64,000 bases of DNA from Octopus vulgaris. Lineage: Eukaryota. This document shows positions 1 to 64,000 of this stretch, piece by piece. Under the pieces are notes generated by a model. It saw only the letters and a program-made list of their open reading frames with translations, had not been told where the DNA came from and ran no database searches. Location of the stretch: contig OX597823.1 of the NCBI GenBank assembly GCA_951406725.2, positions 27,838,001 through 27,902,000 on the forward strand. Direction: 5' to 3'. Within the stretch, counting starts at the first letter, position 1. Each line of letters starts with the position of its first letter. The position numbers and the translations under genes are program-made.

Positions 1-182
1 ACACATACGCATGCACGCATACACACATACACACGCATACGCACACATTCACATACTATACACACATGCACACAAAACATACACACACGCACACGAATAC
101 ACACACACACTACACACAGATGCACACATTCACACACACACACTACACACATACATACACACATTCACACACACACACACAC
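1..182. repeat. degenerate (CA)n microsatellite
   Basis: CA/CATA/CACG repeats read directly. Confidence 0.95.
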
Positions 183-277
183 GCGTACCAGTCCGTTCAA
201 GATGTATTTATTTGTTCAAATACTGCTTGTCTTCATAGAAATGTAAAATATAAGGAAATGCACTCGAGTGACAAGAA

Positions 278-506
278 CTACTACTACTAATACTACTACT
301 ACTATTACTACTACTATTACTACTACTACTACTACTACTACTACAAGCACCACCACCACTACTACTACTACTATACCACTACCACCACCACCACCACCAC
401 CACTACTACTACCACTACATCTACGCATTCGGCACCGTATTCATTGCCACCACTGTCTCCATCACCCTCTCCATCAAAGTCATCATCGTCATCATCATCA
501 TCATCA
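278..506. repeat. (ACT)n/(ACC)n/(CAT)n trinucleotide microsatellites
   Basis: Direct reading; explains the poly-T, poly-P and poly-V ORFs. Confidence 0.95.
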
Positions 507-878
507 ACGGACAAACTATCCAATTTAGTATTCTTAAGAGACCTCTTAGCCATGTTTAGAAATCTCATTTCTCAAGTTTATCCCTCACCCCCGCCCTCTA
601 CTTACAACACTACACACCACACCTTACACTACGCCACAGCACAGCTCCCCCACCCCACACTCGACCACATCAGACCACGTTTCAAACAGCATCACCCCCA
701 CCCACCCACCCACCCACCAGTACCTTACCACTTTTGGTAAAGAACTGGTTCGTTGTTTTTTGACTTCGGAAATATTTCTCTTTAATTTATAAACACACGT
801 GTGCGCGCGCGCTCACTCACACACACACGTACACGTACACGTGTGTGTATGTATATACATGTAAACATACATACACAC

Positions 879-920
<42 letters not shown>

Positions 921-974
921 ATATACATATGTATATATTCATACGTATACATACATACATATACATATATATAT

Positions 975-1136
975 AGTTAATCCAAACAAGAAAGCACAAA
1001 AAAACACAACGCGAGGACGTGGAACAAATATAGTATTATTGGACGCTAAGGAAAGAAGAAGGGTTTAACGTTTCGAGCGGAGCTCTTCGTCGGAAACATA
1101 GAAGGAAAGATCCAGAGAAGGGAAGATAGAGGAAAA
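975..1136 (-). mobile_element. short Penelope-like/retrozyme-like fragment between (TA)n tracts
   Basis: Non-microsatellite insert carrying a minimal hammerhead motif and pyrimidine-rich flanks on the minus strand. Confidence 0.55.
1063..1097 (-). ncRNA. minimal type I hammerhead ribozyme motif (U4C variant)
   Basis: Minus strand reads GTTT-CCGACGA-A-GAGC-tcc-GCTC-GAAA-CG-TT-AAAC; stems I and II are complementary. Confidence 0.65.
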
Positions 1137-1256
1137 ATATATATATATATATATACATACCTATATATATATACATACATATATATATACATATATATAT
1201 ATATATACATACACACACACACACACACACACTATATATATATATATATATATATA

Positions 1257-1288
<32 letters not shown>

Positions 1289-1490
1289 CATACATACATA
1301 TACACATATATATATATATATATACATACATATACACATATATATATATATACATACATATACACATATATATATATATATACATACATATACACATATA
1401 TATATATATATATACATACATATACACATATATATATATATATATACATACATATACACATATATATATATATATACATACATATACACA

Positions 1491-1526
<36 letters not shown>

Positions 1527-1566
1527 CATACATATACACACACATATATATATATATACATACATA

Positions 1567-1597
<31 letters not shown>

Positions 1598-1765
1598 ACA
1601 TACACATATATATATATACATACATACACATATATATATATATATACATACATACACACATATATATATATATATACATACACACATACATACACATATA
1701 TATATATAAATACATATATATACACACATACATATGCATATATATATATATATATATATATAAAT
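1137..1765. repeat. compound (TA)n/(CA)n/(TACA)n satellite
   Basis: Repeating unit (TA)n-CATACATATACACA. Confidence 0.95.
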
Positions 1766-1898
1766 ACAGTAATAATAAAAGGGTGAAATTAATTAATTAG
1801 GGATAATTATCAATTACACCAAGTAGATTTCGGTATGTAAAAGCCCCATTCGGGGAAAATTTAAGTAATACTAAGTAATGAAGGGTTTAGCAACGAAT

Positions 1899-2044
1899 TG
1901 CCTCACCAACACACCGAATTTAGAAATAGCAGTCAAAGAGATATAGCTATTCCTTCTACTAAAAGGGGAGAAGGAATAGCTATATATTTCTAATTCTGTG
2001 TTGACATTGCTATATATCATAAATATCGGTGTGTTGGTGAGGCA
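1899..2044. repeat. nested inverted repeat (hairpin)
   Basis: Perfect 19-bp arms 1899-1917/2026-2044 and perfect 17-bp inner arms 1941-1957/1969-1985. Confidence 0.9.
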
Positions 2045-2103
2045 TATATATATATATAAATACATATATCATATAAAAATACATATATATACACACATAC
2101 ATA

Positions 2104-2144
<41 letters not shown>

Positions 2145-2184
2145 CATATATATAAATACATATATATACACACACATACATATG

Positions 2185-2215
<31 letters not shown>

Positions 2216-2285
2216 CATATATATAAATACATATATACACACATATATGCATATATATAATATATATATATATAATATATAATAA

Positions 2286-2328
<43 letters not shown>

Positions 2329-2398
2329 TATACACACATACATATGCATATATATATATATATATATATATAAATACATATATATACACACATACATA

Positions 2399-2436
<38 letters not shown>

Positions 2437-2510
2437 TATACACACATACATATGCATATATATATATATATATATATATAATATACATATATATACACAC
2501 ATACATATGC

Positions 2511-2543
<33 letters not shown>

Positions 2544-2680
2544 CATATATATACACACATACATATGCATATATATATATATATATATATATAAATACAT
2601 ATATATACACACATACATATGCATATATATATATATATAAATACATATATATACACACGCATGTATATACACATATATTT
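2045..2680. repeat. compound (TA)n satellite with higher-order unit
   Basis: Repeating (TA)n-AATACATATATATACACACATACATATGC. Confidence 0.95.
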
Positions 2681-2929
2681 TGCATATTTTGATCATGTAT
2701 TAATCTGTTTTAATGTCTTTTACATTATTCATATTGAGTATACAGTATTCATATTTGTAGTAGTAGTAGTAGTAGTAGTATTGTTGTTGTTGTTTCATTC
2801 ATTCACTCATTGAAGCTACCAGTCTTGTCTTGTCGATGTTGGTATTTCAAATAATCGCCCTTTTTATAAATAGTGATTAAAAAAAAAAAAAACTAGCCAC
2901 ACCATCAGACATTGTTACTGTTACTGTCA

Positions 2930-3140
2930 TTGTTTAACCCCAGGTCAACCCTATTTGGGACGTATGATCGATCGAAGACTTTAATCCGTAACCATCCTGC
3001 TTTATTTTTTTTCAGGAATTGTGTAACTTAATTTGCATTATCCGTCGTGGCTTTCTTATTTAAGATGGTAGGGTGCAATTTAGAAGAGATTTAGCTATTT
3101 GGATGCTATTTCTAGCAGTTTAAACAACCACGTTGAGGTT
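2930..3140 (+). repeat. old dispersed repeat (family F)
   Basis: Motifs tttaaccccaggtca...gatttggctgctatttctagc recur near 19.6, 27.3, 31.3, 33.8, 35.0, 60.3, 61.5 and 62.2 kb. Confidence 0.55.
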
Positions 3141-3234
3141 GGTATGGCGAAACTTTACTGTTGAGGATTACAGCTGAATTACTTTTGATCATAAATCTTC
3201 GGGATTGACTTAGGGATAACTAATGGTTTCTTAT

Positions 3235-3440
3235 ATAGGCACAAGGTCAATAATTTTGAGTGGAGGGGATTAATCGAGTCCATCAATCATTGTACTTGAT
3301 TGGTACTTTATTTTGTCGACCCCGGTGGGATAAATGGCAAAATTAACCTTAGCGGGATTTGAACTCAAAATGTCAAGAACCAGCACAAATGCTGCCAAAT
3401 GTTCTTTCCGAGCTTAGCGATTCTGCCAGTTCGCCTCCTT
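3235..3440 (-). mobile_element. SINE family B, diverged
   Basis: Similar to the 31958-32742 units. Confidence 0.75.
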
Positions 3441-3685
3441 CCGTGGGTTAAATAATTTATTCTTTTAATTAGCCACAAGGGCTTACATAAGATAACACAA
3501 AAAGACATAACAGAACAATACAAAAGCGTTTTTAAATCATGTAAGCAAAAAAACAAAACAAAAAAAAACAATGAAAATCAGACTCGCAAAAAGGGGAAGC
3601 GATTTAAAGGTTGCTCATAAAAAAACCCCACAAACCCACATGTGGACTGACCAACAGGGCAAGAGCCCTCTCCTTTTTTTCTTTT

Positions 3686-4647
3686 TCACAGGTGCATGCT
3701 CAAGATAGGTCCTTTCACATTAACCATTTTCCCAACATTCACCCACCTTTCAACAAGTTTGCTAGAAGACAACGCGTCTCTCTCCAACCTCACTTTCCTT
3801 TTCAAGTGAAACTTGAAAAAGTTGATGAGGGCTTGGCCAAAGAGAAAAGTGTCTGTCTTCAGCCCTTTCAAGCGTGTCCACCACACAGCTTCTTTTGCTA
3901 CAGCCACCAGACAAATGAAAATTGCTTGTTCCTCCCGACCGAAGGAGGGCGGCGGTGCAGTTCTCACTATGGATTCAGTCGATAGCCGGATCTGTCCTAC
4001 ACGTGACAGCTGGTGTTCGACATAAACTCACAGGTCAGCAATGTTCGAACACTGGACGAATGCGTGCAGGACGGTTTTATCGCCTCGCGCGCACCTCGGG
4101 CAAGCTCAGCTGACGGCGTTTCCGTGCCTGTAAAGTTTATCTCAAACAGGCAGCGTCCTCCGGTAGCACTGACAGGCCAGGAATTTTTGGAGGTTATCCA
4201 TAGGCCCCGGCCCGAAAATCCTCCGGATCAGACTAGTAAACTGATCATCGTCGACGTTCAGAGTTTCCACACTTTCCCCCCACTAGCCCTCTATAGAACG
4301 CTCGAGTGGAACTACCACCGACCGCATTGCCCGACTGGCAGAGGTCTGTGAGCGCTTGACGGCACTCGAAGTGCAAGCACCCTGCCTCGGTCTGCACTTA
4401 ATCCAGGATTGCAGTTCAGTCAAAGAGACGAGCTAATGGCAAGCACCCCTGCCCGTCAAGGAAACGCTGGAGATGCCGCAGCCTGAGCGCATTCCCGCAC
4501 GTCAGCAACCACGGCATGCCCAGCTCTGGTTTCGCTAATGGCTGCTACATCTACACCATGTGACCTCAAGTCGTTTAGAAGGTGACCTTGTTTTCAAGCC
4601 GACCCGAGGCCACTGGCATTCAAATAACCCACTGTGAGCATGGCCAT
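3686..4647 (-). pseudogene. Tx1-like ORF2 remnant: APE N-terminus joined to post-RT C-terminus
   Basis: MAMLTVGYLNASGLGSA*KQGHLLNDLRSHGVDVAAISETR, then LGMPWLL...LRLRHLQRF, CPRCARGDKTVLHAFVQC, LVAVAKEAVWWTR; several in-frame stops. Confidence 0.85.
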
Positions 4648-4709
4648 GCTGAAAGAATAATAATGGAGGAGAGTGCCACCTACCGCAGTTTTCTGGTTGA
4701 ATGGTCTCT

Positions 4710-6458
4710 TTATTCTTGGATGGGCACGAGCAGATTTTTGAAAAGTCTTTTGGAAATGTTTTTCTGAAACTGCCGAACAGCTTTCGAGTAATTTGATTTT
4801 ATTGTGTTGTATGCGTGTTGTGATATTTTAAAATTTTGTTTGTGTGCTGGTGTTGTGTTGTCTGTTGGAAAAACAAAATCTTTTATTGTGGTGTCTGTGT
4901 GATCTCTTAAATGGTTCATGAGTTCCATGTTATTTGTGTTTATGGCTGCTAGGTTGGTAATGTGTGGAATCTGTTAATGGTAGGATTTGTGTTCTTGTCT
5001 GTGTTTGTGGACGAGGCTATGGTGCTGGTGAATATCTTGTTGTTGGCGGTTGTGTTTGTGTGTTGCTGCTGTTGGGAAGTTCAGCTTCTTTGCACCTACC
5101 CCGTTTTCCTTCTAGTGGTTCTGCCGTTTTCTTTGCCTTTTGTTGGAGACTGTATGCCATTCCCCCTTCTCGACCTCAGTGTTTCAAAGATCTATGTTGT
5201 CCTGGTCGGGAAGGTGTATGTCTTGAGGGCAATATCTACCGGTGCTGCTGTTACTGCTGGTAGTGGTACTTCGGCTGATGTTTTTGTCTGCTGCTGCTGT
5301 CTTTGCTGTTGGTGGTGCTTCAACGGTGGTTGAGGGCAGTATTCCTATTGTTATTGTTGGTAGTGGTGGTGATGGTGTTGATGGTACCTTTGCTGTGTTG
5401 GCTGCCACGCTGAAGATGGCACCAAAGCTGGTGTGGGTAGAAGGGCCGGCCGTTCTTCCCTTCTCAGTCTGAGGCACGAATCTTTGACGTGTTTTTTTCT
5501 TACCACAGAGGTAATACCCAAGCCTTCTGCCCTGTACAGCCACGTGGAGTTTTGTGCTGTGGCTGGCTGATCGAATCGGGGATGCGTTCTATGCTCAGTT
5601 GTTCTACTTGGATTAAGAACTCCATCCCCTGACCCGACTAATTTCGTTGGTGCAACTTGTGCACTTCCAGTATTGTGGAGGTGTCCTCAATGTCTAGTCG
5701 GAATGCCACCACCAGTCAGCATATATCTATTTCTGGAGGTACCTCCCCAATTTTTACTTTTGTTAAGCGCCGACCAAGGTATGTCGGTACGAGCAAAAAA
5801 TTCTGAGTTTTTAGTGGCACTATGGAGTGATGCCTTGCTTCTTGTTCTATTGCAAAACGCACCTCCACAGTGCCGAACATTTTCTTCTTGTTACGTATGT
5901 TTTCGCATTCCATATCGGTTTTAAAATGAGTTCAAGTTGCGGCTATGTTGCTTGTTCTACTCGTTTTTTTAAAATTTATTCACACATTTGTAAATGAGTG
6001 TTTTCTTATTCGCATCCCTTATTAGTTCATTTGGGGTATTTAGAGAGACATAGTTTCCACTTCTTACCAATAGCCCTTTTGAGCCTTTGATATCTTTCAT
6101 TGTGAAATTGAGCCTTTCTTCAATTTGCTTCGCCGCCGAGGCGAAACCGCAAACGCTTGGTTTGTTGCTGTTGTTGTTCGTGGTGGTGGTGGTGGCAGTG
6201 TCAGTGTTTGCAGATTTGTTCTCATTTGAGTTGTTTGATTTTTCTGTTTCTGTCGTTGGTGTTACTAGAGGTGGTGGCGTTGGAGGAGCTTTCGGTAGAG
6301 TTCATTTTTGTGTTGAGTGTGTTGCTATAGTTAATGGTGGCGGTGGTAGTGCTGCTTAGCGGTGGGCAGTCAACAGAGTACCAGCTGCTAGAAGAGCAAC
6401 TGCCACTCCCATTGACTTGAAAAACCATATTGTTTTTGTGAAATATAAATTCATTCAA
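4710..6458 (-). pseudogene. Tx1-like ORF1 (gag-like) remnant
   Basis: Fragmented ORFs: RRM-like TKVKIGEVPPEI, frameshifted zinc knuckle (Y)YLCGKKK/HVKDSC near 5475-5516, T/P/A-rich linker. Confidence 0.7.
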
Positions 6459-7038
6459 GGATTAAGGAGTGTCCAAAATTCGTCTGGTGCACAAACTATG
6501 TTTTACAAATACAAAACATTACAATAAAACAGGTTACAAAGCTTCAGAAAGCAACATTAATCAACAGCATCTTAAGAGCTCAAAACAGCACGTCCAGGAA
6601 TTTTGAAAAAATTTGAAACGCAAAAAAAGGGTTGTATAGTTCCACACCCCCAATGGGGCTTTGGTCCACAAAAGTCAGCTCCCCAAAAGAGCAGCTGGTT
6701 TGCAAAACAATTCAAATAACAAAAATGAGGTATAAAAACTTTTAAGCGAGTGAAATTCTCACAAACATACGGAGCTACAAAATACACATCAACCTATGAC
6801 GACCTCCGTGGGTTACATATTAAAAACGACAAAATTACTAGAAAAGAAACGCAACCCGGATGTTACGAGCACAGGCATTGTTCTACCTGAACCAGTTTTC
6901 AAACTTATTCACAAACGACCAGTTCGTGCGCCATAAATTTGACATACTTTTTATATAACAAAAGACAACAATATCACTTTTGATTTTTACTCAAATACAG
7001 TAAGTTTACAAAGAGACAGGAAGGTAAAATGAATGCGG

Positions 7039-7081
<43 letters not shown>

Positions 7082-7084
<3 letters not shown>

Positions 7085-8214
7085 AAAATTACATTAGAAT
7101 ATCTTGAAATACTAAATTTATTGAATAGAATCGCGACCTCTAGACGACTTCTGAATCTCCTGCAACTCTTCTACACAGCCTCTTTGTTTAAGTTGCTGAA
7201 CGTTGCCATAATCCTTGCCTTCTGTTTATCTTTGGTGTTACAAGGAGTTATAATAATCAAGGGGTTTGCAGTCTGGGATGTTAGGTGGCCAGATGTTAGA
7301 GGTGGTTTGGTCGCAGAAATTGTTTGACAGCCATGACTGGGTTCTCCTACTTGTGTGACATGGTGCAGAGTCCTGTTGCCAGACATAGGGTGTTCCAGCA
7401 GTCACCCTCTTGACCCAGGTCAGCACTACCTCTTTCAGGCACTTGATGTAGGCCCCCGTGTTGAGTCTGAGGCTGTGTGGGAAGACGAATGGAAGCTTAA
7501 CGTCGCCATCACTAGTGATCACTCCAAACACCATGATGTTGACTAGATGTTTGATTTTTATCACTCTCAGTACATGTTTTGGGGACACGCCAAGCCAACG
7601 GTTGTTCACCATCTGATCCTGGTAGAAATTTTTCTCGTCTGAGAAAAACTAAAGCATGTTCGATTGGAAGGTGTGCTTGAGTTTCTTCAAAAGCATCGTA
7701 GCGCGGTCTTTCCTCTTGTCCTTGATGGTTTGGGATAAAAATTGGCCCTTTCTCATCTTTTATGAGGAATATCGAATGTCTTCATGCGCTAACTCCCATA
7801 TCCCTAGCGATGGACCTGATTGACTTGGAAGTATCGTTGTCAATCATGGCCTGGATCTCACCAACCAATTCCGGAGTATTTTTCTTATCAGAACGATAAG
7901 AGTGAGTTTTCAGAGCTGCCCTACCTTCTTAATTAACATTTTTCTCATCCAACTCCTTCCGAATCCTCTGCACTGTCCTCAGATTGCCACCTACACACTG
8001 AAATGTTCGTATTGGAGCTTCCGGTGCGACTTCCAAGCAGTACAGCATGTCATTTCCCAATTGCTGTCAGAGTGAATTGCGTCATGGTGCTGGTTTTCTC
8101 ACAGACGGTACCCAACTGATCCTACTATACTGTGTTGTCGACAAAATAAAAAAATAAAAAAAACATGCGAAATTAAAAATATAAAGTGTCGACAATTTAC
8201 CATCGCATCCTGCA
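7082..8214 (-). mobile_element. Tc1/mariner DD37D (maT) transposon, decayed
   Basis: FSDEK...MVFGVITSDG...WQQDSAPCH...WPPNIPDCKPLDYY with 37 residues between the second and third D; TIR-like CAGGATGCGATGGTAAATTGTCG at the right end; (TA)n on both sides. Confidence 0.9.
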
Positions 8215-8299
8215 TATATATATATATATATATATATAGATATATATAGCCGTAGTATATCGTCGTTGGCTTTATCTCGTATTGGAGACTTTAGTTTCT

Positions 8300-8525
8300 T
8301 CTTTGTAGACTAATTCTTGCATAGAAGAGTCAATGGCATGGTAGCGTTGATGGAAGACGAGGTTGATTTTAGCAACCTTTCTCTTCTGACGTTTGATTTC
8401 TTCCTTTGCTCTTCGGGTGGCTTCGAAGTTTTTCTTTGCGATGGCGATGGAGCACCGCCACTTGTTACAGTTTCGGGCTTGTGTTTCAAACGATTTAGGC
8501 TCAATTCCAGTGGCTTTCAGTGTTG
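8300..8525 (-). mobile_element. RTE-clade LINE ORF2 3' fragment
   Basis: Minus-strand frame TLKATGIEPKSFETQARNCNKWRCSIAIAKKNFEATRRAKEEIKRQKRK resembles RTE C-termini. Confidence 0.65.
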
Positions 8526-9031
8526 TTTTGAGTTAGGCTTTGTATGTAACCATATAATAGTTCTATAAGTATAATATGTATATTATTTTATGTGGTGGAT
8601 ATTAACTAGAATCTGTTTTTTTTTCTGTCTTTGTATTAATCCCGTCTAAGTGCAATGTCCATTTCTCTTTTTTTGTGTGTTGACGCGATTAAAGTATTCT
8701 TACAAAAATAAAAATAAAATTGTTGCTGGTCGTGTGGAAATATCCATTGACAAAACATTTAACTTACTTTGATGTAGTTTTACTTAAATGCTTTGGAAAT
8801 TATGTAGTCTTCTGCTATTTGTAAGGAACAATGTGTATTTGGCGAATGTTTACTAAAACCTATATAACTTGGTGAATTCTCGTGAGATTATTGGAAGTAC
8901 TCGATTGGTGAAGGAGCAATGTGTAGTTGATGAATGTTTAGTCGGTGCTTTCGTCAACTCTAACTGAAATCTATATAACTTGGTGAAACGCTTCTTGTGC
9001 GATTAATTGAAGTGAGTCATTCATTGGTGAA

Positions 9032-9070
9032 TGTAGCTGATGATGAAGTAAGCGCGAAACATGTAACTCT
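9032..9070 (+). ncRNA. degenerate hammerhead motif in a Penelope-like terminal repeat
   Basis: CTGATGA...GC-GAAA-CATG-TA with palindromic stem III; stems I and II are damaged. Confidence 0.4.
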
Positions 9071-9504
9071 TATGGTTTATCACACTTGTCAAATAGAATT
9101 GTTTAGTTCCTCAGTTATTTCAGAACATCTGTTATTGTAATCACACCGTATATATTTCAGGTAAGACAAAGGTATCAGAGAAAACTAGTCATTTTAATAC
9201 CTGCGCTTAGTCTTTGGCTAGCAGGCTTAAACCATCGCTCAGTTGAACACATCTAAACGATCCTTTTGTGGTGATTTTAATCTGTTGTTCAACATAACAT
9301 CACCTCCTGGTCTTTGGATTTTGCTTTTAGCGGTCAACTTAGTTTTAAGCATTCGGTTCAGAACTCCGACCTCGGAATACGTTCTCCCATTTCTCCCACC
9401 ACTCACTTGAGTTCCGCACTCCAACAGTTATCTCCCTTGTTTGGCTAAACCTAAATATCTTAAAAACAATCTACACTACAAATAAATATGCAGAAAAAAG
9501 ATAA

Positions 9505-9955
9505 AAAGGGCTGTGGCGGTATGGGTGGTGTGGTTAAGGAGCTCACTTTTCAACCACGTGGTTTTGGGTTCAATCCCACTGCACAGTACCTTGGGCAAGT
9601 GTATTTTAATATAGTCCTCGGCCGACCACTGCAATCTGAGTGAATTTGGTAGACGGAGACCGTTTAGAATCCCGTCATATATATATGTATGTATATATGT
9701 ATGTATGTATGTATGTATATATATATATATATATATACACATACATGTGTGTGTGTCTGTGTTTGTCTCCCCCCACCCCCATCGCTTGACAACCAGTATT
9801 GGTTTGTTTATGCTGTTCGGCAAGAGGGGTTGGTAGAATAAATACCAGATCTAAAAACGCAAGTACTAGGGTCCACCTGTTCAGCTAAAACCCTTCAAGG
9901 GCAGTGCCCCAGCATGACCGCTGTGCAATAACTGAAACAAATAAAAGATAAAAGA
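9505..9955 (+). mobile_element. SINE family A (tRNA head, CORE-like ccttgggcaagt, internal microsatellite), diverged
   Basis: A/B-box-like head and homology to the 36146-36535 copy. Confidence 0.8.
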
Positions 9956-9959
9956 CAGA

Positions 9960-10745
9960 TTAGCTGAATCATTAAAGTGTCGGACAAAATACCTTGTGGT
10001 ATTTCACTTTGGTTATTTACGTTCAGAGTTCACGTCCTATATTGGTTGACTTTGCCTTTCATCCTTCGGTGGTCGATCACATAAAGTACCAGTCATTTAC
10101 AAGGGTCGATATCGTCAGATGTTCTCTCCTTCAAACTTCTGGTTTCGTGCCTATGTTGATATTTCTCAACCTGGTGAATTGGCAGAATTATTAGAGCGTC
10201 GGACAAAATGCGCTGCAATATTTGTTTCTATTCTTTACCTTTCTGAGTTCAAATCTCACCGAGGTGAACTTCGTTTTTCTTCCTTTCGGGGTCGATAAAA
10301 CAAAGTACCAGTCAAGTATCGAAACCCATGTAATCGACTTACCACTTTTCCCAATATTTTAGGCTTTGTGCCTAGGGTAGCGGGGTGGCAGGGAAGGTGG
10401 TGGACAACCAGAATCCTTGGAGTCTGAAAAAGTTTTTTGCGCGTTTTTGTCTTTGCTTTCTCAGCTCTTTATGTTTATCCATGCATCCATCCATCATCTT
10501 AGTCCACTATTCCTGCGAGGGTCATGGGGTTAGAGTCCTCAGGCACCTCTCCCATAGGTTCCTGTCAGACGCAACTATCATTACACTGTCCTCTTTACAT
10601 TCTGGGTTCAAATACCGCTGAGGTTAATCTTGCCTTTTTTATCTTTTCGGAGTTGATAAAATGACCTGGCGGTTAAGTACGGGGTCAATGTAATTGACTA
10701 ACCCCGCTGAAAAAAACCCGCCGGATTTGTGCCTAAATTAGAAAA
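9960..10745 (+). mobile_element. cluster of three diverged SINE B copies
   Basis: Repeated gagttcaaat...cctttcggggtcgataaa...gtacc motif. Confidence 0.7.
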
Positions 10746-11007
10746 CAAAAATATTATTTTTGTGAATTGGTCAAGCGTGTTAAATTCCTTTCCCTCCTCC
10801 TATTAACTTAAAAGTTGTTTTGATGAGCAACTTTAAAACAAGATCACACAAGAACCTCTTGTAAAGTAATAAAAAGACATTTAAATAACTGAAATTCTTG
10901 GCATATTTCTCTCCCGCCTCCTTCATCACCGTTCCTCGAAGGTGACAATTAGACAAGATCTCAACTGAAGGCTGCTTCTGTTGTCTATGATTAGCTTTGC
11001 ATTTGTT

Positions 11008-11830
11008 AGTAATAGTTGTAGTGCTGGTGGCAAAGGTGGTGGTAGTAGTAGTGGTAGTATCAACCAACGATGGTGGTTGTAGTTGTGGCAGTGGTGGAGA
11101 TAGTGGTGGTGATGATGATGTAGGTGCTGGCGTTACTGTAGTGGTAGTGACCAAAATGCAGTAGTAATAGTGGCAGTTGTGGTGGTGGTAATGGTGGTGG
11201 TGGCAGTCGTAACGGTCATCGTTGTAGTTTGACGGTTGTGGGGATGGTGGTAGCAAAAGTGGTGACAGCAGCGACAAGAATAGTAGTAATAGTAGTGGTG
11301 GTGATGGTGATCGTGGTGTCGGTTGTGGTGGTAGGAGTGGTAGTGGTGATTGTAGTGATGGTTGTAGTGGATATAGTAGTATCGGTAATTGTCGGTGGGA
11401 GTAGTCCTGGCTGTAGTGGAAGTATTGCTGGTTGTAGCGGTAATAGTGCTGGTTGTGGCGGTAGTGGTGCTGGTTGTGGTGGTAGTGGTGATGGTTGTGG
11501 CGGTAGTGGTGCTGGTTGTGGCGGTAGTGGTGCTGTTAGTAGTGCTGGTTGTGGCGGTAGTGGTGCTGGTAGTAGTGGTAGTGGTGCTGGCAGTAGTGGT
11601 AGTAGTGCTGGTTGTGGCGGTAGTAGTACTGTAGTAGTGGTAGTAGTGCTGGTTGTGGCGGTAGTAGTACTGTAGTAGTGGTAGTAGTGCTGGTTGTGGC
11701 GGTAGTAGTACTGTAGTAGTGGTAGTAGTGCTGGTTGTGGCGGTAGTAGTACTGTAGTAGTGGTAGTAGTGCTGGTTGTGGTGGCGGTAGTAGGTGTTGA
11801 GTGAGATGTAGTGTAACAGTGATGGTGATA
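11008..11830. repeat. GTA/GTG-rich minisatellite including a 41-bp unit repeated about four times
   Basis: ACTG recurs at 11628, 11669, 11710 and 11751. Confidence 0.9.
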
Positions 11831-12412
11831 TAAACAAAACTAATAATATTTTACTTTTGGTGTTGTAGCGACAAAATTGTTTCACTATGACACATATTAA
11901 TCACACACACACACACACACACACACGTTGCACTTTATTTTTAAGCCGTGTGTATAATAAACTGTCTTCCTGAATATTTATGTATGTTTTTTATTATGAC
12001 CGACACTCTCATAAAATCGTGTATACATCAAACTGTAAAGTGTCGTCTGTTAGTGTTTTATGAGGACGTATATATATATATATATATAAATGTATGTATA
12101 TATATATATATATGTATATATATATACATACATATACAGTCGTATATACATGAAACTGCGTTTGCTTGTTAATGTTTTATATGTGTTTTATTATAGCTCA
12201 CAACTATACATACCTGTGTATGCATAAATCTGCGTTTGATTGTAACACACAGACGGAGTTATGCTTAAATATGTTTGTAAGAAAGTTTGGAAAACTCACT
12301 GGAACTGTATCTTCGCTTCTGATTACCTCCTGAAGTGTGTGTGTGTGTGTGTGATAAATCAAGATAGAACATGGAAATGATTAACGGAAAAGAACAAATA
12401 AATAAACCTTAG

Positions 12413-12836
12413 GGATCGTTTCGGTTTGAACGACAGTTTTTCTAGCGGTGTCACCCATAATTATGACCCTAGTATCGATCTATTGCATTTCAATCTGTTT
12501 TAGGGTTAGGGTTAGGGGTGTTGGGAAGGGTATCTTTCTTTCTTCACAAATGTAAATAAACCCAATCTGTTTCTTAAACGAGGGCACAGGGCATTCATAC
12601 GGGGGCATTCATACGGCACAGAATGTTTTTTTTACCTCAATAGACGTCAGTGATTGGTTGAAATTGCAGAAATTGAAGAAAAAACAACAACAAATATCTT
12701 ACAAACTATAGGCTTTTCCCAATAAAGCCAAGAGTAAAAGATGTTTTATAAACACATTCTACCAGTATACGAAGTTTAACATTTTTTAGTTACCTAGAAA
12801 TTATGTTAAAAATTGCTGTTCAAACCGAAAAGATCC
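12413..12836. mobile_element. MITE with about 28-bp TIRs, 8-bp TSD and internal TTAGGG repeats
   Basis: TIRs GGATCGTTTCGGTTTGAAC / GTTCAAACCGAAAAGATCC; TSD AACCTTAG at 12405-12412 and 12837-12844. Confidence 0.9.
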
Positions 12837-13764
12837 AACCTTAGAAGTCCACTCAACAGCCATAGAAACCAGAGTATCAGTGCAGATTCGGCACGTTTAA
12901 AGTCCAAAGGCCTTACATCTCGCAGTACTGCTCGTTAGGATGCACAAGTAATATGGGAATAACAATGTAGTCATTGACAAACAAGGACTAGAAATGAGGG
13001 CCCGCAACATTACAGTTAGGATGGAAGATTACGCATAGAAACAGTGTAAGAACATAAGACATACACACATATACTAGCGGTAGTCTTTGCACCAGTCCAG
13101 GAAAGAATTAAGATTTCTTGAAAAATAGCGCAAAAGAAAGGGAGAGACTAAAGTCTCATATAGTGGGAAACAAGAGCAATATATATATATACATGTATAT
13201 ATTTAATTAAATAAGTGAATAAAAGAAAATGGAGAAAAAAATTAAGAAGATACTTGGTTTGTTTTATTTATATTACAGTTGGGAAAGTAATGCAAATTAA
13301 AATAAATTAATAGATGTGTAGCAAGCAAGTCGTAAACGGCGGTAATATGACGTAATGGTCATGTTGCCCGAACAAGTATAATTGTTAGTTTCCCATTGGT
13401 TAAAATTACTGCCCATATTTGAATTCAAAACTTCCGTCAAGGAGAAATCTTTCACGAAATACGGTTCTTAGAATTCAGGTAGGAGCAGTTATAAAACCCT
13501 GATTTTTGGGATATTGATCAGTGATCGTTGGTTGTCAATAGACTCCACGACACTCATACTAGCGTCCGTTGGTTGTTACTCATCTCCACGACACTCACTC
13601 CTTTGAGATATTGGCTATTTTTATGCCATGTCTATTACTTAAATCCAACAAGACTTATTTGAATTGTTGTGTAAACTCTAGTAGTTTAGTATGAAAGAAT
13701 TAGCTAGTATAAATGTTATGTCGTAACTCTCTACGACAAATTGCCTTCTATATGTACTGTAAAT

Positions 13765-13884
13765 CCGGGTTGAGTTTCTTTTGCAGTAATTTTGTCGTTT
13801 TTAGTATGTAACCCACGAAGGTCGCCATAGGTTGATGTGTGTTTTGTAGCTCCGTAAGTTTGTGAGAATTTCACTCGCTTAAAA
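13765..13884 (+). repeat. inverted copy of 6739-6861 (Tx1 5' end region)
   Basis: Reverse complement matches with a few mismatches. Confidence 0.85.
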
Positions 13885-14147
13885 TATTTTCTCTTCCTTC
13901 GTTTTTTTTTTCAACCTGTTAGTGAAATTTACTACTGCAACTATGAAAAAGAACACCAACTTATCTTCAACGTACATGCACGTTCAACATGTCCATTTAA
14001 GCGTCTTGATATATATATATTTCACTACGGCGTTTATGTAGCTTGAGTTGAGATTTATGTATAGTGATAATACTTATAATTAAGTTATAAGTGACGGGTT
14101 TATCAGTATAGATTCCTACTCAAGAAATAAAATATATTTATTATCTA

Positions 14148-14544
14148 TTAGCAGTATTGCCCGGCGTTGCTCGGGTTTGTAAGGGAAATAACTATATAAG
14201 CATTTTTAGGGATGTAAAGTATAATAGCCATCTCAATATGGCTAACCACAAAGGAGGGGGTGTTACTGTAGCTTTTTACGTTCTGAGATTTAATAATACA
14301 TTTTTAGAGAGTTACTTCCCTTATATAATAGCAAAAAAATGCATTAAAAATGGGAAAAAAATTATGGTAATTTTTTTTAAAATCGTAGACTCATCGTAGA
14401 CGCGCGCTAATACCCAGAAGGGCTCGATATGAATCACGACTATAAGATACCCGGTTTTGGTTAAACTGCACCGCAAAATGTGGGAGTAGTTAGGAATCTA
14501 AATCGTAGGAGACAGACACACAACTTCACTTTTATATATAAAGA
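14148..14544 (-). mobile_element. non-autonomous Helitron
   Basis: Minus strand 5' TC, subterminal hairpin CCCGAGCAACGCCGGG, 3' CTAA; inserted between A and T. Confidence 0.8.
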
Positions 14545-15956
14545 TATAGTGTGTGTTTGTGTGTGTAATTATATAGAGACAGGTATATTCAAGAGTCAAA
14601 CTTGATTGAAAACGCAAGATCCACCTGGTATTCCCGTCCTCCACGTATCAACAATGGCACAACGTGACTGCATAGATAAAATATTCAATTTCTGGCCCGG
14701 AGACATGCTGTCTTCTGCTTTTGCTAATGCTTCTACTGTGATCTCTGCTCGTCACGAGCCGGCTGCTCTCTTGCCGCTCCCCACCAGATTCTTCCCACAC
14801 ATTTGTCTCCTCTCTCTTTGTCAACCATATTATGCCCACTCCTTATAGGCCTCGCAGTAACAAATTTAGTCCACTCCTTAACCTACAACTAAATTTACTA
14901 AAATGGAATACATTTCTTCCTCCTTTGTTAATTTTTTTTAATTTTTGTTTTTTGCGGTTACATTAATTTGTATCTTATTCAAAGAAAATATTAACTGCGT
15001 CGCAATCACTCTGGCTTTTTCCGAACAAACTAATGTAAAGGATAACTCTTCATCATTCCAGCATTTTATAAGACTGACCTCGCTATGAACTCTCGCGGTT
15101 TGTCTGATTAAAGCAGTCTAATGTGCAGAGTGCGGCCTTGTTTTGGTGCTAAAACGATTAGACAGGTAATAATGACGTTGTCGTGTAGTTAATGGTTTAC
15201 AATTTTCTTATTCAGTTCGCATGGATTGAGTACACCAAGCGTTTACTTTCTAAAAGTTTATAAAGAATGCTAAGTGGGAGAAATTTTTTGCCGCACTCTG
15301 CACTTTGGAAAAGAGGAATAAATGTCGGAAAAGAGGAATAAAACCTTTGGAAATGTTATCTGTTGTAGTCTGAAACGACATCCAGGTGGAGGTTTCTCTC
15401 TTATCCACTGAAATCTTTTGAAATCCAGGATCAATTCCCATCCTTATGGACCAGCTCATGCACAACTTTTCCTGTTGTTTTTCATGCTCGCAAAAATCTA
15501 AGCGCTGTTGAAATCAGTGTTTTTGTGGTGGTTTGCAAAATCTTTAGCTGCCATCTTGACTTACCATTACGTTTAATTATAATGGTTTCTGATTTAGACA
15601 CAAAGCCAACAATTTTGACAGGGAGGGAGTATAGTGGTTAGGGTGTTACTCTCATGATCGTGGTTTCGATTCCTGGATCAAGCGATGCTTTGTGTTGACG
15701 CGTAAAAAACTTCATTTCCTATTGCTTAACTCACTCATCTATAAATGAAGTTACTATGTGAAAGACTGGCGTCTCGTTCCGGGGTAATGTTGTGATGTTG
15801 GTCACTTAAACGCCATGAAAAGCGGGTAACCGGTTCTATGAGTCATAGGACTCGGGGCAGTAACGATGATGATGATGATGGTTAACTGATACCATCAACC
15901 TCAGAACTTAATTCGTACATTCCTTTGTCGACCCTGGTGAGCTAAAAGGCAAAGTT

Positions 15957-16363
15957 TAATTTAATTGTTACGCGTGTGTCTAAAATTATTCGTCTTGTTT
16001 TGAGTTTTTGCTTTTGTTTTAGCCTTTCGTTTTTTTTCTTAATTGTTAAATTAAAATTATTTTCCATTGCTTTCGTTTTAGCCTTTTGTTTTTTTTTTCT
16101 TAATTGTTATCCTTAAATTAATTTAACAATTAAGAAAAAAAAAAAAAAAACGAAAGGCTAAAATTTAGGGTTAGGGTGACATGATGTTGTCTGTTTTAGA
16201 CGCAGCAAATTATTTTAGCTCAAATTACAAATTACAATTTTCTCAAGAAAGCCAAGAGAAAAAAAATGTTTTATTTTGACACATTCTACCAGTATACGAA
16301 GTTTAAAAGTATTTAGTTAACTAGAAATTGTGTTGAAAACTGCCGTTCAAAAGGAAAAGATCC
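15957..16363. mobile_element. rearranged second copy of the TTAGGG MITE inside a SINE B
   Basis: Right half and right TIR match 12700-12836; CAAAGTT duplicated at 15950-15956 and 16364-16370. Confidence 0.65.
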
Positions 16364-17019
16364 CAAAGTTGGTTTTGACAGGATTTGAAACCTCTTAATT
16401 GTTTCTAATTCAGACACGAGACCAATAGGTTTGAGTGGCGGAGATAAGTCGATTCAACTGAGCTCAAAACTTGAAGGGTACTTTATTTTATCAACCCTGA
16501 AAGAATGAAAGACAAAGTTGGCTTCGGTGGGATCTTAACGTAAAAAAAATCGAAACGAATACCAGAAAGCAATTTTCCCAACGGCACAAGGCCAGCAATT
16601 TGAGGGGAAGGGCATAGTCGATTAAGTCGATCTCAGTACTTGACTGTTAGTTGATTTCATAGTTCCCGAAAACATAAAAGGTTAAGTTTGCTTGAAAGAT
16701 AAACTTAGAACTTAGAACATAAAGGGCCGGAATAAATAAGGTATTTTTTGTCAATGCTCCAACAATTCCGTTAATCCATCACTTGGCAACAATTAGTAAA
16801 TGGTATCTAACTTTAGTACACGGCGTGTCTAAGCGATGATGTTGCTTGTATAGGTTGGTCCCTACATTATCGGGTCTGGAACTATTAGAAAGGTAAAATG
16901 AATTTCCAGCGGAAATTGAACTAGAACATAAATGGGACGTTAACTAGATAACACAGGGCATTTAATCTGTCGCTCCACCAGTTATATCCGCCGTATAATG
17001 AGGATCATGATAACAATCT

Positions 17020-17475
17020 TCTCTCTCAATATCTCTCCCTCTCTCAATCTCTCTCTCTCTCGGTGTGTGTGTGTATATATATATATATATATTTGCACAT
17101 ATATACACACACATATGCATATATATATATGCATATATATATGCATATGCATATATATGCATATACATATATATATATGCATATATATATGCATATACAT
17201 ATATATATATGCATATATATATGCATATACATATATATGTATATATATATATATATATGCACATACATACATATATATACATATATAATCGCATATATAT
17301 ATATATATATATATATACACACGCATATACATATATATATATATACACATATGTGTGTGTGTGTGTATGAAAACATGATTCTTCAGATAGAAATGGAATT
17401 TCCACCCCCTCTCTCTTTCACACACGCACGCACGCACGCGCACACACACACACACACATACACACACACACATTA
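17020..17475. repeat. (CT)n/(TA)n/(TATGCA)n/(CA)n microsatellites
   Basis: Direct reading. Confidence 0.95.
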
Positions 17476-17879
17476 CCATTATATTTGTAGTGAAGTGACT
17501 TATGTAGCGGTGGTATAACAACAGCTGTCACAACTTATCATCTCACCGACTTTTATTCTTGTAACTATTCTGGTTTTTCCTTAACAGGGAAAAAAAAAAA
17601 AGAACCTTTCCTGTGTTACGCCCAGATATCTCCAAATATTTCCTGATAAGATTTCGCTTTGATCTAATCTTAACTATTTACCATATATTTGACAAATGTT
17701 TCTAAGAGTACGCCAATGCTACCACGGTTCTTTGGTCGTATTCTTTTGATGGAATGGAATGGCGAAGGAAATTATGTTCAAATGATATGTTTTAGTAAAT
17801 AATGTGTAGATATCATGCATACGCGCGCGCACACACACAGAGGCTGTCCCATAGAAAGTATCTAGGCTTTTAGTCAATA

Positions 17880-18174
17880 CTAGCAATATCGCCCGGCGTT
17901 GCTCTAGTTTGTAAGGGAAATAACTATATAAGCATTTTTAGAGAGTTATAGCCAAAAAATAGCGAAAAAATGCATTAAAATGGAAAAAAATGATGGTAAT
18001 TTTTTTTTTTAATCGTAAACTCATCGTAGACGCGAGCTAATACCCAGAAGGGCTCGATATGAATCACGACTATAAGATACCTGGTTTTGGTTAAACTGCA
18101 CCGCAAAATGTGGGAGTAGTTAGGAATCTAAATCGTAGGAGACAGACACACAACTTCACTTTTATATATAAAGA
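17880..18174 (-). mobile_element. non-autonomous Helitron, second copy
   Basis: A|TC...CTAG|T termini; near-identical to 14148-14544 except for an internal segment of about 100 bp. Confidence 0.85.
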
Positions 18175-18199
18175 TATATTGTCTGGTATATCTTCTATG

Positions 18200-18568
18200 T
18201 GGAAGCGCAATGGCCCAGTGGTTACGGCAGGGGGCTCGCGGTTATAGAATCGTGGTTTCGATTCCCAAACCGTACATTGTGAGTGTTTATTGAGCGAAAA
18301 CTCCTAAAAGCTTCACGAGGCTCCGGCAGGTGGCGAACCTTGCTGTACTCTTTCACCACAACTTTCTCTCGCTCATTCTTCCTGTTTCTGTTGTACCTGT
18401 ATTTCAAAGGGTCAGCCTTGTCACGCTCTGTGTCACACTCAATCTCCCTGAGAACTACGTTAAAGGTACACGTGTCTGTGGAGTGCTTAGCCTCTTACAC
18501 GTTAATTTCACGAGCAGGCTGTTCCGTTAATCAACTGGAAGCCTCGTCGGCGTAACCGACGGAGTGCC
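18200..18568 (+). mobile_element. SINE family C (tRNA-derived)
   Basis: A box TGGCCCAGTGG, B box GTTTCGATTCC; TSD ATATCTTCTAT. Confidence 0.9.
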
Positions 18569-18619
18569 GCGATATCTTCTATAGTATAACAGTGAGACTG
18601 AACTATTAGCAGTGTTTCC

Positions 18620-18790
18620 TTTTACTCTTTTACTTGTTTCAGTCATTTGACTGCGGCCAGGACTTATTTTTTGTAAGCCTACTACTTATTCTATCGACCT
18701 CTTTTGCCAAACCGCTAAGTTACGAGGACATAAACACACCAGCACCGGTTGTCAAGCGATGTTGGGGGGTGGGGACAAACACAGACACAG

Positions 18791-18821
<31 letters not shown>

Positions 18822-18987
18822 CATATATACCACGGGCTTCTTTCAGTTTTCGTTTGCCAAATCTACTCACAAGTCTTTGGTCGGCTCGAGGCTATAGTAG
18901 AAGATACTTGCCCAAAGCGCCACGCACTGGGACTGAACCCGGAACCATGTGGTTGGTAAGCAAGCTACTTACCACACAGCCACTCCT
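18620..18987 (-). mobile_element. SINE family A
   Basis: Homology to other A copies, with an internal deletion. Confidence 0.9.
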
Positions 18988-20229
18988 GTTGCTGTTCAAA
19001 CGTGCGCATTGTTGTTTCTTGGGAGGGTCATTATGCCACTAATAGATACACACATTGGCTCTGATTCACTCTTATTATTACTTGTCAATTGGTTAACCAT
19101 TTGACCAACTAACTGATCGATTGTTTTATTGATTGATCAGACGATTAATCAGTCGGTTAAATTTACCAAAATCCTTTCGACGATTTCGTAACCTCATCAA
19201 TGACATGCTCTCCCCCCTCCGACTAATTTCCTTGAGAAGCATTGTGTGCATGTCATGCAATTTTCGCGGGAAAACACAAAAATGATTATTCAATGCTTTC
19301 TTCCGTTCCTTTTCTTTTTCACAGGAATGAAGTTATTATCTATAGTCAATTTAGATAGATAGATAGATAGATAGAGAGGGTGATGGAGAGTAAGAGGGGC
19401 AAGAAAGAAGAGTCGACCCCTTTATTTGTCGATTAGGAAAGGATGAATAACTATGTCGACCTTGGCAGTATCTCGGCTGTATTTGAACTCGGATCGCAGA
19501 GAGCCGAAGTAAATACTGTAAAGCCATTTTATTCGATGCTTTAACGACTCTTTTAATTCACTGATTTTGGTGGAATCTTGGACTAAGTTGCTAATGTGTC
19601 CCTTTCTTAAATATTTTAAGGTATCGTATGAAGGAAGTTTGGCTGTTAGAACCTGCTGTTTCTAACAGGTTTAAGCAACTCCCTCGGTGGTTGTCGAATA
19701 TCTCGTTAACTTGGTAACCTTACGCATATTTTTATGGGATAAAGACAAAGGTGGGGGAGAAGGGAAGCAGTACTGTCGTAGTGTGATCGTTTGTAAACCC
19801 ACTCGGCAAATTGGTGAGACTGATGCAGTTGATATTCATATTGGACAACTGTAGATTCATGTTTACAGACTAAATAAAAAAAAAAGTCTGGGTACAAAAA
19901 ACAAAAACAAACAACAACAAAATACTGTATTAAGATAATGTGTGTTTTTCAACATCTGCTCTTTTGTTCATTGTTTTTCAGGCCTTCATCTCCTTCCACT
20001 CAATGTTTGTAAATGTATCCAGATTTGTAGATACAGTTGTCTGGCCTGTCTGCTTCTCTTTCTCTTTCGCTTCTCTCGTCATATTAGTGAAAATATTTGG
20101 AACTTCGATACTGTATTTGAACTGTTTTCATGTACATTATATTAAACACTTTCATTTTCTTCATTAGCATTAACAAAAAAATTCCTTGTGGAAATTAAAA
20201 ACAAAAATATATAATGCTTCTTGTAAAGG

Positions 20230-20920
20230 TGGCGAAATCCATTTAGCACTGGGCACCATCATCCTTAGGAAAGGTTCTGGCTTAGACCTGTGACCTGGTC
20301 GGAAGCTTTGCAAGTGGACTTTGCCAAAAGGCACGCAGTGGTCAAGTGATATTGGTGTGGGCCACGGCGTCACAGTTGCCACAATCCCACAAATGTCGAT
20401 GTTGTTAAGAACTGGGTCCTTAATTTTTAAGTCGAATGATTTCCGTCGTATCATACGGTGGGTATTTAAACCTGAGTGGAGGCGCAATGGCCCAGTGGTT
20501 AGGGCAGCGGACTCGCGGTCATAGGATTGCGGTTTCGATTCCCAGACCGGGCGTTGTGAGTGTTTATTGAGCGAAAACACCTAAAGGTTCCACGAGGCTC
20601 CGACAGGGGATGGTGGTGATCCCTACTGTACTCTTTCACCACAACTTTCTCTCACTCTTACTTCCAGTTTCTGTTGTACCTGTATTTCAAAGGGCCGGCC
20701 TTGTCACTCTCTGTGTCACGCTGAATATCCCCGAGAACTACGTTAAGGGTACACGTGTCTGTGGAGTGCTCAGCCACTTACACGTTAATTTCACGAGCAG
20801 GCTGTTCCGTTGATTCGGATCAACCGGAACCCTCGTCGTCGTAACCGACGGAGTGCTTCCATCCATTTAACCCTGACAGAACCCATCCCTCTCGAGGTTC
20901 CGTACAAAGCCGATTTCTTT
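20230..20920 (-). mobile_element. very decayed non-LTR element C-terminus, interrupted by SINE C
   Basis: Fragments LERDGFCQGLNTHRMI and RHLWDC...LRAFWQSP resemble I/Jockey-group zinc-knuckle tails. Confidence 0.3.
20477..20858 (+). mobile_element. SINE family C
   Basis: Full length; imperfect TSD ATTTAAACCTGA/ATTTAACCCTGA. Confidence 0.9.
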
Positions 20921-21659
20921 CAAAGAGAAGTAAAGAAAAGAAAGTTAGAGAAAGACAGGAAAAAATTGACTTCAGTATTTTAATTTTTGACCTCTAGAGG
21001 ATAAAAGGCGAGATTAGCCTCGGCGGCATTTGAATTCAAAGTGCAGAAAGAGAGGCAAAACTAATACCATGAAGTAGTAAATCTATCCGATGCGTTAATT
21101 ACTCTGCTATATCGCCTTTTTATAGATGTTAGCAGTACTCCGAGGTGTTGATGGGAACTTATTTATACCAGTAATTCAAACACCTCTAGCTTCTGGTTAT
21201 CTTTAGTAAAATGAAATCATGATCGCCATTTTCCGCCTCATAAGGTTTTCGTTTCTCAATTGTATTCCAGTTGTAATCAGACCGTCATTTTGTCCGCTTC
21301 TAGACTACCATTACCCGATGTGACTTTTCTTAAAAAAAATAAAAAGAAAAGCAACGCATGATTTGAGGAAAATTTGGCTACTGTTTCTCTACGATGTGAC
21401 AGCTGCTCTCCTGGCACCTAAAAAAAAAGTTAGCAGAAGCTTGGTACCGACTGCAGAGATTTTTATATTATATTTTATGCAGAATTTTGTAGAGGGGGGG
21501 GGAGAGAGAGAGAGGGAGCTGGAGAGTGTGGAAGGAAAAAGAGAAATAATGAGAAATGGGGGGGAAGCTAGAAAGGAGGTAGAATGAGGAGGGTTGGGGA
21601 TGTAACGAAGAATTCATTTTGCATATTTTTGGTCAGGTTCGTTGTTGAAAATTTAATAA

Positions 21660-21690
21660 TGCGATTGGTCCAGGTCTTCTGACGTCATGC
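21660..21690. promoter_or_regulatory. CCAAT box and palindromic CRE (TGACGTCA)
   Basis: ATTGG at 21664-21668 and TGACGTCA at 21680-21687 in repeat-free DNA that retains CpG. Confidence 0.3.
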
Positions 21691-22313
21691 TCTCGACGAT
21701 TACGCGAAGACTCAACAAATTGCCCTTACACACACTCTCTCTCTTTCCCCCCACTCTCCCACACATATTTGTTCACGCATTTACATTTTTTTCTTTTGTT
21801 ATTATATACAATGGTATTTATTCATACACTCCATACACGCAGAATGTCATCCATTCAGATATTGTTGATGTTTACCGTTGTGTGCATGTATATACATACG
21901 CACGCTTGTATGTGTGTGCCTGTGTGAGCGTAAGTATAAGTGTAAAATTGAAGATGTGTGTGTGTGTGTGTGTGTATGTCTGTGTGTGGGCGCGAGCGTA
22001 CGTGTGTCTATGTGAGCGAAACTGGTCGACGGACCGGTTAGAGAATTGGGTTCGCCGTCTTGAGGTCATTGGTTCATTTCTTGTATGGGATTTTGACCTT
22101 AAGCAAATCTCTTTATTTCACGTTACTCCAGTATACACAGCTATAAATGAGTACCAGCCAAATGCTCGACCAGCTCTCTCTCTCTCTCTCTCGCTTTTTC
22201 TTTTAGCCTATTCTGCAGGGATGGCTGTTCGAGGGGCTGACTGTTCGGTATCTCATAGGCACCTAAAAAATTAGCGAAAGCATGGTACATTCTATTAAGT
22301 AGTACACAATTGC

Positions 22314-22361
<48 letters not shown>

Positions 22362-22367
22362 TTTTTT

Positions 22368-22817
<450 letters not shown>

Positions 22818-23344
22818 TTCGCCGATATATATGTATATAGTTGAAAAAATTCGTCATAGGTATAAAAATACTATATGGTATTTTTATACCGATAATGAAG
22901 TTTTTCAATTGTTATTTTCATATTCTTAATACTTGCTCTGGCTGGTTTTTATGAATATGATAAATTTTTATTGGAAATTATTTTCTCTCTCTTTTTGGAT
23001 CCTTCAAAAAGTTTGAATTGTTCTTTTTGAACTTATTTTCTCTCTAGAAAAGAAATGTAAGAGTCACAGAAAGTTTGTATGATAAAATTTGTGGTGATAT
23101 TAGGATCATATTTACATCATTACAAATGAAATAATTACCGGTTTCAGGATCAACGATTCTCAACTTGTATAGAGAAAACTTTTTTTGCTGTCAGTAGGAC
23201 GCCATCTTTGAAAAAGAAGTAAACGTAGATGAAGTAATATGTCAAGGGGAGCAACTCTTATTTTTTCACGAAGCTCTTCAGTGCTTTTGGCAAGCATACC
23301 ATTATAGGAGTTATTTCATTTTATACACAGTTAATTTATATTAA

Positions 23345-23570
23345 AAATAAAATAATAATAATAATAATGAAATTATTGTATACAGTGCTCAGGTGCACCA
23401 CAACTTGTCAGAAAGTGCATATAAAGTACATGCAGTAATGTAGAAATGTCTGGAAAGCGAACAATGTATGAGTCAGATACATGCTTGTGTGTGTATGGAG
23501 GGGAGAAAATCAAGTGTAGTGTTGGCGAATCTCAGGAAGCATGGAAGTTTTGAAGGATGCAGTGCACCGT
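23345..23570 (-). mobile_element. LINE 3' end with (TTA)n tail (CR1/L2-like)
   Basis: TASFKTSMLPEIRQHYT* followed by a 3' UTR and trinucleotide tail. Confidence 0.35.
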
Positions 23571-23717
23571 ACTAGGTTTTAAAGATTAAGGAGTAATGTG
23601 TGAATGATTGTATATGGATATATTTTATGCTCTAACATCTAATTTTATCTCCATACACACACACACACATGAAGTATGAACAGTAATTTATACCTAAAAA
23701 CTGTGGTTGGCAAACTC

Positions 23718-24135
23718 TCTTTACTCTTTTACTTGTTTCAGTCATTTGACTGCGGCCATGCTGGAGCACCGCCTTTAGTCGAGCAAATCGACCCCGGGAC
23801 TTATTCTTTCTTTGTAAGCCCAGTACTTATTTTATCGGTCTCTTTTGCCGAACCGCTAAGTGACGGGGACGTAAACACACCAGCATCGGTTGTCAAGCAA
23901 TGCTAGGGGGACAAACACAGACATACAAACATATACACACACACTTATATATATATATATACATATATACGACAGGCTTCTTTCAGTTTCCGTCTACCAA
24001 ATCCACTCACAAGACATTGGTCGGCCCGGGGCTATAGCAGAAGACACTTGCCCAAGATACCACGCAGTGGGACTGAACCCGGAACCATGTGGTTGGTTAG
24101 CAAGCTACTTACCACACAGCCACTCCTGCGCCTAT
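23718..24135 (-). mobile_element. SINE family A
   Basis: Full-length near-consensus copy. Confidence 0.92.
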
Positions 24136-24596
24136 ATATATATAACTTTTATGTATTTGTTGAAATTCCATAATTGAATAAAATAAATCAGTCCAATAGA
24201 AAATGAAAATGAACGATAAAGCAATTGCCAAGGTATGAATACTTATGACTCTATAAGAGTCATGTCGGACCTCTCATGACTCAGGTTTGAATATGTATGG
24301 GTGTCCAGGAGTCAAGTAATTAAATGACAATTAGTAATACAATTAAAATTAAAACACACACACACAAATGGTTGGCCAATAGTCACCCGACAGTAAATCA
24401 AAATTACATAAATACTATCTGTAATTTTGTATTGACTCGAATGGAAAAATGTGTCGCTCAATAAGGACATCAGTTTGAACAATTTTCATGATGTTTCATA
24501 TTTAGACGCTTTTATTAAATTCATTCAGTAATTAAACATAAATAAATCTTGGAGTTAAATGTTTTTGATTAACTGTCAGGTGAGTTTTGGACCAAC

Positions 24597-24641
<45 letters not shown>

Positions 24642-24833
24642 ACTTTTTCACTTTCTGAGCTTTAAACTAATACATCACTAGACTCCTCTGTTGATGAAAA
24701 ATCGGTCCAATTCACTATGACGTCTGAAGCTTTTGAACTATTCGTAACTTTTTTTTTACATTTTCTAAACTTTTTTTTTTATAGTTTCTAAACTTTTTTT
24801 TTATGTACACAGTCTTTATTTTCTCTCCTTGTT

Positions 24834-24871
24834 TCTTTCTGTGGAAGAGCGTAGGCTCGAAATGTTAAAGA
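24834..24871 (+). ncRNA. minimal hammerhead-like motif (A6U variant)
   Basis: TCTTT-CTGTGGA-A-GAGC-gtag-GCTC-GAAA-TG-TT-AAAGA; a related degenerate copy lies at about 32862-32900. Confidence 0.55.
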
Positions 24872-25101
24872 CTTTTTCGCTTCCCGAGCGTTATACTAAT
24901 ACATCTGTTTGTTGTCTACACCACCTCTCTTCGTCTTTTGTTTTTTTTTTTGTCAATTCTCCCTATATATATATACGACGAGCTTCTTTAATTTTCCGCC
25001 TACCAAATCCACTCACGAGGCTTTGGTCGACCTGAGATTGTAGCCACTTTTCCAAGGTGCCACGCAGTTGGACTGAACCTGGAACCATATGGTTGAGAAG
25101 A

Positions 25102-25144
<43 letters not shown>

Positions 25145-26159
25145 GTGTGTCTGACCTCTACTACATTGCTTCCAAATACAAATGAGTTTATATATATATG
25201 TATGTATGTGAGTATGTATGTCTGTGCGTTTGTGTGTGTGTGTGTGCACACATAGTGTTTAATCCATTTAACCTATTTTTTCTCAGGTAAATTGAAATTC
25301 TTTTCAAGTACGTCCTTCTCTAAATATATTATTTCTTTGTATTTGTTCAGAAATTTGCGGATACTTTTCGTAAGTTTGAGCAATGCGTCAGCGGTACTCC
25401 CCACCACTACACACACACACACACACACAGTATGATGATGGTGGTGATGGTAATAATCTTTCCATTATTGTCACAGGAGTGGTAGATGAGGGGAAATGTC
25501 GCCAAGACAAAAGTACAAAAACGGCCGGGATTTCACAATACAATATGAAGAAAATGGGTCTGACAACGAAAAAAAATAAAAAAAAAGGAAGAGAAAAAAA
25601 ACAATATAAAGAAAATGATGTGAAACGTTCCAATTAGAGAATAGCCACCTGACGCCAGTCAGAGAATCCTGCAGAGCTGGTTTAGTCTTACTGTCAACAG
25701 TAAGTTCCCCACCTCTCAGTTTATAGTCACCAGCTGTAGTTTCCCCCATTTATTCGGACCGTACCCGCCACTCTCATCCACCTTTTCGCCGGGAGACAAT
25801 ACACCCCTCCCTCCACTCTTCTCTCTTATCTTCTCTTCTTAAATTAGGAACAGAAGTTGGTGACGGCTTGGTCGGAGAGTAAATTGCCTGTCCTCATTTC
25901 TTTCAATCTTGTCCAGTATACAGTACTTTTTTTTTTCTTGTCATAGCCACCTGGTCAACAGAAGGCAGCACGGGGATCTTCACGATAGAATCGGTTGACA
26001 AATGAATGTAGGTGTGGGACGTAAGTTTGGTTCTTTATGCGTTGAGTTCATATGTCACCAAGGTCACTCTGCTTTGGATACTTCCGGAGTCAATGAAATA
26101 TCTACTAAGTACTGAGATCAATATAATCGATTATTTGCTTTCCTCGATTTTCAGGCCTG

Positions 26160-26620
26160 ACGTCTTGCCTTGTCCCAGTTCACGTCCGGCTGATCTGGAA
26201 CGTCAGCTCTTTCGCTTTTTGTAGAAGGAGCGCGCTTTACTGATCGAGTGCTCCATTTGCTATTAACATCTGCTGCATGGAGCACTGGACATGCTGTGGC
26301 TGATGATGTTTTAGCATACGCTGAGGTTGTGACCTCTCCGGCGATTCCTTAGACGGTCAGCAGATGTGGCCACCATTTGTCAGACATGTTTTTCCACAGC
26401 TCGTCATTTGATAGATTTGCAGTTCAGGGCCCAGCAAAGACCTCACAGCTCTCTACCACCTGAGCAGAGAGGCTGATGAAAATTCTACGTTGGTGTCCTG
26501 TTGAGGATTAGTGGTGGACAATAGTGACGACGTTCTCGTGGAAACCCTGTGTTTCAATGAAGATCAACTGATTTATTCCGGAGGACTTTCAAACAGGGGC
26601 CCATGGATAATATTTCCAGA
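26160..26620 (-). mobile_element. decayed RTE-like ORF2 fragment
   Basis: Frameshifted remnants FHENVVTIV, RIFISL, LSNDELWK and GHNL. Confidence 0.4.
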
Positions 26621-26775
26621 AATACCTGACCTGGCATTACTATAAGAGTGTACTGTTGGTTTAAAATGCACCTGTCGATTGGAGACAGATAGCAGTGAGA
26701 GGGTTTTGCCCTTAATTGTTACAAAACACACATACGCGATAAGGAAGAATGAGGCAAAAACCTAATCCAATATAT

Positions 26776-27172
26776 TCTCTTCTACTCTAGGCGCAAGGCC
26801 CGAAATTTTCGGGGACGGAGCCCGTCGATTATAGCGACTCCAGTGCGCAACTGGTACTTAACTTATCGACCCTGAAAAGATAAAAGGCAAAGTCGACCTC
26901 GGAGGAATTTGAACTCAGAACGTAACAGTAGGCGAAATACCTATTTCTTTACTACCTACAAGGGGCTAAATACAGAGGACAAACAAGGACAGACAAACGG
27001 ATTAAGTCGATTATATCAACCCCAGTGCGTTACTGGAACTTATTTAATCGACCCCGAAAGGATGAACGGCAAAGTCGACTTCGGCGGAATTTGAACTCAG
27101 AACGTAGCCGCAGACGAAATACTGCTAAGCATTTCGCCCGGCGCGCTAACGTTTCTACCAGCTCGCCTCGTT
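26776..27172 (-). mobile_element. SINE family B head-to-tail dimer
   Basis: Two units joined at AAAGAAATA|GGTATTTCG. Confidence 0.9.
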
Positions 27173-27926
27173 CCTAATTCAATGTGTTAAAGGTAAAATT
27201 TAGTTTCATTCAACAAAAATGGGCAATACAGTGTTGTAGTTTTGGGTGGAGATGTCAATTGGTGGTGGCTCGTTGTGGATGTTACAGTATTCGTTGTTGA
27301 TATGTTGTCCGTGTTATGTTGTGTTATTTGAGGGAGATTTGGTTGATATTTCTAGCAGCTCGAGACTATGTTGGTGCTCTTTGTTGTTGTTGGTTGTTGT
27401 TGTTGCAATATAACATATGGAGGTAATTTAGATTTATGTTCAGTAAGTACATTCTCAGTTGAAACGTGTTTCACAGTCGGTTTATTAGTTCGTGATTACT
27501 TCCCTTTACAGAACCAGTGTTTTGGTTTACATCTTCGTACACACTACATCACATGCTGCATCGCTCAGGCTTTCATCTCCCCTGTGATATAAGTCCAGTT
27601 GTTTTTCTGGCCTCCACTAAACATATGGTACAGCAGGTTTGTTTTAACAGCATGTAAGAAATTCATAAAAACAAACATTTTAAACAACATGCGGTGTGAT
27701 GAGGCGTTGAAAGAGCTTGTACGTGGGGCCTCGAACGGGTAGAAATCGCTGTCAGTTCTTACTCACATCGCAGTATGTTATCTTAGGAACTAATAACCTT
27801 TATATCTAAACTACAATTGTAATGTTTTTATCCACCAAGACAGTAATTTTGCTTGAAATGAATGCTATGAAGTCTGGAAAAGGGGCAGAAAGGATTGTTG
27901 TATTTACTAATATTAAGATGGGTTTA

Positions 27927-28137
27927 GGCGGCGAGCCGGCAGAATCCTGAGCTCGCCGGCAAAATGCTTAGCGACATCGACCCCAGTGCGTAACTGGTAC
28001 TAATTTTATTGACGTACCCCGAAATGGTGAAAGGCAAAATCGATCTCGGCGGAATTTGAACTTAGATCGTAACGGCAGGCGAAATACTGCTAAGCATTTC
28101 GCCCGGCGTGCTAACGATTCTGCCAGCTCGCCGCCTT
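27927..28137 (-). mobile_element. SINE B with an inverted extra head
   Basis: Plus-strand head 27927-27975 fused to a minus-strand copy. Confidence 0.8.
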
Positions 28138-28299
28138 TCTACAACACCAAATATGACAACTGTTGTAGTGATGAGAAAGCAAGAAGCTGTTATGTCCTTT
28201 CGTACACTTTGAAAAGGTATCAAGGTGGACGATGACGAGCATCTCTGCAATTGGGTACGTCTTCAATTGTCTCAACACAGCAGTATCATGGATACGGAT

Positions 28300-29143
28300 T
28301 AGCGGTTGTCAAAAATTAATTGCAATAATTGCAATAAATTAATTTACTGATAAGCTCTTTTCAATTGCAATAATTTATTGCGAAGCTACGATTATTGCAA
28401 TAATTTATTGCGAAGATTGCAATTAATTGCAAAAGAGATGGGTGCCAGCCAACCACGTTATATTAATACAGCATTCATTTTGTCAACGACTGACTTGGTT
28501 GAAAGGTTCTTCAGTGTAGCAACGAATGCCTTCGGTGATACAAGATATCAATTATCATCCGTAAATCTGGAGATGCAACTATTTTTGAGAGTGAATGATC
28601 ATCATTGGGATAACGAACTTGTTTCGCGTATCGTTTCATCCAATCCCCTCATGTAAATTGTTAAACGCATACTCATTTTAATTGCTAATAGTATGAAACC
28701 GTCCTTTTTCCATTCATACGTTTTCTTTTTGTCTTGATTGTGGTGGTATGGGCTCTAAGGGGAGTGTTGTAGGCATGCTTTTCCATCCTAGGTCATATCA
28801 CACATTGGTGGTCGATTTTGTCATTCTGGCAGGCGGTGTAAGAATTTTTAGAAAATTGCGGGTAATCCAAACATCTTTCGGACAGCAAAGAAATAGATCA
28901 ATCAAAATTGACAAAGTAGAGCTTTCATTAGAAATGCACTGTTTTACAAAAAATGACGCTTCTGGATGCGTAAAAACTTTACAAGAGGCTTTTCTGGAGA
29001 GCATTGCAATTTATTGCAATTATTTATTGAGACGAAAGAAAAAATGCAATTAATTTATTGCAACAAAAAAATTAAATTCAGTAAATTCATTGCAACGAAA
29101 TAAATTTATTGCAAGTTCTGCAATGCATTTTTGACAATGCCTG
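28300..29143. mobile_element. hAT transposon, internally deleted
   Basis: Imperfect TIRs TAGCGGTTGTCAAAAAT / CAGGCATTGTCAAAAAT; 8-bp TSD ATACGGAT/ACACGGAT; subterminal TTGCAATAA repeats. Confidence 0.85.
28440..28656 (+). pseudogene. hAT transposase C-terminal dimerisation domain remnant
   Basis: TTDLVERFFSVATNAFGDTRYQLSSVNLEMQLFLRVN matches the ERxFS...R..L...NLE..LFL..N pattern. Confidence 0.8.
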
Positions 29144-29385
29144 ACACGGATACCGATCTTTGAAGGCCAGGCAATGCGGGGATCGAACTCGCCACCCTTT
29201 CTCTCCACTCTTATAATAATTATTGGCGAATGTGCCCAGAATAATGAAGAGTCGTTGGAAAACATCTTATTCTCTGTAACGATGAAACAGCGAGACACTA
29301 TACATACATACACACACGCACACATACATATACACATGCATGCATATGTACATGCATGAATTTTTATATAAACACACGCTTCAGT

Positions 29386-29416
<31 letters not shown>

Positions 29417-29434
29417 AATAATTAAATAGATTTC

Positions 29435-29653
29435 TTTTATTCGTTTATTTGTTTCAGTCATTTGACTGCGGCCATGCTGGAGCATCACCTTTAGTCGAGC
29501 AAATCGATCCCAGCACTTATTCTTTGTAAGCCTAATACTTATTCTATCGGGCCCTCTTGCCGAACCGCTAGGTTACGGGGACGTAAACACATCAGCATTG
29601 GTTGTCAAGCGATGTTGGAGCGACAAACACAGACACACAAACATATGTATGCG

Positions 29654-29685
<32 letters not shown>

Positions 29686-29870
29686 CATATACATATACAT
29701 ATATATATATATATATACACGACGGGCTTCTTTCAGTTTCCGTCTACCAAATCCACTCACAAGGCTTTGATCGGCCCGAGGCTATAGTTGAAGACACTTG
29801 CCCAAGGTGCTACGCAGTAGGACTGAACCCGGAAGCATGTGGTTCGTAAGCAACCTACTTACCACACAGG
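29435..29870 (-). mobile_element. SINE family A
   Basis: Homology to other copies. Confidence 0.9.
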
Positions 29871-31957
29871 CGATCACTTCATTAATAATGTTATTACTTA
29901 TGTCACATGCAGTGTATGTATTGCTTAATTTTACGTGATATGGAATAAACAACGTTCGTTTACGGAAACAATCGTAACATCGATTTGATTCCTATTTTCC
30001 TCAATTACACACACACACACACACTCTCTCTTTCTCTCTCTACATTCAAGTTTATTTCTTGTATTTTTCTCATCTGCTCTGACAGCCTAAAGGATGTATC
30101 TCATTTCTCCGCATTTCATTCGTCAATAAAATTCTTTTAAACTATCAGCAGAGATGTATAACAGGTTAGTTTGAAGTAACACTTTGATGGTGTTGTGGTT
30201 GTTATTGGTGAGTTTCGGTCGGTTGATTTTCATTAAAAAGAAAAAGAAAAGTGTCGTCATGCCTAATGCAACCGGGTTCATTCAGTAAACTCTGTCTTAT
30301 TTAATCAAATTGTTCAGTGGATTTCGAGGTAATTTTCAATACCAGTTTCGGTCTTATTTCTTTATAGTTTTTTTTCCCTTTCACACCAACTCTGAACTAA
30401 GTGGGAACAGAACAGTCAGTACAAGTCGGAAATAGTGTTTTATGTAACAGAATTTAACTACAAAGTAAGGCTTTTGTGATTGTGGATAACCTCGTTGTAT
30501 TTTATATTTTTAAAGTTTTTTTCTTTTCATATTTCATTCATGTTTTCCCCATTCTTTATCTTTCCATCTTCATTCTTTCTTGCCGTCTTTTTTTTCTTTC
30601 TTCTTCCGCCCCCCCACCTTTCATTTACCTGAATTTCACGTGTTACCGGGACAAGGTCTCAGGTTACTGGCGTCACAGTATTTCGTTATGGTAACCATAC
30701 AAAGATATATTTATAATTTTCGCCAGTGACAAAAACCTACAAATGCGGGAATTAAATACTTATTGAAATTCATTAAATACAGGAATAGGATCTTTATTAT
30801 TTTATCTCCTTTTCATTTCGAAGATCCACAACTCCTGAACGGACACCCCAAAGCATATGGTGCCCCGGGTTGTCGGTATTTTCAACTAGCCTTACTTCGA
30901 AGACTTATGAGATCCCAGACGTCTCTACCCTTCTATCAAGTTGCCCACTATTCTATCCAGTCGGCTGCCCATGTCTCTCTTGCTTCTGCTATTGACCTTC
31001 ATGAGTAACAGCTAAATGTTTTCGCCTTCAAATGTCTACCCACAATTCTAAAAGTCTTTTCTACTTCGTTTTTTTAGTTAAAACAAAGCCAACGGATCGA
31101 CTATTTTAATATTACTTTTAGTGGTAGTTTGAAATATGAAAATATTAAGGGGCCATTATGTTATGTATATCCACCTTCCTCACCTTTGTGGTCATGTTTC
31201 ACTGTAAGGTTTTCTGAAACTTCTTCAAGATTGTAAGCCAGCGAGGGAGCCTCTTCATGGTCGTCCAACTTGCTAAAAATAAGTCATTTCCCTAAAATCT
31301 CTGTAGTGTTTCAGAAAAGAAATACACTTTGAATATTGTGACCCTGAGTTCACGGTTTTGGGAAGGACAGGAAAGTCACGGCTGGAATATATTTAATCGT
31401 GGGTCTGCTCGATTATTCTTCACCTGGAGTTACTTAACAACAACAACATCAATGTAACAACGAGACGCAAATTCTCGTCAAGTGGAGGCCACAGCACGGT
31501 TTCGATTTCTGGTTGAAGTAATTGCATTTTACTTCACTTCCGTTGTTCAGGTTTTTGAGAAAAGTATGAGCATCACAACCTCACATTTCCGTCCCTGCAA
31601 CAAGAAAGAATTCAGTGACTGCCTTAGAAAAGAAGCTTAATTCTCACTCCACCCACCTAGTAAGGTAGAAAAGGAAATGAACAGAAAGAAAGTCACAGGG
31701 AAGAAGAATAGGTTACAATTTTGATGGGGGGAAAAAAATTCTCTAGAAAGCTTGTCGCATTTCATTTAAGTACCGGAAATAATGAAGTTATTCAACAAAT
31801 GATATTTTAAGTCTTTATTAACTGGCAATACATCACTTGTACACAATGGCAACACAATTCAATTAATGTCATTGAATGTATGAAAAACAAAAATTGCGTT
31901 ATTCTCTGTAAGAATAATCATGTTGATGCTTTGACATGTAATATTTATGTGGCCGAG

Positions 31958-32742
31958 AGGCGGCGAGCTGGCAGAAACGTTAGCACGCCGGGCGAAATGC
32001 CTAGCCGTATTTTGTCTGCCTTTACGTTCTGAGTTCAAATTCCGCCGAAGTCGACTTTGCCTTTCATCCTTTCGGGGTCGATAAATTAAGTACCAGTTAC
32101 GCACTGGGGTCGATATAATCGACTTAATCCGTTTGTCTGTCCTTGTTTGTCCCCTCTATGTTTAGCCCATTGTGGGCAATAAATAAATAAGAAACGTTAG
32201 CACGCCGGGCGAAATGCGTAGCCGTATTTCGTCTGCCGTTACGTTCTGAGTTCAAATTCCGCCGAGGTCGACTTTGCATTTCATCCTTTCGGGGTCGATC
32301 AAATAAGTACCAGTTACGCACTGGGTCGATGTAATCGACTTAATCCGTTTGTCTGTCCTTGTTTGTCCTCTCTGTGTTTAGCCCCTTGTGGGTAGTAAAG
32401 AAATAGGTATTTCGTCTACCGCTACGTTCTCAGTTCAAATTCCGCCGAGGTCGACTTTGCCTTTCATCCTTTTGGGATTGATGAATTAAGTACCAGATAA
32501 GCACTGGGGTCGATATAAACGACTTAATCCGTTTGTCCTCTCTGTGTTTAGTCCCTTGTGGGTAGTAAAGAAATAGGTATTTCGTTTGTCCTTATGTTCT
32601 GAGTTCAAATTCCGCCCAGATCGACTTTGCCTTTCATCCTTTCGGGGTCGATAAATTAACTTCCAGTTGCATACTGGGGTCTATCTAATCGATTGGCCCC
32701 CTCCCACAAATTTTCGGGCCTTGTGCCTAGAGTAGAAACGAA
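31958..32742 (+). mobile_element. SINE family B tetramer (central domain resembles the Meta-SINE ctttcatcctttcggggtcgataaa motif)
   Basis: Four head-to-tail units; first unit has head GGCGGCGAGCTGGCAGAA and B box GAGTTCAAATTCC. Confidence 0.92.
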
Positions 32743-32988
32743 TATTTATATGGCCGAATAAACACATTTCTAGCAACATACCTCGCCATGTTGGACCGCT
32801 GAACTCTACACAGTTTTTCTCTCTCTATTTATTTTCGTTCCCTCTCAATTTTTACCGCTTATTCCTTTGTCGAAGAGCGTAGGCTGAAAATGTAAATGAC
32901 TTTTCCATTTTTCCCGGACGTTTAACTAATACACCTGCATTTTGTTCCTACACCTTCGACTTTTGGTATTTCTTGTAAACTTGAAATA

Positions 32989-33079
<91 letters not shown>

Positions 33080-33636
33080 TCACCCACCCACACACATGTA
33101 TTAATAGTAATGGTAAAACAACAAAAGAATGAAAGAGACTTCGATATTATGTAAATAGAGGAATTTATCTGTAATATAGTATGTGACAAGTATTATGGCA
33201 ACCGAATAATTGTCGCATATTATATTACAGATATATATATATACATGTATGTATGTATGTACGTACCCCGTCCACACATACACACACACACACACATACT
33301 CAACTCCTCTTCAAACTCACGTTTGGTCCTACTTCATCACAATCACGCTTTTTTCACAAACAACTTTCATCCGGATACAATACCTCACATCCCACTAATG
33401 AACGTCACCATACTTACGTACTTCCACACTCTTACACACATAACTCCACACATCACTTTCCCCAAATGCTTGCTTCCACACTTTGATGCATTGCTATACT
33501 TGCACAACATACCTTGCCTTTTCCCTTTTGTAACTACCGTAGAACCGCATTACCTCTTGGTTTTTAACTCTTCGCCTGTTTGTTGCTTTCTTCTCACTGA
33601 CTATCCCGCTTCTCGCTCAAGTTATGCTTTCCTCTT

Positions 33637-33672
33637 TCTTCTGGTGAAGTCCTGACGTCCGAAACGTTAAGA
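33637..33672 (+). ncRNA. degenerate minimal hammerhead motif (A6G)
   Basis: TCTT-CTGGTGA-...-CC-GAAA-CG-TT-AAGA; stem I is intact and stem II is damaged. Confidence 0.4.
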
Positions 33673-33741
33673 CGTTTCGTTTTTCCATTAAAGCTTTGTC
33701 CTTCTTGTGTTATCTTTTTATTGCTTATTGCACTTCCCGTC

Positions 33742-33773
<32 letters not shown>

Positions 33774-34217
33774 GTACAACGAGGCAACGTACAACGAGGG
33801 TGTTTTGCTTACTATTTCTAGCTTATCGAGCGACTCTTACCATATCGATATGGTAAAAGGATTTAATTTGAAACAAAAAACCCTTGACTAATCATAAAAA
33901 CCACTGTTCTAATTAAATACAAAGATCCCTTATTTGGTATATGTATAAAAAATCCCGAGTTCCGATAAGGCATAAAGAACCCTTTATTTTTATTGAGTAC
34001 ATCGCAGCATTCTGCGTGATCACTCGACTTGAGACTGATCAAATCTCCATCAACTCACTTCCTAAAGTCTTAAATAAGAACACATCAGATAATGTTCTAC
34101 ATACGTCCAAGTAGTGGACCCTTTAGCTTTGGAGCTAAACAATAGTAACTAGACATTAAGGCTCTACATTTAAGTAAGCAGAAATACCCTATATTTAAGT
34201 TGGCATACATATCAACG

Positions 34218-34490
34218 TGGAGGCACATGGCCTAGTGGTTAGAGCAGCGGACTGGGGTTCGAATCTCAGACCGGGCGATGTGTGCGTTTATGAGCGGAAA
34301 AACACATAAGCTCCACGCGGCTCCGGCAGAAGGTAATGGTGAACTTCTGCTGACTCTTTCGCCACAACTTTCTCTCACTCTTTCCTCATGCATCTTGCAG
34401 CTCACCTGCGACGTCCAGGTGGGGAACCCATACACCAAGGAAACCGGGAAAGCGGCCCTTACGAGCCAGGTGTGGCTCGAGAAAGGGACA
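34218..34490 (+). mobile_element. SINE C-related variant
   Basis: C-type head with a different 3' half. Confidence 0.75.
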
Positions 34491-34674
34491 AACAAATACA
34501 TATCAACAGCGTTTACTGCTTCAAACCAGCAAGGAAAAAATTTGTGTGAACGCACAACCTTGAATTACTAAAGGACACAATGGAATATATAGCAAGGTAG
34601 CTTTGCCAACTTAAATATAGGGTCTTCCTGCCTACTTAAAATATAGGGGCTTAATGTCTAGTTACTGTTGTACC

Positions 34675-34862
34675 TATTTCTTTACTACCCACAAGGGGCT
34701 AAACACAGAGAGGACAAACAAGGTCAGACAAACGGATTAAGTCGATTATATAGACCCCAGTGCGTTACTGGTACTTAATTTATCGACCCCGAAAGGATGA
34801 AAGGCAAAGTCGACCTCGGCGGAATTTGAACTCAGAACGTAACGGCAGACGAAATACCTATT
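34675..34862 (-). mobile_element. SINE B monomer with 18-bp TSD
   Basis: TCTAGTTACTGTTGTACC at 34657-34674 and 34863-34880. Confidence 0.9.
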
Positions 34863-35683
34863 TCTAGTTACTGTTGTACCGCCAAATCAATCCTGATCCA
34901 ACTGGTCAATAAGGGTCCACGATTTCAAGTTAAATCCTTTTACAATATCGATCATCTGATTATATCGGACTAACAAGGGAATCCCTATAGAATCGCTCGA
35001 TCAGCTAGAAATAGCTAGCAAAATACTCTCGTTGTGTCGTAGCATCTTCGAAAAAGAAAGGCCTCGTTGGATAATACAGAAATGTATATTTGATACTGTA
35101 AATGGATCTCTGTCGACTTCGACGATGACCATTCAGCTGTTTGATCAAGTGAACTTGAATTTTCATATCAATGGTTGAGTAGACCGAATCGAGGGTTTCC
35201 GTGTGTTATGATTGGCTGAATTACAGGTATAAGTCCATCCAGTGAGCCTCTTCATAGTTTTCACCTATCCACTTCCTTTCACAGAACCCGGGACGACACG
35301 AAACTATAGGAAATAAGACATTAGCTCAAGGTAGAATTCGAATGCAGTAAGATCGAACCCAGGACCGCGTGGTAGCAAAGTGAACTAAACCATTCAGTCA
35401 TGAGGTATTAAACACATAATGTTTGAAAATACAAAATGTGATAGCAAAAGCTAGAACATCTTTGATCACAGGTTTGCTCAGTCAGTGTTGACCTGTGGTT
35501 AAACAGCTGCAGCAGCATCTTGTAAAATGTAGGAAAGCGTTAAACGAAATATTTTAATGCAATTTACTTAACCCATTAAGTCCCACTGTCCTATAAATAG
35601 GACACTAAATGAGAACATTAAATAAGCTATAATTTTTAGGACACCGAGTATTTCCATTTCTACTTGAAGTAAAGGAGTTTTAA

Positions 35684-36071
35684 TACTCTTTTACTTGTTT
35701 CAGACATTTGACTACGGCCATGCTGGAGCACCGCCTTTAGTCGAGCAACTCGACCCCGGGACTTATTCTTTGTAAGCCCAGTACTTATTCTATCGGTCTC
35801 TTTTCCCGAACCGCTAAGTGACGGGGACGTAAACACACCAGCATCGGTTGTCAAGCAATGCCAGGGGGACAAACACAAACACACACACACATATATATAT
35901 AGATATATATACATATATACGACAGGCTTCTTTCAGTTTCCGTCTACCAAATCCACTCACAAGGCATTGGTCGGCCCGGGGCTATAGTAGAAGACACTTG
36001 CCCAAGATGCTACGCAGTGGGACTGAACCCGGAACTATGTGGTTGGTTAGCAAGCTACTTACCACACAGCC
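35684..36071 (-). mobile_element. SINE family A
   Basis: Near-consensus copy. Confidence 0.92.
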
Positions 36072-36145
36072 AAATTATTTTTTTTCATTTTAACCTATTT
36101 TCAATCATTTGTAAAAATTTAAAAGTGATATTCGGAAATTGGTAA

Positions 36146-36535
36146 GTGTGGTAAGTAGCTTGCTTATCAACCACATGGTTCCAGGTTCAGTCCCACTGCG
36201 TGGCACCTTGGGCAAGTGTCTTCTACTATAGCCTCGGGTCGACCAAAGCCTTGTAAGTGGATTTGGTAGACGGAAAATGAAAGAAGCCCGTCGTATATAT
36301 GTATATATGTACGTGTGTGTATATATTTGTGTGTCTGTGTTTGTCCCCCCAACATCGCTTGACAACCGATGCTGGTGTGTTTACGTCCCCGTAACTTAGC
36401 GGTTCGGCAACAGAGCCCGATAGAATAAGTACTAGGCTTACAAAGAATAAGTCCTGGGGTCTATTTGATCGACTAAAGGCGGTGCTCCAGCATGGCCGCA
36501 GTCAAATAACTGAAACGGGTAAAAGTAAAAGAGTA
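36146..36535 (+). mobile_element. SINE family A
   Basis: Near-consensus copy, inverted relative to 35684-36071. Confidence 0.92.
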
Positions 36536-37034
36536 CTCTGGGACTTAATGGGTTAAGTGCCTTTTTCCTTCTGAGGTCAGATTCCACAGATGCCAGTTTT
36601 TCCATCCAGCCGTGGTCGATGAAATAAAGTGTCCATCAAGTATTTGCGTCGACCCCGTTTTCAAATATATAAAGCTTTGTACAAAACCTAGACACCAATA
36701 GCGATGATTGAAGTGTGTTGGTATGATTGTCACAAGTGCCTATTTATTTTCGCTATAGCACAAATGAATTGCACTTTAAAAATGCATTAGTGTTATTCCC
36801 CAAGGCAATACCTATACACGTAGAGCTTTATTGAGCAAATATATTGGATCGAATTCAAAACAGTTTTACTACTGAGAAATAAATATATTCATGAGCTATT
36901 CGTCACAAAAATGGAAAAAAAGAAAAAAAAAAAAAAAGAGAAAGTTATATATTGCTGAATTGAAGTTAACGGGAGAGCACTTTGTAATAAAGTTGTCTCC
37001 CTTGGAAAAGTACATTTATTCGTCATCGTGATCC

Positions 37035-37230
37035 GAAATGCTTAGCGATATTTCGCCTGCCGTTACGTTCAGAGTTCGAATTCCGCCGAGGTCGACTTTA
37101 CCTTTCATCCTTTCGGGGTCGATAAATTAAGTACCAGTCACGCACTGGGATCGATGTAATCGACTTAATCCCTTTGTCTGTCCTTGTTTGTCCCCTCTAT
37201 GTTTAGCCCCTTGTGGGCAATAAAGAAATA
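37035..37230 (+). mobile_element. SINE family B, 5' truncated
   Basis: Homology to other copies. Confidence 0.9.
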
Positions 37231-37245
37231 TAATACTTACATAGT

Positions 37246-37797
37246 CTTTACTCTTTTACTTGTTTCAGTCATTTGACTGCGGCCATGCTGGAGCACCGCC
37301 TTTAATCGAGCAACTCGACCCCGGGACTTATTCTTTTGTAAGCCCAGTACTTATTCTATCGGTCACTTTTGCTGAACCGCTAAGTAACGGGGTCATAAAC
37401 ACGCCAGCATCAGTTGTCAAGCAATGCTAGGGGGACAAACACAGACACACAGACACTTGCCCAAGATGCTACGCAGTGGGACTGAACCCGGAACTATGTG
37501 GTTGGTTAGCAAGCTACTTACCACACAGCCAAATTATTTTTTTTCATTTTAACCTATTTTCAATCATTTGTAAAAATTTAAAAGTGATATTCGGAAATTG
37601 GTAAGACGCATATATATATATATACATATATACGACGGGCTTCTTTCAGTTTCCATCTACCAAATCCACTTACAAGGCTTTGGTCAGCCCGTGGCTATAG
37701 TAGAAGACACTTGCCCATGGTGCCATGCAGTGGGACTGAACCCAGAACCATGCGGTTGGTAAACAAGCTACTTACCACACAGCCACTCCTGCGCCTA
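37246..37797 (-). mobile_element. SINE family A with a 155-bp internal templated insert
   Basis: 37451-37605 duplicates 35992-36146. Confidence 0.88.
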
Positions 37798-39112
37798 TAT
37801 ATATTTTCTTTCTTCCTTTCTTTTCTTTTATTTCCCCCTCCTCTCTTTCTCACATGCTAAATTTTTACTTAAAATTAAATCTGTGAACTTCTTAGACATG
37901 TCCCAAACTGCTGTCCCAGTGCTTTTTTCAGTTTCACAATCATATATGATAATGTTGGCGGTGCACTTTATTATGCTTCGGCAGTTTTTAGAAGGCAACA
38001 CCAGTTTTCCCTGATGCGATGTTTATAAATTTAGGATTTGTACCAGCTTCGGTCTTCATTATTATAATGATATAATTATAAATGTTACCTTTTTTTTTTC
38101 GTCTTAAATTTGGAAAAGTAATCAGAAAATGGAGACCCCCCCCCAAAAAAAAAACTTAATTTCCAATTTAAAATTTATTTTATTTTTCTTCCATTCAGAT
38201 ATCCAACATGACAAGAATCTTTCAAGACAAGATTTCACCAAACTTAAAAAAGTAGGTCCTTTGTTATTATTTTTTTTGGGGATTATAGTTTTTCAATTTT
38301 TTTTTTTAGTTTTAATTTTAACTGTAACTAATCAACATTAACTAAAATCAATACCAATCACAATCTAATAATATTGATTTTTTAACACTGGTATAAAGCC
38401 ATCACACATTTCATTCTTTACCTTCTTTTTAGGCCCCAGAAAGTTAGAATTATTTCTCACTGAAGTGTGTGTGTGTGTGTGTGTGTGTGCGTGCGCACAC
38501 ACACACACACACACACGTGTGCTTGCCTTGCTTGTTTCAGTCCAGATGAGCTGACAACAAATTCCACTCCCAACTTCATTAGTTAATCTCAGGAGGATTT
38601 GAATTCATGTTATTATAATGATGCATTTATCATCATCAGTTTTAACGTTCACTTTTCCATGCTTGCATGGGTCAGAAGGAATTTGGGGTGAAACAAAGGA
38701 TAGCACTTGTGTGACAGTGACACTCATTTACACCTAAATCATGAGTCAAAGTGAGCAAGGAGATTACAACACACACACACACAGGCAAATTGGTGGTGAT
38801 CGGTGAATTCCAGAAAAGAAACACAAACAGTAAAAGTCATCTGGATGTACACAGGATGGCACTTGGTGATAGTTTTTGATGGAAAATTAAAAGTAAAAAC
38901 ATGATGTTTCGAACATTGACTCTTTGTGGGTTAGTAGAAGAAAGTCTAGAGAAGAGGAAAAGGAGGAAGGAATGGCTATTTTGGAGAAAAGCATGTGGGT
39001 CACTACATGGTCAAAAAATTACACAATGGGCTTCTTTCAGATTCTGTTTACCAAGTCTCCTCACAAGGCTTTGGGTGGCCTGTAGCTATAGTGGAAAACA
39101 CTTGCATAAGAT

Positions 39113-39517
39113 AATTACTATTTGTAAATCTTACAACGAGAGATATTTAGCAACAGTACTTTGTAGTACTCCAAAATACTGTTGCTGAATATCTCTCATT
39201 GTGAGATTTACAAATAGTAATTTTCTAATTTATAAATCAGTGACTAGTTGTCACTTTGAAAACTATATATTTTAGCTGTGTCACCTCTAGCCAAACAATT
39301 ATTCTGAGCTGATGAAGGGAAATAACCCGGAAATCGTGATACACAGATATTGTTTTGAGCTTAGTGGGGCTGCTAGATTCCCTTGTTCGAAAATATGACA
39401 CTGATTGTGACGTATAGCCAGCTGGAGACGATGTCTCCTGGGGCTAAATTAGAGCAACATTTGTCCTAAACCAGGACTGCCATTTTATGTTGGCAAACAA
39501 TCTTTACTCCACTACTC
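39113..39517 (+). mobile_element. 405-bp hairpin-plus-hammerhead retroelement inserted in a SINE A
   Basis: 14-bp TSD CACTTGCATAAGAT at 39099-39112 and 39518-39531; 110-nt palindrome; hammerhead motif. Confidence 0.85.
39304..39346 (+). ncRNA. type I hammerhead ribozyme motif
   Basis: CTGAG-CTGATGA-A-GGG-aaataa-CCC-G-GAAA-TCGTGA-TA-CACAG; full CUGAUGA and GAAA core, one stem I mismatch. Confidence 0.7.
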
Positions 39518-39949
39518 CACTTGCATAAGATGTCACACAGTGGAACTGAACCTGGAAGCAGGTGATTGCGAGATAAGATTCTTATCACCCAGCCATGCCT
39601 GTACTTCCTGTAGATTTATGTAGTTTTTTTGATTCATTGAAGAATCTACTCATTGAATTAACATATGATGTGGTTGAGTATTCCACAGATACTTGTACTT
39701 TTAATCTAATTCTCAGGTGTCTGAGTGACACTGTGTGACTAAGTTTGACTTTTGAATTTCAGGTCCAATCAATTCATTGAAATTCTACACAGTTTCTGAC
39801 TCACAGTTTCTCTTACAAGACTTTGGCATATGTCTTTTTCCATAGCTTTCGGTCAACCAAAGATACAAGACACCATGAAGTGGAATCAAACTTGCCAGAC
39901 AGACAGAAGTCTGATAAGCTCTAACTAAATATCAAAGAAGATTTTTTTT

Positions 39950-40557
39950 TTATGCTCCATGGTCATGTACTACAGATGGATGAGGAGAGATGTATGAAGA
40001 AGCGCCACTCCCAAACAGTTGAAGGAATCTGGGGTAGACGTAGACTCAGGAAGACATGGGATGAGGTGGTCAAGCATGACCTTCGAATGTTGGGCCTCAC
40101 AGAGGCAATGACAAAAGACCGAGACCTTTGGAGATATGCTGTGACTGCAAAGACCTGACCTGCTGTGCTTGAGGAGACCTATTGAGTCAAGTACATCAAA
40201 ATAAAAATCAAATGGAAATTGTAGTTGTGATACCCGTGCTGGTGGCACGTAAAAAGCACTATCCAAATGTGGCCGATGCCAGCGTCACCTTGACTGGCGT
40301 CTGTGCCGGTGGCACATAAAAATCACCAACTGATTGTGGCCGTTGCCAGCCTCTTCTGGTCCCTGTGCACGTAAAAAGCACCCAATACACTCACGGAGTG
40401 GTTGATGTTAGGAAAGGCATCCAGCTGTAGAAACACTGCCAGATCAGACAGGAGCCTGGTGCAGCCTCCTGGCTTCCCAGATCCCAGTCGAACCCTCCAA
40501 CCCATGGTAGCATGGAAAACAGACATTAAACGATGATGATGATGATGATAATGATGA
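39950..40557 (+). mobile_element. RTE-clade LINE 3' fragment with (GAT)n tail (family E)
   Basis: GHVLQMDEERCMKK...RKTWDEVVKHDLRMLGLTEAMTKDRDLWRYAV* followed by a 3' UTR. Confidence 0.88.
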
Positions 40558-40709
40558 ATAATTCTGCCAGTTTACCATTTTTATACTAATGAAGAATACG
40601 GATTCTCCTTGAGGGGAAAATAACTAAAAGAAAGTTTTGGTTTTAGGATTCCAATCACTGAATTTGCTGAGTTGTATTTTGCGGTCCAGTTTCAGATATT
40701 CTTTTGTTC

Positions 40710-41560
40710 TTTTATTCTTTTATTTGTTTCAGTTATCTGACTGCGGCCATGCTGGAGCACTGCCTTTAGTCGAACAATTTGACTCCAGGACTTATTCTTT
40801 GAAAGCCTAGTACTTATTCTCTTGGGGTCTTTTTGCTGAACTGCTAAGTTACGGGGATGTAAACACACCAGCATCGGTTGTCAGGCGACGGTGGGGTGTG
40901 TGTGTGGGACAAACACTGACACACACATACATCATACACACACACATATATATACGATGGGCATCTTTCAGTTTCTGTCTATCAAATCCACTCACAAGGC
41001 CTTGGTCGGCCCAAGGTTTATAGCTGAAGGCACTTGCCAAAAGTGACACACAGTAGGACTGAACCCAGAACCATGCAGTTGGGAAGCAAGCTACTTACTA
41101 CATTTTTTTTTTTTTATGAAACAATTCTGGAAATAGTTACAAATATCTCCTCCTTTTTTTTTTTTTAACCTTTTACTTGTTTCAGTCATTGGATTGTGGC
41201 AAGGCTGGAGCACTGCCTTGAAAAATTCATTCAAATAAATTGATTGCAGTACTTATTTTTAAGAGTGGTAGTTATTCTGTTGTTTCCTTTCGTTGAACTG
41301 CTAAGTTAAAGGGACAGAATCAAACCAACAGTGGTTGTCCAGCAGTGGGCTAGAGAAAAACACAAAGACATGCGTACATAAACACACACTCTATACACAC
41401 ACACACACATGACAGGCTTCCACACAGCTTCTATCTACCAAAACCAAATGCATCAGATGACCCGGTGGGGCTATTGTTGATGACACTTGCCCAATGTGCC
41501 ATGCAGTGGGATCGAACCTGAGACTACAGATTTGCAAAGTGAGCTCCTTAACCACACAGT
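40710..41560 (-). mobile_element. two SINE A copies, CpG-decayed
   Basis: Homology at about 40710-41100 and 41170-41560. Confidence 0.8.
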
Positions 41561-41647
41561 CATACTTTCAAACAGTCCATGCTGTTCACTACATCAATCT
41601 CCATCGATGCTCTCTGCTTTCTTTGGGTGGTGGTATTTGAAGCATTT

Positions 41648-41881
41648 CAAGGCGGCAAACTGGCAGAAACGTTAGCACGCCAGGCGTAATGCGTAGTCGT
41701 ATTTTGTCTGCCGTTGCGTTCTGAGTTCAAATTCCGCTGAGGTCGACTTTGCCTTTCCTCCTTTCGGGGTCGATTAAATAAGTACCAGTTGCACACTGGG
41801 GTCGATATAATCGACTTAATCCGTTTGTCTGTCCTTGTTTGTTCCCTTTGTGTTTAGCCCCTTGTGGGTAGAAGAGAAATA
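41648..41881 (+). mobile_element. SINE family B with 14-bp TSD
   Basis: GGTATTTGAAGCAT at 41632-41645 and 41882-41895. Confidence 0.9.
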
Positions 41882-42179
41882 GGTATTTGAAGCATCCTAG
41901 ATGAGGTTTGCCAGCCCCTCATCCTACCCTCTTGCATTTCTTGGAAGCAGAGGCTATTATGGGTAGTATGAAAACCAAAAATACATACATGGTACACTGA
42001 ATAAAACAGAAGAGTGAACAGGGAACAGTAAAAGGGCCATAAAGAGCAAAGGAATAAAATATAAACTGGTTAATAATGCTTCTAATGTTATTCTACGAAG
42101 AGTTAGTAGTGGGCTGTTGGGGGTGGTGGTGAAACGAACACAGAGATATCAGCTTTCATTATTGGTTCATTGCGAATGC

Positions 42180-42700
42180 ATCTGTGTGTGTGTGTGTGTG
42201 TATGTGTACTGTTTTCCTGTGTAGAAGCCTATATGAATGTCCATGTGTGTATGTATAATGCATGTGCGTGTCTGTATATATGTGTGTGTGCGCGTATACT
42301 GTTTTCCTGTGTAGAGGCTTATATGAATGGCTGTGTGTGTACTGTGTACTGTTTTCCTGTGTAGAAGCCTATATGAATGTCCATGTGTGTATGTATATGC
42401 ATGTGCATATATGTGTGTATAGAGGCTTATATGAATGTCCGCGTGTGTATGTACGTGTGTGCGTGTGCGTGTGCAGTTTTCCTGTGTATATGAATGTCCG
42501 TGTGTGTATGTATATGCATGTGTGTGTGTGTGTGTAGAAGCCTAGATGAATGTCTGTGTGTGTATACTGTTTTCCTGTGTAGAGGCCTATATGAATGTCC
42601 ATGTGTGTATGTATGTGTGTGTGTGTGTACTGCTTTCCTGTGTAGAAGCCTATATGAATGTCCATGTGTGTATGTATATATGTGTGTGTGTGTGTACAAG
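42180..42700. repeat. minisatellite TACTGTTTTCCTGTGTAGARGCYTATATGAATGTCC with (TG)n spacers
   Basis: About eight variable units. Confidence 0.9.
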
Positions 42701-42961
42701 TAGAATTGTGCATGTGTAAATACCTCCCACTTCTCTCTCTCACCTTCCCTTCATCTCCACCTTTCTCCTCCTCCTCTCTAATTGCTACTCTGTTGTGTGT
42801 GTGACTGTATTTGTGTGTGTGTGTGTGTGTATCCAAGTGTATACGTAACAGTATGCAAATGCTTGTGTGTATATATGCCTCAATATATGTGTGCCTGTTT
42901 AAGTGTGTAAGTGTATGCATATGTATTTACATACATACATACATACACATATATATATATT

Positions 42962-42997
<36 letters not shown>

Positions 42998-43491
42998 AGG
43001 GGATGTAACTGTGCATGTGTAAATATTTCAATGTGTTTGTGTGGAAGTGTATATGCATGTATGTTAATGAATTGTGTAAGGGGATGCAACTATGTATGTG
43101 TACGTACCACAGTGTGTGTGTGTTTGTGTCTGTATACATGAGTGTTTGCAAAAGTCTGTGTGTCTCTATTCTAAAAACTAAAAAGGAAAAAAAAAAATGC
43201 AATCCTTCACCAGATTGATTGGGGAACTCCAAAAAAAAAACCAAAAAAAGGAAAAAATGTAAAATGAAAATCAGAAAATAACAAAGTGGTCGTTGTGGTG
43301 GTGGTGGTTGGGGCAATTTGTACCCTTTTTTTCTTTTATGTTAGAAACACACACACAAAAAAAAAAATAGGGGTTATTGAATCATGCTAAAGCTTATAGT
43401 TTTCTTTCTGTGATTTTGAAAGGCTCCCTTAATGTAAATATATTTTTTCAAACATATCTTGCATGGTGTATCGTAATAATATCTCTTTCAC

Positions 43492-43529
<38 letters not shown>

Positions 43530-43679
43530 CATTATTTAATAGTTTAGCATGCATCTAATTATGGGTGTATGCAATGTTTGTGTGTGTGAATATATATATA
43601 TATGTGTGTGTATGTGTGAATATATACATATCTATATGTATGTGTATAAATGTATATCTGTATATACATATGTAATTGC

Positions 43680-43722
<43 letters not shown>

Positions 43723-43947
43723 TACTAAACAAACATATATACACACAAACATACCCTCATTGTACACACGCATTCATATGCTCATATACATATCACCATT
43801 GATATTATGTACATTCATAAAATGGTGCATATACACTAAACTAACACTACATTCACACACACACATGCACACAATGTCATTATATACACTACCAGTTACT
43901 ATCATGCAAACACACGTGCGTTAGAATATCATTACATACACACACAC

Positions 43948-44330
43948 CATCATCGTCATCATCATCACTGTTTAACATCCGCTTTCCATGCTGGCATGGG
44001 TTGGACAGTTTGACTGATGACTAGCAAGCCGGGAGGCTGTACCAGACTCCAATCTGATCTGGCAAGGTCTCTACAGTAGGATGCCCTTCCTAACACCAAC
44101 CACTCCAAGGGTGTAGTGGGTACTGTTTAAATGCTAAAGGCATGGGAGCCAGTCAGGTGGCACTAACATCGACCATGTTCAAATGGTGCTTTTTACGTGC
44201 CATTCGGGTGGCACTGGCTTCAGTCACACTCGAATGATGCTTTTTACATTGGCGGCACTGACATCGACCGCGCTCGAATGGTGCTTTTTATGTGCCACCA
44301 GGACGGGTGCCAGTCAGGTGATACTGGCAC
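43948..44330 (-). mobile_element. family E (RTE) 3' UTR fragment
   Basis: (CAT)n tail and homology to 61260-61487. Confidence 0.8.
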
Positions 44331-45019
44331 TTAACTGTACATGTATACTCACTCATTATCATACACAGATCAGTATGAGAGAAGGGATGCAGAATTCTTT
44401 CATTAGACTGTGGCCATGCTGGGGCACCCCCTTGAAGAACTTTAGTCGAATGAATCAACGCCAGTGACTATTTTTTCTATCAGTCTCTTTTGCCGAACTG
44501 CTAAGTTATGGAGGATGTAAACACACCAACACTGGTTGTCAAGCAATGATGGGGAACAAACATCAACAAAAAGACACACACATATAAGATGGGCTTCTTT
44601 CAGTTTCTGTCTAATGAGTCCACTCACAAGGCTTTGAGATAGAGGACACTTGTCCAAGATGCCACATAGTGGGACTGAACCTTGAACCTTGTGTTTGGGA
44701 AGTAAACATCTTACCATACAGCCTAGCCTGCACCTATTTGTATGTGTGTGTAACATTAGTATAATGGTATGTGTATATTGGTAGTTTCATGTGTGTATTT
44801 ATAATGGTAATGTATTTGTGTGTAAAAGTGATTAACAGTATTTCATCTGTCTTTACGTTCTGAGTTCAAATTTCACTGAGGACAACTTTGTCTTTTATCC
44901 TCTCAGGGTCACTAAATTAAGTAGCAGTTGCTTACTGGGGGGGTGATCTAATCAACTGGTCTCCTCCCCACAAATTTCAGGCCTTGTGCCTTGAGTAAAA
45001 AAGAATATTAGGGTACTAG

Positions 45020-45950
45020 ATTGTGTGTGTGTTATAGCTGTGTAGTTGCATGTGTGTGAATATAATGATAGTGTATTTGTGTCTGTTCATGTGTGTTACA
45101 CCAATGTGTTTGTGTATTTTGTTATATTTTACAGTATCTGTAGTGTAGCATTGTACATACATATATATATGTGTGTATATGTATGCATGTATGTGTAATG
45201 TGTCTATGTGTGGTATATGTTGTATGTGTATGTGTATGCATGTATGTATAGAGTATGTACGTGTATATGTATGCCTGTATGTGTAGTGTATGTGTGTGTG
45301 TGTATGTGTATGTATGTATGTGTATGTATGTATGTATGTGTAGTGTATGTATGTATGTGTAGTGTATGTATGTATGTGTATATGTATGCATGTATGCGTA
45401 GTGTATGTACATGTATATGTATGCCTGTATGTGTGTGTATGTGTATATATATGCATGTATGTGTAGTGCATGTATGTGTAGTGTATGTATGTGTGTGTAT
45501 GTGTATATGTATGTATGTATGTATGCATTTGTGTGTAGTGTATGTATGTATGTATACGTATGCATGTATGTGTAGTGTATGTATGTATAAGTATGAGAAT
45601 GTGCTTGTGTGTGGAATATATTTTAATATATGGAATATGTATATATGTGTAATACTTTTTAAGGCACGAATGTGTGCGTATGTGTATGTTCATGTTCATG
45701 TGTGTGTATGTGTATATTCTAATGTAATAGAATGTACATGTGTGTGTGTGCTTGTGAGTGTGTGTGTGAGTGTGCACACAGTGCATTTTAATGTTTGAGA
45801 ATACCAACTGTAGCCCATGCTGGTGTGTATATATGGTTGGGTGGTGTATTTTAAAGTACAAGAATGTGTGTAGAATATTGTAATGTGTGTGTATGTGAGC
45901 CTAACATGTTTCATGTTTGCTTCAGGAACAATATGGAATGTGTGTGTGTG
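45020..45950. repeat. degenerate (TG/TATG)n satellite
   Basis: Direct reading. Confidence 0.9.
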
Positions 45951-46223
45951 TATTGAATCTTCAGTTATCTGACATATGTAGCCAAAGATATAATCAAAGG
46001 CTGATCAATGTTTGATCATTTTGCTATTTTGATTTTTTTTTTCCAATTTCATAGATATATCAAAGTATGTTAATCATGCACACATGCACGCACACACACA
46101 CACACACATTCATGCATTTACTTTTTTACATACATACTCCAGACACACATGTATACTTACATATATACACACTCAAGCCATACATACACTTAACATATAT
46201 TGCATACACATGTTGCTTACACA

Positions 46224-46319
<96 letters not shown>

Positions 46320-46371
46320 ATATATATAATTGAAATAGTCAGTGGATGGCCAAATGTGGAATTCTTCATAC

Positions 46372-46461
46372 CATACACAATGTTTTGAAATGTAGTAATT
46401 TTACCATTATGTATTCCATCCTTAGCATCTGTCAGAATTGACATGTTTTCTTCATATTCTG
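46372..46461 (-). CDS. candidate 90-nt phase-1 coding exon of an unidentified gene
   Basis: Strong acceptor TTTATTTTTCTTTTTGTAG; open frame EYEENMSILTDAKDGIHNGKITTFQNIVY; donor G|GTATGA (alternative G|GTAAAA at 46405). Confidence 0.35.
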
Positions 46462-46589
46462 CTACAAAAAGAAAAATAAACTAGAAAAAAATGAAAAACA
46501 AAACAAAAAACAACAGACACGACCCCCCCCCCCCCTAAAGGAAAGTTTCCATTTTTCAATGCTAGCATGGGTTAGATGCAGCCCCCTGC

Positions 46590-47040
46590 AACATTTTGTT
46601 TCGAGGCCTCATTCCTTCAGTCAAAATTCATAATCTACGCACCTTTTATTTATAGCTGTATTTTACTTTATTCTATCTGAAGTTCAATATTTCACGTTAT
46701 CCCAAAGAACATCTTAAAAAATTCAACAAGTTAAATTCATTTAGGCCTATTACAAATTTCAATAAGTAAAACTTCCAGATATGAATAAAAGAGTACTTTT
46801 ATAATCCAGCCAACTTTCAACGACAAACATTGATCAATTCAGAATAATCAAGCTGAGAGCTAAGTTCATATTCAATTGATATCATAGACAATCCACAAAG
46901 TCTGGTACATGTTCATGGTACAATGTAATATTTTTATAAGAACTTTTGCACGTACAATGTATTACCATTTTATTTCTTGAAATTTTCAGTTGACATAGTT
47001 TAATCCTCGTTCAACATCTTAATCAAAGTAAATAGATGAC
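46590..47040 (-). mobile_element. decayed Penelope-like GIY-YIG C-terminus and 3' region
   Basis: Frameshifted remnants EIKW, KSSYKNIT and SELINVCR. Confidence 0.35.
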
Positions 47041-47397
47041 ACATCTATGTATTTTGATCTTAACATGGGGCCTCTCAACCACAGAGGGTTAGTGACGGCT
47101 TCGGTTAGGTGGGTACTTATTTGAGGCAACATTTTATAGGCTTGTGCTCCTCCTGTCACCAAGCCTTACCTATTTCTCATGTACGACTTTTTCTATTCCA
47201 CTGGTTTTCTAAAGCACAATGCACTTGATCATACAATCAATAAGGAATGTAAACATAATGTTACTTTTTTTGTACACTGTTGAGGCAAGCAAAGCTGAGG
47301 AATGTCAACATTTGCACATTTACACGTCTGTGCACACATACACACATTGGTGTATAAACATATATACATATATACAAGGAGGTTTCATACAGTTTCT

Positions 47398-47792
47398 TAT
47401 TTCTTTATTGCCCACAAGGGGCTAAACATAGAGAGGACAAACAAGGACAGACAAAGGGATTAAGTCGATTACATTGACCCCAGTGTGTAACTGGTACTTA
47501 ATTTATCGACCCCGAAAGGATGGAATTTGAACTCAGAATGTAAAGATAGATGAAATACCTATTTCTTTACTACCCACAAGGGGCTAAACACAGAGAAGAC
47601 AAACAAGGACAGACAAATGGATTAAGTCGATTACATCGACTCCAGTGCATAACTGGTACTTAATTTATCGACCCTGAAAGGCTGAAAGGCAAAGTCGACC
47701 TTGGCGGAATTTGAACTCAGAATGTAACAGCAGACGAAATACCGCTAAACATTTTACCTGGCATGCAAACGTTTCTGCCAACTCGCTGCCTT
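47398..47792 (-). mobile_element. SINE family B dimer
   Basis: TSD ATACAGTTTCT at 47387-47397 and 47795-47805. Confidence 0.9.
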
Positions 47793-48094
47793 CAATACAG
47801 TTTCTGCCCAGCAGTTCCATCTAAAACATGTTAGCCAGCCCAGGACAATGGTAGACAATGTCCAAAATGCTACACATAAGGCTTGAATTTATTGGCACAA
47901 TCATTACCGTGATGGACAAAATACTTTGCAACCTTTTGTCTATCTTTACATTATAAACTCAAATTCCTCCAAGGTGGACTTTGCCTGACATCCTTTTGGA
48001 GTCTAAGTAAATACCAGTTAAGCACTGGGGTCAATGTAGTTGACTTTTCCCTCCCCCAAAATTTCAAGCCATGTACTTATGTAGAAAGGGGTCT

Positions 48095-48710
48095 CAGGGA
48101 GTAGCATCCCTGCCTTCCTGAGCTAGTTTCCCACCACATTTCTTAAAAATTGTGGTAGAGGCCTTAATCTCAGGACTACTCGTGTCTAGAAACTGAGGTT
48201 GGGGAGTAAGCAAGGGCATGCTCTCCATAGAAAATCCAACTCCAAAAAAGCTTCATGGTAGCAAAGGAGAATGGGCAGCAGCCAGCCTAAAGGTTGGGGT
48301 GGGCTGCACCAGCCTACCTCGGTTGCTATGGCACTGAGGTAGATCTGGCCATCCACGTTGATGGGGACAAAAGCCAGATTTAAAACACTGGATGATGAGT
48401 GAAAGAGCAGTGCATGCCATCAAAACGACATTGGGGTACAAATATACAAAGCCCAGTATACCTGTCATGATTACCCGTCTGGTAAGTGTAGACCAAGCAC
48501 ATGCATCACAACTATATATGCATGACATGGTGATCTCATTAATATAAATAAACAGCACATGAACTTAAAGGTGGGACCCAGTTAAAATTTTCTTCAGGTT
48601 GAATGGTCCATCCCACCGAAAAGGTTCCCGAATAAGAGTTGGTTAAGGTTGATGAACAAAACACCCATGTTTCCAGGGGTGAATTGCTCAAACTGAGAAT
48701 TCCTCTTATA
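48095..48710 (+). repeat. probable LINE 5' UTR-like dispersed repeat
   Basis: GC-richer block with a ggggagtaagcaagggcatgctc motif; single copy in this window. Confidence 0.3.
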
Positions 48711-49344
48711 GTCGCCCCATAAGCGAAGCCAGATCACTAGATTAGACTAGTTTTGCCTGAAAAATTACAAGCTTGTCAGTAGTGACTACTCCATCATCAT
48801 ATGGTTTGTCTAAATCCAGACTCACAGTATAAATATTTACCTTATTAATTTATTGCTGATTTAGCGAAATGTTAATGTGAAAATTATAAAATAACGAAGG
48901 CAGCTATACACAATATAAACACAAAAAGGAAAAATTCATTTGTCACTAATTGTGACAGAGAATGCTGAGTAGAACCTGTATTGCTAGAAATAAGAGCTGA
49001 AAGCTGCAATAAACACATCTTCATATACTGACATGGGAGATAACCACACACACACACAAACACACATACATGTATATATATGTTGTTTTTTGTTCTAAGT
49101 TTTGTTTTTGTTTCTATGTTGCTAATTTTAATGTTTGTTTCTCTTTGTTAGAAATTGGTTGAGATGGGAAATGTTGAAGATGGTTCCGAGAAGTGTCGGT
49201 TAATGCAAAGCCGAATTGATGCCACATGGGCAGGTTTAATGAAGGGCTCCAGAGTATACCGGAAAAATTCTCTTCAAAGGCATGTAAGTAACAAACAACC
49301 ACTGCAGAGATAAAACAAGCAACAACAACAACAGCAATAATATT

Positions 49345-49553
49345 CCTTTCTATTGAAGGCACAAGGCCTGAAATTTTGGGGGATAACTCAATTGCATTGA
49401 TCCCAGTGTTTTACTGGTACTTAATTTATCGACCCCAAAAGGATGAAAGGCAAAGTTGACTTTGGCAGAGTTTGAACTCAGAACATAAAAACCGATGATA
49501 TGCCGCTAAGCGTTTTGCCTGGTATGCTAACAATTCTGCCAGCTTACTGCCTT
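49345..49553 (-). mobile_element. SINE family B
   Basis: Homology to other copies; CpG-decayed. Confidence 0.85.
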
Positions 49554-49736
49554 AACGATAATTATAATGATAAGATATATAAAAATAATAAGTGAGAATA
49601 TTTGATAAACTTACCAATTTTTATTTTAAACTAGCTGATCGCATTTTAAATTATAACATTTAAATTCAAATTACAATGAACCTAAACAAACAAACGAAGT
49701 TTGCTTTAGAAGCGTTGAGATGTGTTAGAAAGTTAA

Positions 49737-49956
49737 CCTTTTCGTTACCAACCCGACTGAAACTGGCTCTGGCTCTGAGTACAAATATCTTGTTATCATA
49801 AGTTTTGAATTAAAATCTTCCACAAAACCTTAGTCACAATTTATGTTCCTAACACTAGCTGAATGATAACTAAGTTATTTTACTAAATTCTTTGTTATAT
49901 TTAAAGTAATTCAAAGAAACACAGAGCATCTCAAAATAAATACAGTAACGAAAGGG
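49737..49956. mobile_element. piggyBac-type MITE
   Basis: TTAA|CCTTTTCGTTAC ... GTAACGAAAGGG|TTAA. Confidence 0.88.
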
Positions 49957-50139
49957 TTAAAGAAATGATTTTAAATTCTCAAACACAGGATAATGCTAAT
50001 AATATAGCCTAAAGAAACAGCAAAAGAGAGAAAAGGAGAAAACGAATAAACAGAAATGAGAGAAGGGTGGGGTTAAGCAATAGAACATGAAGGAGGAGGG
50101 GGAAATGCCGCTCCCCCACCTCCCAAACAAATTGTGTGC

Positions 50140-51030
50140 TCAGCCACGCCCTGTAGAAACTGCAGTGGTGTTGCCTTGGTGAATGGCCCTATACACTTGC
50201 TGCAGTAACCACTCCACCTTGTGGAACTCATTTCTTAGACAGGCCACTGTTACCCTGATTTTCTGGAAGAAATCAGTAATGTGGGGTCTGAGAACATCTG
50301 AGGTCTTGACAGCGACTAACACAAATTGATAGTGGTCAGTCAGGTCCCTGTATTTATTTTTTACATGCATGGCTGCGTGGTTAGGGAGCTTGCTTCCTAA
50401 CTACATGGTTTCAGGTTCAGTCCCACTGCGTGGCACTTTGGGTAGGTGTCTTCCGCTATAGCCCCGAGCTGACCGGAGCTTTGTGATTGAATTCGGTAGG
50501 CAGGAGTTACTGCCGTGTGTGTATGTGTGCATATAGCTGCTCAGTGCCTCTCCGAAAGAGAGAGAGGGGATTCTCTTAAAACTCTTTCAAAATTGAAAAT
50601 ATTACGAACTTAACAGAGACTTAACAGAATCAGGTCTTCTTCCCCTACAGTGTATCATTTCTAATGATAAATAACACCCACAGTGTAACATTCAACTGCT
50701 AGATGTCTGAAGAAATCCACCTGCCCTGTAGCAGCATAAATAGCCACCAGTTTAAAAGCACTCCAGTCACTACTGTTGACATCCAGGACTGCATATTTAT
50801 CTTCTTGGTCTAAGAAGATGGCCCTTATCTTGAGATACACACAATGCTGCAGTTCCACCCCACCATTCTTGGTTGACAAGGAGATAAATAAAACTCATAT
50901 CTACCTAAAATGGGAATGAAAGCTTGTGGATCAAGGAGTCTGGTCTCACTGATGGCTATAACATTTATGTCTGGTGACCTAAGGTTGTTGAGTGGGTAGC
51001 CCTGTTTTGAAGGTGACCTTAGGCCAAGTG
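50140..51030 (-). pseudogene. Tx1-like APE endonuclease remnant interrupted by a SINE A head
   Basis: GLRSPSKQGYPLNNLRSPDINVIAISETR; AVLDV...FKLVAIYA; TDH motif; homologous to 4525-4647. Confidence 0.75.
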
Positions 51031-51054
51031 CTATAACAACAACAATAATAATAA

Positions 51055-52152
51055 ACCTTTCTACTAGAAGCACAAGGCCTCAAATTTGGGGGAAGAGATT
51101 AAGTCGATTACATTGACCCCAGTGTGTAACTTGTACTTATTTAATCGACCTCCAAAAGGATGAAAGGCAAAGTTGACCTCGGTGGAATTTGAACTCAGAA
51201 CGTAGCAATAGGGGAAATTCTGCCAAACATTTCATCCAGTGTGCTAATGGTTCTGCCAGCTCACTGCCTTTATAAATATAATAATAATAATAATAATGAT
51301 AATAATAATAATGACAATGACAACTGGTTTGAATATTTGCAAGTTACGACAGACAAATAGATTTGATAGATCGAGAGAGCGCAAGAGAGAGAGAGATTAA
51401 TGGTCAGATGTAGCAACAGTCATGTCTGCAACTCCTGTACAGAAGCATCCACCCCTCCAAATACATGCACACACACACACACACACGTATATACAGACAC
51501 AAACACACACATACACTATATACACAACATATGTATGTACTAACATAGTGACACATAACTATGTATACATACACACACATCAACAAGATCTGAAAGAGGA
51601 ACCCTCTGCATATCCTAAAATGTTATGACTGGGGATGTTTCAGTAAACTTGAAATATATGATAATAATCCTTTCTTCTATGGCCACAAGGCCGGAAATTT
51701 TTGGGGAGGGAGCTAGTTGATTATATTAACCCCAGCCCCTAACTGGTACTAAGTCCCTAACAGGTCCTTATCTAATCAATCCAAAAGGATAAGAGGCAGA
51801 GTCAAAATGTGTGATAATAATGGTTTCAAATTTTGGCACAAGGCCAGTAATTTGGTGGGTAGAGAGGTAAGTCAATTACATTGACCCCAGTGCACAACTG
51901 GTACTTAATTTATCGACCCTGAAAGGATGATGAAAGGTAAAGTCGACCTTGGTGAAATTTGAACTCAGGAAATGTATACTAATGATCCTTCCTGCTATAG
52001 GCAGAAGGCCTGGTACTTAGTTTATTGACCCCGAAAGGATGAAAGCTAAAATAGACCTCGATGGAATTTGAACTCAGAATGTAGCGACGGATGAACTACC
52101 ACTAAGCATTTCGTCCAGCGTGCTACAACAATTCTGCCAGCTCACTGCCTTA
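51055..52152 (-). mobile_element. cluster of SINE B copies and fragments
   Basis: Homology at about 51055-51270 and 51668-52152. Confidence 0.8.
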
Positions 52153-52560
52153 GAAATGTATTCCAATAATAACATGAAATGTAGCCTCTCTTTGACTAAT
52201 GACAATTACATCACATTTTGAAAGTTCTGTTTATGGTTCTGCTTTTGGATTCCAAGTACAAGAAGAAACTATGAAATACTTAATGAACAAAATACACAGT
52301 GAAACCCTTAAATCCCCAAGATGCAACTGAAAGGGTCAATTAAGTCACTTCTTCGGAAGATCTAAATGTGATCAGTAGATTCCTCAAAATGTCATCGAAA
52401 TATCATCTCCCATTGTGACATGATGCCATTACTAAAACAATAAACGATGTAATAAAGACTGCTTTGGGATAGATACAGACAACGTCCCTCTTATTGATGG
52501 AACATTCCTATCAAAACCTCTGCTAAGTGCAAATATAACAAGTTTGATATACATTATTTA

Positions 52561-52628
52561 CATATGGCATAGTGGTTAAGAGTGTGGGCTACTAACCCCA
52601 AGATTCTAAGTTCGATTTCAAGCAGTGA

Positions 52629-52663
<35 letters not shown>

Positions 52664-52793
52664 TTGTATAGGAATGAGAACCCAGGTTTGAAATTTTCCC
52701 AAGACACCTGATGAAGGCTGGAGGGTATATCAGCCAAAATGTTGTGTTAACAACAAACAAGATGAGGACAAATATCCATCAAATGTAAATAAT
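52561..52793 (+). mobile_element. SINE family D: tRNA-like head with hammerhead-bearing tail
   Basis: A box TGGCATAGTGG, B box GTTCGATT, (AAT)n spacer, hammerhead motif. Confidence 0.85.
52703..52748 (+). ncRNA. minimal hammerhead motif, CpG-decayed (G12A)
   Basis: GACAC-CTGATGA-A-GGCTG-gagggtatat-CAGCC-AAAA-TG-TT-GTGTT; restoring two CpG transitions gives GAAA-CG. Confidence 0.65.
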
Positions 52794-53423
52794 GGTCAGA
52801 ATGTAACAACAAACAAAACAGTGCTGAGCATATTGGCAGGTGTGCTAACGATTCATCAAGCTTGCCACCTTGATGATGATGATAATAATAATAATAATCA
52901 TAATGATAATGATTACCTGATGTGTCAACGATTCTGCCAGCTTGCCGCTTTGATATAATAATAATATTATTAGTAATAATAGTAATAGTGCAAAAAGGAG
53001 TCTGAACAATGAAAAGCTGACATTAGGATGATGATGATGATGATTAAGGTCAGCTGTTCTGTGGCTATCATTATGTCTTTGAAAATCTGTGAGAAGAAGA
53101 ATATTTATGGATAGCTGTTTTGAAGCCTGCACCTTCACTACTTTGATTATAAATTCACACGTCTTCAAATTTAATGATTTATTTATTATAAAATCACACA
53201 ACAATTGCTTATGTAGATCGTTATGATATTAGATATTTAAATGACCATCTGCAAAAGCTAGGACTTTTAGGCAAAGAAAGTGACCAACAAATGACACTTT
53301 TCTTATACAGTCTGTAAATGGAACTGTAAGAATAAAAAGATTTCCCTAAAGTTCAAGATGTAACACTTTCACAATGTAACACTTTTAAGATGTAACACTT
53401 TCTGTTTTGGTTGTCTAAATATC

Positions 53424-53625
53424 CTTTTCTACTCGAGGCACAAGGCCCAAAATTTTTATGGGGTGGGGCCAGTCGATTAGATCGACTCCAGTATGCAACT
53501 GATACTTAAATTATCAACCCTGAAAGGATGAAAGACAAAGTTAACCTCAGCAGAATTTGAACTCAGAACAGAAATGCTAAGCATTTAACCTGGTGTGCTA
53601 ACGTTTCTGCCAGCTCGCCGCCTTT
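53424..53625 (-). mobile_element. SINE family B
   Basis: Homology to other copies. Confidence 0.85.
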
Positions 53626-53802
53626 TGTTGCCTAAATATCAGCAATGGTGCTTTGTTACTTTGTTAGAAACTAAATTGTCTTGGAAGAAGAATTTAAGGA
53701 GAATGAAAAAGAGGAAGAAAAGCATACATTTATATTCAAATACTTACATGCTTGGATCTTTGTCCCCAAGATATAACAGTAAGTTGTAAACATATACACA
53801 CT

Positions 53803-54184
53803 TGGAAGCACTCCGTCGGTTACGACGACGAGGGTTCCAGTTGATCCGATCAACGGAACAGCCTGCTCGTGAAATTAACATGTAAGTGGCTGAGCACTCC
53901 ACAGACATGTGTACCCTTAACGTAGTTCTTGGGGATATTCAGCATGACACAGAGAGTGACAAGGCCGGCCCTTTGGAATACAGGTACAACAGAAACAGGA
54001 AGTAAGAGTGAGAGAAAGTTGTGGTGAAAGAGTACAGCAGGGATCACCACCATCCCTACCGGAGCCTCGTGGAGCTTTAGGTGTTTTCACTCAATAAACA
54101 CTCACAACGCCCGGTCTGGGAATCGAAACCGCGATCCTACGACCGCGAGTCCGCTGCCCTAACCACTGGGCCATTGCACCTCCA
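53803..54184 (-). mobile_element. SINE family C
   Basis: Full length; TSD TATACACACTT. Confidence 0.92.
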
Positions 54185-54952
54185 CTATACACACTTAATT
54201 AGAGAGGAATAAACCTACACATGGAAACATATTTCACATCGTTAGGCTTAAACTGAAACATTCTTTTGAACTGATATGTATCAACACAAACATTTCTGTA
54301 CACATGTCATGTGTGTTTTGTATGCTTTCATATAAATACTGACATACACTCATATACATGTGTACACACACATGTACATACATACACACACACACACACA
54401 TACACACATGATATGTGTAGGTATGTATGTATGTATGCAAAGTCTCATATAAAATAAATTTTCGTTTTAATCTTGGAATTAAATGGTTTTGGTTTACTGT
54501 CAGGTGACTTTTGGCCAACGCTATATATATATATATATGTATAGACATATATTTACAAGTGTTCAGTTTAATCAAGATATCTTTGGCTTGAAGAGCAGCC
54601 TGTGACATACACCTTGCTTGGATATTTAACCACTTCCAAGCTTCCACTCACTATGAAACATATGTAACCTGGATCTTATCTACTCCACTCCTTAACTCTT
54701 GTATTCTTAATTGTATACCTGGCAACCCTGGTTGCCCACCGTGAAATATAAAAAAAAATCCTTTTTCAATTTATCGCAATTTGATAAGAAAAAAATCCAG
54801 AATCTTCCATCTCAATAAACCACTATTGTCCCTGAAAGTTGGTTTCCTATATATTTACTACAGCTTGCTTGAAATTAACTTTCTTCCTACATCTCGATCC
54901 TCAGATCTTATATTTATATATATATGTATATATACCTATGTATGGAGGTGCA

Positions 54953-55126
54953 GTGTAAAAATACTCAGTACACTCTGTAAAGTTGTTAGTGTTAGGAAGG
55001 GCATCCAGCCGTAGAAGCCATACCAAAACAGACATGGGGTCTGGGCAACTCTTGAGCTGGCTGGCTCCAGTCAAACCGTCCGGCCCATGCCAGCATGGAA
55101 GATGGAAGTTAAATGATGATGATGAT
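54953..55126 (+). mobile_element. family E 3' tail
   Basis: gttaggaagggcatccagc...(GAT)n. Confidence 0.75.
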
Positions 55127-55256
55127 GTACATGTTTATAGTGTGTCTGTATGCAAACACCTGCACTTTACACTTCCCATCACACACAAGTAACATGATTT
55201 GTGCCTGGCGGGAAGTGTAACATATATGTGTTTATTTACAGACATGCTGTAAATGT

Positions 55257-55592
55257 CTTTTAAATATAGAACTGCTCACGAGCATATGCCGTGGTGGTTA
55301 AATGTGCGGGCTACTAACCCCAAGAGTCCGAGTTTGATTCCAGGCAGTGCCCTGAATAATAATAATGACGACGACGACGGGGACGGCGATGGTGGTGACG
55401 GCTTCGGCGGCGAGGACGACGATGTTGACGACTTTAGGAATGAGAACCCAGGTTCGAAATTTCCCCAAGACACCTGATGAAGGCCGGAGGGTATATCAGC
55501 CAAAACGTGTTAACAACAAACAAGATGAGGACGAATATTCCTCAAATGTAAATAATGTAAATAATTCCTCATCTCTTAAATATAGAACAGTA
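55257..55592 (+). mobile_element. SINE family D, second copy, terminally redundant
   Basis: TSD CTGTAAATGT at 55247-55256 and 55593-55602; internal terminal repeat TTAAATATAGAAC; hammerhead remnant at 55469-55511. Confidence 0.85.
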
Positions 55593-55679
55593 CTGTAAAT
55601 GTGTCATATACTTGTATATTAGATTCATATACAAACTTGTATAGATATCTACTCATACCAGTGTAGATACTTGTACATT

Positions 55680-55852
55680 GTATACACACATACATGCATA
55701 TCTACATAGAATCCTCTCTCTCTTTGTTCGATATATAGATGTATTCATAAATGTTTTGTCTACATTTAAAAACATTTATATACACACATGCGTATGTTCA
55801 CATAAACATCTGCACATGTACATTCTCATGTATGTATTCACAGGCAGTCACC

Positions 55853-55894
<42 letters not shown>

Positions 55895-56028
55895 AAGGTA
55901 CTCACACACATGCACGTATATACTCATACACATACTCTGGCATGTATACTCACATACATACACATGTTTCTCATACATATATGCATATGTATATAGATAT
56001 ATATATATATACACACACATACATATAT

Positions 56029-56067
<39 letters not shown>

Positions 56068-56970
56068 TGTAACATTTGTATTTGTAAAACCAAACAGAGT
56101 ATACAACCTGAGGGACAACATACACATTCACACATGCTTATGCACCCATGCGTGCACACACACACACACACACACACATTTAGACATACATTAACACATG
56201 CTTATGCACACATGCTTATGCACATACACACACAGAGACATACACATTAACACATGCTTATGCACCCATCTGTGCACACACACACACACACACACACGCA
56301 TACACACTTTTAGACATACACATTAACACATGCTTATGCACACACACACATACGCATTATCACATGCTTATGCACACACATATATATGTGTGCACACATA
56401 CACACACAGACATACATAATCATACAGACATTCTTACACAAGCATGCATACAAGGAAAAAAGTAATCTTGTACATACATGTGCATACACATGCACACATA
56501 TATGCACACACATATACCCAACATAATTATGCAGACACCAAAATAAACAATGCACTTGCACACACACACACACATGCATGCACACAAACATATACAGCAC
56601 AAATACACGTATTCACATTATCTTCTTAGAGACACACAGACATATAAAAACATACGCATACATACATGCATGCGTTCAGAAACACAAGCGTAATTACACA
56701 CACATCTATACACAAATACATACATGCACCCCCCCATTTGCAAATACACATACACACTCATATAAATGGCTTCATGTAAGATACGCACACTTGTCCAAAC
56801 ACACAAACATATAAGTGCGCACAGCACATACTCCTCACATACGCAAATGCATACATAAACATACAACGTCTTAGATACGCAAATGCACGCATACACGCTA
56901 CACTTACGTGGACACACATACGAGCCATCACATTCATAGACACACACGTATAAGTACACACACGTGCATA
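55680..56970. repeat. degenerate (CA/TA)n tract with TTAACACATGCTTATGCAC units
   Basis: Direct reading. Confidence 0.9.
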
Positions 56971-57019
56971 TGTTCTCACATGACAGCAACAACAACGACA
57001 ACCCCCTTCTCCTTCCCCC

Positions 57020-57053
<34 letters not shown>

Positions 57054-57208
57054 GAATCCAAATACAGTCGGCAGCCATATTTGTCGAGGCAACAGTCACC
57101 ACATTCACATGGTACTGCTCTTTCCTCCCCATCTTACCTGTCGTCTCACCTGTCCTAACTATTAAATACATACCTGTATAGCTGTATATATAATTAAAGT
57201 GCGAGCTA

Positions 57209-57222
57209 GTTACCATGACAAC
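57209..57222. promoter_or_regulatory. RFX X-box-like palindrome GTTACCATGACAAC
   Basis: Matches 12 of 14 bases of the canonical GTTGCCATGGCAAC; lies in unique sequence. Confidence 0.35.
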
Positions 57223-57689
57223 AAAGTGGCAGCAAGGATAGTGTTCTTTGTTCTATGGTGAACTAGGAGTCAAATTGAAATTATCATATATAACAAGCTG
57301 TGAGCATTGTGTATATATGTGTATATATATATATATGCATGTGTATATACACACATGTGTATGTGTGTCTGTGAGGTTCATTTGAAGCATTGACAAATTC
57401 CAAAATAATTTTTTTATTTTCTGATTTTAAAAAGTTTGTTCAATGTAAACGAATCTGAAAACGACATAACAGGTAAAAGCATGTCTTATATAAGGATTGA
57501 GTCCCTCTTTTTTTAAAAATCTATTTAAGGGGTATTAAGGGTTATTGTGCCCAGTTTATGATATCATTTGCTTATGAGGAGATTTAAGTGTTTGTATGTG
57601 TGTTTATGTATGGGTGTGTGTGGTTTTGGTGTTGCACTCATGATCATGGGATTGCGATTTCAATTCTGGCTCTGGGTGATTTTTACTCT

Positions 57690-58560
57690 TTTATTCTTTC
57701 ACTTTTTTCAGTCATTTGACTGTGGCCATGCTGGAGCACCACCATACCATTAATCAAACAAATTGACCCTAGGACTTATTCTTTGTAAGCCTAGTACTTA
57801 TTCTATCGGTATCTTTTGCCGAATTGCTAAGTTATAGGAGATGTAAACACACCAACATCGGTTGTCAAGCATTGGTGGTGGTGGTGGGGGACAAATACTG
57901 ACACATAAATATATATATATATATATACATACACACACACACATATATATAGGCACAGGAGTGGCTGTGTTGTAAGTAGCTTGCTTACCAACCACATGGT
58001 TCTGGGTTCAGTCCCACTGCGTGGCACCTTGGGCAAGTGTCATCTACTATAGCCTCAGGCCAACCAAAGCCTTGTGAGTGGATTTGGTAAACGGAAACTG
58101 AAAGAAGCCTGTTATATATATATATATATACATGATCAGATTGGAGCCTGGTTCACCAGTCCTCAGTCAAATTGTCCAACCCATGGTAGCATGGAAAGCG
58201 GACGTTAAACGATGATGATGATATGTGTATGTATATGTTTGTGTGCCTGTGTTTGTTCCCCCAACATCGCTTGACAACTGATGATAGTGTGTTTATGTCC
58301 CCGTCATGTAGCGGTTCGGCAAGAGAGACTGATAGACTAAGTACTAGGCTTACAAAGAATAAGTCCTGGGGTTGATTTGCTCAATTAAACGTGGTGCTCC
58401 AGCATGGCCACAGTCAAATGACTGAAACAAATAAAAGAATAAAAGAATATATCTCTGACAGGCTTATTTCAGTTTCTGTCTACCTCACAAGGCTTTGGTC
58501 AGCCTGGGACTGAACCTGGAACCATGTGGTTTGGAAGCAAGCTTCTTACCACACAGCCAC
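57690..58560. mobile_element. nested SINE A(-) > SINE A(+) > family E tail
   Basis: A(-) is split at about 57900/58450 by A(+) 57950-58447, which contains an E tail at 58133-58222. Confidence 0.85.
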
Positions 58561-58997
58561 ACTTGAAGTGTTGTGTTATTGAGTAAAACCCTTCATTTCA
58601 CCACCTAAACATGGATGTCTTGTTAAAACCCTGATTATTGTGTTAATAGCCACAAGAGAGATCCTCAGAACAGATGAAATTCGTCTACCATGGGTTCCAG
58701 AACTTCCATATCACATAATTTCATTCTGTTAGAACTCTTCAATGGGAAGCACTGGGTGACTGCATGCCAATAAAATTTTACTGCTACAATATATAGAATT
58801 TCCACATTTTTTCAGTCGCTGATGTTGTGAATAACCAGCAGGCTTATTAAAAATTAATTATTAGTGATAGAAGCAGTATTATTACCAAACGGCAATCTTC
58901 ATATCCAACTAAACATGGATGTCTTGTTAAAACCCCAATCACTGTATTATTAGCCTAAAGAGATCCTCTCATATAGGCGCTTGGTACATAAAAGTAC

Positions 58998-59265
58998 ATC
59001 ATCATCATCATCATTTAATGTCTGCTTTCCATGCTAGCATGGGTTGGACGATTTGACTGAGGACTGGTGAACCAATTGGCTGCGCCAGGCTCCAGTCTGA
59101 TCTAGCAGAGTTTCTACAGCTGGATGCCCTTTCTAACACCAACCACTCTGAGACTGTAGTGGGTGCTTTTACATGCCACTGGCATGAGGGCCAGTCTGGT
59201 GGTACTGGCAACGGCCATGCTCGAAATGGTATTTTTTACGTGCCACCTGAACAGGAGCCAGTCAT
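58998..59265 (-). mobile_element. family E 3' UTR fragment
   Basis: (CAT)n tail and homology to other copies. Confidence 0.85.
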
Positions 59266-59489
59266 GCATAGATAATAGCAGATGAAATTCATTTGTCATG
59301 GGCACCAAAATTCCTATACTGAGTTATTTCATTCCATTGGAACTCACATGATTCTAATCCACTCAGCTGGCGAAAACGTGTCCTGTCCAGTGGGGGGTGA
59401 GGAGAGATATCACTATCATCAGCTTTTTCTTGTATCTGAGTACTTTTCTTCTTCACTGAACACTTCCTTTATGGTAATGCCATTGATGA

Positions 59490-59700
59490 CACTGTAGACC
59501 AATCCTTGTATGGAAGAGGCGATGGCATTGATTGCACAGTAATGGTGGAGGACATGGTCAATTTTGCTGAGCCTTTCTCTCCTGTCGTTTGATCTCTTCT
59601 TTTTCTCTTCTAGTGGTTTTGAAGTTTTTTTTTTGTTCCAGTGGGGGAGATATATATGCCACAGAATCTGAGAAACTGGGCTTATAAGCCTATGGCTTGA
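59490..59700 (-). mobile_element. decayed RTE 3' fragment, same family as 8300-8525
   Basis: FKTTRREKEEIKRQERK versus FEATRRAKEEIKRQKRK; DNA similarity. Confidence 0.6.
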
Positions 59701-60431
59701 GAAATACTTTTGATTCTTTTTCTGATACATACAATTACCATTATCTTTTAATGACCAAATTCCAAGATTACTTGGGTTGGACAGAGGGATAGGGTTTAAC
59801 ATATTGGAGAAACATGTCTTGTATGGATATCTACTTTAGCATGGGTTCTATGTCTGGATACCCTTCCTAATTACCAATTACTTTACAAAGTGTGTATGTG
59901 TGTGTGTGTGTATATATATATATGTGTGTGTGTATGAATGGCTTCTTTCAGTTTCCATCTACCAAATCCATTTACAAGACTTTGGTCGGTCTGAGGCTAT
60001 AGTAGAAGACACATGTCCAAGGTGCCAAGCAGTGGGACTAAACCTGGAGCCATGTGGTTGGTAAGCAGTGTATATATATATCATCATCATCATCCTCGTT
60101 TAGCGTCCGCTTTCCATGCTAGCATGGGTTGGACGGTTCAACTGGGGTCTGGGGAGCCAGAAGGCTACACCAGGCCCAGTCTGATCTGGCAATGTATCAG
60201 TGAGACCTAAAGTTCGAAGGTCAGCCCTGTTTGAGCTATGTTCAGAGTTATTCCAGCCATGACTATCCCATATGTCTTCAAACATAGAATGTTAGTGAAT
60301 TATATTATCTAATCCTTGTTCTTTAGTCCTAGGTCAACTCTGAGCAAACTATGACCAAATTTTTCCAGCTTTGGCCACCCTCTATTTTTTTCTCAAGTAT
60401 AATGTATCTACAATGCTAAATTAGTGATGGT

Positions 60432-61487
60432 ATCCTAGCAGTTGAGGGAACCCGTGGAAGAGGTAGACCCAGGAAAACCTGGGACGAGGTGGTGAAGCAC
60501 GACCTTCGAACTTTAGGCCTCACTGAGGAAATGACCAGCGACCGAGACCTTTGGAAATATTCTGTACGTGAGAAGACCAGGCAGGACAAGTGAGCCCAGC
60601 CCACTTATGAATGCCTTTCCTCCCTTGGACACAAAGACCTGTTGGGGCAAGCGAAGTCGATATAGAACCTCATCCGACGACAGGCACCCATGCCAACCCC
60701 CTTTGCTTGCGAAGACATGTTGGGGCAAGCGAAATCGAAATCGAAGTCAAAATCGAATTGAACCAGCCAGGATCCCTGGTCTGGTGGTACGTAAAAAGCA
60801 CTATCCGACTCGTGGCCGATGCCAGCGCCGCCTCCACTGGCTTCTGTGCCGGTGGCACGTAAAATACACCAATCTGACCGTACGACAGGCACCCATGCCA
60901 ACCCCCTTGCTTGCGAAGACATGTTGGGGCAAGCGAAATCGAATTGAACCAGCCAGGTTCCCTGGTCTGGTGGTACGTAAAAAGCACTATCCGACTCGTG
61001 GCCGATGCCAGCCCCGCCTCCACTGGCTTCCGTGCCGGTGGCACGTAAAAAACACCAATCTGACCGTACAACAGGCACCCATGCCAACCCCCTTGCTTGC
61101 GAAGACATGTTGGGGCAAGCGAAATCGAAATCGAATTGAACCAGCCAGGATCCCTGGTCTGGTGGTATGTAAAAAGCACCATCCGACTCGTGGCCGATGC
61201 CAGCACCGCCTCGTCTGGCTTCTGTGCCGGTGGCACATAAAATACACCAATCCGACCGTGGCCGTTGCCAGCCTCGCCTGGCACCTGTGCAGGTGGCACG
61301 TAAAAAGCACCCACTACACTCACGGAGTGGTTGGCGTTAGGAAGGGCATCCAGCTGTAGAAACACTGCCAGATAAGACTGGAGCCTGGTGCAGCCTTCTG
61401 GCTTCCCAGATCCCGGTCGAACCGTCCAACCCATGCTAGCATGGAGAACGGACGTTAAACAATGATGATGATGATGATGATGATGAT
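60432..61487 (+). mobile_element. young RTE LINE 3' fragment (family E) with a triplicated unit of about 190 bp in the 3' UTR
   Basis: LAVEGTRGRGRPRKTWDEVVKHDLRTLGLTEEMTSDRDLWKYSVREKTRQDK*; tandem units at about 60678-61260; (GAT)n tail. Confidence 0.92.
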
Positions 61488-61630
61488 CCTCCCTAGGTTA
61501 GTCTTGACTGAACTTTGATCAAAGACATGATGTAGTGTTAATCATATCTGGTTGTAGATCATAGTGTATTTGGCTCTGTATCATCCAAAATGTCCTTCCT
61601 TGTTCTGGTGTGATTTAAGGGAAATTTGTT

Positions 61631-61698
61631 TGCAGAGTGAGCCACTATATAGGGGCTCTCCTATTGCAGAGTGAGCCACTATATAGGGGCTCTCCTAT
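61631..61698. repeat. perfect 34-bp tandem duplication
   Basis: TGCAGAGTGAGCCACTATATAGGGGCTCTCCTAT twice. Confidence 0.95.
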
Positions 61699-62789
61699 TG
61701 ATTCATCCAGTGATTTTGTAATCATCAGACTGATGAGTAAGGTTAGCTATCTCATCCACAGCCAATTAGTGTCAGCAAACATATCTGCTTGAGTAAATAT
61801 GTCCAGCAACATAAATGGTTTTACTTAACAACACTTCAGTTTCTATTACAAGTACTTGGACTATGGATAACCACTGTTGATGTCATATAACAATCTTATA
61901 ATCAGACACAGAGTGACCTACACTTTGTTATTTAATATATTCCAATTTTGAAGTAGTAGACGCAGGCATGGCTGTGTGGTTAAGAATTTTGTTTCCTAAT
62001 CACATGGTTTTAAGTTCAGTTGCATTGCATGACACCTTGGGCACATGTGTTCTTCTGCTATAGCCCCAGGCCAACCAAAACCTTGTGAAAAGATTTGGTA
62101 GTCAGAAACTGAATGAAGCTTATCATACATAAAGCAATCTTGTGTTCCCTTGCACGGAACACAAAATCATTTTATCCAACATGTTCTTTTCTAAAATTAT
62201 GTGATTTGAGGGAGAATTGGCTGCTATTTCTATTACATTCATGTGGCGACTCCCTCATTGGCTCATTCAGCCTTTGTTGGTAATGTTGAGGGTGGAGTAG
62301 TAGTGAGTATCCTGTTTTATTTTCAGACACAGTGTACCTTGGATTACATTAGCTCTTGTGATAAGAATGAATAACCCGAGTAGCTTTTAACAGGATGATA
62401 GGTGCAAGGCATGTGAAGCTTGCTTTGTTATTGTGTGGTCTTGGGTTCTATCTCACTGTCTGGAACATTTGCGGATGTCTTAGTTATGTAGCTTTGAACT
62501 AGCTATTGATGTGTGAGTGGTATTAATTGATGAAAACTCTGAATAATTTCTTCACATACCTGTTTGTCTATCTGTCTATCTTTCTGCCTGTTGATCTGTC
62601 TATCTGACCGCTTTTCTCTGTGTGTGTGTGTGTGAGGGCATGCTCATGTGTATGTGTGTGTGTGTGAGGGTGTACTCGTGTGTGTGTGTGTGTGTGTGTG
62701 CATGTGTGTTCGTGCATGTATGCATGCGAGTGCATGTGTTTGTGTGTGTGTGAATGTTTTACATTCCGCATTCTTGCATGAAAACGTTC

Positions 62790-63212
62790 TTTTCTTTTCT
62801 ACTCTAGGCACAAACCTGAAATTTTTGGGGAGGGGGCCAGTTGATTAGATCAACTCCAGTATGCAACTGGTACTTAATTTATTGACTCCGAAAAGATGAA
62901 AGGTAAAATCGACCTTGGTGGAATTTGAACTCAGAACGTAAAAACAGGTGAAATACCGCTAAGCATTTCGCCTGGCATGCTAATGATTCTGCCAGCTCTT
63001 TTCTACTCTTGGCACAAGGCATGAAATTTAGTAGGAGGGGGCCAGTCGATTAGATTGACTCCAGAAAGCAACTGATACTTAATTTATCGACTCCGAAAGG
63101 ATGAAAGGCAAAGTCGACTTCGGCAGAATTTGAACTCGGAATGTAAAGATAGTTAAACTACTGCTAAGCATTTTGCCTGGCGTGCTAACATTTCTGCCAG
63201 CTTTCTGCCTTC
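62790..63212 (-). mobile_element. two tandem SINE B copies, CpG-decayed
   Basis: Homology to other copies. Confidence 0.88.
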
Positions 63213-64000
63213 TTGCATGAAAATATTGAGCAAAAAATGATGACATTCTCTGCTAAGAAATCATCCTGTTACTCAGTACATTTGAAGATGAATTGAACAA
63301 AAATCTGTTACTTGAAAATTAGGTAAGGGTTAGCAACAGGAAGGACATCCAACTGTAAAACAGTGCCTCAATCCACATTCATCCAACCTACTCTAGCATG
63401 GAAAAATGGACATAAAATGATTCTATGAAGGAAAACCCAATTGAAAGCATTCATTTTTGACTTCTCATTTCCTTTATACCCCTATTTTCCCTGTAGCCCT
63501 TAACTTATGACCAGTTCTGATTTGGTGTCAACTGGATCAATGTCACCATTCTAGGTATGCGACCTGCAAAGGTCACGTACATTGCCCTTCAGCCAATCAA
63601 TCTCTATCCAACCTTGAAACGAAAATGAAAGAAAGAAAAACGCTTTTGTCTTCATATTGTGTGTTCTTATATTCTGTGTTTTTTTGTTGCTTTTTACTGA
63701 ATTATTTTATCTGTTTTATTTGATAAAAATAATTCTTTATTTGATAAGAGTAATTCTTTGTTCAGAAATCGTATTGTTTCATTGTTTCTCTTGCTTGAAT
63801 TTGCTTGAATCACTAAATGCAATACAAATGATAAAATTCAATTTCTATCTTATCTCTGTTGCTACTCTCAACTTGTCTCTATGATAATCTACTTAATTGG
63901 ATTGTTGTAGCTGATAGCTTTCAATATGAGATGAGTGGAAACTGGTACACGAAAGATAACTAACTACACAGATGTAAGAATTAAGCAGGGGTGGATAGAT

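Follow-up and report, generated by a model that had tools for sequence, protein, structure and literature searches.

A 338-nt unit with a predicted hammerhead inserted into a SINE: a probable non-LTR retrozyme with insertion marks of Penelope-like elements

The insertion at 39113-39517 of the window, the whole 64,000-nt stretch of Octopus vulgaris DNA analysed here, is probably one turn of a many-copy 338-nt hammerhead unit, an animal non-LTR retrozyme, which was inserted into a SINE by the enzymes of a Penelope-like element (PLE) acting in trans. The element behaves like an animal non-LTR retrozyme; this class and its link to PLEs have already been published. The insertion is composed of one loop turn (39167-39504), 7 nt of redundancy, 6 nt of a local 8-mer duplication and an inverted piece of 55 nt. 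An earlier note on the same letters had proposed a non-autonomous Penelope-type or retrozyme family, a reading that the data support. For its family unit of 405 bp including a hairpin there is no support: a unit measures 338 nt, and the hairpin is likely specific to this copy, an insertion scar rather than a fixed family trait.

The host SINE is interrupted at a target-site duplication (TSD). Its left half (39020-39098, 72/93 identical to the copy at 22657) and its right half (39532-39600, 61/83 identical to the copy at 22736), both without assigned strand, align to five other SINE copies in the window and abut exactly at the TSD. The two 14-bp copies of the duplication (39099-39112 and 39518-39531, both +) agree in 14/14 letters, so that the perfect TSD splitting a SINE stands as first described. 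Both copies carry the same three letters departing from the SINE majority. Such shared private letters would be expected of a duplication upon insertion into an already aged SINE. Loose ends reading through the SINE occur at 39105 and 39518 in all four public runs aligned. An assembly artefact is unlikely, since both TSD copies have the same private changes and a contig of run X3 covers part of the left junction. The left flank (38800-39000) is itself a low-copy repeat in the aligned runs, with a depth of up to 520 in X3 and several shared differences. A second copy of the element was not found inside the 64-kb window, and comparison within the window revealed no long direct repeat in the element, i.e. 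no LTRs. The 3' end (39505-39517, +) consists of 7 nt redundant with the unit start, followed by 6 nt of the local 8-mer duplication (39505-39512/39513-39520), which overlaps the TSD by 3 nt. The 'CTACTC-like tail' of the earlier note is this single duplication running 3 nt into the TSD and no family tail; 'CTACTC' as the tail of a LINE was rejected.

Part of the element stretch is held by 20 of the 24 public runs listed, and none holds half of its words. These runs carry the organism labels A-F and 'insect metagenome', with shares of 0.29-0.49 in the labels A-E (DNA or unclassified runs). Contigs of the runs X1, X3, X9 and X15 were aligned to 38800-39990 at 80% likeness. Left out were the insect metatranscriptome runs X19 and X20 (shares 0.07 and 0.04) and X16-X18, which are guessed to be RNA runs; the RNA status of X15 is likewise a guess. 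The contig results rest on the best 40 of 109 letter rows, 15 of 186 joints and 32 of 36,576 records. In the four runs, the depth of the lowest element bin exceeds that of the highest flank bin chosen by factors of 159, 184, 172 and 18, a ratio that excludes flank bins which are themselves repeats and is not a copy number. At 39362, one family letter occurs in 113-125 contigs of each DNA run. With single family letters present in over 100 distinct contigs of every such run, the element belongs to a many-copy family, found under at least five organism labels. Other copies, whose existence the earlier note had proposed to check, are present in public contigs.

The best-supported joint listed leads from 39504 back by 338 nt to 39167, in 15, 19, 14 and 6 contigs of the four runs. 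It is present in X15 and likewise in the DNA runs. Seven letters fit both of its sides, matching the 7-nt terminal redundancy. The position 39222|39223 is bridged with at least 31 letters a side by three of the 32 records listed, two of which are probably the same copy in two runs. Joint and bridging together yield a closed 338-nt loop map, which leaves no room for an ORF. The complete unit (39167-39504, +) is non-coding and has a GC content of 37%. Its predicted circular fold is 57% paired, with z = -2.6 over 60 shuffles. Neither complete dimers nor multimers occur in the short contigs of the four runs, where the joint has at most 42-44 nt on its shorter side; full tandems would follow from the head-to-tail joint. 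Six of nine listed records over 39274-39281 have 12-13 nt more, giving a second size class of about 350 nt. A depth dip at 39240-39319 was considered as a sign of tail ends and rejected, as it is explained by the 12-nt indel. The depth over 39400-39519 is 2.8-4.5 times that over 39320-39399, which may reflect 5' truncation or a longer relative sharing the 3' end. On the looped map, the left end of the insertion lies about 50 nt past its right end, and 90 contigs of X9 diverge at 39508. Joints at 39300/39349 were set aside, since they may reflect the self-complementarity of helix I (seven letters fit both sides). A loose end at 39448 in X3 (62 contigs) has a variant continuation, belonging to a subfamily or a relative with the same 3' end.

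The inverted head (39113-39167, -) repeats, as its symmetry shows, the first 55 nt of the unit in reverse orientation, placed head-to-head with them and without a spacer. The right arm of the palindrome (39168-39222, +) lies on the looped map just beyond the usual 3' end and would be the analogue of a PLE 'tail'. The inverted arms of 51 nt with four mismatches are present as claimed and extend further, to 55 nt each around the centre 39167|39168, with five mismatches, four of them transitions. The fold of the 405-nt element is very stable (z = -12.2), and none of 100 shuffles was equally stable. In the family, the letters upstream of 39167 are those of 39504 (54 contigs) instead of the left arm. 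The fold-back centre is crossed by 0/32 records listed, a weak result as the contigs are short. In other copies from X1 and X3, the letters at 39294 and 39347 meet head-to-head (in X1 with 108 letters on the shorter side), and further inversion joints at 39217/39411 and 39350/39441 are among the joints listed. This copy differs from the family majority in at least 14 letters of 338 (a rough estimate of about 4.1%), of which three fall in the indel zone. At this rough divergence, ageing of the arms leads to 4.6/55 expected differences versus five observed, and an intact 14-bp TSD has a probability of 0.30. Arm divergence and TSD thus fit neutral ageing, which argues that the arms were probably made at insertion, and the hairpin is probably not a selected RNA structure. 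An X3 contig covering 38800-39142 continues from the left flank into arm 1, to 30 letters beyond the junction, with 12 other letters. It is one letter short of the bridging rule for junctions (at least 31 letters a side). According to this contig, the head is probably not private to the assembly, and the insertion is suggested to be common to another organism label.

A type I hammerhead is predicted at 39293-39355 (+), based on its layout and the family-majority letters at 39307 and 39337. All parts are on the plus strand. A distal helix I of 7 bp (39293-39299/39349-39355), followed by a small internal loop, precedes the helix I of 6 bp (39303-39308/39342-39347). The core is formed by CUGAUGA (39309-39315) and GAAA (39330-39333). 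An A.G occupies the base of helix II (39316/39329, positions 10.1/11.1), which has three G-C pairs and a 6-nt loop (39317-39319/39326-39328). A short helix III (39333-39340) is followed by the predicted cleavage site after 39341. Core and predicted site were located where the earlier note had placed them. A consensus lacking the core had been named there as a possible objection; the family keeps it. In the present copy, helix I is interrupted by a mismatch and helix III contains a wobble pair. The majority letters of the family are T at 39307 (depth 47492/48039 in X1, 99%), completing the 6-bp helix I, and C at 39337 (43384/53544, 81%), which turns helix III into a perfect palindrome. As the majority letters complete the helices, the hammerhead motif is a family trait. 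A hammerhead descriptor written post hoc matched only this site in the window, compared with 0.005 matches per 64-kb Markov control (200 controls). The Rfam search yielded no hammerhead match to the motif even at an E of 10. No majority change occurs at 39316 or 39329 among the listed rows (there are 69 further rows), and the change-type tallies of X15 at these positions leave no room for a change to a Watson-Crick pair. Judging from these letters, the family as a whole appears to carry this A.G at the helix II base. In the circular fold of this copy, the helices I and II form and the pair probability of helix III is 0.0.

G10.1-C11.1 is highly conserved in hammerheads. The canonical metazoan type I motif has a 6-bp helix I, a helix II of four positions and a short palindromic helix III, and works as a dimer; the predicted hammerhead of the element fits this layout and not the minimal PLE layout with its long helix II (PMC4209133). 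A mismatch at the base of helix II has a precedent in the axolotl retrozyme hammerhead HHR_Amex2, which has a U.U there, in place of the A.G found here, and as a monomer still reaches 22% cleavage within an hour (PMC7229834). Cleavage failed in 8 of 9 predicted Xenopus retrozymes (bioRxiv 10.64898/2026.07.22.740005). The A.G variant escapes Rfam, which suggests that such families are undercounted.

The longest stop-free frame of the element has 68 codons and the longest frame from an ATG has 28, in agreement with the claim that it lacks an ORF. None of ten chosen ORFs of the window was matched in Pfam, and neither a PLE partner nor an ORF with reverse transcriptase and GIY-YIG was identified among them. 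Consensus patterns for the pol III A or B box had no match in 39113-39517, and no tRNA was found in the window. Rfam gave no match at gathering level over the window, with weak generic hairpin matches only, and the miRNA matches to the hairpin were far below the gathering scores. Exact-pattern scans of viral contigs, metagenomes and prokaryote genomes yielded no match, nor did a blastn search of the element against phages.

Described animal non-LTR retrozymes are non-coding, with units of 150-450 nt and a GC content under 45-50%, and the ORF-less unit with 338 nt and 37% GC falls in this range. They have a type I hammerhead with a short palindromic helix III, as is predicted for the element, and share with it a TSD of more than 4 bp and the lack of LTRs; length variants due to an indel occur in both, and solo monomers are common. 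Tandem repeats from dimers to multimers, self-cleavage in vitro and expression as self-paired circular RNA further characterise these retrozymes. Mussel retrozyme units measure 350-390 bp, those of the present family 338 or about 350 nt (PMC7229834). The A.G, the inverted head and the tail-like end set the element apart from the retrozymes as described (PMC7229834; bioRxiv 10.64898/2026.07.22.740005). Insertions of EN+ PLEs are marked by inverted head-to-head copies with junction palindromes, tails on one end and TSDs of 8-10 bp (PMC3846280; PMC8557442). The element resembles them in its head-to-head inverted copy, junction palindrome, putative one-end tail and variable TSD (PMC3846280; PMC8557442; PMC11167929), and in a 3' end located in A/C-rich sequence downstream of the hammerhead (PMC11167929). 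Unlike EN+ PLEs, it is an ORF-less, closed 338-nt unit with a predicted hammerhead of canonical layout; its TSD of 14 bp and its putative tail of about 50 nt exceed the 8-10 bp and 30-40 nt reported in the PLE papers. Similarity also exists to Chlamys PLEs, e.g. MRC1, which are non-autonomous, form pLTRs, lie head-to-tail and are moved by PLE enzymes. In contrast, these occur in green algae, mostly without canonical hammerheads, and were compared by description (PMC8557442).

Retrozymes are regarded as non-autonomous PLE derivatives with many solo monomers in a 2026 preprint by Li, Clavereau and Pollet, whose main text does not mention palindromes, tails or molluscs (bioRxiv 10.64898/2026.07.22.740005). 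The link between retrozymes and PLEs rests on shared hammerheads, co-occurrence and pLTR similarity, and the mobilising mechanism is left open (PMC7229834; bioRxiv 10.64898/2026.07.22.740005). A search for a cephalopod retrozyme in openly available main texts, including PMC7229834, PMC7761336 and PMC5680766, yielded only a count in the giant squid, with 235 Rfam hammerhead-1 matches (PMC6962438). PLE insertion marks on a probable retrozyme family with an unusual predicted hammerhead variant offer a direct way of testing the insertion mechanism. From an assembly alone, both the partner element and the circularity of the template could be tested through the inverted heads, the tails, the varying TSDs and insertion lengths of exactly one turn.

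The proposed mechanism starts with the transcription of tandem copies. The predicted hammerhead, acting as a dimer via the palindromic helix III, would cut the RNA into monomers, which would be circularised. A PLE reverse transcriptase/GIY-YIG endonuclease would nick both target strands 14 nt apart, and each target end would prime cDNA at an internal site of its own, one near 39511 and the other at the position of 39222, about 50 nt away. One cDNA would have run a whole turn and the other 55 nt, both stopping at the unit position 39167. Head-to-head joining of the two cDNAs through a TA overlap would result in the palindrome. The predicted cleavage site is intact across the template, which points to a circle or an uncut multimer as template and not to a linear cut monomer. 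In experiments with a purified PLE protein from an anole, both target strands are cut and extended. Reverse transcription by this protein begins on uncut RNA, at two internal positions within an A/C-rich stem loop that lies downstream of the hammerhead, and insertion in vitro is independent of ribozyme cleavage (PMC11167929). Arkhipova et al. read PLE junction palindromes as self-priming on an antisense template (PMC3846280), an origin that may be compatible with the present data. The TSD, the split SINE, the many copies, the ORF-less closed 338-nt map, the helix-completing family letters and the inversion elsewhere are observed. The lack of a full dimer, the A.G at helix II, the missing Rfam match and the unpaired helix III in the circular fold count against the preferred reading. 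So do the Xenopus retrozymes that failed to cleave, PLE insertion in vitro without a need for cleavage, a TSD and putative tail longer than those of PLEs, the depth excess over 39400-39519 and the lack of a PLE ORF among the ten scanned.

As an unlikely alternative, the insertion may be the stump of an autonomous PLE, i.e. a 5'-truncated pLTR with an inverted tail and no independent small unit. PLE insertions are marked by an inverted head, a tail and a TSD (PMC8557442; PMC3846280), and most PLE copies are 5'-truncated (bioRxiv 10.64898/2026.07.22.740005); the 2.8-4.5-fold higher depth across the last 120 nt and the lack of full tandems in contigs of the four runs agree with a stump. However, the tail of an autonomous PLE runs into an ORF (PMC3846280), while the putative tail of this element leads back to the hammerhead in a 338-nt loop. 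This passage from tail to hammerhead is seen in the present copy and in 3/32 records listed. No frame exceeds 68 codons, and the predicted hammerhead has the canonical layout instead of the minimal PLE layout with a long helix II (PMC4209133). It appears quite improbable that a non-PLE LINE, e.g. RTE, mobilised the insertion as a SINE-like element whose 5' inversion arose by chance through twin priming or cDNA fold-back. In favour of a LINE, long TSDs are usual for RTE and L1, and a short duplication at the 3' end reaches 3 nt into the target. Against a LINE, the pol III boxes are absent from 39113-39517 and tRNAs from the window, the 3' end runs into the unit start in other copies and not into a simple-repeat tail, and the inverted piece duplicates the adjacent 55 nt, centred on the unit junction.

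It is very improbable that transcripts of the family or a subfamily contain the hairpin as a fixed feature that provides dsRNA for Dicer or ADAR. Such a role would agree with the stable fold (z = -12.2), with the predominance of transitions among the arm mismatches (4/5) and with the X3 contig which takes the left flank of this locus 30 letters into arm 1. It is opposed by the 54 contigs in which 39504 precedes 39167, by inversions lying elsewhere in other copies, by an arm divergence equal to neutral ageing and by Rfam miRNA matches far below gathering scores.

A more specific version of the preferred retrozyme reading is tentative and rather doubtful. It envisages a cephalopod-type retrozyme with an active hammerhead, in which a sheared A.G replaces G10.1-C11.1, and Penelope priming of both target ends on two different RNAs, with one cDNA running exactly one lap of a circle and the two cDNAs fused head-to-head; the copy would then record directly how retrozymes are mobilised. 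Close to its centre, the left arm carries two letters of the X9 loose-end consensus at 39508 (90 contigs, agreement 0.44), and the other form of both is common to the right arm and the 3' end. These variants, present in one copy only, hint at two RNA templates rather than fold-back copying. If this held true, the circular-template model could be tested by counting, across the genome, lap lengths, fold-back centres and arm variants, a model which published work on retrozymes has only proposed.

Several further features were observed in the window. A Penelope-like segment (8304-9400) has a hammerhead-like core at 9037 with a palindromic helix III, in a layout unlike that of the hammerhead at 39293-39355. 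The claim that the element has no sequence kinship with this segment was confirmed, the best match near 9037 covering 11 nt (E 0.25). The segment contains a 50-nt internal repeat (8852-8898/8963-9013, 80%) and has a second partial copy at 59493-59633 (76%); neither an Rfam match nor an ORF family was found for it. An open frame at 7238-7648 (-) resembles a remnant of a Tc1/mariner transposase, and Pfam gave no match to it at an E of 0.01. A 155-bp stretch at 35992-36146 recurs at 37451-37605 with 100% identity, among nested and inverted SINE pieces. This duplication may be very recent or an effect of the assembly. A tandem array of units of about 190-205 nt, which are about 90% alike, is located at 60677-61310 inside a SINE-like repeat family.

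Follow-up and report, generated by a model that had tools for sequence, protein, structure and literature searches.

The window, a 64,000-nt stretch of Octopus vulgaris DNA, carries two plus-strand copies of a composite unit made of a tRNA-like head, a microsatellite spacer and a hammerhead motif, both where the initial annotation had placed them. In copy 1 the head (52561..52632) begins 4 nt upstream of box A (52565-52575) and runs through an anticodon-like arm of the form GGG-CTACTAA-CCC (52586-52598) to box B (52610-52619). An (AAT)n spacer (52633..52662) leads to an ATG at 52674, from which the 5' end of the ORF of a Penelope-like element (PLE) extends over 52674..52794, with a TTTT at 52694 that was created by a C to T change, and stops at the first of the family's two clusters of 3' ends (about +121). 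Within this ORF part lies a minimal type I hammerhead (52703..52748) with the architecture described in PMC4209133, a broken core and a predicted cut after 52743. At the upstream edge of the copy, 14 nt on the minus strand (52550..52563) are an inverted remnant of the element's first 3' end, which is the inverted-partner arrangement found in many other loci of the family.

Copy 2 spans 55257-55590 and is bounded by the arms of a 10-bp target-site duplication (55247..55256 and 55593..55602). It opens with a direct fragment of PLE tail, a partial tandem (55257..55274) that abuts the start of the head (55274..55354; box A T at 55287, box B at 55332-55341), and the head start lies at -12/-13 relative to the box A T, which is the main 5' boundary of the family. 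A degenerate trinucleotide spacer (55355..55433) is followed by the ORF 5' end, with its ATG at 55440, and the full PLE tail as far as the second 3'-end cluster (55440..55590), which includes a hammerhead at 55469-55511. The two copies are 83% identical in the head and 92% in the tail, the head of copy 1 is 90% identical to the family majority, and the ATG of each opens a frame that runs through the hammerhead. Both are dead relics of a decayed Penelope family. Just 5' of copy 1 the window also contains minus-strand fragments of another abundant SINE-like repeat (about 51200-51270 and 51850-52152), which we presume to resemble the Nin/Deu-type octopus SINEs.

Neither hammerhead in the window is intact. 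Copy 1 departs from the family core by two CpG transitions (GAAA to AAAA at 52736 and C to T at 52740), as had been annotated, and copy 2 shares the G to A change and adds a change in stem II and a 3-nt deletion spanning the predicted cut site. The family majority nevertheless keeps an intact core. Among copies unselected on the hammerhead, the first position of GAAA is G in 99, A in 18 and a gap in 7, and the family therefore has CCGAAACGTT; all 15 core positions are kept in 19 of 118 unselected copies. The proposal of a minimal type I hammerhead of the PLE kind thus stands, in the layout of PMC4209133. Covariation of the stems, which had been suggested as a check, would hold across families at most: none was seen within this one, and 17 distinct hammerheads of related PLEs share the layout with different stem sequences (stem I of 1-5 bp, stem II of 2-8 bp). 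The suggested search with the Rfam hammerhead model gave no match on copy 1 or on an intact copy, and neither a tRNA nor a hammerhead was among the matches listed by the Rfam scan of the window, copy 1 and the intact copy. In the minimum-free-energy fold of the intact copy stems I and II form, with an energy no better than that of shuffled sequences (z -0.83). Two more hammerhead-like motifs of the form CTGATGA...GAAA occur on the plus strand of the window (9027-9080 and 39299-39350); they are unrelated to the tRNA-headed family and are possibly decayed ends of other PLEs.

The family is large. In the genome (2.80 Gb in 227 contigs) the intact hammerhead of 39 nt has 1,218 exact matches and a head motif of 22 nt has 2,931; the reversed pattern of either has none, so that neither motif can be attributed to chance. 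Since the exact head motif is present in 25 of 124 unselected copies, there should be roughly 14,500 heads genome-wide, and since the exact 39-mer is present in none of 111 unselected copies, the hammerhead-bearing ends likely number tens of thousands, as a rough estimate. The copies sampled were the first matches on one contig (C1) together with the best-scoring matches, and the hammerhead-selected set consists of 90 of the first 100 exact-hammerhead places listed on that contig. One alignment row (L215), which lay in the wrong orientation, was left out of account. Because even long copies are only 89-94% identical to the majority sequence, the family looks inactive, and it has the appearance of an old and decayed one.

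The unit was initially annotated as a tRNA-promoter SINE mobilised by a Penelope-type reverse transcriptase rather than by a LINE. The second half of this proposal is borne out and the first is not: rather than a separate SINE, the unit is a solo copy of the terminal repeat (pLTR) belonging to an autonomous retrotransposon of the Penelope type, which has reverse transcriptase (RT) and GIY-YIG domains. PLE coding sequence was found in the flanks of tail-selected loci, and a genome search with that frame gave 150 scored matches. Of 30 ORF-selected loci, one of them that of the query itself, 22 have the head directly after the ORF stop, as do 18 of 20 longer loci, six of which repeat loci of the first set. 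Two near-full copies (L062 and L340) have the direct arrangement pLTR-ORF-pLTR. The majority monomer is 2,652 nt long and holds an unbroken ORF of 835 aa and 144 nt of non-coding sequence, in the order ORF stop, 23 nt, head, (AAT)n, ATG, a hammerhead inside the ORF, and the two 3' ends. The ORF thus starts within the head-hammerhead unit and is read on across the hammerhead. An autonomous element sharing the 3' tail had been anticipated; it exists, and what it shares is the whole unit including the head, not the tail alone.

The RT was recognised by a PF00078 match on a natural frame of 569 aa (E 2.7e-6, under the Pfam cut-off). The protein is 40% identical over 575 aa to a related protein, P0069, in an alignment that takes in the GIY-YIG (PF01541) stretch of P0069 at the C-terminus; the element's own frame gave no direct GIY-YIG match in Pfam. 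No zinc-finger-like linker between RT and endonuclease (EN) was apparent by eye in the translated frames of the long loci, and a sequence search of the PDB returned no matches. The proteins closest to the ORF (P0166, P0173, P0001 and P0169) are 72-76% identical to it, and a set of barnacle cluster members about 60%. A search of the octopus genome with the protein P0003 brought up no closer sister family, its matches being of 40-64% identity and many of them at places already known, and no relatives were found among five candidate viral contigs. PLE ORFs also occur on metagenome-assembled contigs labelled as prokaryotic (L350-L366), most likely as contamination from a host animal.

The ends of the copies conform to what is described for EN+ PLEs. 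In the 90 hammerhead-selected loci the 3' ends fall into two groups that lie about 33 nt from each other, one near +121-129 and the other near +151-165 counted from the ATG, and an inverted partner is present in 51 of the loci. Target duplications of at least 8 nt flank 34 of 72 inverted loci and 8 of 48 other loci (two loci being counted twice), compared to 4% of controls. The element therefore has the combination expected of an EN+ PLE, namely an ORF with RT and GIY-YIG domains, direct or inverted pLTRs, a 30-40 bp tail and a minimal type I hammerhead. As in Penelope/Poseidon-type elements such as PAc of the anole (PMC11167929; PMC4209133), there is a single ORF with RT followed by GIY-YIG; the hammerhead in the pLTR is of the minimal type I, has one unpaired base before stem II and is overlapped by the ORF; the 3' ends are two, separated by 30-40 nt; partial repeats occur in direct and in inverted orientation; and the targets are AT-rich. 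The ATG lies upstream of hammerhead stem I in the octopus element, whereas that of PAc lies at stem II.

Several individual loci deserve mention for their structure. Three structurally different insertions on contig C1 (L099, L167 and L204) went into one and the same position in another abundant SINE-like repeat and carry an identical 13-bp target duplication; this position is a target hot spot. In seven loci (L172, L180, L183, L184, L189, L196 and L197) the 5' part of the ORF, to about +540 to +1250, is fused to a short piece of the 3' pLTR, which suggests that internally deleted copies arise by RT jumps within one pLTR-ORF-pLTR RNA. Another retroelement, which judging by its frames we take to be a restriction-like-endonuclease LINE of the Dong/R4 kind, joins the pLTR at the (AAT)n spacer in L002, L028, L219 and L223, and also in L008 (645-1016); these joints would explain some of the copies that have only a head or only a tail.

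What is new in this element is the tRNA-derived cassette in its pLTR; PLE structure and minimal hammerheads are already known. The cassette, with its box A and box B, occupies the place of a T-rich spacer in related PLEs: of 18 relatives in which both the ORF stop and the hammerhead are present, 15 have TTTT in the spacer and none has a box B there, and two of the three spacers lacking TTTT are artefacts of 0 and 7 nt. Some EN+ PLEs retain an intron in the 5' UTR; the octopus leader is about 100-130 nt long and has no T-rich tract. A Pol III-type head was correctly recognised from the sequence in so far as both boxes and the anticodon arm are present, but it is not a full cloverleaf; ARAGORN called no tRNA in any of 11 head loci, the T stem and acceptor stem are decayed, and the minimum-free-energy fold of the head is worse than that of shuffled sequences. 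The best-scoring of the 10 host tRNAs compared with it is Arg-TCG, which agrees in 49 of 75 columns. In the literature we found no account of a PLE pLTR with a tRNA or Pol III head, although a curated consensus may sit in Repbase, Dfam or supplements; none appears in the portions consulted of PMC8557442, PMC7761336, PMC7229834, PMC13282606, PMC8967140, PMC6962438 and bioRxiv 10.64898/2026.07.22.740005.

The position of the 5' ends gives the cassette a plausible function. Among 105 head-bearing copies (117 loci), 69 reach box A, and 52 of these end within the next 15 nt. The frequency of 5' ends per nucleotide is 0.072 at the head start, 0.020 and 0.026 in the neighbouring bins and 0.002-0.005 farther off, with peaks at -13/-12 and at -6 (box A T = +1), and of 24 ends that have no detected inverted neighbour (one locus counted twice) none falls between -14 and -30. 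Pol III starts some 10-20 nt upstream of box A and stops at runs of at least four T. The concentration of 5' ends just upstream of the head therefore makes it likely that the element was transcribed from a captured tRNA-type promoter. We propose that the feature is a solo pLTR whose tRNA-derived head likely served as a Pol III-type promoter, with RNA starting about 13 nt upstream of box A, and we put the probability of this reading at roughly 0.65; that the tRNA-type boxes set the start at -12/-13 is, from the sequence evidence, probable. Cleavage by RNase P was considered as the cause of the peak at -6, which corresponds to tRNA position 1, and this reading is unsupported because the acceptor and T stems are mismatched.

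If Pol III transcribed more than the pLTR, terminators should be scarce in the ORF as well. The sense strand of the 2,652-nt monomer contains no TTTT, against 31 runs of A4. The number expected in the ORF is 2.9 with codon usage kept (P 0.028), or 5.3 (P 0.002), and the Phe codon TTT is used 6 times in 20, compared to 90 T-ending codons of 157 in five other two-fold families (P 0.03). In control ORFs TTT-Phe is not avoided (0.56 and 0.56). Related PLE ORFs show no depletion of TTTT: 51 independent ones, drawn from 59 bodies of at least 1,200 nt, contain 510 such runs where 444 or 422 would be expected; one of the 51 lacks them, and two reach P 0.03 or less. The deficit is only moderate, and runs of G4 are absent from the monomer just as TTTT is. 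One related PLE on a metagenome contig (L234, 2602-4745) has a TTTT-free ORF region of 2.1 kb and a T-rich pLTR; it was considered as a second tRNA-headed PLE and rejected, its pLTR being without the boxes. Transcription of the whole PLE by Pol III is a possibility we hold only tentatively. Equally tentative is the broadest form of the idea, in which an autonomous coding retrotransposon would be transcribed as a whole RNA of 2.65-3 kb by Pol III from a captured tRNA promoter and would have purged its ORF of terminators; the one RNA would serve as full-length template and would also have given rise to the SINE-like solo ends, tens of thousands in number, and the copies would record hammerhead cuts in vivo.

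Other features of the head region complicate this picture. At -13 to -3 lies a short palindrome, where many of the joints are of the inverted or snap-back kind; the 5'-end peak could thus be raised by template switching. The head is found upstream of the ORF N-terminus in seven loci, and four of these extend past the supposed start (to -68, -188, -307 and beyond -543); some templates therefore began farther upstream. A search of sequencing runs for the family listed no RNA run among those that contain it. In RNA reads from three runs (about 6% of each) both mate directions are equal and track the 3'-heavy copy number, about 70% of the reads run on into unlike sequence, and junctions at -13 recur. 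In this sample no pile of read starts was seen at the head or at the hammerhead, which fits a discrete transcript being present or absent. Translation also needs an account: an uncapped Pol III RNA would require a different route to translation, and the predicted hammerhead cut would remove the ATG, although Pol II transcripts reading through copies that lie in host genes could supply the PLE protein.

A rival explanation, which we regard as unlikely, is that a tRNA or SINE fragment was captured passively to give the head, that Pol II transcribes from a promoter in the pLTR as it does in other PLEs, and that the 5' pile-up is a Pol II start or the product of palindrome-driven template switching. 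PLE promoters do lie in the pLTR (PMC6765202, PMC8557442), a head followed by (AAT)n resembles a short retroposed insert, the T and acceptor stems have decayed, L234 demonstrates that a TTTT-free ORF can arise without a head, and Pol II solves the problem of translation. Against it, the boundary lies 13 nt upstream of a box A that matches the consensus and is followed by a box B at the distance found in tRNAs, the T-rich spacer of relatives is missing, and both TTTT and TTT-Phe are under-used. Moreover, no head was seen outside the element among the 30 head-selected loci: the tail follows the head in 24, which answers the earlier concern over head-tail linkage, and of the six tail-less loci four have an inverted tail and two run into (AAT)n.

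Returning to a promoter-bearing pLTR, we propose the following mechanism. RNA would start at the head of the upstream pLTR and could read through the TTTT-free ORF into the downstream pLTR. The PLE protein would nick both strands of AT-rich DNA and begin reverse transcription at an internal position of the RNA, near +125 or +157 in ORF numbering. In vitro, the anole PLE nicks both strands and its RT initiates at two internal sites (PMC11167929), and these sites match the tail ends of the tRNA-headed family. Initiation at the 3' pLTR would give ORF-bearing copies. Initiation at the 5' pLTR would instead give a SINE-like head-to-tail copy of 250-350 nt as the enzyme runs off the RNA 5' end, and internal initiation of this kind may have shed thousands of SINE-like solo pLTRs. 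Two cDNAs primed from opposite nicks would produce head-to-head pairs within one target duplication. Most templates probably escaped cutting by the hammerhead, a minority being cleaved, and insertion would not need cleavage.

A somewhat different source for the short copies would be a true SINE, in which solo pLTRs are transcribed by Pol III to the first flanking TTTT and copied in trans by the PLE protein. Short head-to-tail copies do dominate, with only 6 of 90 hammerhead-selected central copies reaching more than 30 nt upstream of box A; a tailed solo copy holds about 160 nt of the ORF start, near the 172 nt required by the anole PLE (PMC11167929); and PLEs can mobilise other RNAs in trans (PMC8557442). 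We consider it improbable that this route made most of the short copies. A SINE should have a head that is absent from its partner element, but here the head belongs to the autonomous pLTR. Comparing 135 solo with 47 ORF-linked pLTRs, the majority base is the same at all 255 positions and no difference passes Bonferroni correction, and non-CpG divergence is similar (4.1% for solo and 4.9% for ORF-linked copies, the solo ones having been chosen on exact motifs, which lowers theirs). Because the two classes agree in majority base everywhere, no separate SINE family is seen. No rearrangement common to several loci was seen, and the one flank shared by three loci reflects independent insertion into the same repeat.

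The initial annotation had also called the unit a candidate retrozyme. That it is a non-LTR retrozyme, whose tandem units the hammerhead would cleave into monomers for circularisation and rolling-circle copying, is very improbable despite the type I hammerhead, the footprints at its cut site, partial direct tandems such as that of copy 2 and the proposal that retrozymes derive from PLE pLTRs (bioRxiv 10.64898/2026.07.22.740005), because copies end at the head start and the RT start sites rather than mainly at the cut site, 51 of 90 loci have inverted pairs and one close direct tandem was seen (L090), and the hammerhead is of the minimal PLE form. No tail-to-head joint was among the joints listed from the three RNA runs, whose libraries are ill-suited to circular RNA.

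Two kinds of footprint lie at the predicted cut site, which falls between +70 and +71 of the ORF. Gaps of 3 nt number 23 at the predicted cut and at most two at any other tail position, the (AAC)n run included, and the 3-nt deletion is present in 20 of 138 unselected copies. It occurs in one arm only for three of four inverted pairs. An origin of the deletion in a subfamily was rejected, as no linked variant survives 359 tests and usually one arm is affected. The 5' ends of 245 unselected copies show a mild excess at +70 to +75 (10 against 3.8 expected, P 0.006), which is weaker in a wider window of +69 to +77 (11 against 5.7, P 0.03). The deletion hot spot and the excess of ends are hints, read from sequence, of fossil traces that hammerhead cutting in vivo may have left. 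RT crossing a cut RNA by means of 2-nt microhomology would give both the deletion and the 5' ends, and slippage could be an alternative source of the deletion.

Comparison with known systems helps to place the element. It departs from other EN+ PLEs in that its 5' ends pile up at the head start and sense TTTT is absent, and its tRNA-derived head with box A and box B is unlike the T-rich spacer of the 18 relatives. The accepted view is that an autonomous retrotransposon depends on Pol II, and it is in non-autonomous elements that terminal repeats with Pol III promoters have been described (PMC10886601). The TRIMp3 elements Cassandra, Helenus and Ajax resemble the octopus pLTR in having a small-RNA-derived Pol III promoter inside a terminal repeat, for which an origin by SINE insertion into the repeat was proposed, and their autonomous partners were argued to require Pol II; unlike these short non-autonomous LTR elements, the octopus carrier is an autonomous, protein-coding PLE (PMC10886601). 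The schistosome repeats Sm-alpha and Sj-alpha similarly combine a tRNA-related Pol III-type sequence with a type I hammerhead at high copy number, but they are non-coding tandem repeats in which the hammerhead cleaves multimers, and the portions consulted of PMC2770079 and PMC6765202 do not present them as terminal repeats belonging to a PLE with an ORF. Metazoan non-LTR retrozymes (PMC7229834, PMC7761336, bioRxiv 10.64898/2026.07.22.740005) share the type I hammerhead, a unit of 150-400 nt and a link to PLE pLTRs; they form tandem arrays and circular RNAs, whereas the octopus copies are dispersed or inverted and identical to an autonomous pLTR. A word search of the text consulted for two of these three sources found neither a Pol III or tRNA promoter nor the octopus.

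A Pol III-type promoter would be unusual for a protein-coding element. If our reading is correct, the Pol II requirement would have an exception in this PLE, which carries a tRNA cassette where its RNA begins and lacks terminators, and the element would offer a plain route from a PLE end to SINE-like or Sm-alpha-like repeats. The high copy number makes the family a natural read-out of the RNA start, both RT start sites, two-strand priming and target duplication, and possibly also of hammerhead cleavage in vivo, whose role is called a mystery in PMC7761336. Repeat annotation would wrongly class solo pLTRs of this kind as tRNA SINEs. Should Pol III play no part, what is left is a decayed Penelope family of the ordinary sort that has captured a tRNA-like fragment.

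Two further observations concern tRNA-related sequences. In the window, a long inverted repeat at 36018-36195, with arms of about 45 nt, contains tRNA-SINE-like sequence and gave a spurious match to MIR2606. Elsewhere, at L315 (138-2854), seven tRNA-Cys-like genes are clustered within 3 kb, two of them with altered anticodons.

What the first reader, a model, noticed from the sequence alone, without database searches (positions are those of the whole stretch)
55247..55602. Terminal redundancy inside the TSD of the hammerhead SINE suggests a circular or multimeric template
Seen: inside a 10-bp TSD (CTGTAAATGT) the element starts and ends with the same TTAAATATAGAAC (55260-55272 and 55576-55588), so its own 3' end precedes the tRNA head. 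Inference: RT ran slightly more than once around a circular RNA or copied a tandem precursor, as proposed for retrozymes and Penelope pseudo-LTRs.
Basis: partly seen in the sequence, partly recalled or inferred. Interest (0 to 1): 0.7.

Follow-up and report, generated by a model that had tools for sequence, protein, structure and literature searches.

The report
Octopus SINE with Penelope-style doubled end
The short repeat at both ends of this octopus-type jumping element is a real extra scrap of its own tail, a pattern already known from Penelope-like retroelements, which likely moved it; a circular RNA template is possible but not needed to explain it.

Summary
Observation confirmed and extended. 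The 13-mer is the family's own 3' end, not host DNA. Summed contig depth over it is 0.9-2.7 million in three DNA runs and falls about 250-330-fold at the 10-mer. Orthologous contigs show the doubled piece was 18 nt (55257-55274). The family is a very high-copy element with a Pol III (tRNA-type) head, a minimal hammerhead and two fixed 3' ends about 27 nt apart, matching Penelope-like element (PLE) ends and their 'tail'. A second copy 2.7 kb upstream carries a 14-nt INVERTED scrap of its 3' end at its 5' junction, which a circle cannot give. The tail-to-head junction of the first copy was seen only in orthologous contigs; other depth there is at most 0.01-0.03% of head depth, but up to 3-9% of depth at the head's very start. 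Best reading: a miniature PLE pseudo-LTR made by re-priming during insertion (0.55); circle or tandem master 0.27. No autonomous PLE partner, empty site or circular RNA was found. The doubled end is known PLE behaviour; a tRNA-headed SINE with a PLE end was not found in ten paper searches.

The parts
55247..55256 (+). Left copy of the 10-bp putative target-site duplication
   Evidence: Exact repeat of 55593-55602; lies outside family-level depth; empty site not seen
55257..55274 (+). 18-nt direct, 5'-truncated second copy of the family's 3' end (miniature pseudo-LTR); T55256 is shared with the TSD
   Evidence: 17/19 identical to 55572-55590; orthologous contigs X3 record 9 and X8 record 25 read C at 55259
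55275..55279 (+). 5-nt spacer between tail scrap and head (untemplated bases or a short leader; unexplained)
   Evidence: Sequence; absent from copy B; head start near 55280-55283 is inferred from A-box position and from one X8 loose end at 55282
55280..55357 (+). tRNA-type Pol III head: A box 55287-55297, B box 55331-55341, 33 nt apart
   Evidence: Compared by eye with the SINE promoter consensus printed in PMC8969392: copy B's A box (52565-52575) fits it fully; most laid depth has C at 55335. No ARAGORN or Rfam hit
55358..55433 (+). Microsatellite linker: (AAT)n shared with the family, then a GAC-rich expansion that few other copies share
   Evidence: 12 of the 15 joints displayed skip it from 55340-55366 to 55431-55442; depth falls to hundreds
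55434..55468 (+). Start of the body, upstream of the hammerhead
   Evidence: Depth in millions; loose ends before 55434 in 448/485/291 contigs with an AAT-rich consensus
55469..55511 (+). Minimal type I hammerhead motif, broken in this copy: helix I 55469-73 with 55507-11, core 55474-80, bulged A 55481, helix II 55482-86 with 55497-501; A at G12 (55502), 3 nt missing after 55506
   Evidence: G at 55502 in 51-82% of laid depth; GTT put in after 55506 in 49/57/48/8 contigs; N7 (55478) is the only variable position listed within 55474-55480
55523..55574 (+). Predicted hairpin (9-bp stem closing an A-rich loop) that holds the inner 3' end near 55557-55571
   Evidence: MFE fold, z -1.55, 14 of 200 shuffles as good, so not significant alone; loose ends behind 55565 in 148/226/175 contigs; 10 of 25 protein-space hits end at 55559-55571
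55566..55592 (+). Optional 'tail' of about 27 nt with the 13-mer; outer 3' end of the family at 55592
   Evidence: Depth 2.72M/2.53M/0.93M/21k in 55575-92 against 9.5k/10k/2.8k/14.5 in 55593-610; loose ends without consensus behind 55592 in 219/268/199/24 contigs; 8 of 25 single-stretch hits end at 55586-55592
55593..55602 (+). Right copy of the putative TSD (organism B has A>G at 55598)
52560..52794 (+). Copy B: second member of the family with head, linker and body; ends at the inner 3' site (equivalent to 55557)
   Evidence: blastn 92% body, 85% head; alignment; nhmmer
52550..52563 (-). Inverted 14-nt scrap of the family's inner 3' end at copy B's 5' junction, 3' end pointing outward, overlapping the head by 4 nt
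   Evidence: Reverse complement equals 55546-55559 (14 nt exact) and 52783-52794 (12 nt exact); 0 of 3000 random stretches reach 12-13 nt

Best explanation
The element is a full-length copy of a high-copy octopus repeat with a tRNA-type head and a Penelope-type hammerhead end, preceded by an 18-nt extra copy of its own 3' end, which likely arose when a Penelope-like reverse transcriptase finished the RNA and re-primed at the same internal start site during one insertion. Steps: (1, inferred) Pol III starts at the head and, with no run of four T inside the element, reads into the flank. (2, inferred from PAc, PMC11167929) a PLE RT/GIY-YIG protein binds downstream of the hammerhead and starts cDNA at one of two internal sites, which gives the two fixed 3' ends (shown: near 55565 and at 55592). 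(3, inferred) it nicks AT-rich DNA with a 10-nt stagger and copies the RNA to its 5' end. (4, inferred) a second, abortive round from the start site is added, either on the same DNA strand (direct scrap, copy A) or on the other strand (inverted scrap, copy B), and the ends are joined with 1-4 nt of overlap. Hammerhead cleavage and circularisation are not required.
For: The scrap is family 3' end. It ends 2 nt from the outer 3' end in copy A and at the inner 3' end in copy B, so both full-length copies in the window carry one, in opposite orientations. Full-length PLE insertions are described as joined to a 5'-truncated second copy, direct or inverted, with an optional 30-40 bp tail (PMC8969392; PMC8557442). 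PAc extends both DNA strands from the same internal start sites, 111-118 nt into its ORF and so 85-92 nt past its hammerhead cut, and needs no hammerhead cleavage in vitro (PMC11167929); here the outer end lies 86 nt past the cut in this copy's coordinates. The motif has min-HHR traits: 5-bp helix I, bulge after A9, G10.1-C11.1, palindromic 15.2-16.2 in the family form (PMC4209133). The junction is not visibly shared: contigs with the ancestral C at 55259 number 0/1/0/1, and other depth there is 0.01-0.03% of the head bin. The head-body join is family-wide (12 of 15 displayed joints).
Against: No autonomous PLE sharing this end was found (searches gave no RT-bearing protein; Pfam), so the partner is inferred from anatomy. 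Depth at 55259 is still 3-9% of the bin at the head's very start, and most joint and loose-end rows were hidden, so a minor shared junction is not excluded. Relatives do form head-to-tail arrays of the hammerhead-to-tail unit (7 of 25 hits; also P0028), and go-back joints inside the body exist in DNA (table 5c), which fits multimeric templates. The two 3' ends are about 27 nt apart, slightly under the 30-40 nt of described tails (35 nt for copy B). Only two copies could be read whole. No empty site.
Confidence: 0.55

Rival explanations
1. One reading: a tandem master locus (tail joined to head) is transcribed as a multimer, perhaps cut by paired hammerheads and ligated into a circle, and the RT ran one unit plus 18 nt. 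The junction would then be templated.
For: Proposed for PLEs and retrozymes (PMC4209133 discussion; PMC7761336). The family keeps the hammerhead core (G12 in 51-82% of laid depth). Relatives occur as 2-3 unit arrays of 40-43 codons joined at the tail end. Go-back joints 55538 to 55441 (X3, depth 1587), 55538 to 55469 (X1, 347) and 55563 to 55434 (X3, 305) show body tandems in DNA. Depth at 55259 of 540/785/96 leaves room for a few more junction copies.
Against: The displayed tandems join tail to body, not tail to tRNA head. Contigs with the ancestral junction letter are the orthologues only. The extra depth at 55259 does not show C and can be ordinary 3' ends laid on the 5' scrap. A circle cannot give copy B's inverted scrap. 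Minimal hammerheads cleave weakly and only as dimers, and PAc reads do not begin or end at the cut site.
Confidence: 0.27
2. Two events: a tiny 5'-truncated copy inserted first, and the full copy later landed at its end because PLE nucleases favour their own tail sequence, or a repair-driven patch copied the 3' end to the 5' junction.
For: PLEs tend to insert in or beside existing copies (PMC6765202); PAc nicks AT-rich DNA in its own pLTR. There are tens of thousands of 3' ends available (rough reading of depth).
Against: One 10-mer pair encloses both pieces exactly; no second duplication is visible around 55274-55280 or 55592. An intermediate allele was not seen.
Confidence: 0.13
3. The 13-mer is host target sequence and the true TSD, or a chance match.
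For: Both sequences are AT-rich; no empty site was seen.
Against: The 13-mer is covered at family depth in all four runs, and relatives' translations run through the same end (P0002). Null 0 of 3000.
Confidence: 0.02

Closest known systems
Insertion units of endonuclease-positive Penelope-like elements (pseudo-LTR, inverted truncated copy, tail; PMC8557442, PMC8969392, PMC11167929)
   Same: Minimal hammerhead about 86 nt from a fixed 3' end; two 3' ends; full-length copy joined to a 5'-truncated direct or inverted second copy; AT-rich target; no poly(A) tail.
   Different: No ORF; about 335 bp; tRNA-type Pol III head; second copy only 14-18 nt, too short to carry a promoter or ribozyme; autonomous partner not found.
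Non-LTR retrozymes of animals (PMC7229834, PMC7761336, bioRxiv 10.64898/2026.07.22.740005)
   Same: Small, non-coding, type I hammerhead, larger-than-4-bp TSD, presumed PLE-mobilised; monomers occur; relatives of the body form tandem units of 120-129 nt.
   Different: Retrozymes are described as tandem arrays without a promoter; this locus has one (broken) minimal hammerhead and its own Pol III boxes; circRNA not shown.
Schistosoma Sm-alpha / Sj-alpha hammerhead SINE-like elements (as reviewed in PMC6765202; primary papers not read)
   Same: Pol III-transcribed SINE-like unit with a hammerhead downstream of the promoter.
   Different: Those are often tandem, self-cleave in vitro and are described with canonical hammerheads (PMC4209133); here the motif is the minimal PLE type and the unit ends at PLE-like tail sites.
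tRNA-derived SINEs, including the three octopus retroposons of Ohshima and Okada 1994 (seen only as a reference-list entry)
   Same: A and B boxes 33 nt apart, head-body anatomy, very high copy number, TSD.
   Different: 3' end is not a poly(A) or simple-repeat LINE-type tail but a PLE-like end. Whether this family is one of the 1994 families or is in Repbase/Dfam could not be checked.
Non-autonomous Chlamys PLEs such as MRC1 (PMC8557442)
   Same: Non-coding PLE passengers that form pLTRs and head-to-tail insertions.
   Different: No tRNA head mentioned in the passages read; those share 3' similarity with identified autonomous families.

Membership tests
PLE-mobilised element (pLTR-forming) | Minimal type I hammerhead near the 3' end (helix I 4-5 bp, bulge after A9, G10.1-C11.1, palindromic 15.2-16.2) | tested here: met
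   Family form; helix II is 5 bp; this copy and copy B are broken at G12
PLE-mobilised element (pLTR-forming) | Optional 30-40 bp tail, that is two alternative 3' ends | tested here: met
   Ends near 55565 and at 55592 in three DNA runs; 10 and 8 of 25 hits; spacing about 27 nt, 35 nt for copy B
PLE-mobilised element (pLTR-forming) | Full-length copy joined to a 5'-truncated second copy, direct or inverted | tested here: met
   2 of 2 full-length copies in the window
PLE-mobilised element (pLTR-forming) | 3' end shared with an autonomous RT + GIY-YIG element in the same genome | tested here: inconclusive
   Protein-space searches found no RT-bearing partner; no genome held; a nucleotide search is needed
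tRNA-derived SINE | Internal Pol III A and B boxes 30-35 nt apart near the 5' end | tested here: met
   55287-55297 and 55331-55341, 33 nt apart; copy B's A box fits the consensus of PMC8969392 fully
tRNA-derived SINE | Head alignable to a tRNA | tested here: inconclusive
   No ARAGORN or Rfam tRNA hit; a likeness to tRNA-Thr is recalled only
tRNA-derived SINE | High-copy, dispersed, head and body joined across the family | tested here: met
   17381-28313 contigs laid per DNA run; 12 of 15 displayed joints link head to body
tRNA-derived SINE | LINE-type 3' tail (poly(A) or simple repeat) and LINE partner | tested here: not met
   Family ends in unique sequence at 55592 with no consensus beyond it
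tRNA-derived SINE | Target-site duplication proven by an empty site | tested here: inconclusive
   10-mers abut both borders; organisms A and B hold the filled site, organism D gave no left flank
Non-LTR retrozyme | Tandem array with a hammerhead in two or more consecutive units | tested here: not met
   One motif at this locus; arrays exist in relatives and as go-back joints
Non-LTR retrozyme | No promoter of its own | tested here: not met
   Pol III boxes present
Non-LTR retrozyme | Self-cleavage and accumulation as circular RNA | not testable with these tools
   Only assembled contigs were available; X8 is RNA by guess only

The most novel reading that the evidence does not exclude
Octopus carries a tRNA-headed, Pol III-driven SINE that rides on Penelope rather than LINE enzymes and is processed by paired minimal hammerheads into a circular RNA; this locus is a more-than-one-turn copy of that circle, the first SINE-retrozyme hybrid with a promoter inside the circle.
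Probability: 0.15. Interest if true: 0.72.

Novelty: new variant of a known kind. Interest (0 to 1): 0.45.

Why it matters
SINEs are normally paired with LINEs. A tRNA-headed family with a Penelope end, at very high copy number in several octopus-type genomes, would extend the SINE partnership to a third class of reverse transcriptase (I put the partnership itself at about 0.7). Because the unit is only about 335 bp, many insertions should be full length, and each records how the second, truncated copy is added. Counting shared against unique junctions, and direct against inverted scraps, in one long-read assembly would test directly whether pseudo-LTRs come from circles or multimers or from re-priming, which the papers read leave open. 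The doubled end itself is expected PLE behaviour and is not surprising.

Tried and rejected
Own-genome search: none held. A 19-nt hammerhead pattern gave 5 metagenome, 0 viral and 1 prokaryote-genome matches; all 6 match only 20-27 nt and are chance. The search for related loci with P0016 in viral contigs: 13 candidates, none confirmed. Rfam at gathering level: 0 hits in the window; at E up to 10 over 52450-55750: 35 hits, none on head or hammerhead. ARAGORN: 0. The 51-codon open frame in the body has no Pfam family (0 of 10 proteins; 1 sub-threshold hit among 7); I treat it as non-coding and used it only as a probe for relatives. Searches for a long RT-bearing partner: none (0 of 6 candidates; 7 hits of 6317 candidates, none with RT). 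MFE folds do not recover the hammerhead or a cloverleaf; z between -2.3 and +1.7. Empty site: run X7 (organism D) has no left-flank cover and only short right-flank matches, X1 has no left-flank cover; absence of cover is no evidence. The go-back joints 55536 to 55256 (X1) and 55564 to 55255 (X3) were not counted as tail-to-head junctions, because plain 3' ends fit the 5' scrap as well and their continuation is not shown. A TSD for copy B: best 9/10 match (52532, 52800) does not abut either border, not accepted. Lone CTGATGA hits at 9037, 26473 and 39309 have no family similarity by blastn or nhmmer. Earlier-finding look-ups by sequence and place were empty. PMC5850863 was not held.

Full report
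Observation. Both nested repeats are at the stated coordinates and each occurs only twice in the window. Random stretches never reached 13 nt against the element's last 40 nt (0 of 3000). A 10-nt match anchored at the right border arose in 34 of 20000 non-microsatellite flank pairs, or 112 of 5000 in a looser null with microsatellites kept. The inner repeat extends to 17 of 19 matches (55256-55274 against 55572-55590).

Host. No genome is held. The body's open frame hits an Octopus bimaculoides UniRef entry at 79% and the N-terminus of an Octopus sinensis gene model at 83%, so the family is octopus. The sequencing-run search listed 24 runs, 20 holding the stretch in part: 18 from five coded organisms and 2 metagenome runs with a small share. 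I laid 4 of them (X1, X3, X7 DNA by guess; X8 RNA by guess) on 55161-55700 at 80% likeness. All are assembled contigs, and the tool warns that depth is no copy number.

Which repeat is element, which is target. 28313, 25625, 17381 and 1199 contigs were laid. Summed depth in 55575-55592 is 2.72M, 2.53M, 0.93M and 21k; in 55593-55610 it is 9.5k, 10k, 2.8k and 14.5 (drops of 285, 254, 328 and 1473-fold); beyond 55611 it is at single-copy level (about 50 in X1 and X3). Loose ends with no consensus start behind 55592 in 219/268/199/24 contigs. The 10-mers abut both borders exactly, as a TSD would, but organisms A and B hold the filled site and D gave no usable flank, so no empty site was seen. X3 record 9 (55161-55323, 4 differences) and X8 record 25 (55223-55448) read C at 55259, and family contigs read T at 55589. 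The scrap was therefore an 18-nt copy of the family end (55257-55274), stopping 2 nt short of 55592, followed by a 5-nt spacer.

Anatomy of the family. The head has A and B boxes 33 nt apart; copy B's A box fits the SINE promoter consensus printed in PMC8969392 (passages). ARAGORN and Rfam see nothing. Head and body are joined family-wide: 12 of the 15 displayed joints skip this copy's GAC-rich linker, and 448/485/291 contigs have an AAT-rich loose end before 55434. The body holds a minimal type I hammerhead as defined in PMC4209133 (parts 1-2 of 4 read): 5-bp helix I, a bulged base after A9, G10.1-C11.1, no helix III. This copy has A at G12 and lacks 3 nt at the cleavage triplet; in other copies G12 makes up 51-82% of laid depth and the 3 nt are present in 49/57/48/8 contigs, and N7 is the only variable position listed in the first core strand (50 variant rows hidden). 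There are two 3' end clusters, near 55565 (148/226/175 contigs) and 55592. An independent search agrees: of 25 phmmer hits to the body frame, 10 end at 55559-55571, 8 at 55586-55592, and 7 are 2-3 unit tandems of 40-43 codons. The outer end lies 86 nt past the hammerhead cut in this copy; PAc starts cDNA 111-118 nt into an ORF whose cut site is at 26, that is 85-92 nt past it, and its two start sites define the optional 30-40 nt tail (PMC11167929, parts 1-2 of 4 read). The only run of four T in the element depends on the derived base at 55259, so a Pol III transcript would run into the flank and need internal priming.

A second copy decides much. Copy B (52560-52794) ends at the inner site, and 52550-52563 is the reverse complement of that same end, 14 nt exact to copy A and 12 nt to its own end, pointing outward and overlapping the head by 4 nt (null 0 of 3000). 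So both full-length copies in the window have a short scrap of the 3' end at the 5' junction, one direct and one inverted. That is the described PLE pattern: full-length insertions are joined to a 5'-truncated second copy, sometimes inverted, with a tail (PMC8969392; PMC8557442 passages), and PAc extends both DNA strands from the same start sites. A circle explains only the direct case.

Circle or multimer. This is the published proposal for PLE tandems and retrozymes (PMC4209133; PMC7761336 passages; PMC7229834 passages; bioRxiv 10.64898/2026.07.22.740005 parts 1-3 of 5, supplements closed). It predicts that the tail-spacer-head junction is templated and shared. Contigs with the ancestral C at 55259 number 0, 1, 0 and 1, that is the orthologues only. 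Other depth there (540, 744, 96) is 0.01-0.03% of the head bin but 3-9% of the bin at the head's start, and may be ordinary 3' ends laid on the scrap. No tail-to-head joint is among the displayed rows, but 111 joints, 152 joint-letter rows and 1063 loose ends were hidden. In its favour, body tandems exist in DNA (go-back joints of depth 1587, 347 and 305) and in relatives from unnamed assemblies, always joined tail to body. Against a need for cleavage: minimal hammerheads cut weakly and as dimers, and PAc inserts without cleavage. I put re-priming at 0.55, circle or tandem master at 0.27, two events at 0.13, host or chance at 0.02.

What is missing. No autonomous PLE sharing this end was found; the protein searches that could be run are a weak test. 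No empty site, no raw RNA reads, and only two whole copies.

Comparison with what is known. It works like a non-autonomous PLE passenger and like a tRNA SINE. It fails the retrozyme tests of tandem hammerheads and of having no promoter, and the SINE test of a LINE-type tail. Pol III plus hammerhead is known from Schistosoma (review PMC6765202, passages). Ten paper searches showed no description of a tRNA-headed SINE with a PLE minimal-hammerhead end in octopus. The O. vulgaris repeat paper has no 'ribozyme' in its text and no 'hammerhead' or 'ribozyme' in its one supplement (PMC13282606); PMC8967140 (passages) lists tRNA-Core and tRNA-Deu SINEs. Repbase, Dfam, SINEBase, subscription journals and Ohshima and Okada 1994 (reference entry only, PMC10886601) could not be checked, so the family may already have a name. 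Earlier notes of this scan on other genomes describe PLE end-pieces with TSDs and inverted partners as ordinary; I did not check them.

Verdict. Real feature; the doubled end is a miniature pseudo-LTR, a known PLE trait. The new part is the SINE-PLE combination at very high copy number, which makes the origin of pseudo-LTRs countable. New variant of a known kind, interest 0.45.

Noticed in passing
window 52550-52794: Second family copy with an inverted 14-nt scrap of its own 3' end at the 5' junction and the shorter 3' end; no convincing TSD.
   Followed up: yes
P0004-P0007, P0010, P0016, P0017, P0028 (unnamed ENA and JGI records): Spurious proteins that are translations of 2-3 head-to-tail units (40-43 codons) of a related hammerhead-to-tail repeat, retrozyme-like arrays without a visible tRNA head; DNA not available.
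   Followed up: partly
P0029 (Octopus sinensis LOC115224785 isoform X2): A gene model for a cysteine-rich membrane protein whose first ~37 residues come from this SINE body: possible exonisation or an annotation artefact.
   Followed up: no
joints 55538 to 55441 (X3), 55538 to 55469 (X1), 55563 to 55434 (X3): Go-back joints in DNA runs imply tandem duplications of the hammerhead-bearing body in these genomes, one at depth 1587.
   Followed up: partly
window 32224-32692, 60742-61259, 62793-63202: Repeats of other families form head-to-tail arrays of 170, 186 and 205 bp units with no match to the hammerhead-core pattern searched, so multimers here do not need a hammerhead.
   Followed up: no
window 35688-36525: Inverted repeat with 417-nt arms, 86% complementary, 4 nt apart; 35992-36146 is also 100% identical to 37451-37605.
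   Followed up: no
window 55365-55433: GAC/GGC-rich microsatellite expansion replaces the usual linker in this copy; few other contigs share it.
   Followed up: partly
window 54990-55128: End of another repeat with an (ATG)n tail lies 120 bp upstream of the finding; a likeness to RTE-type 3' ends is recalled, not tested.
   Followed up: no
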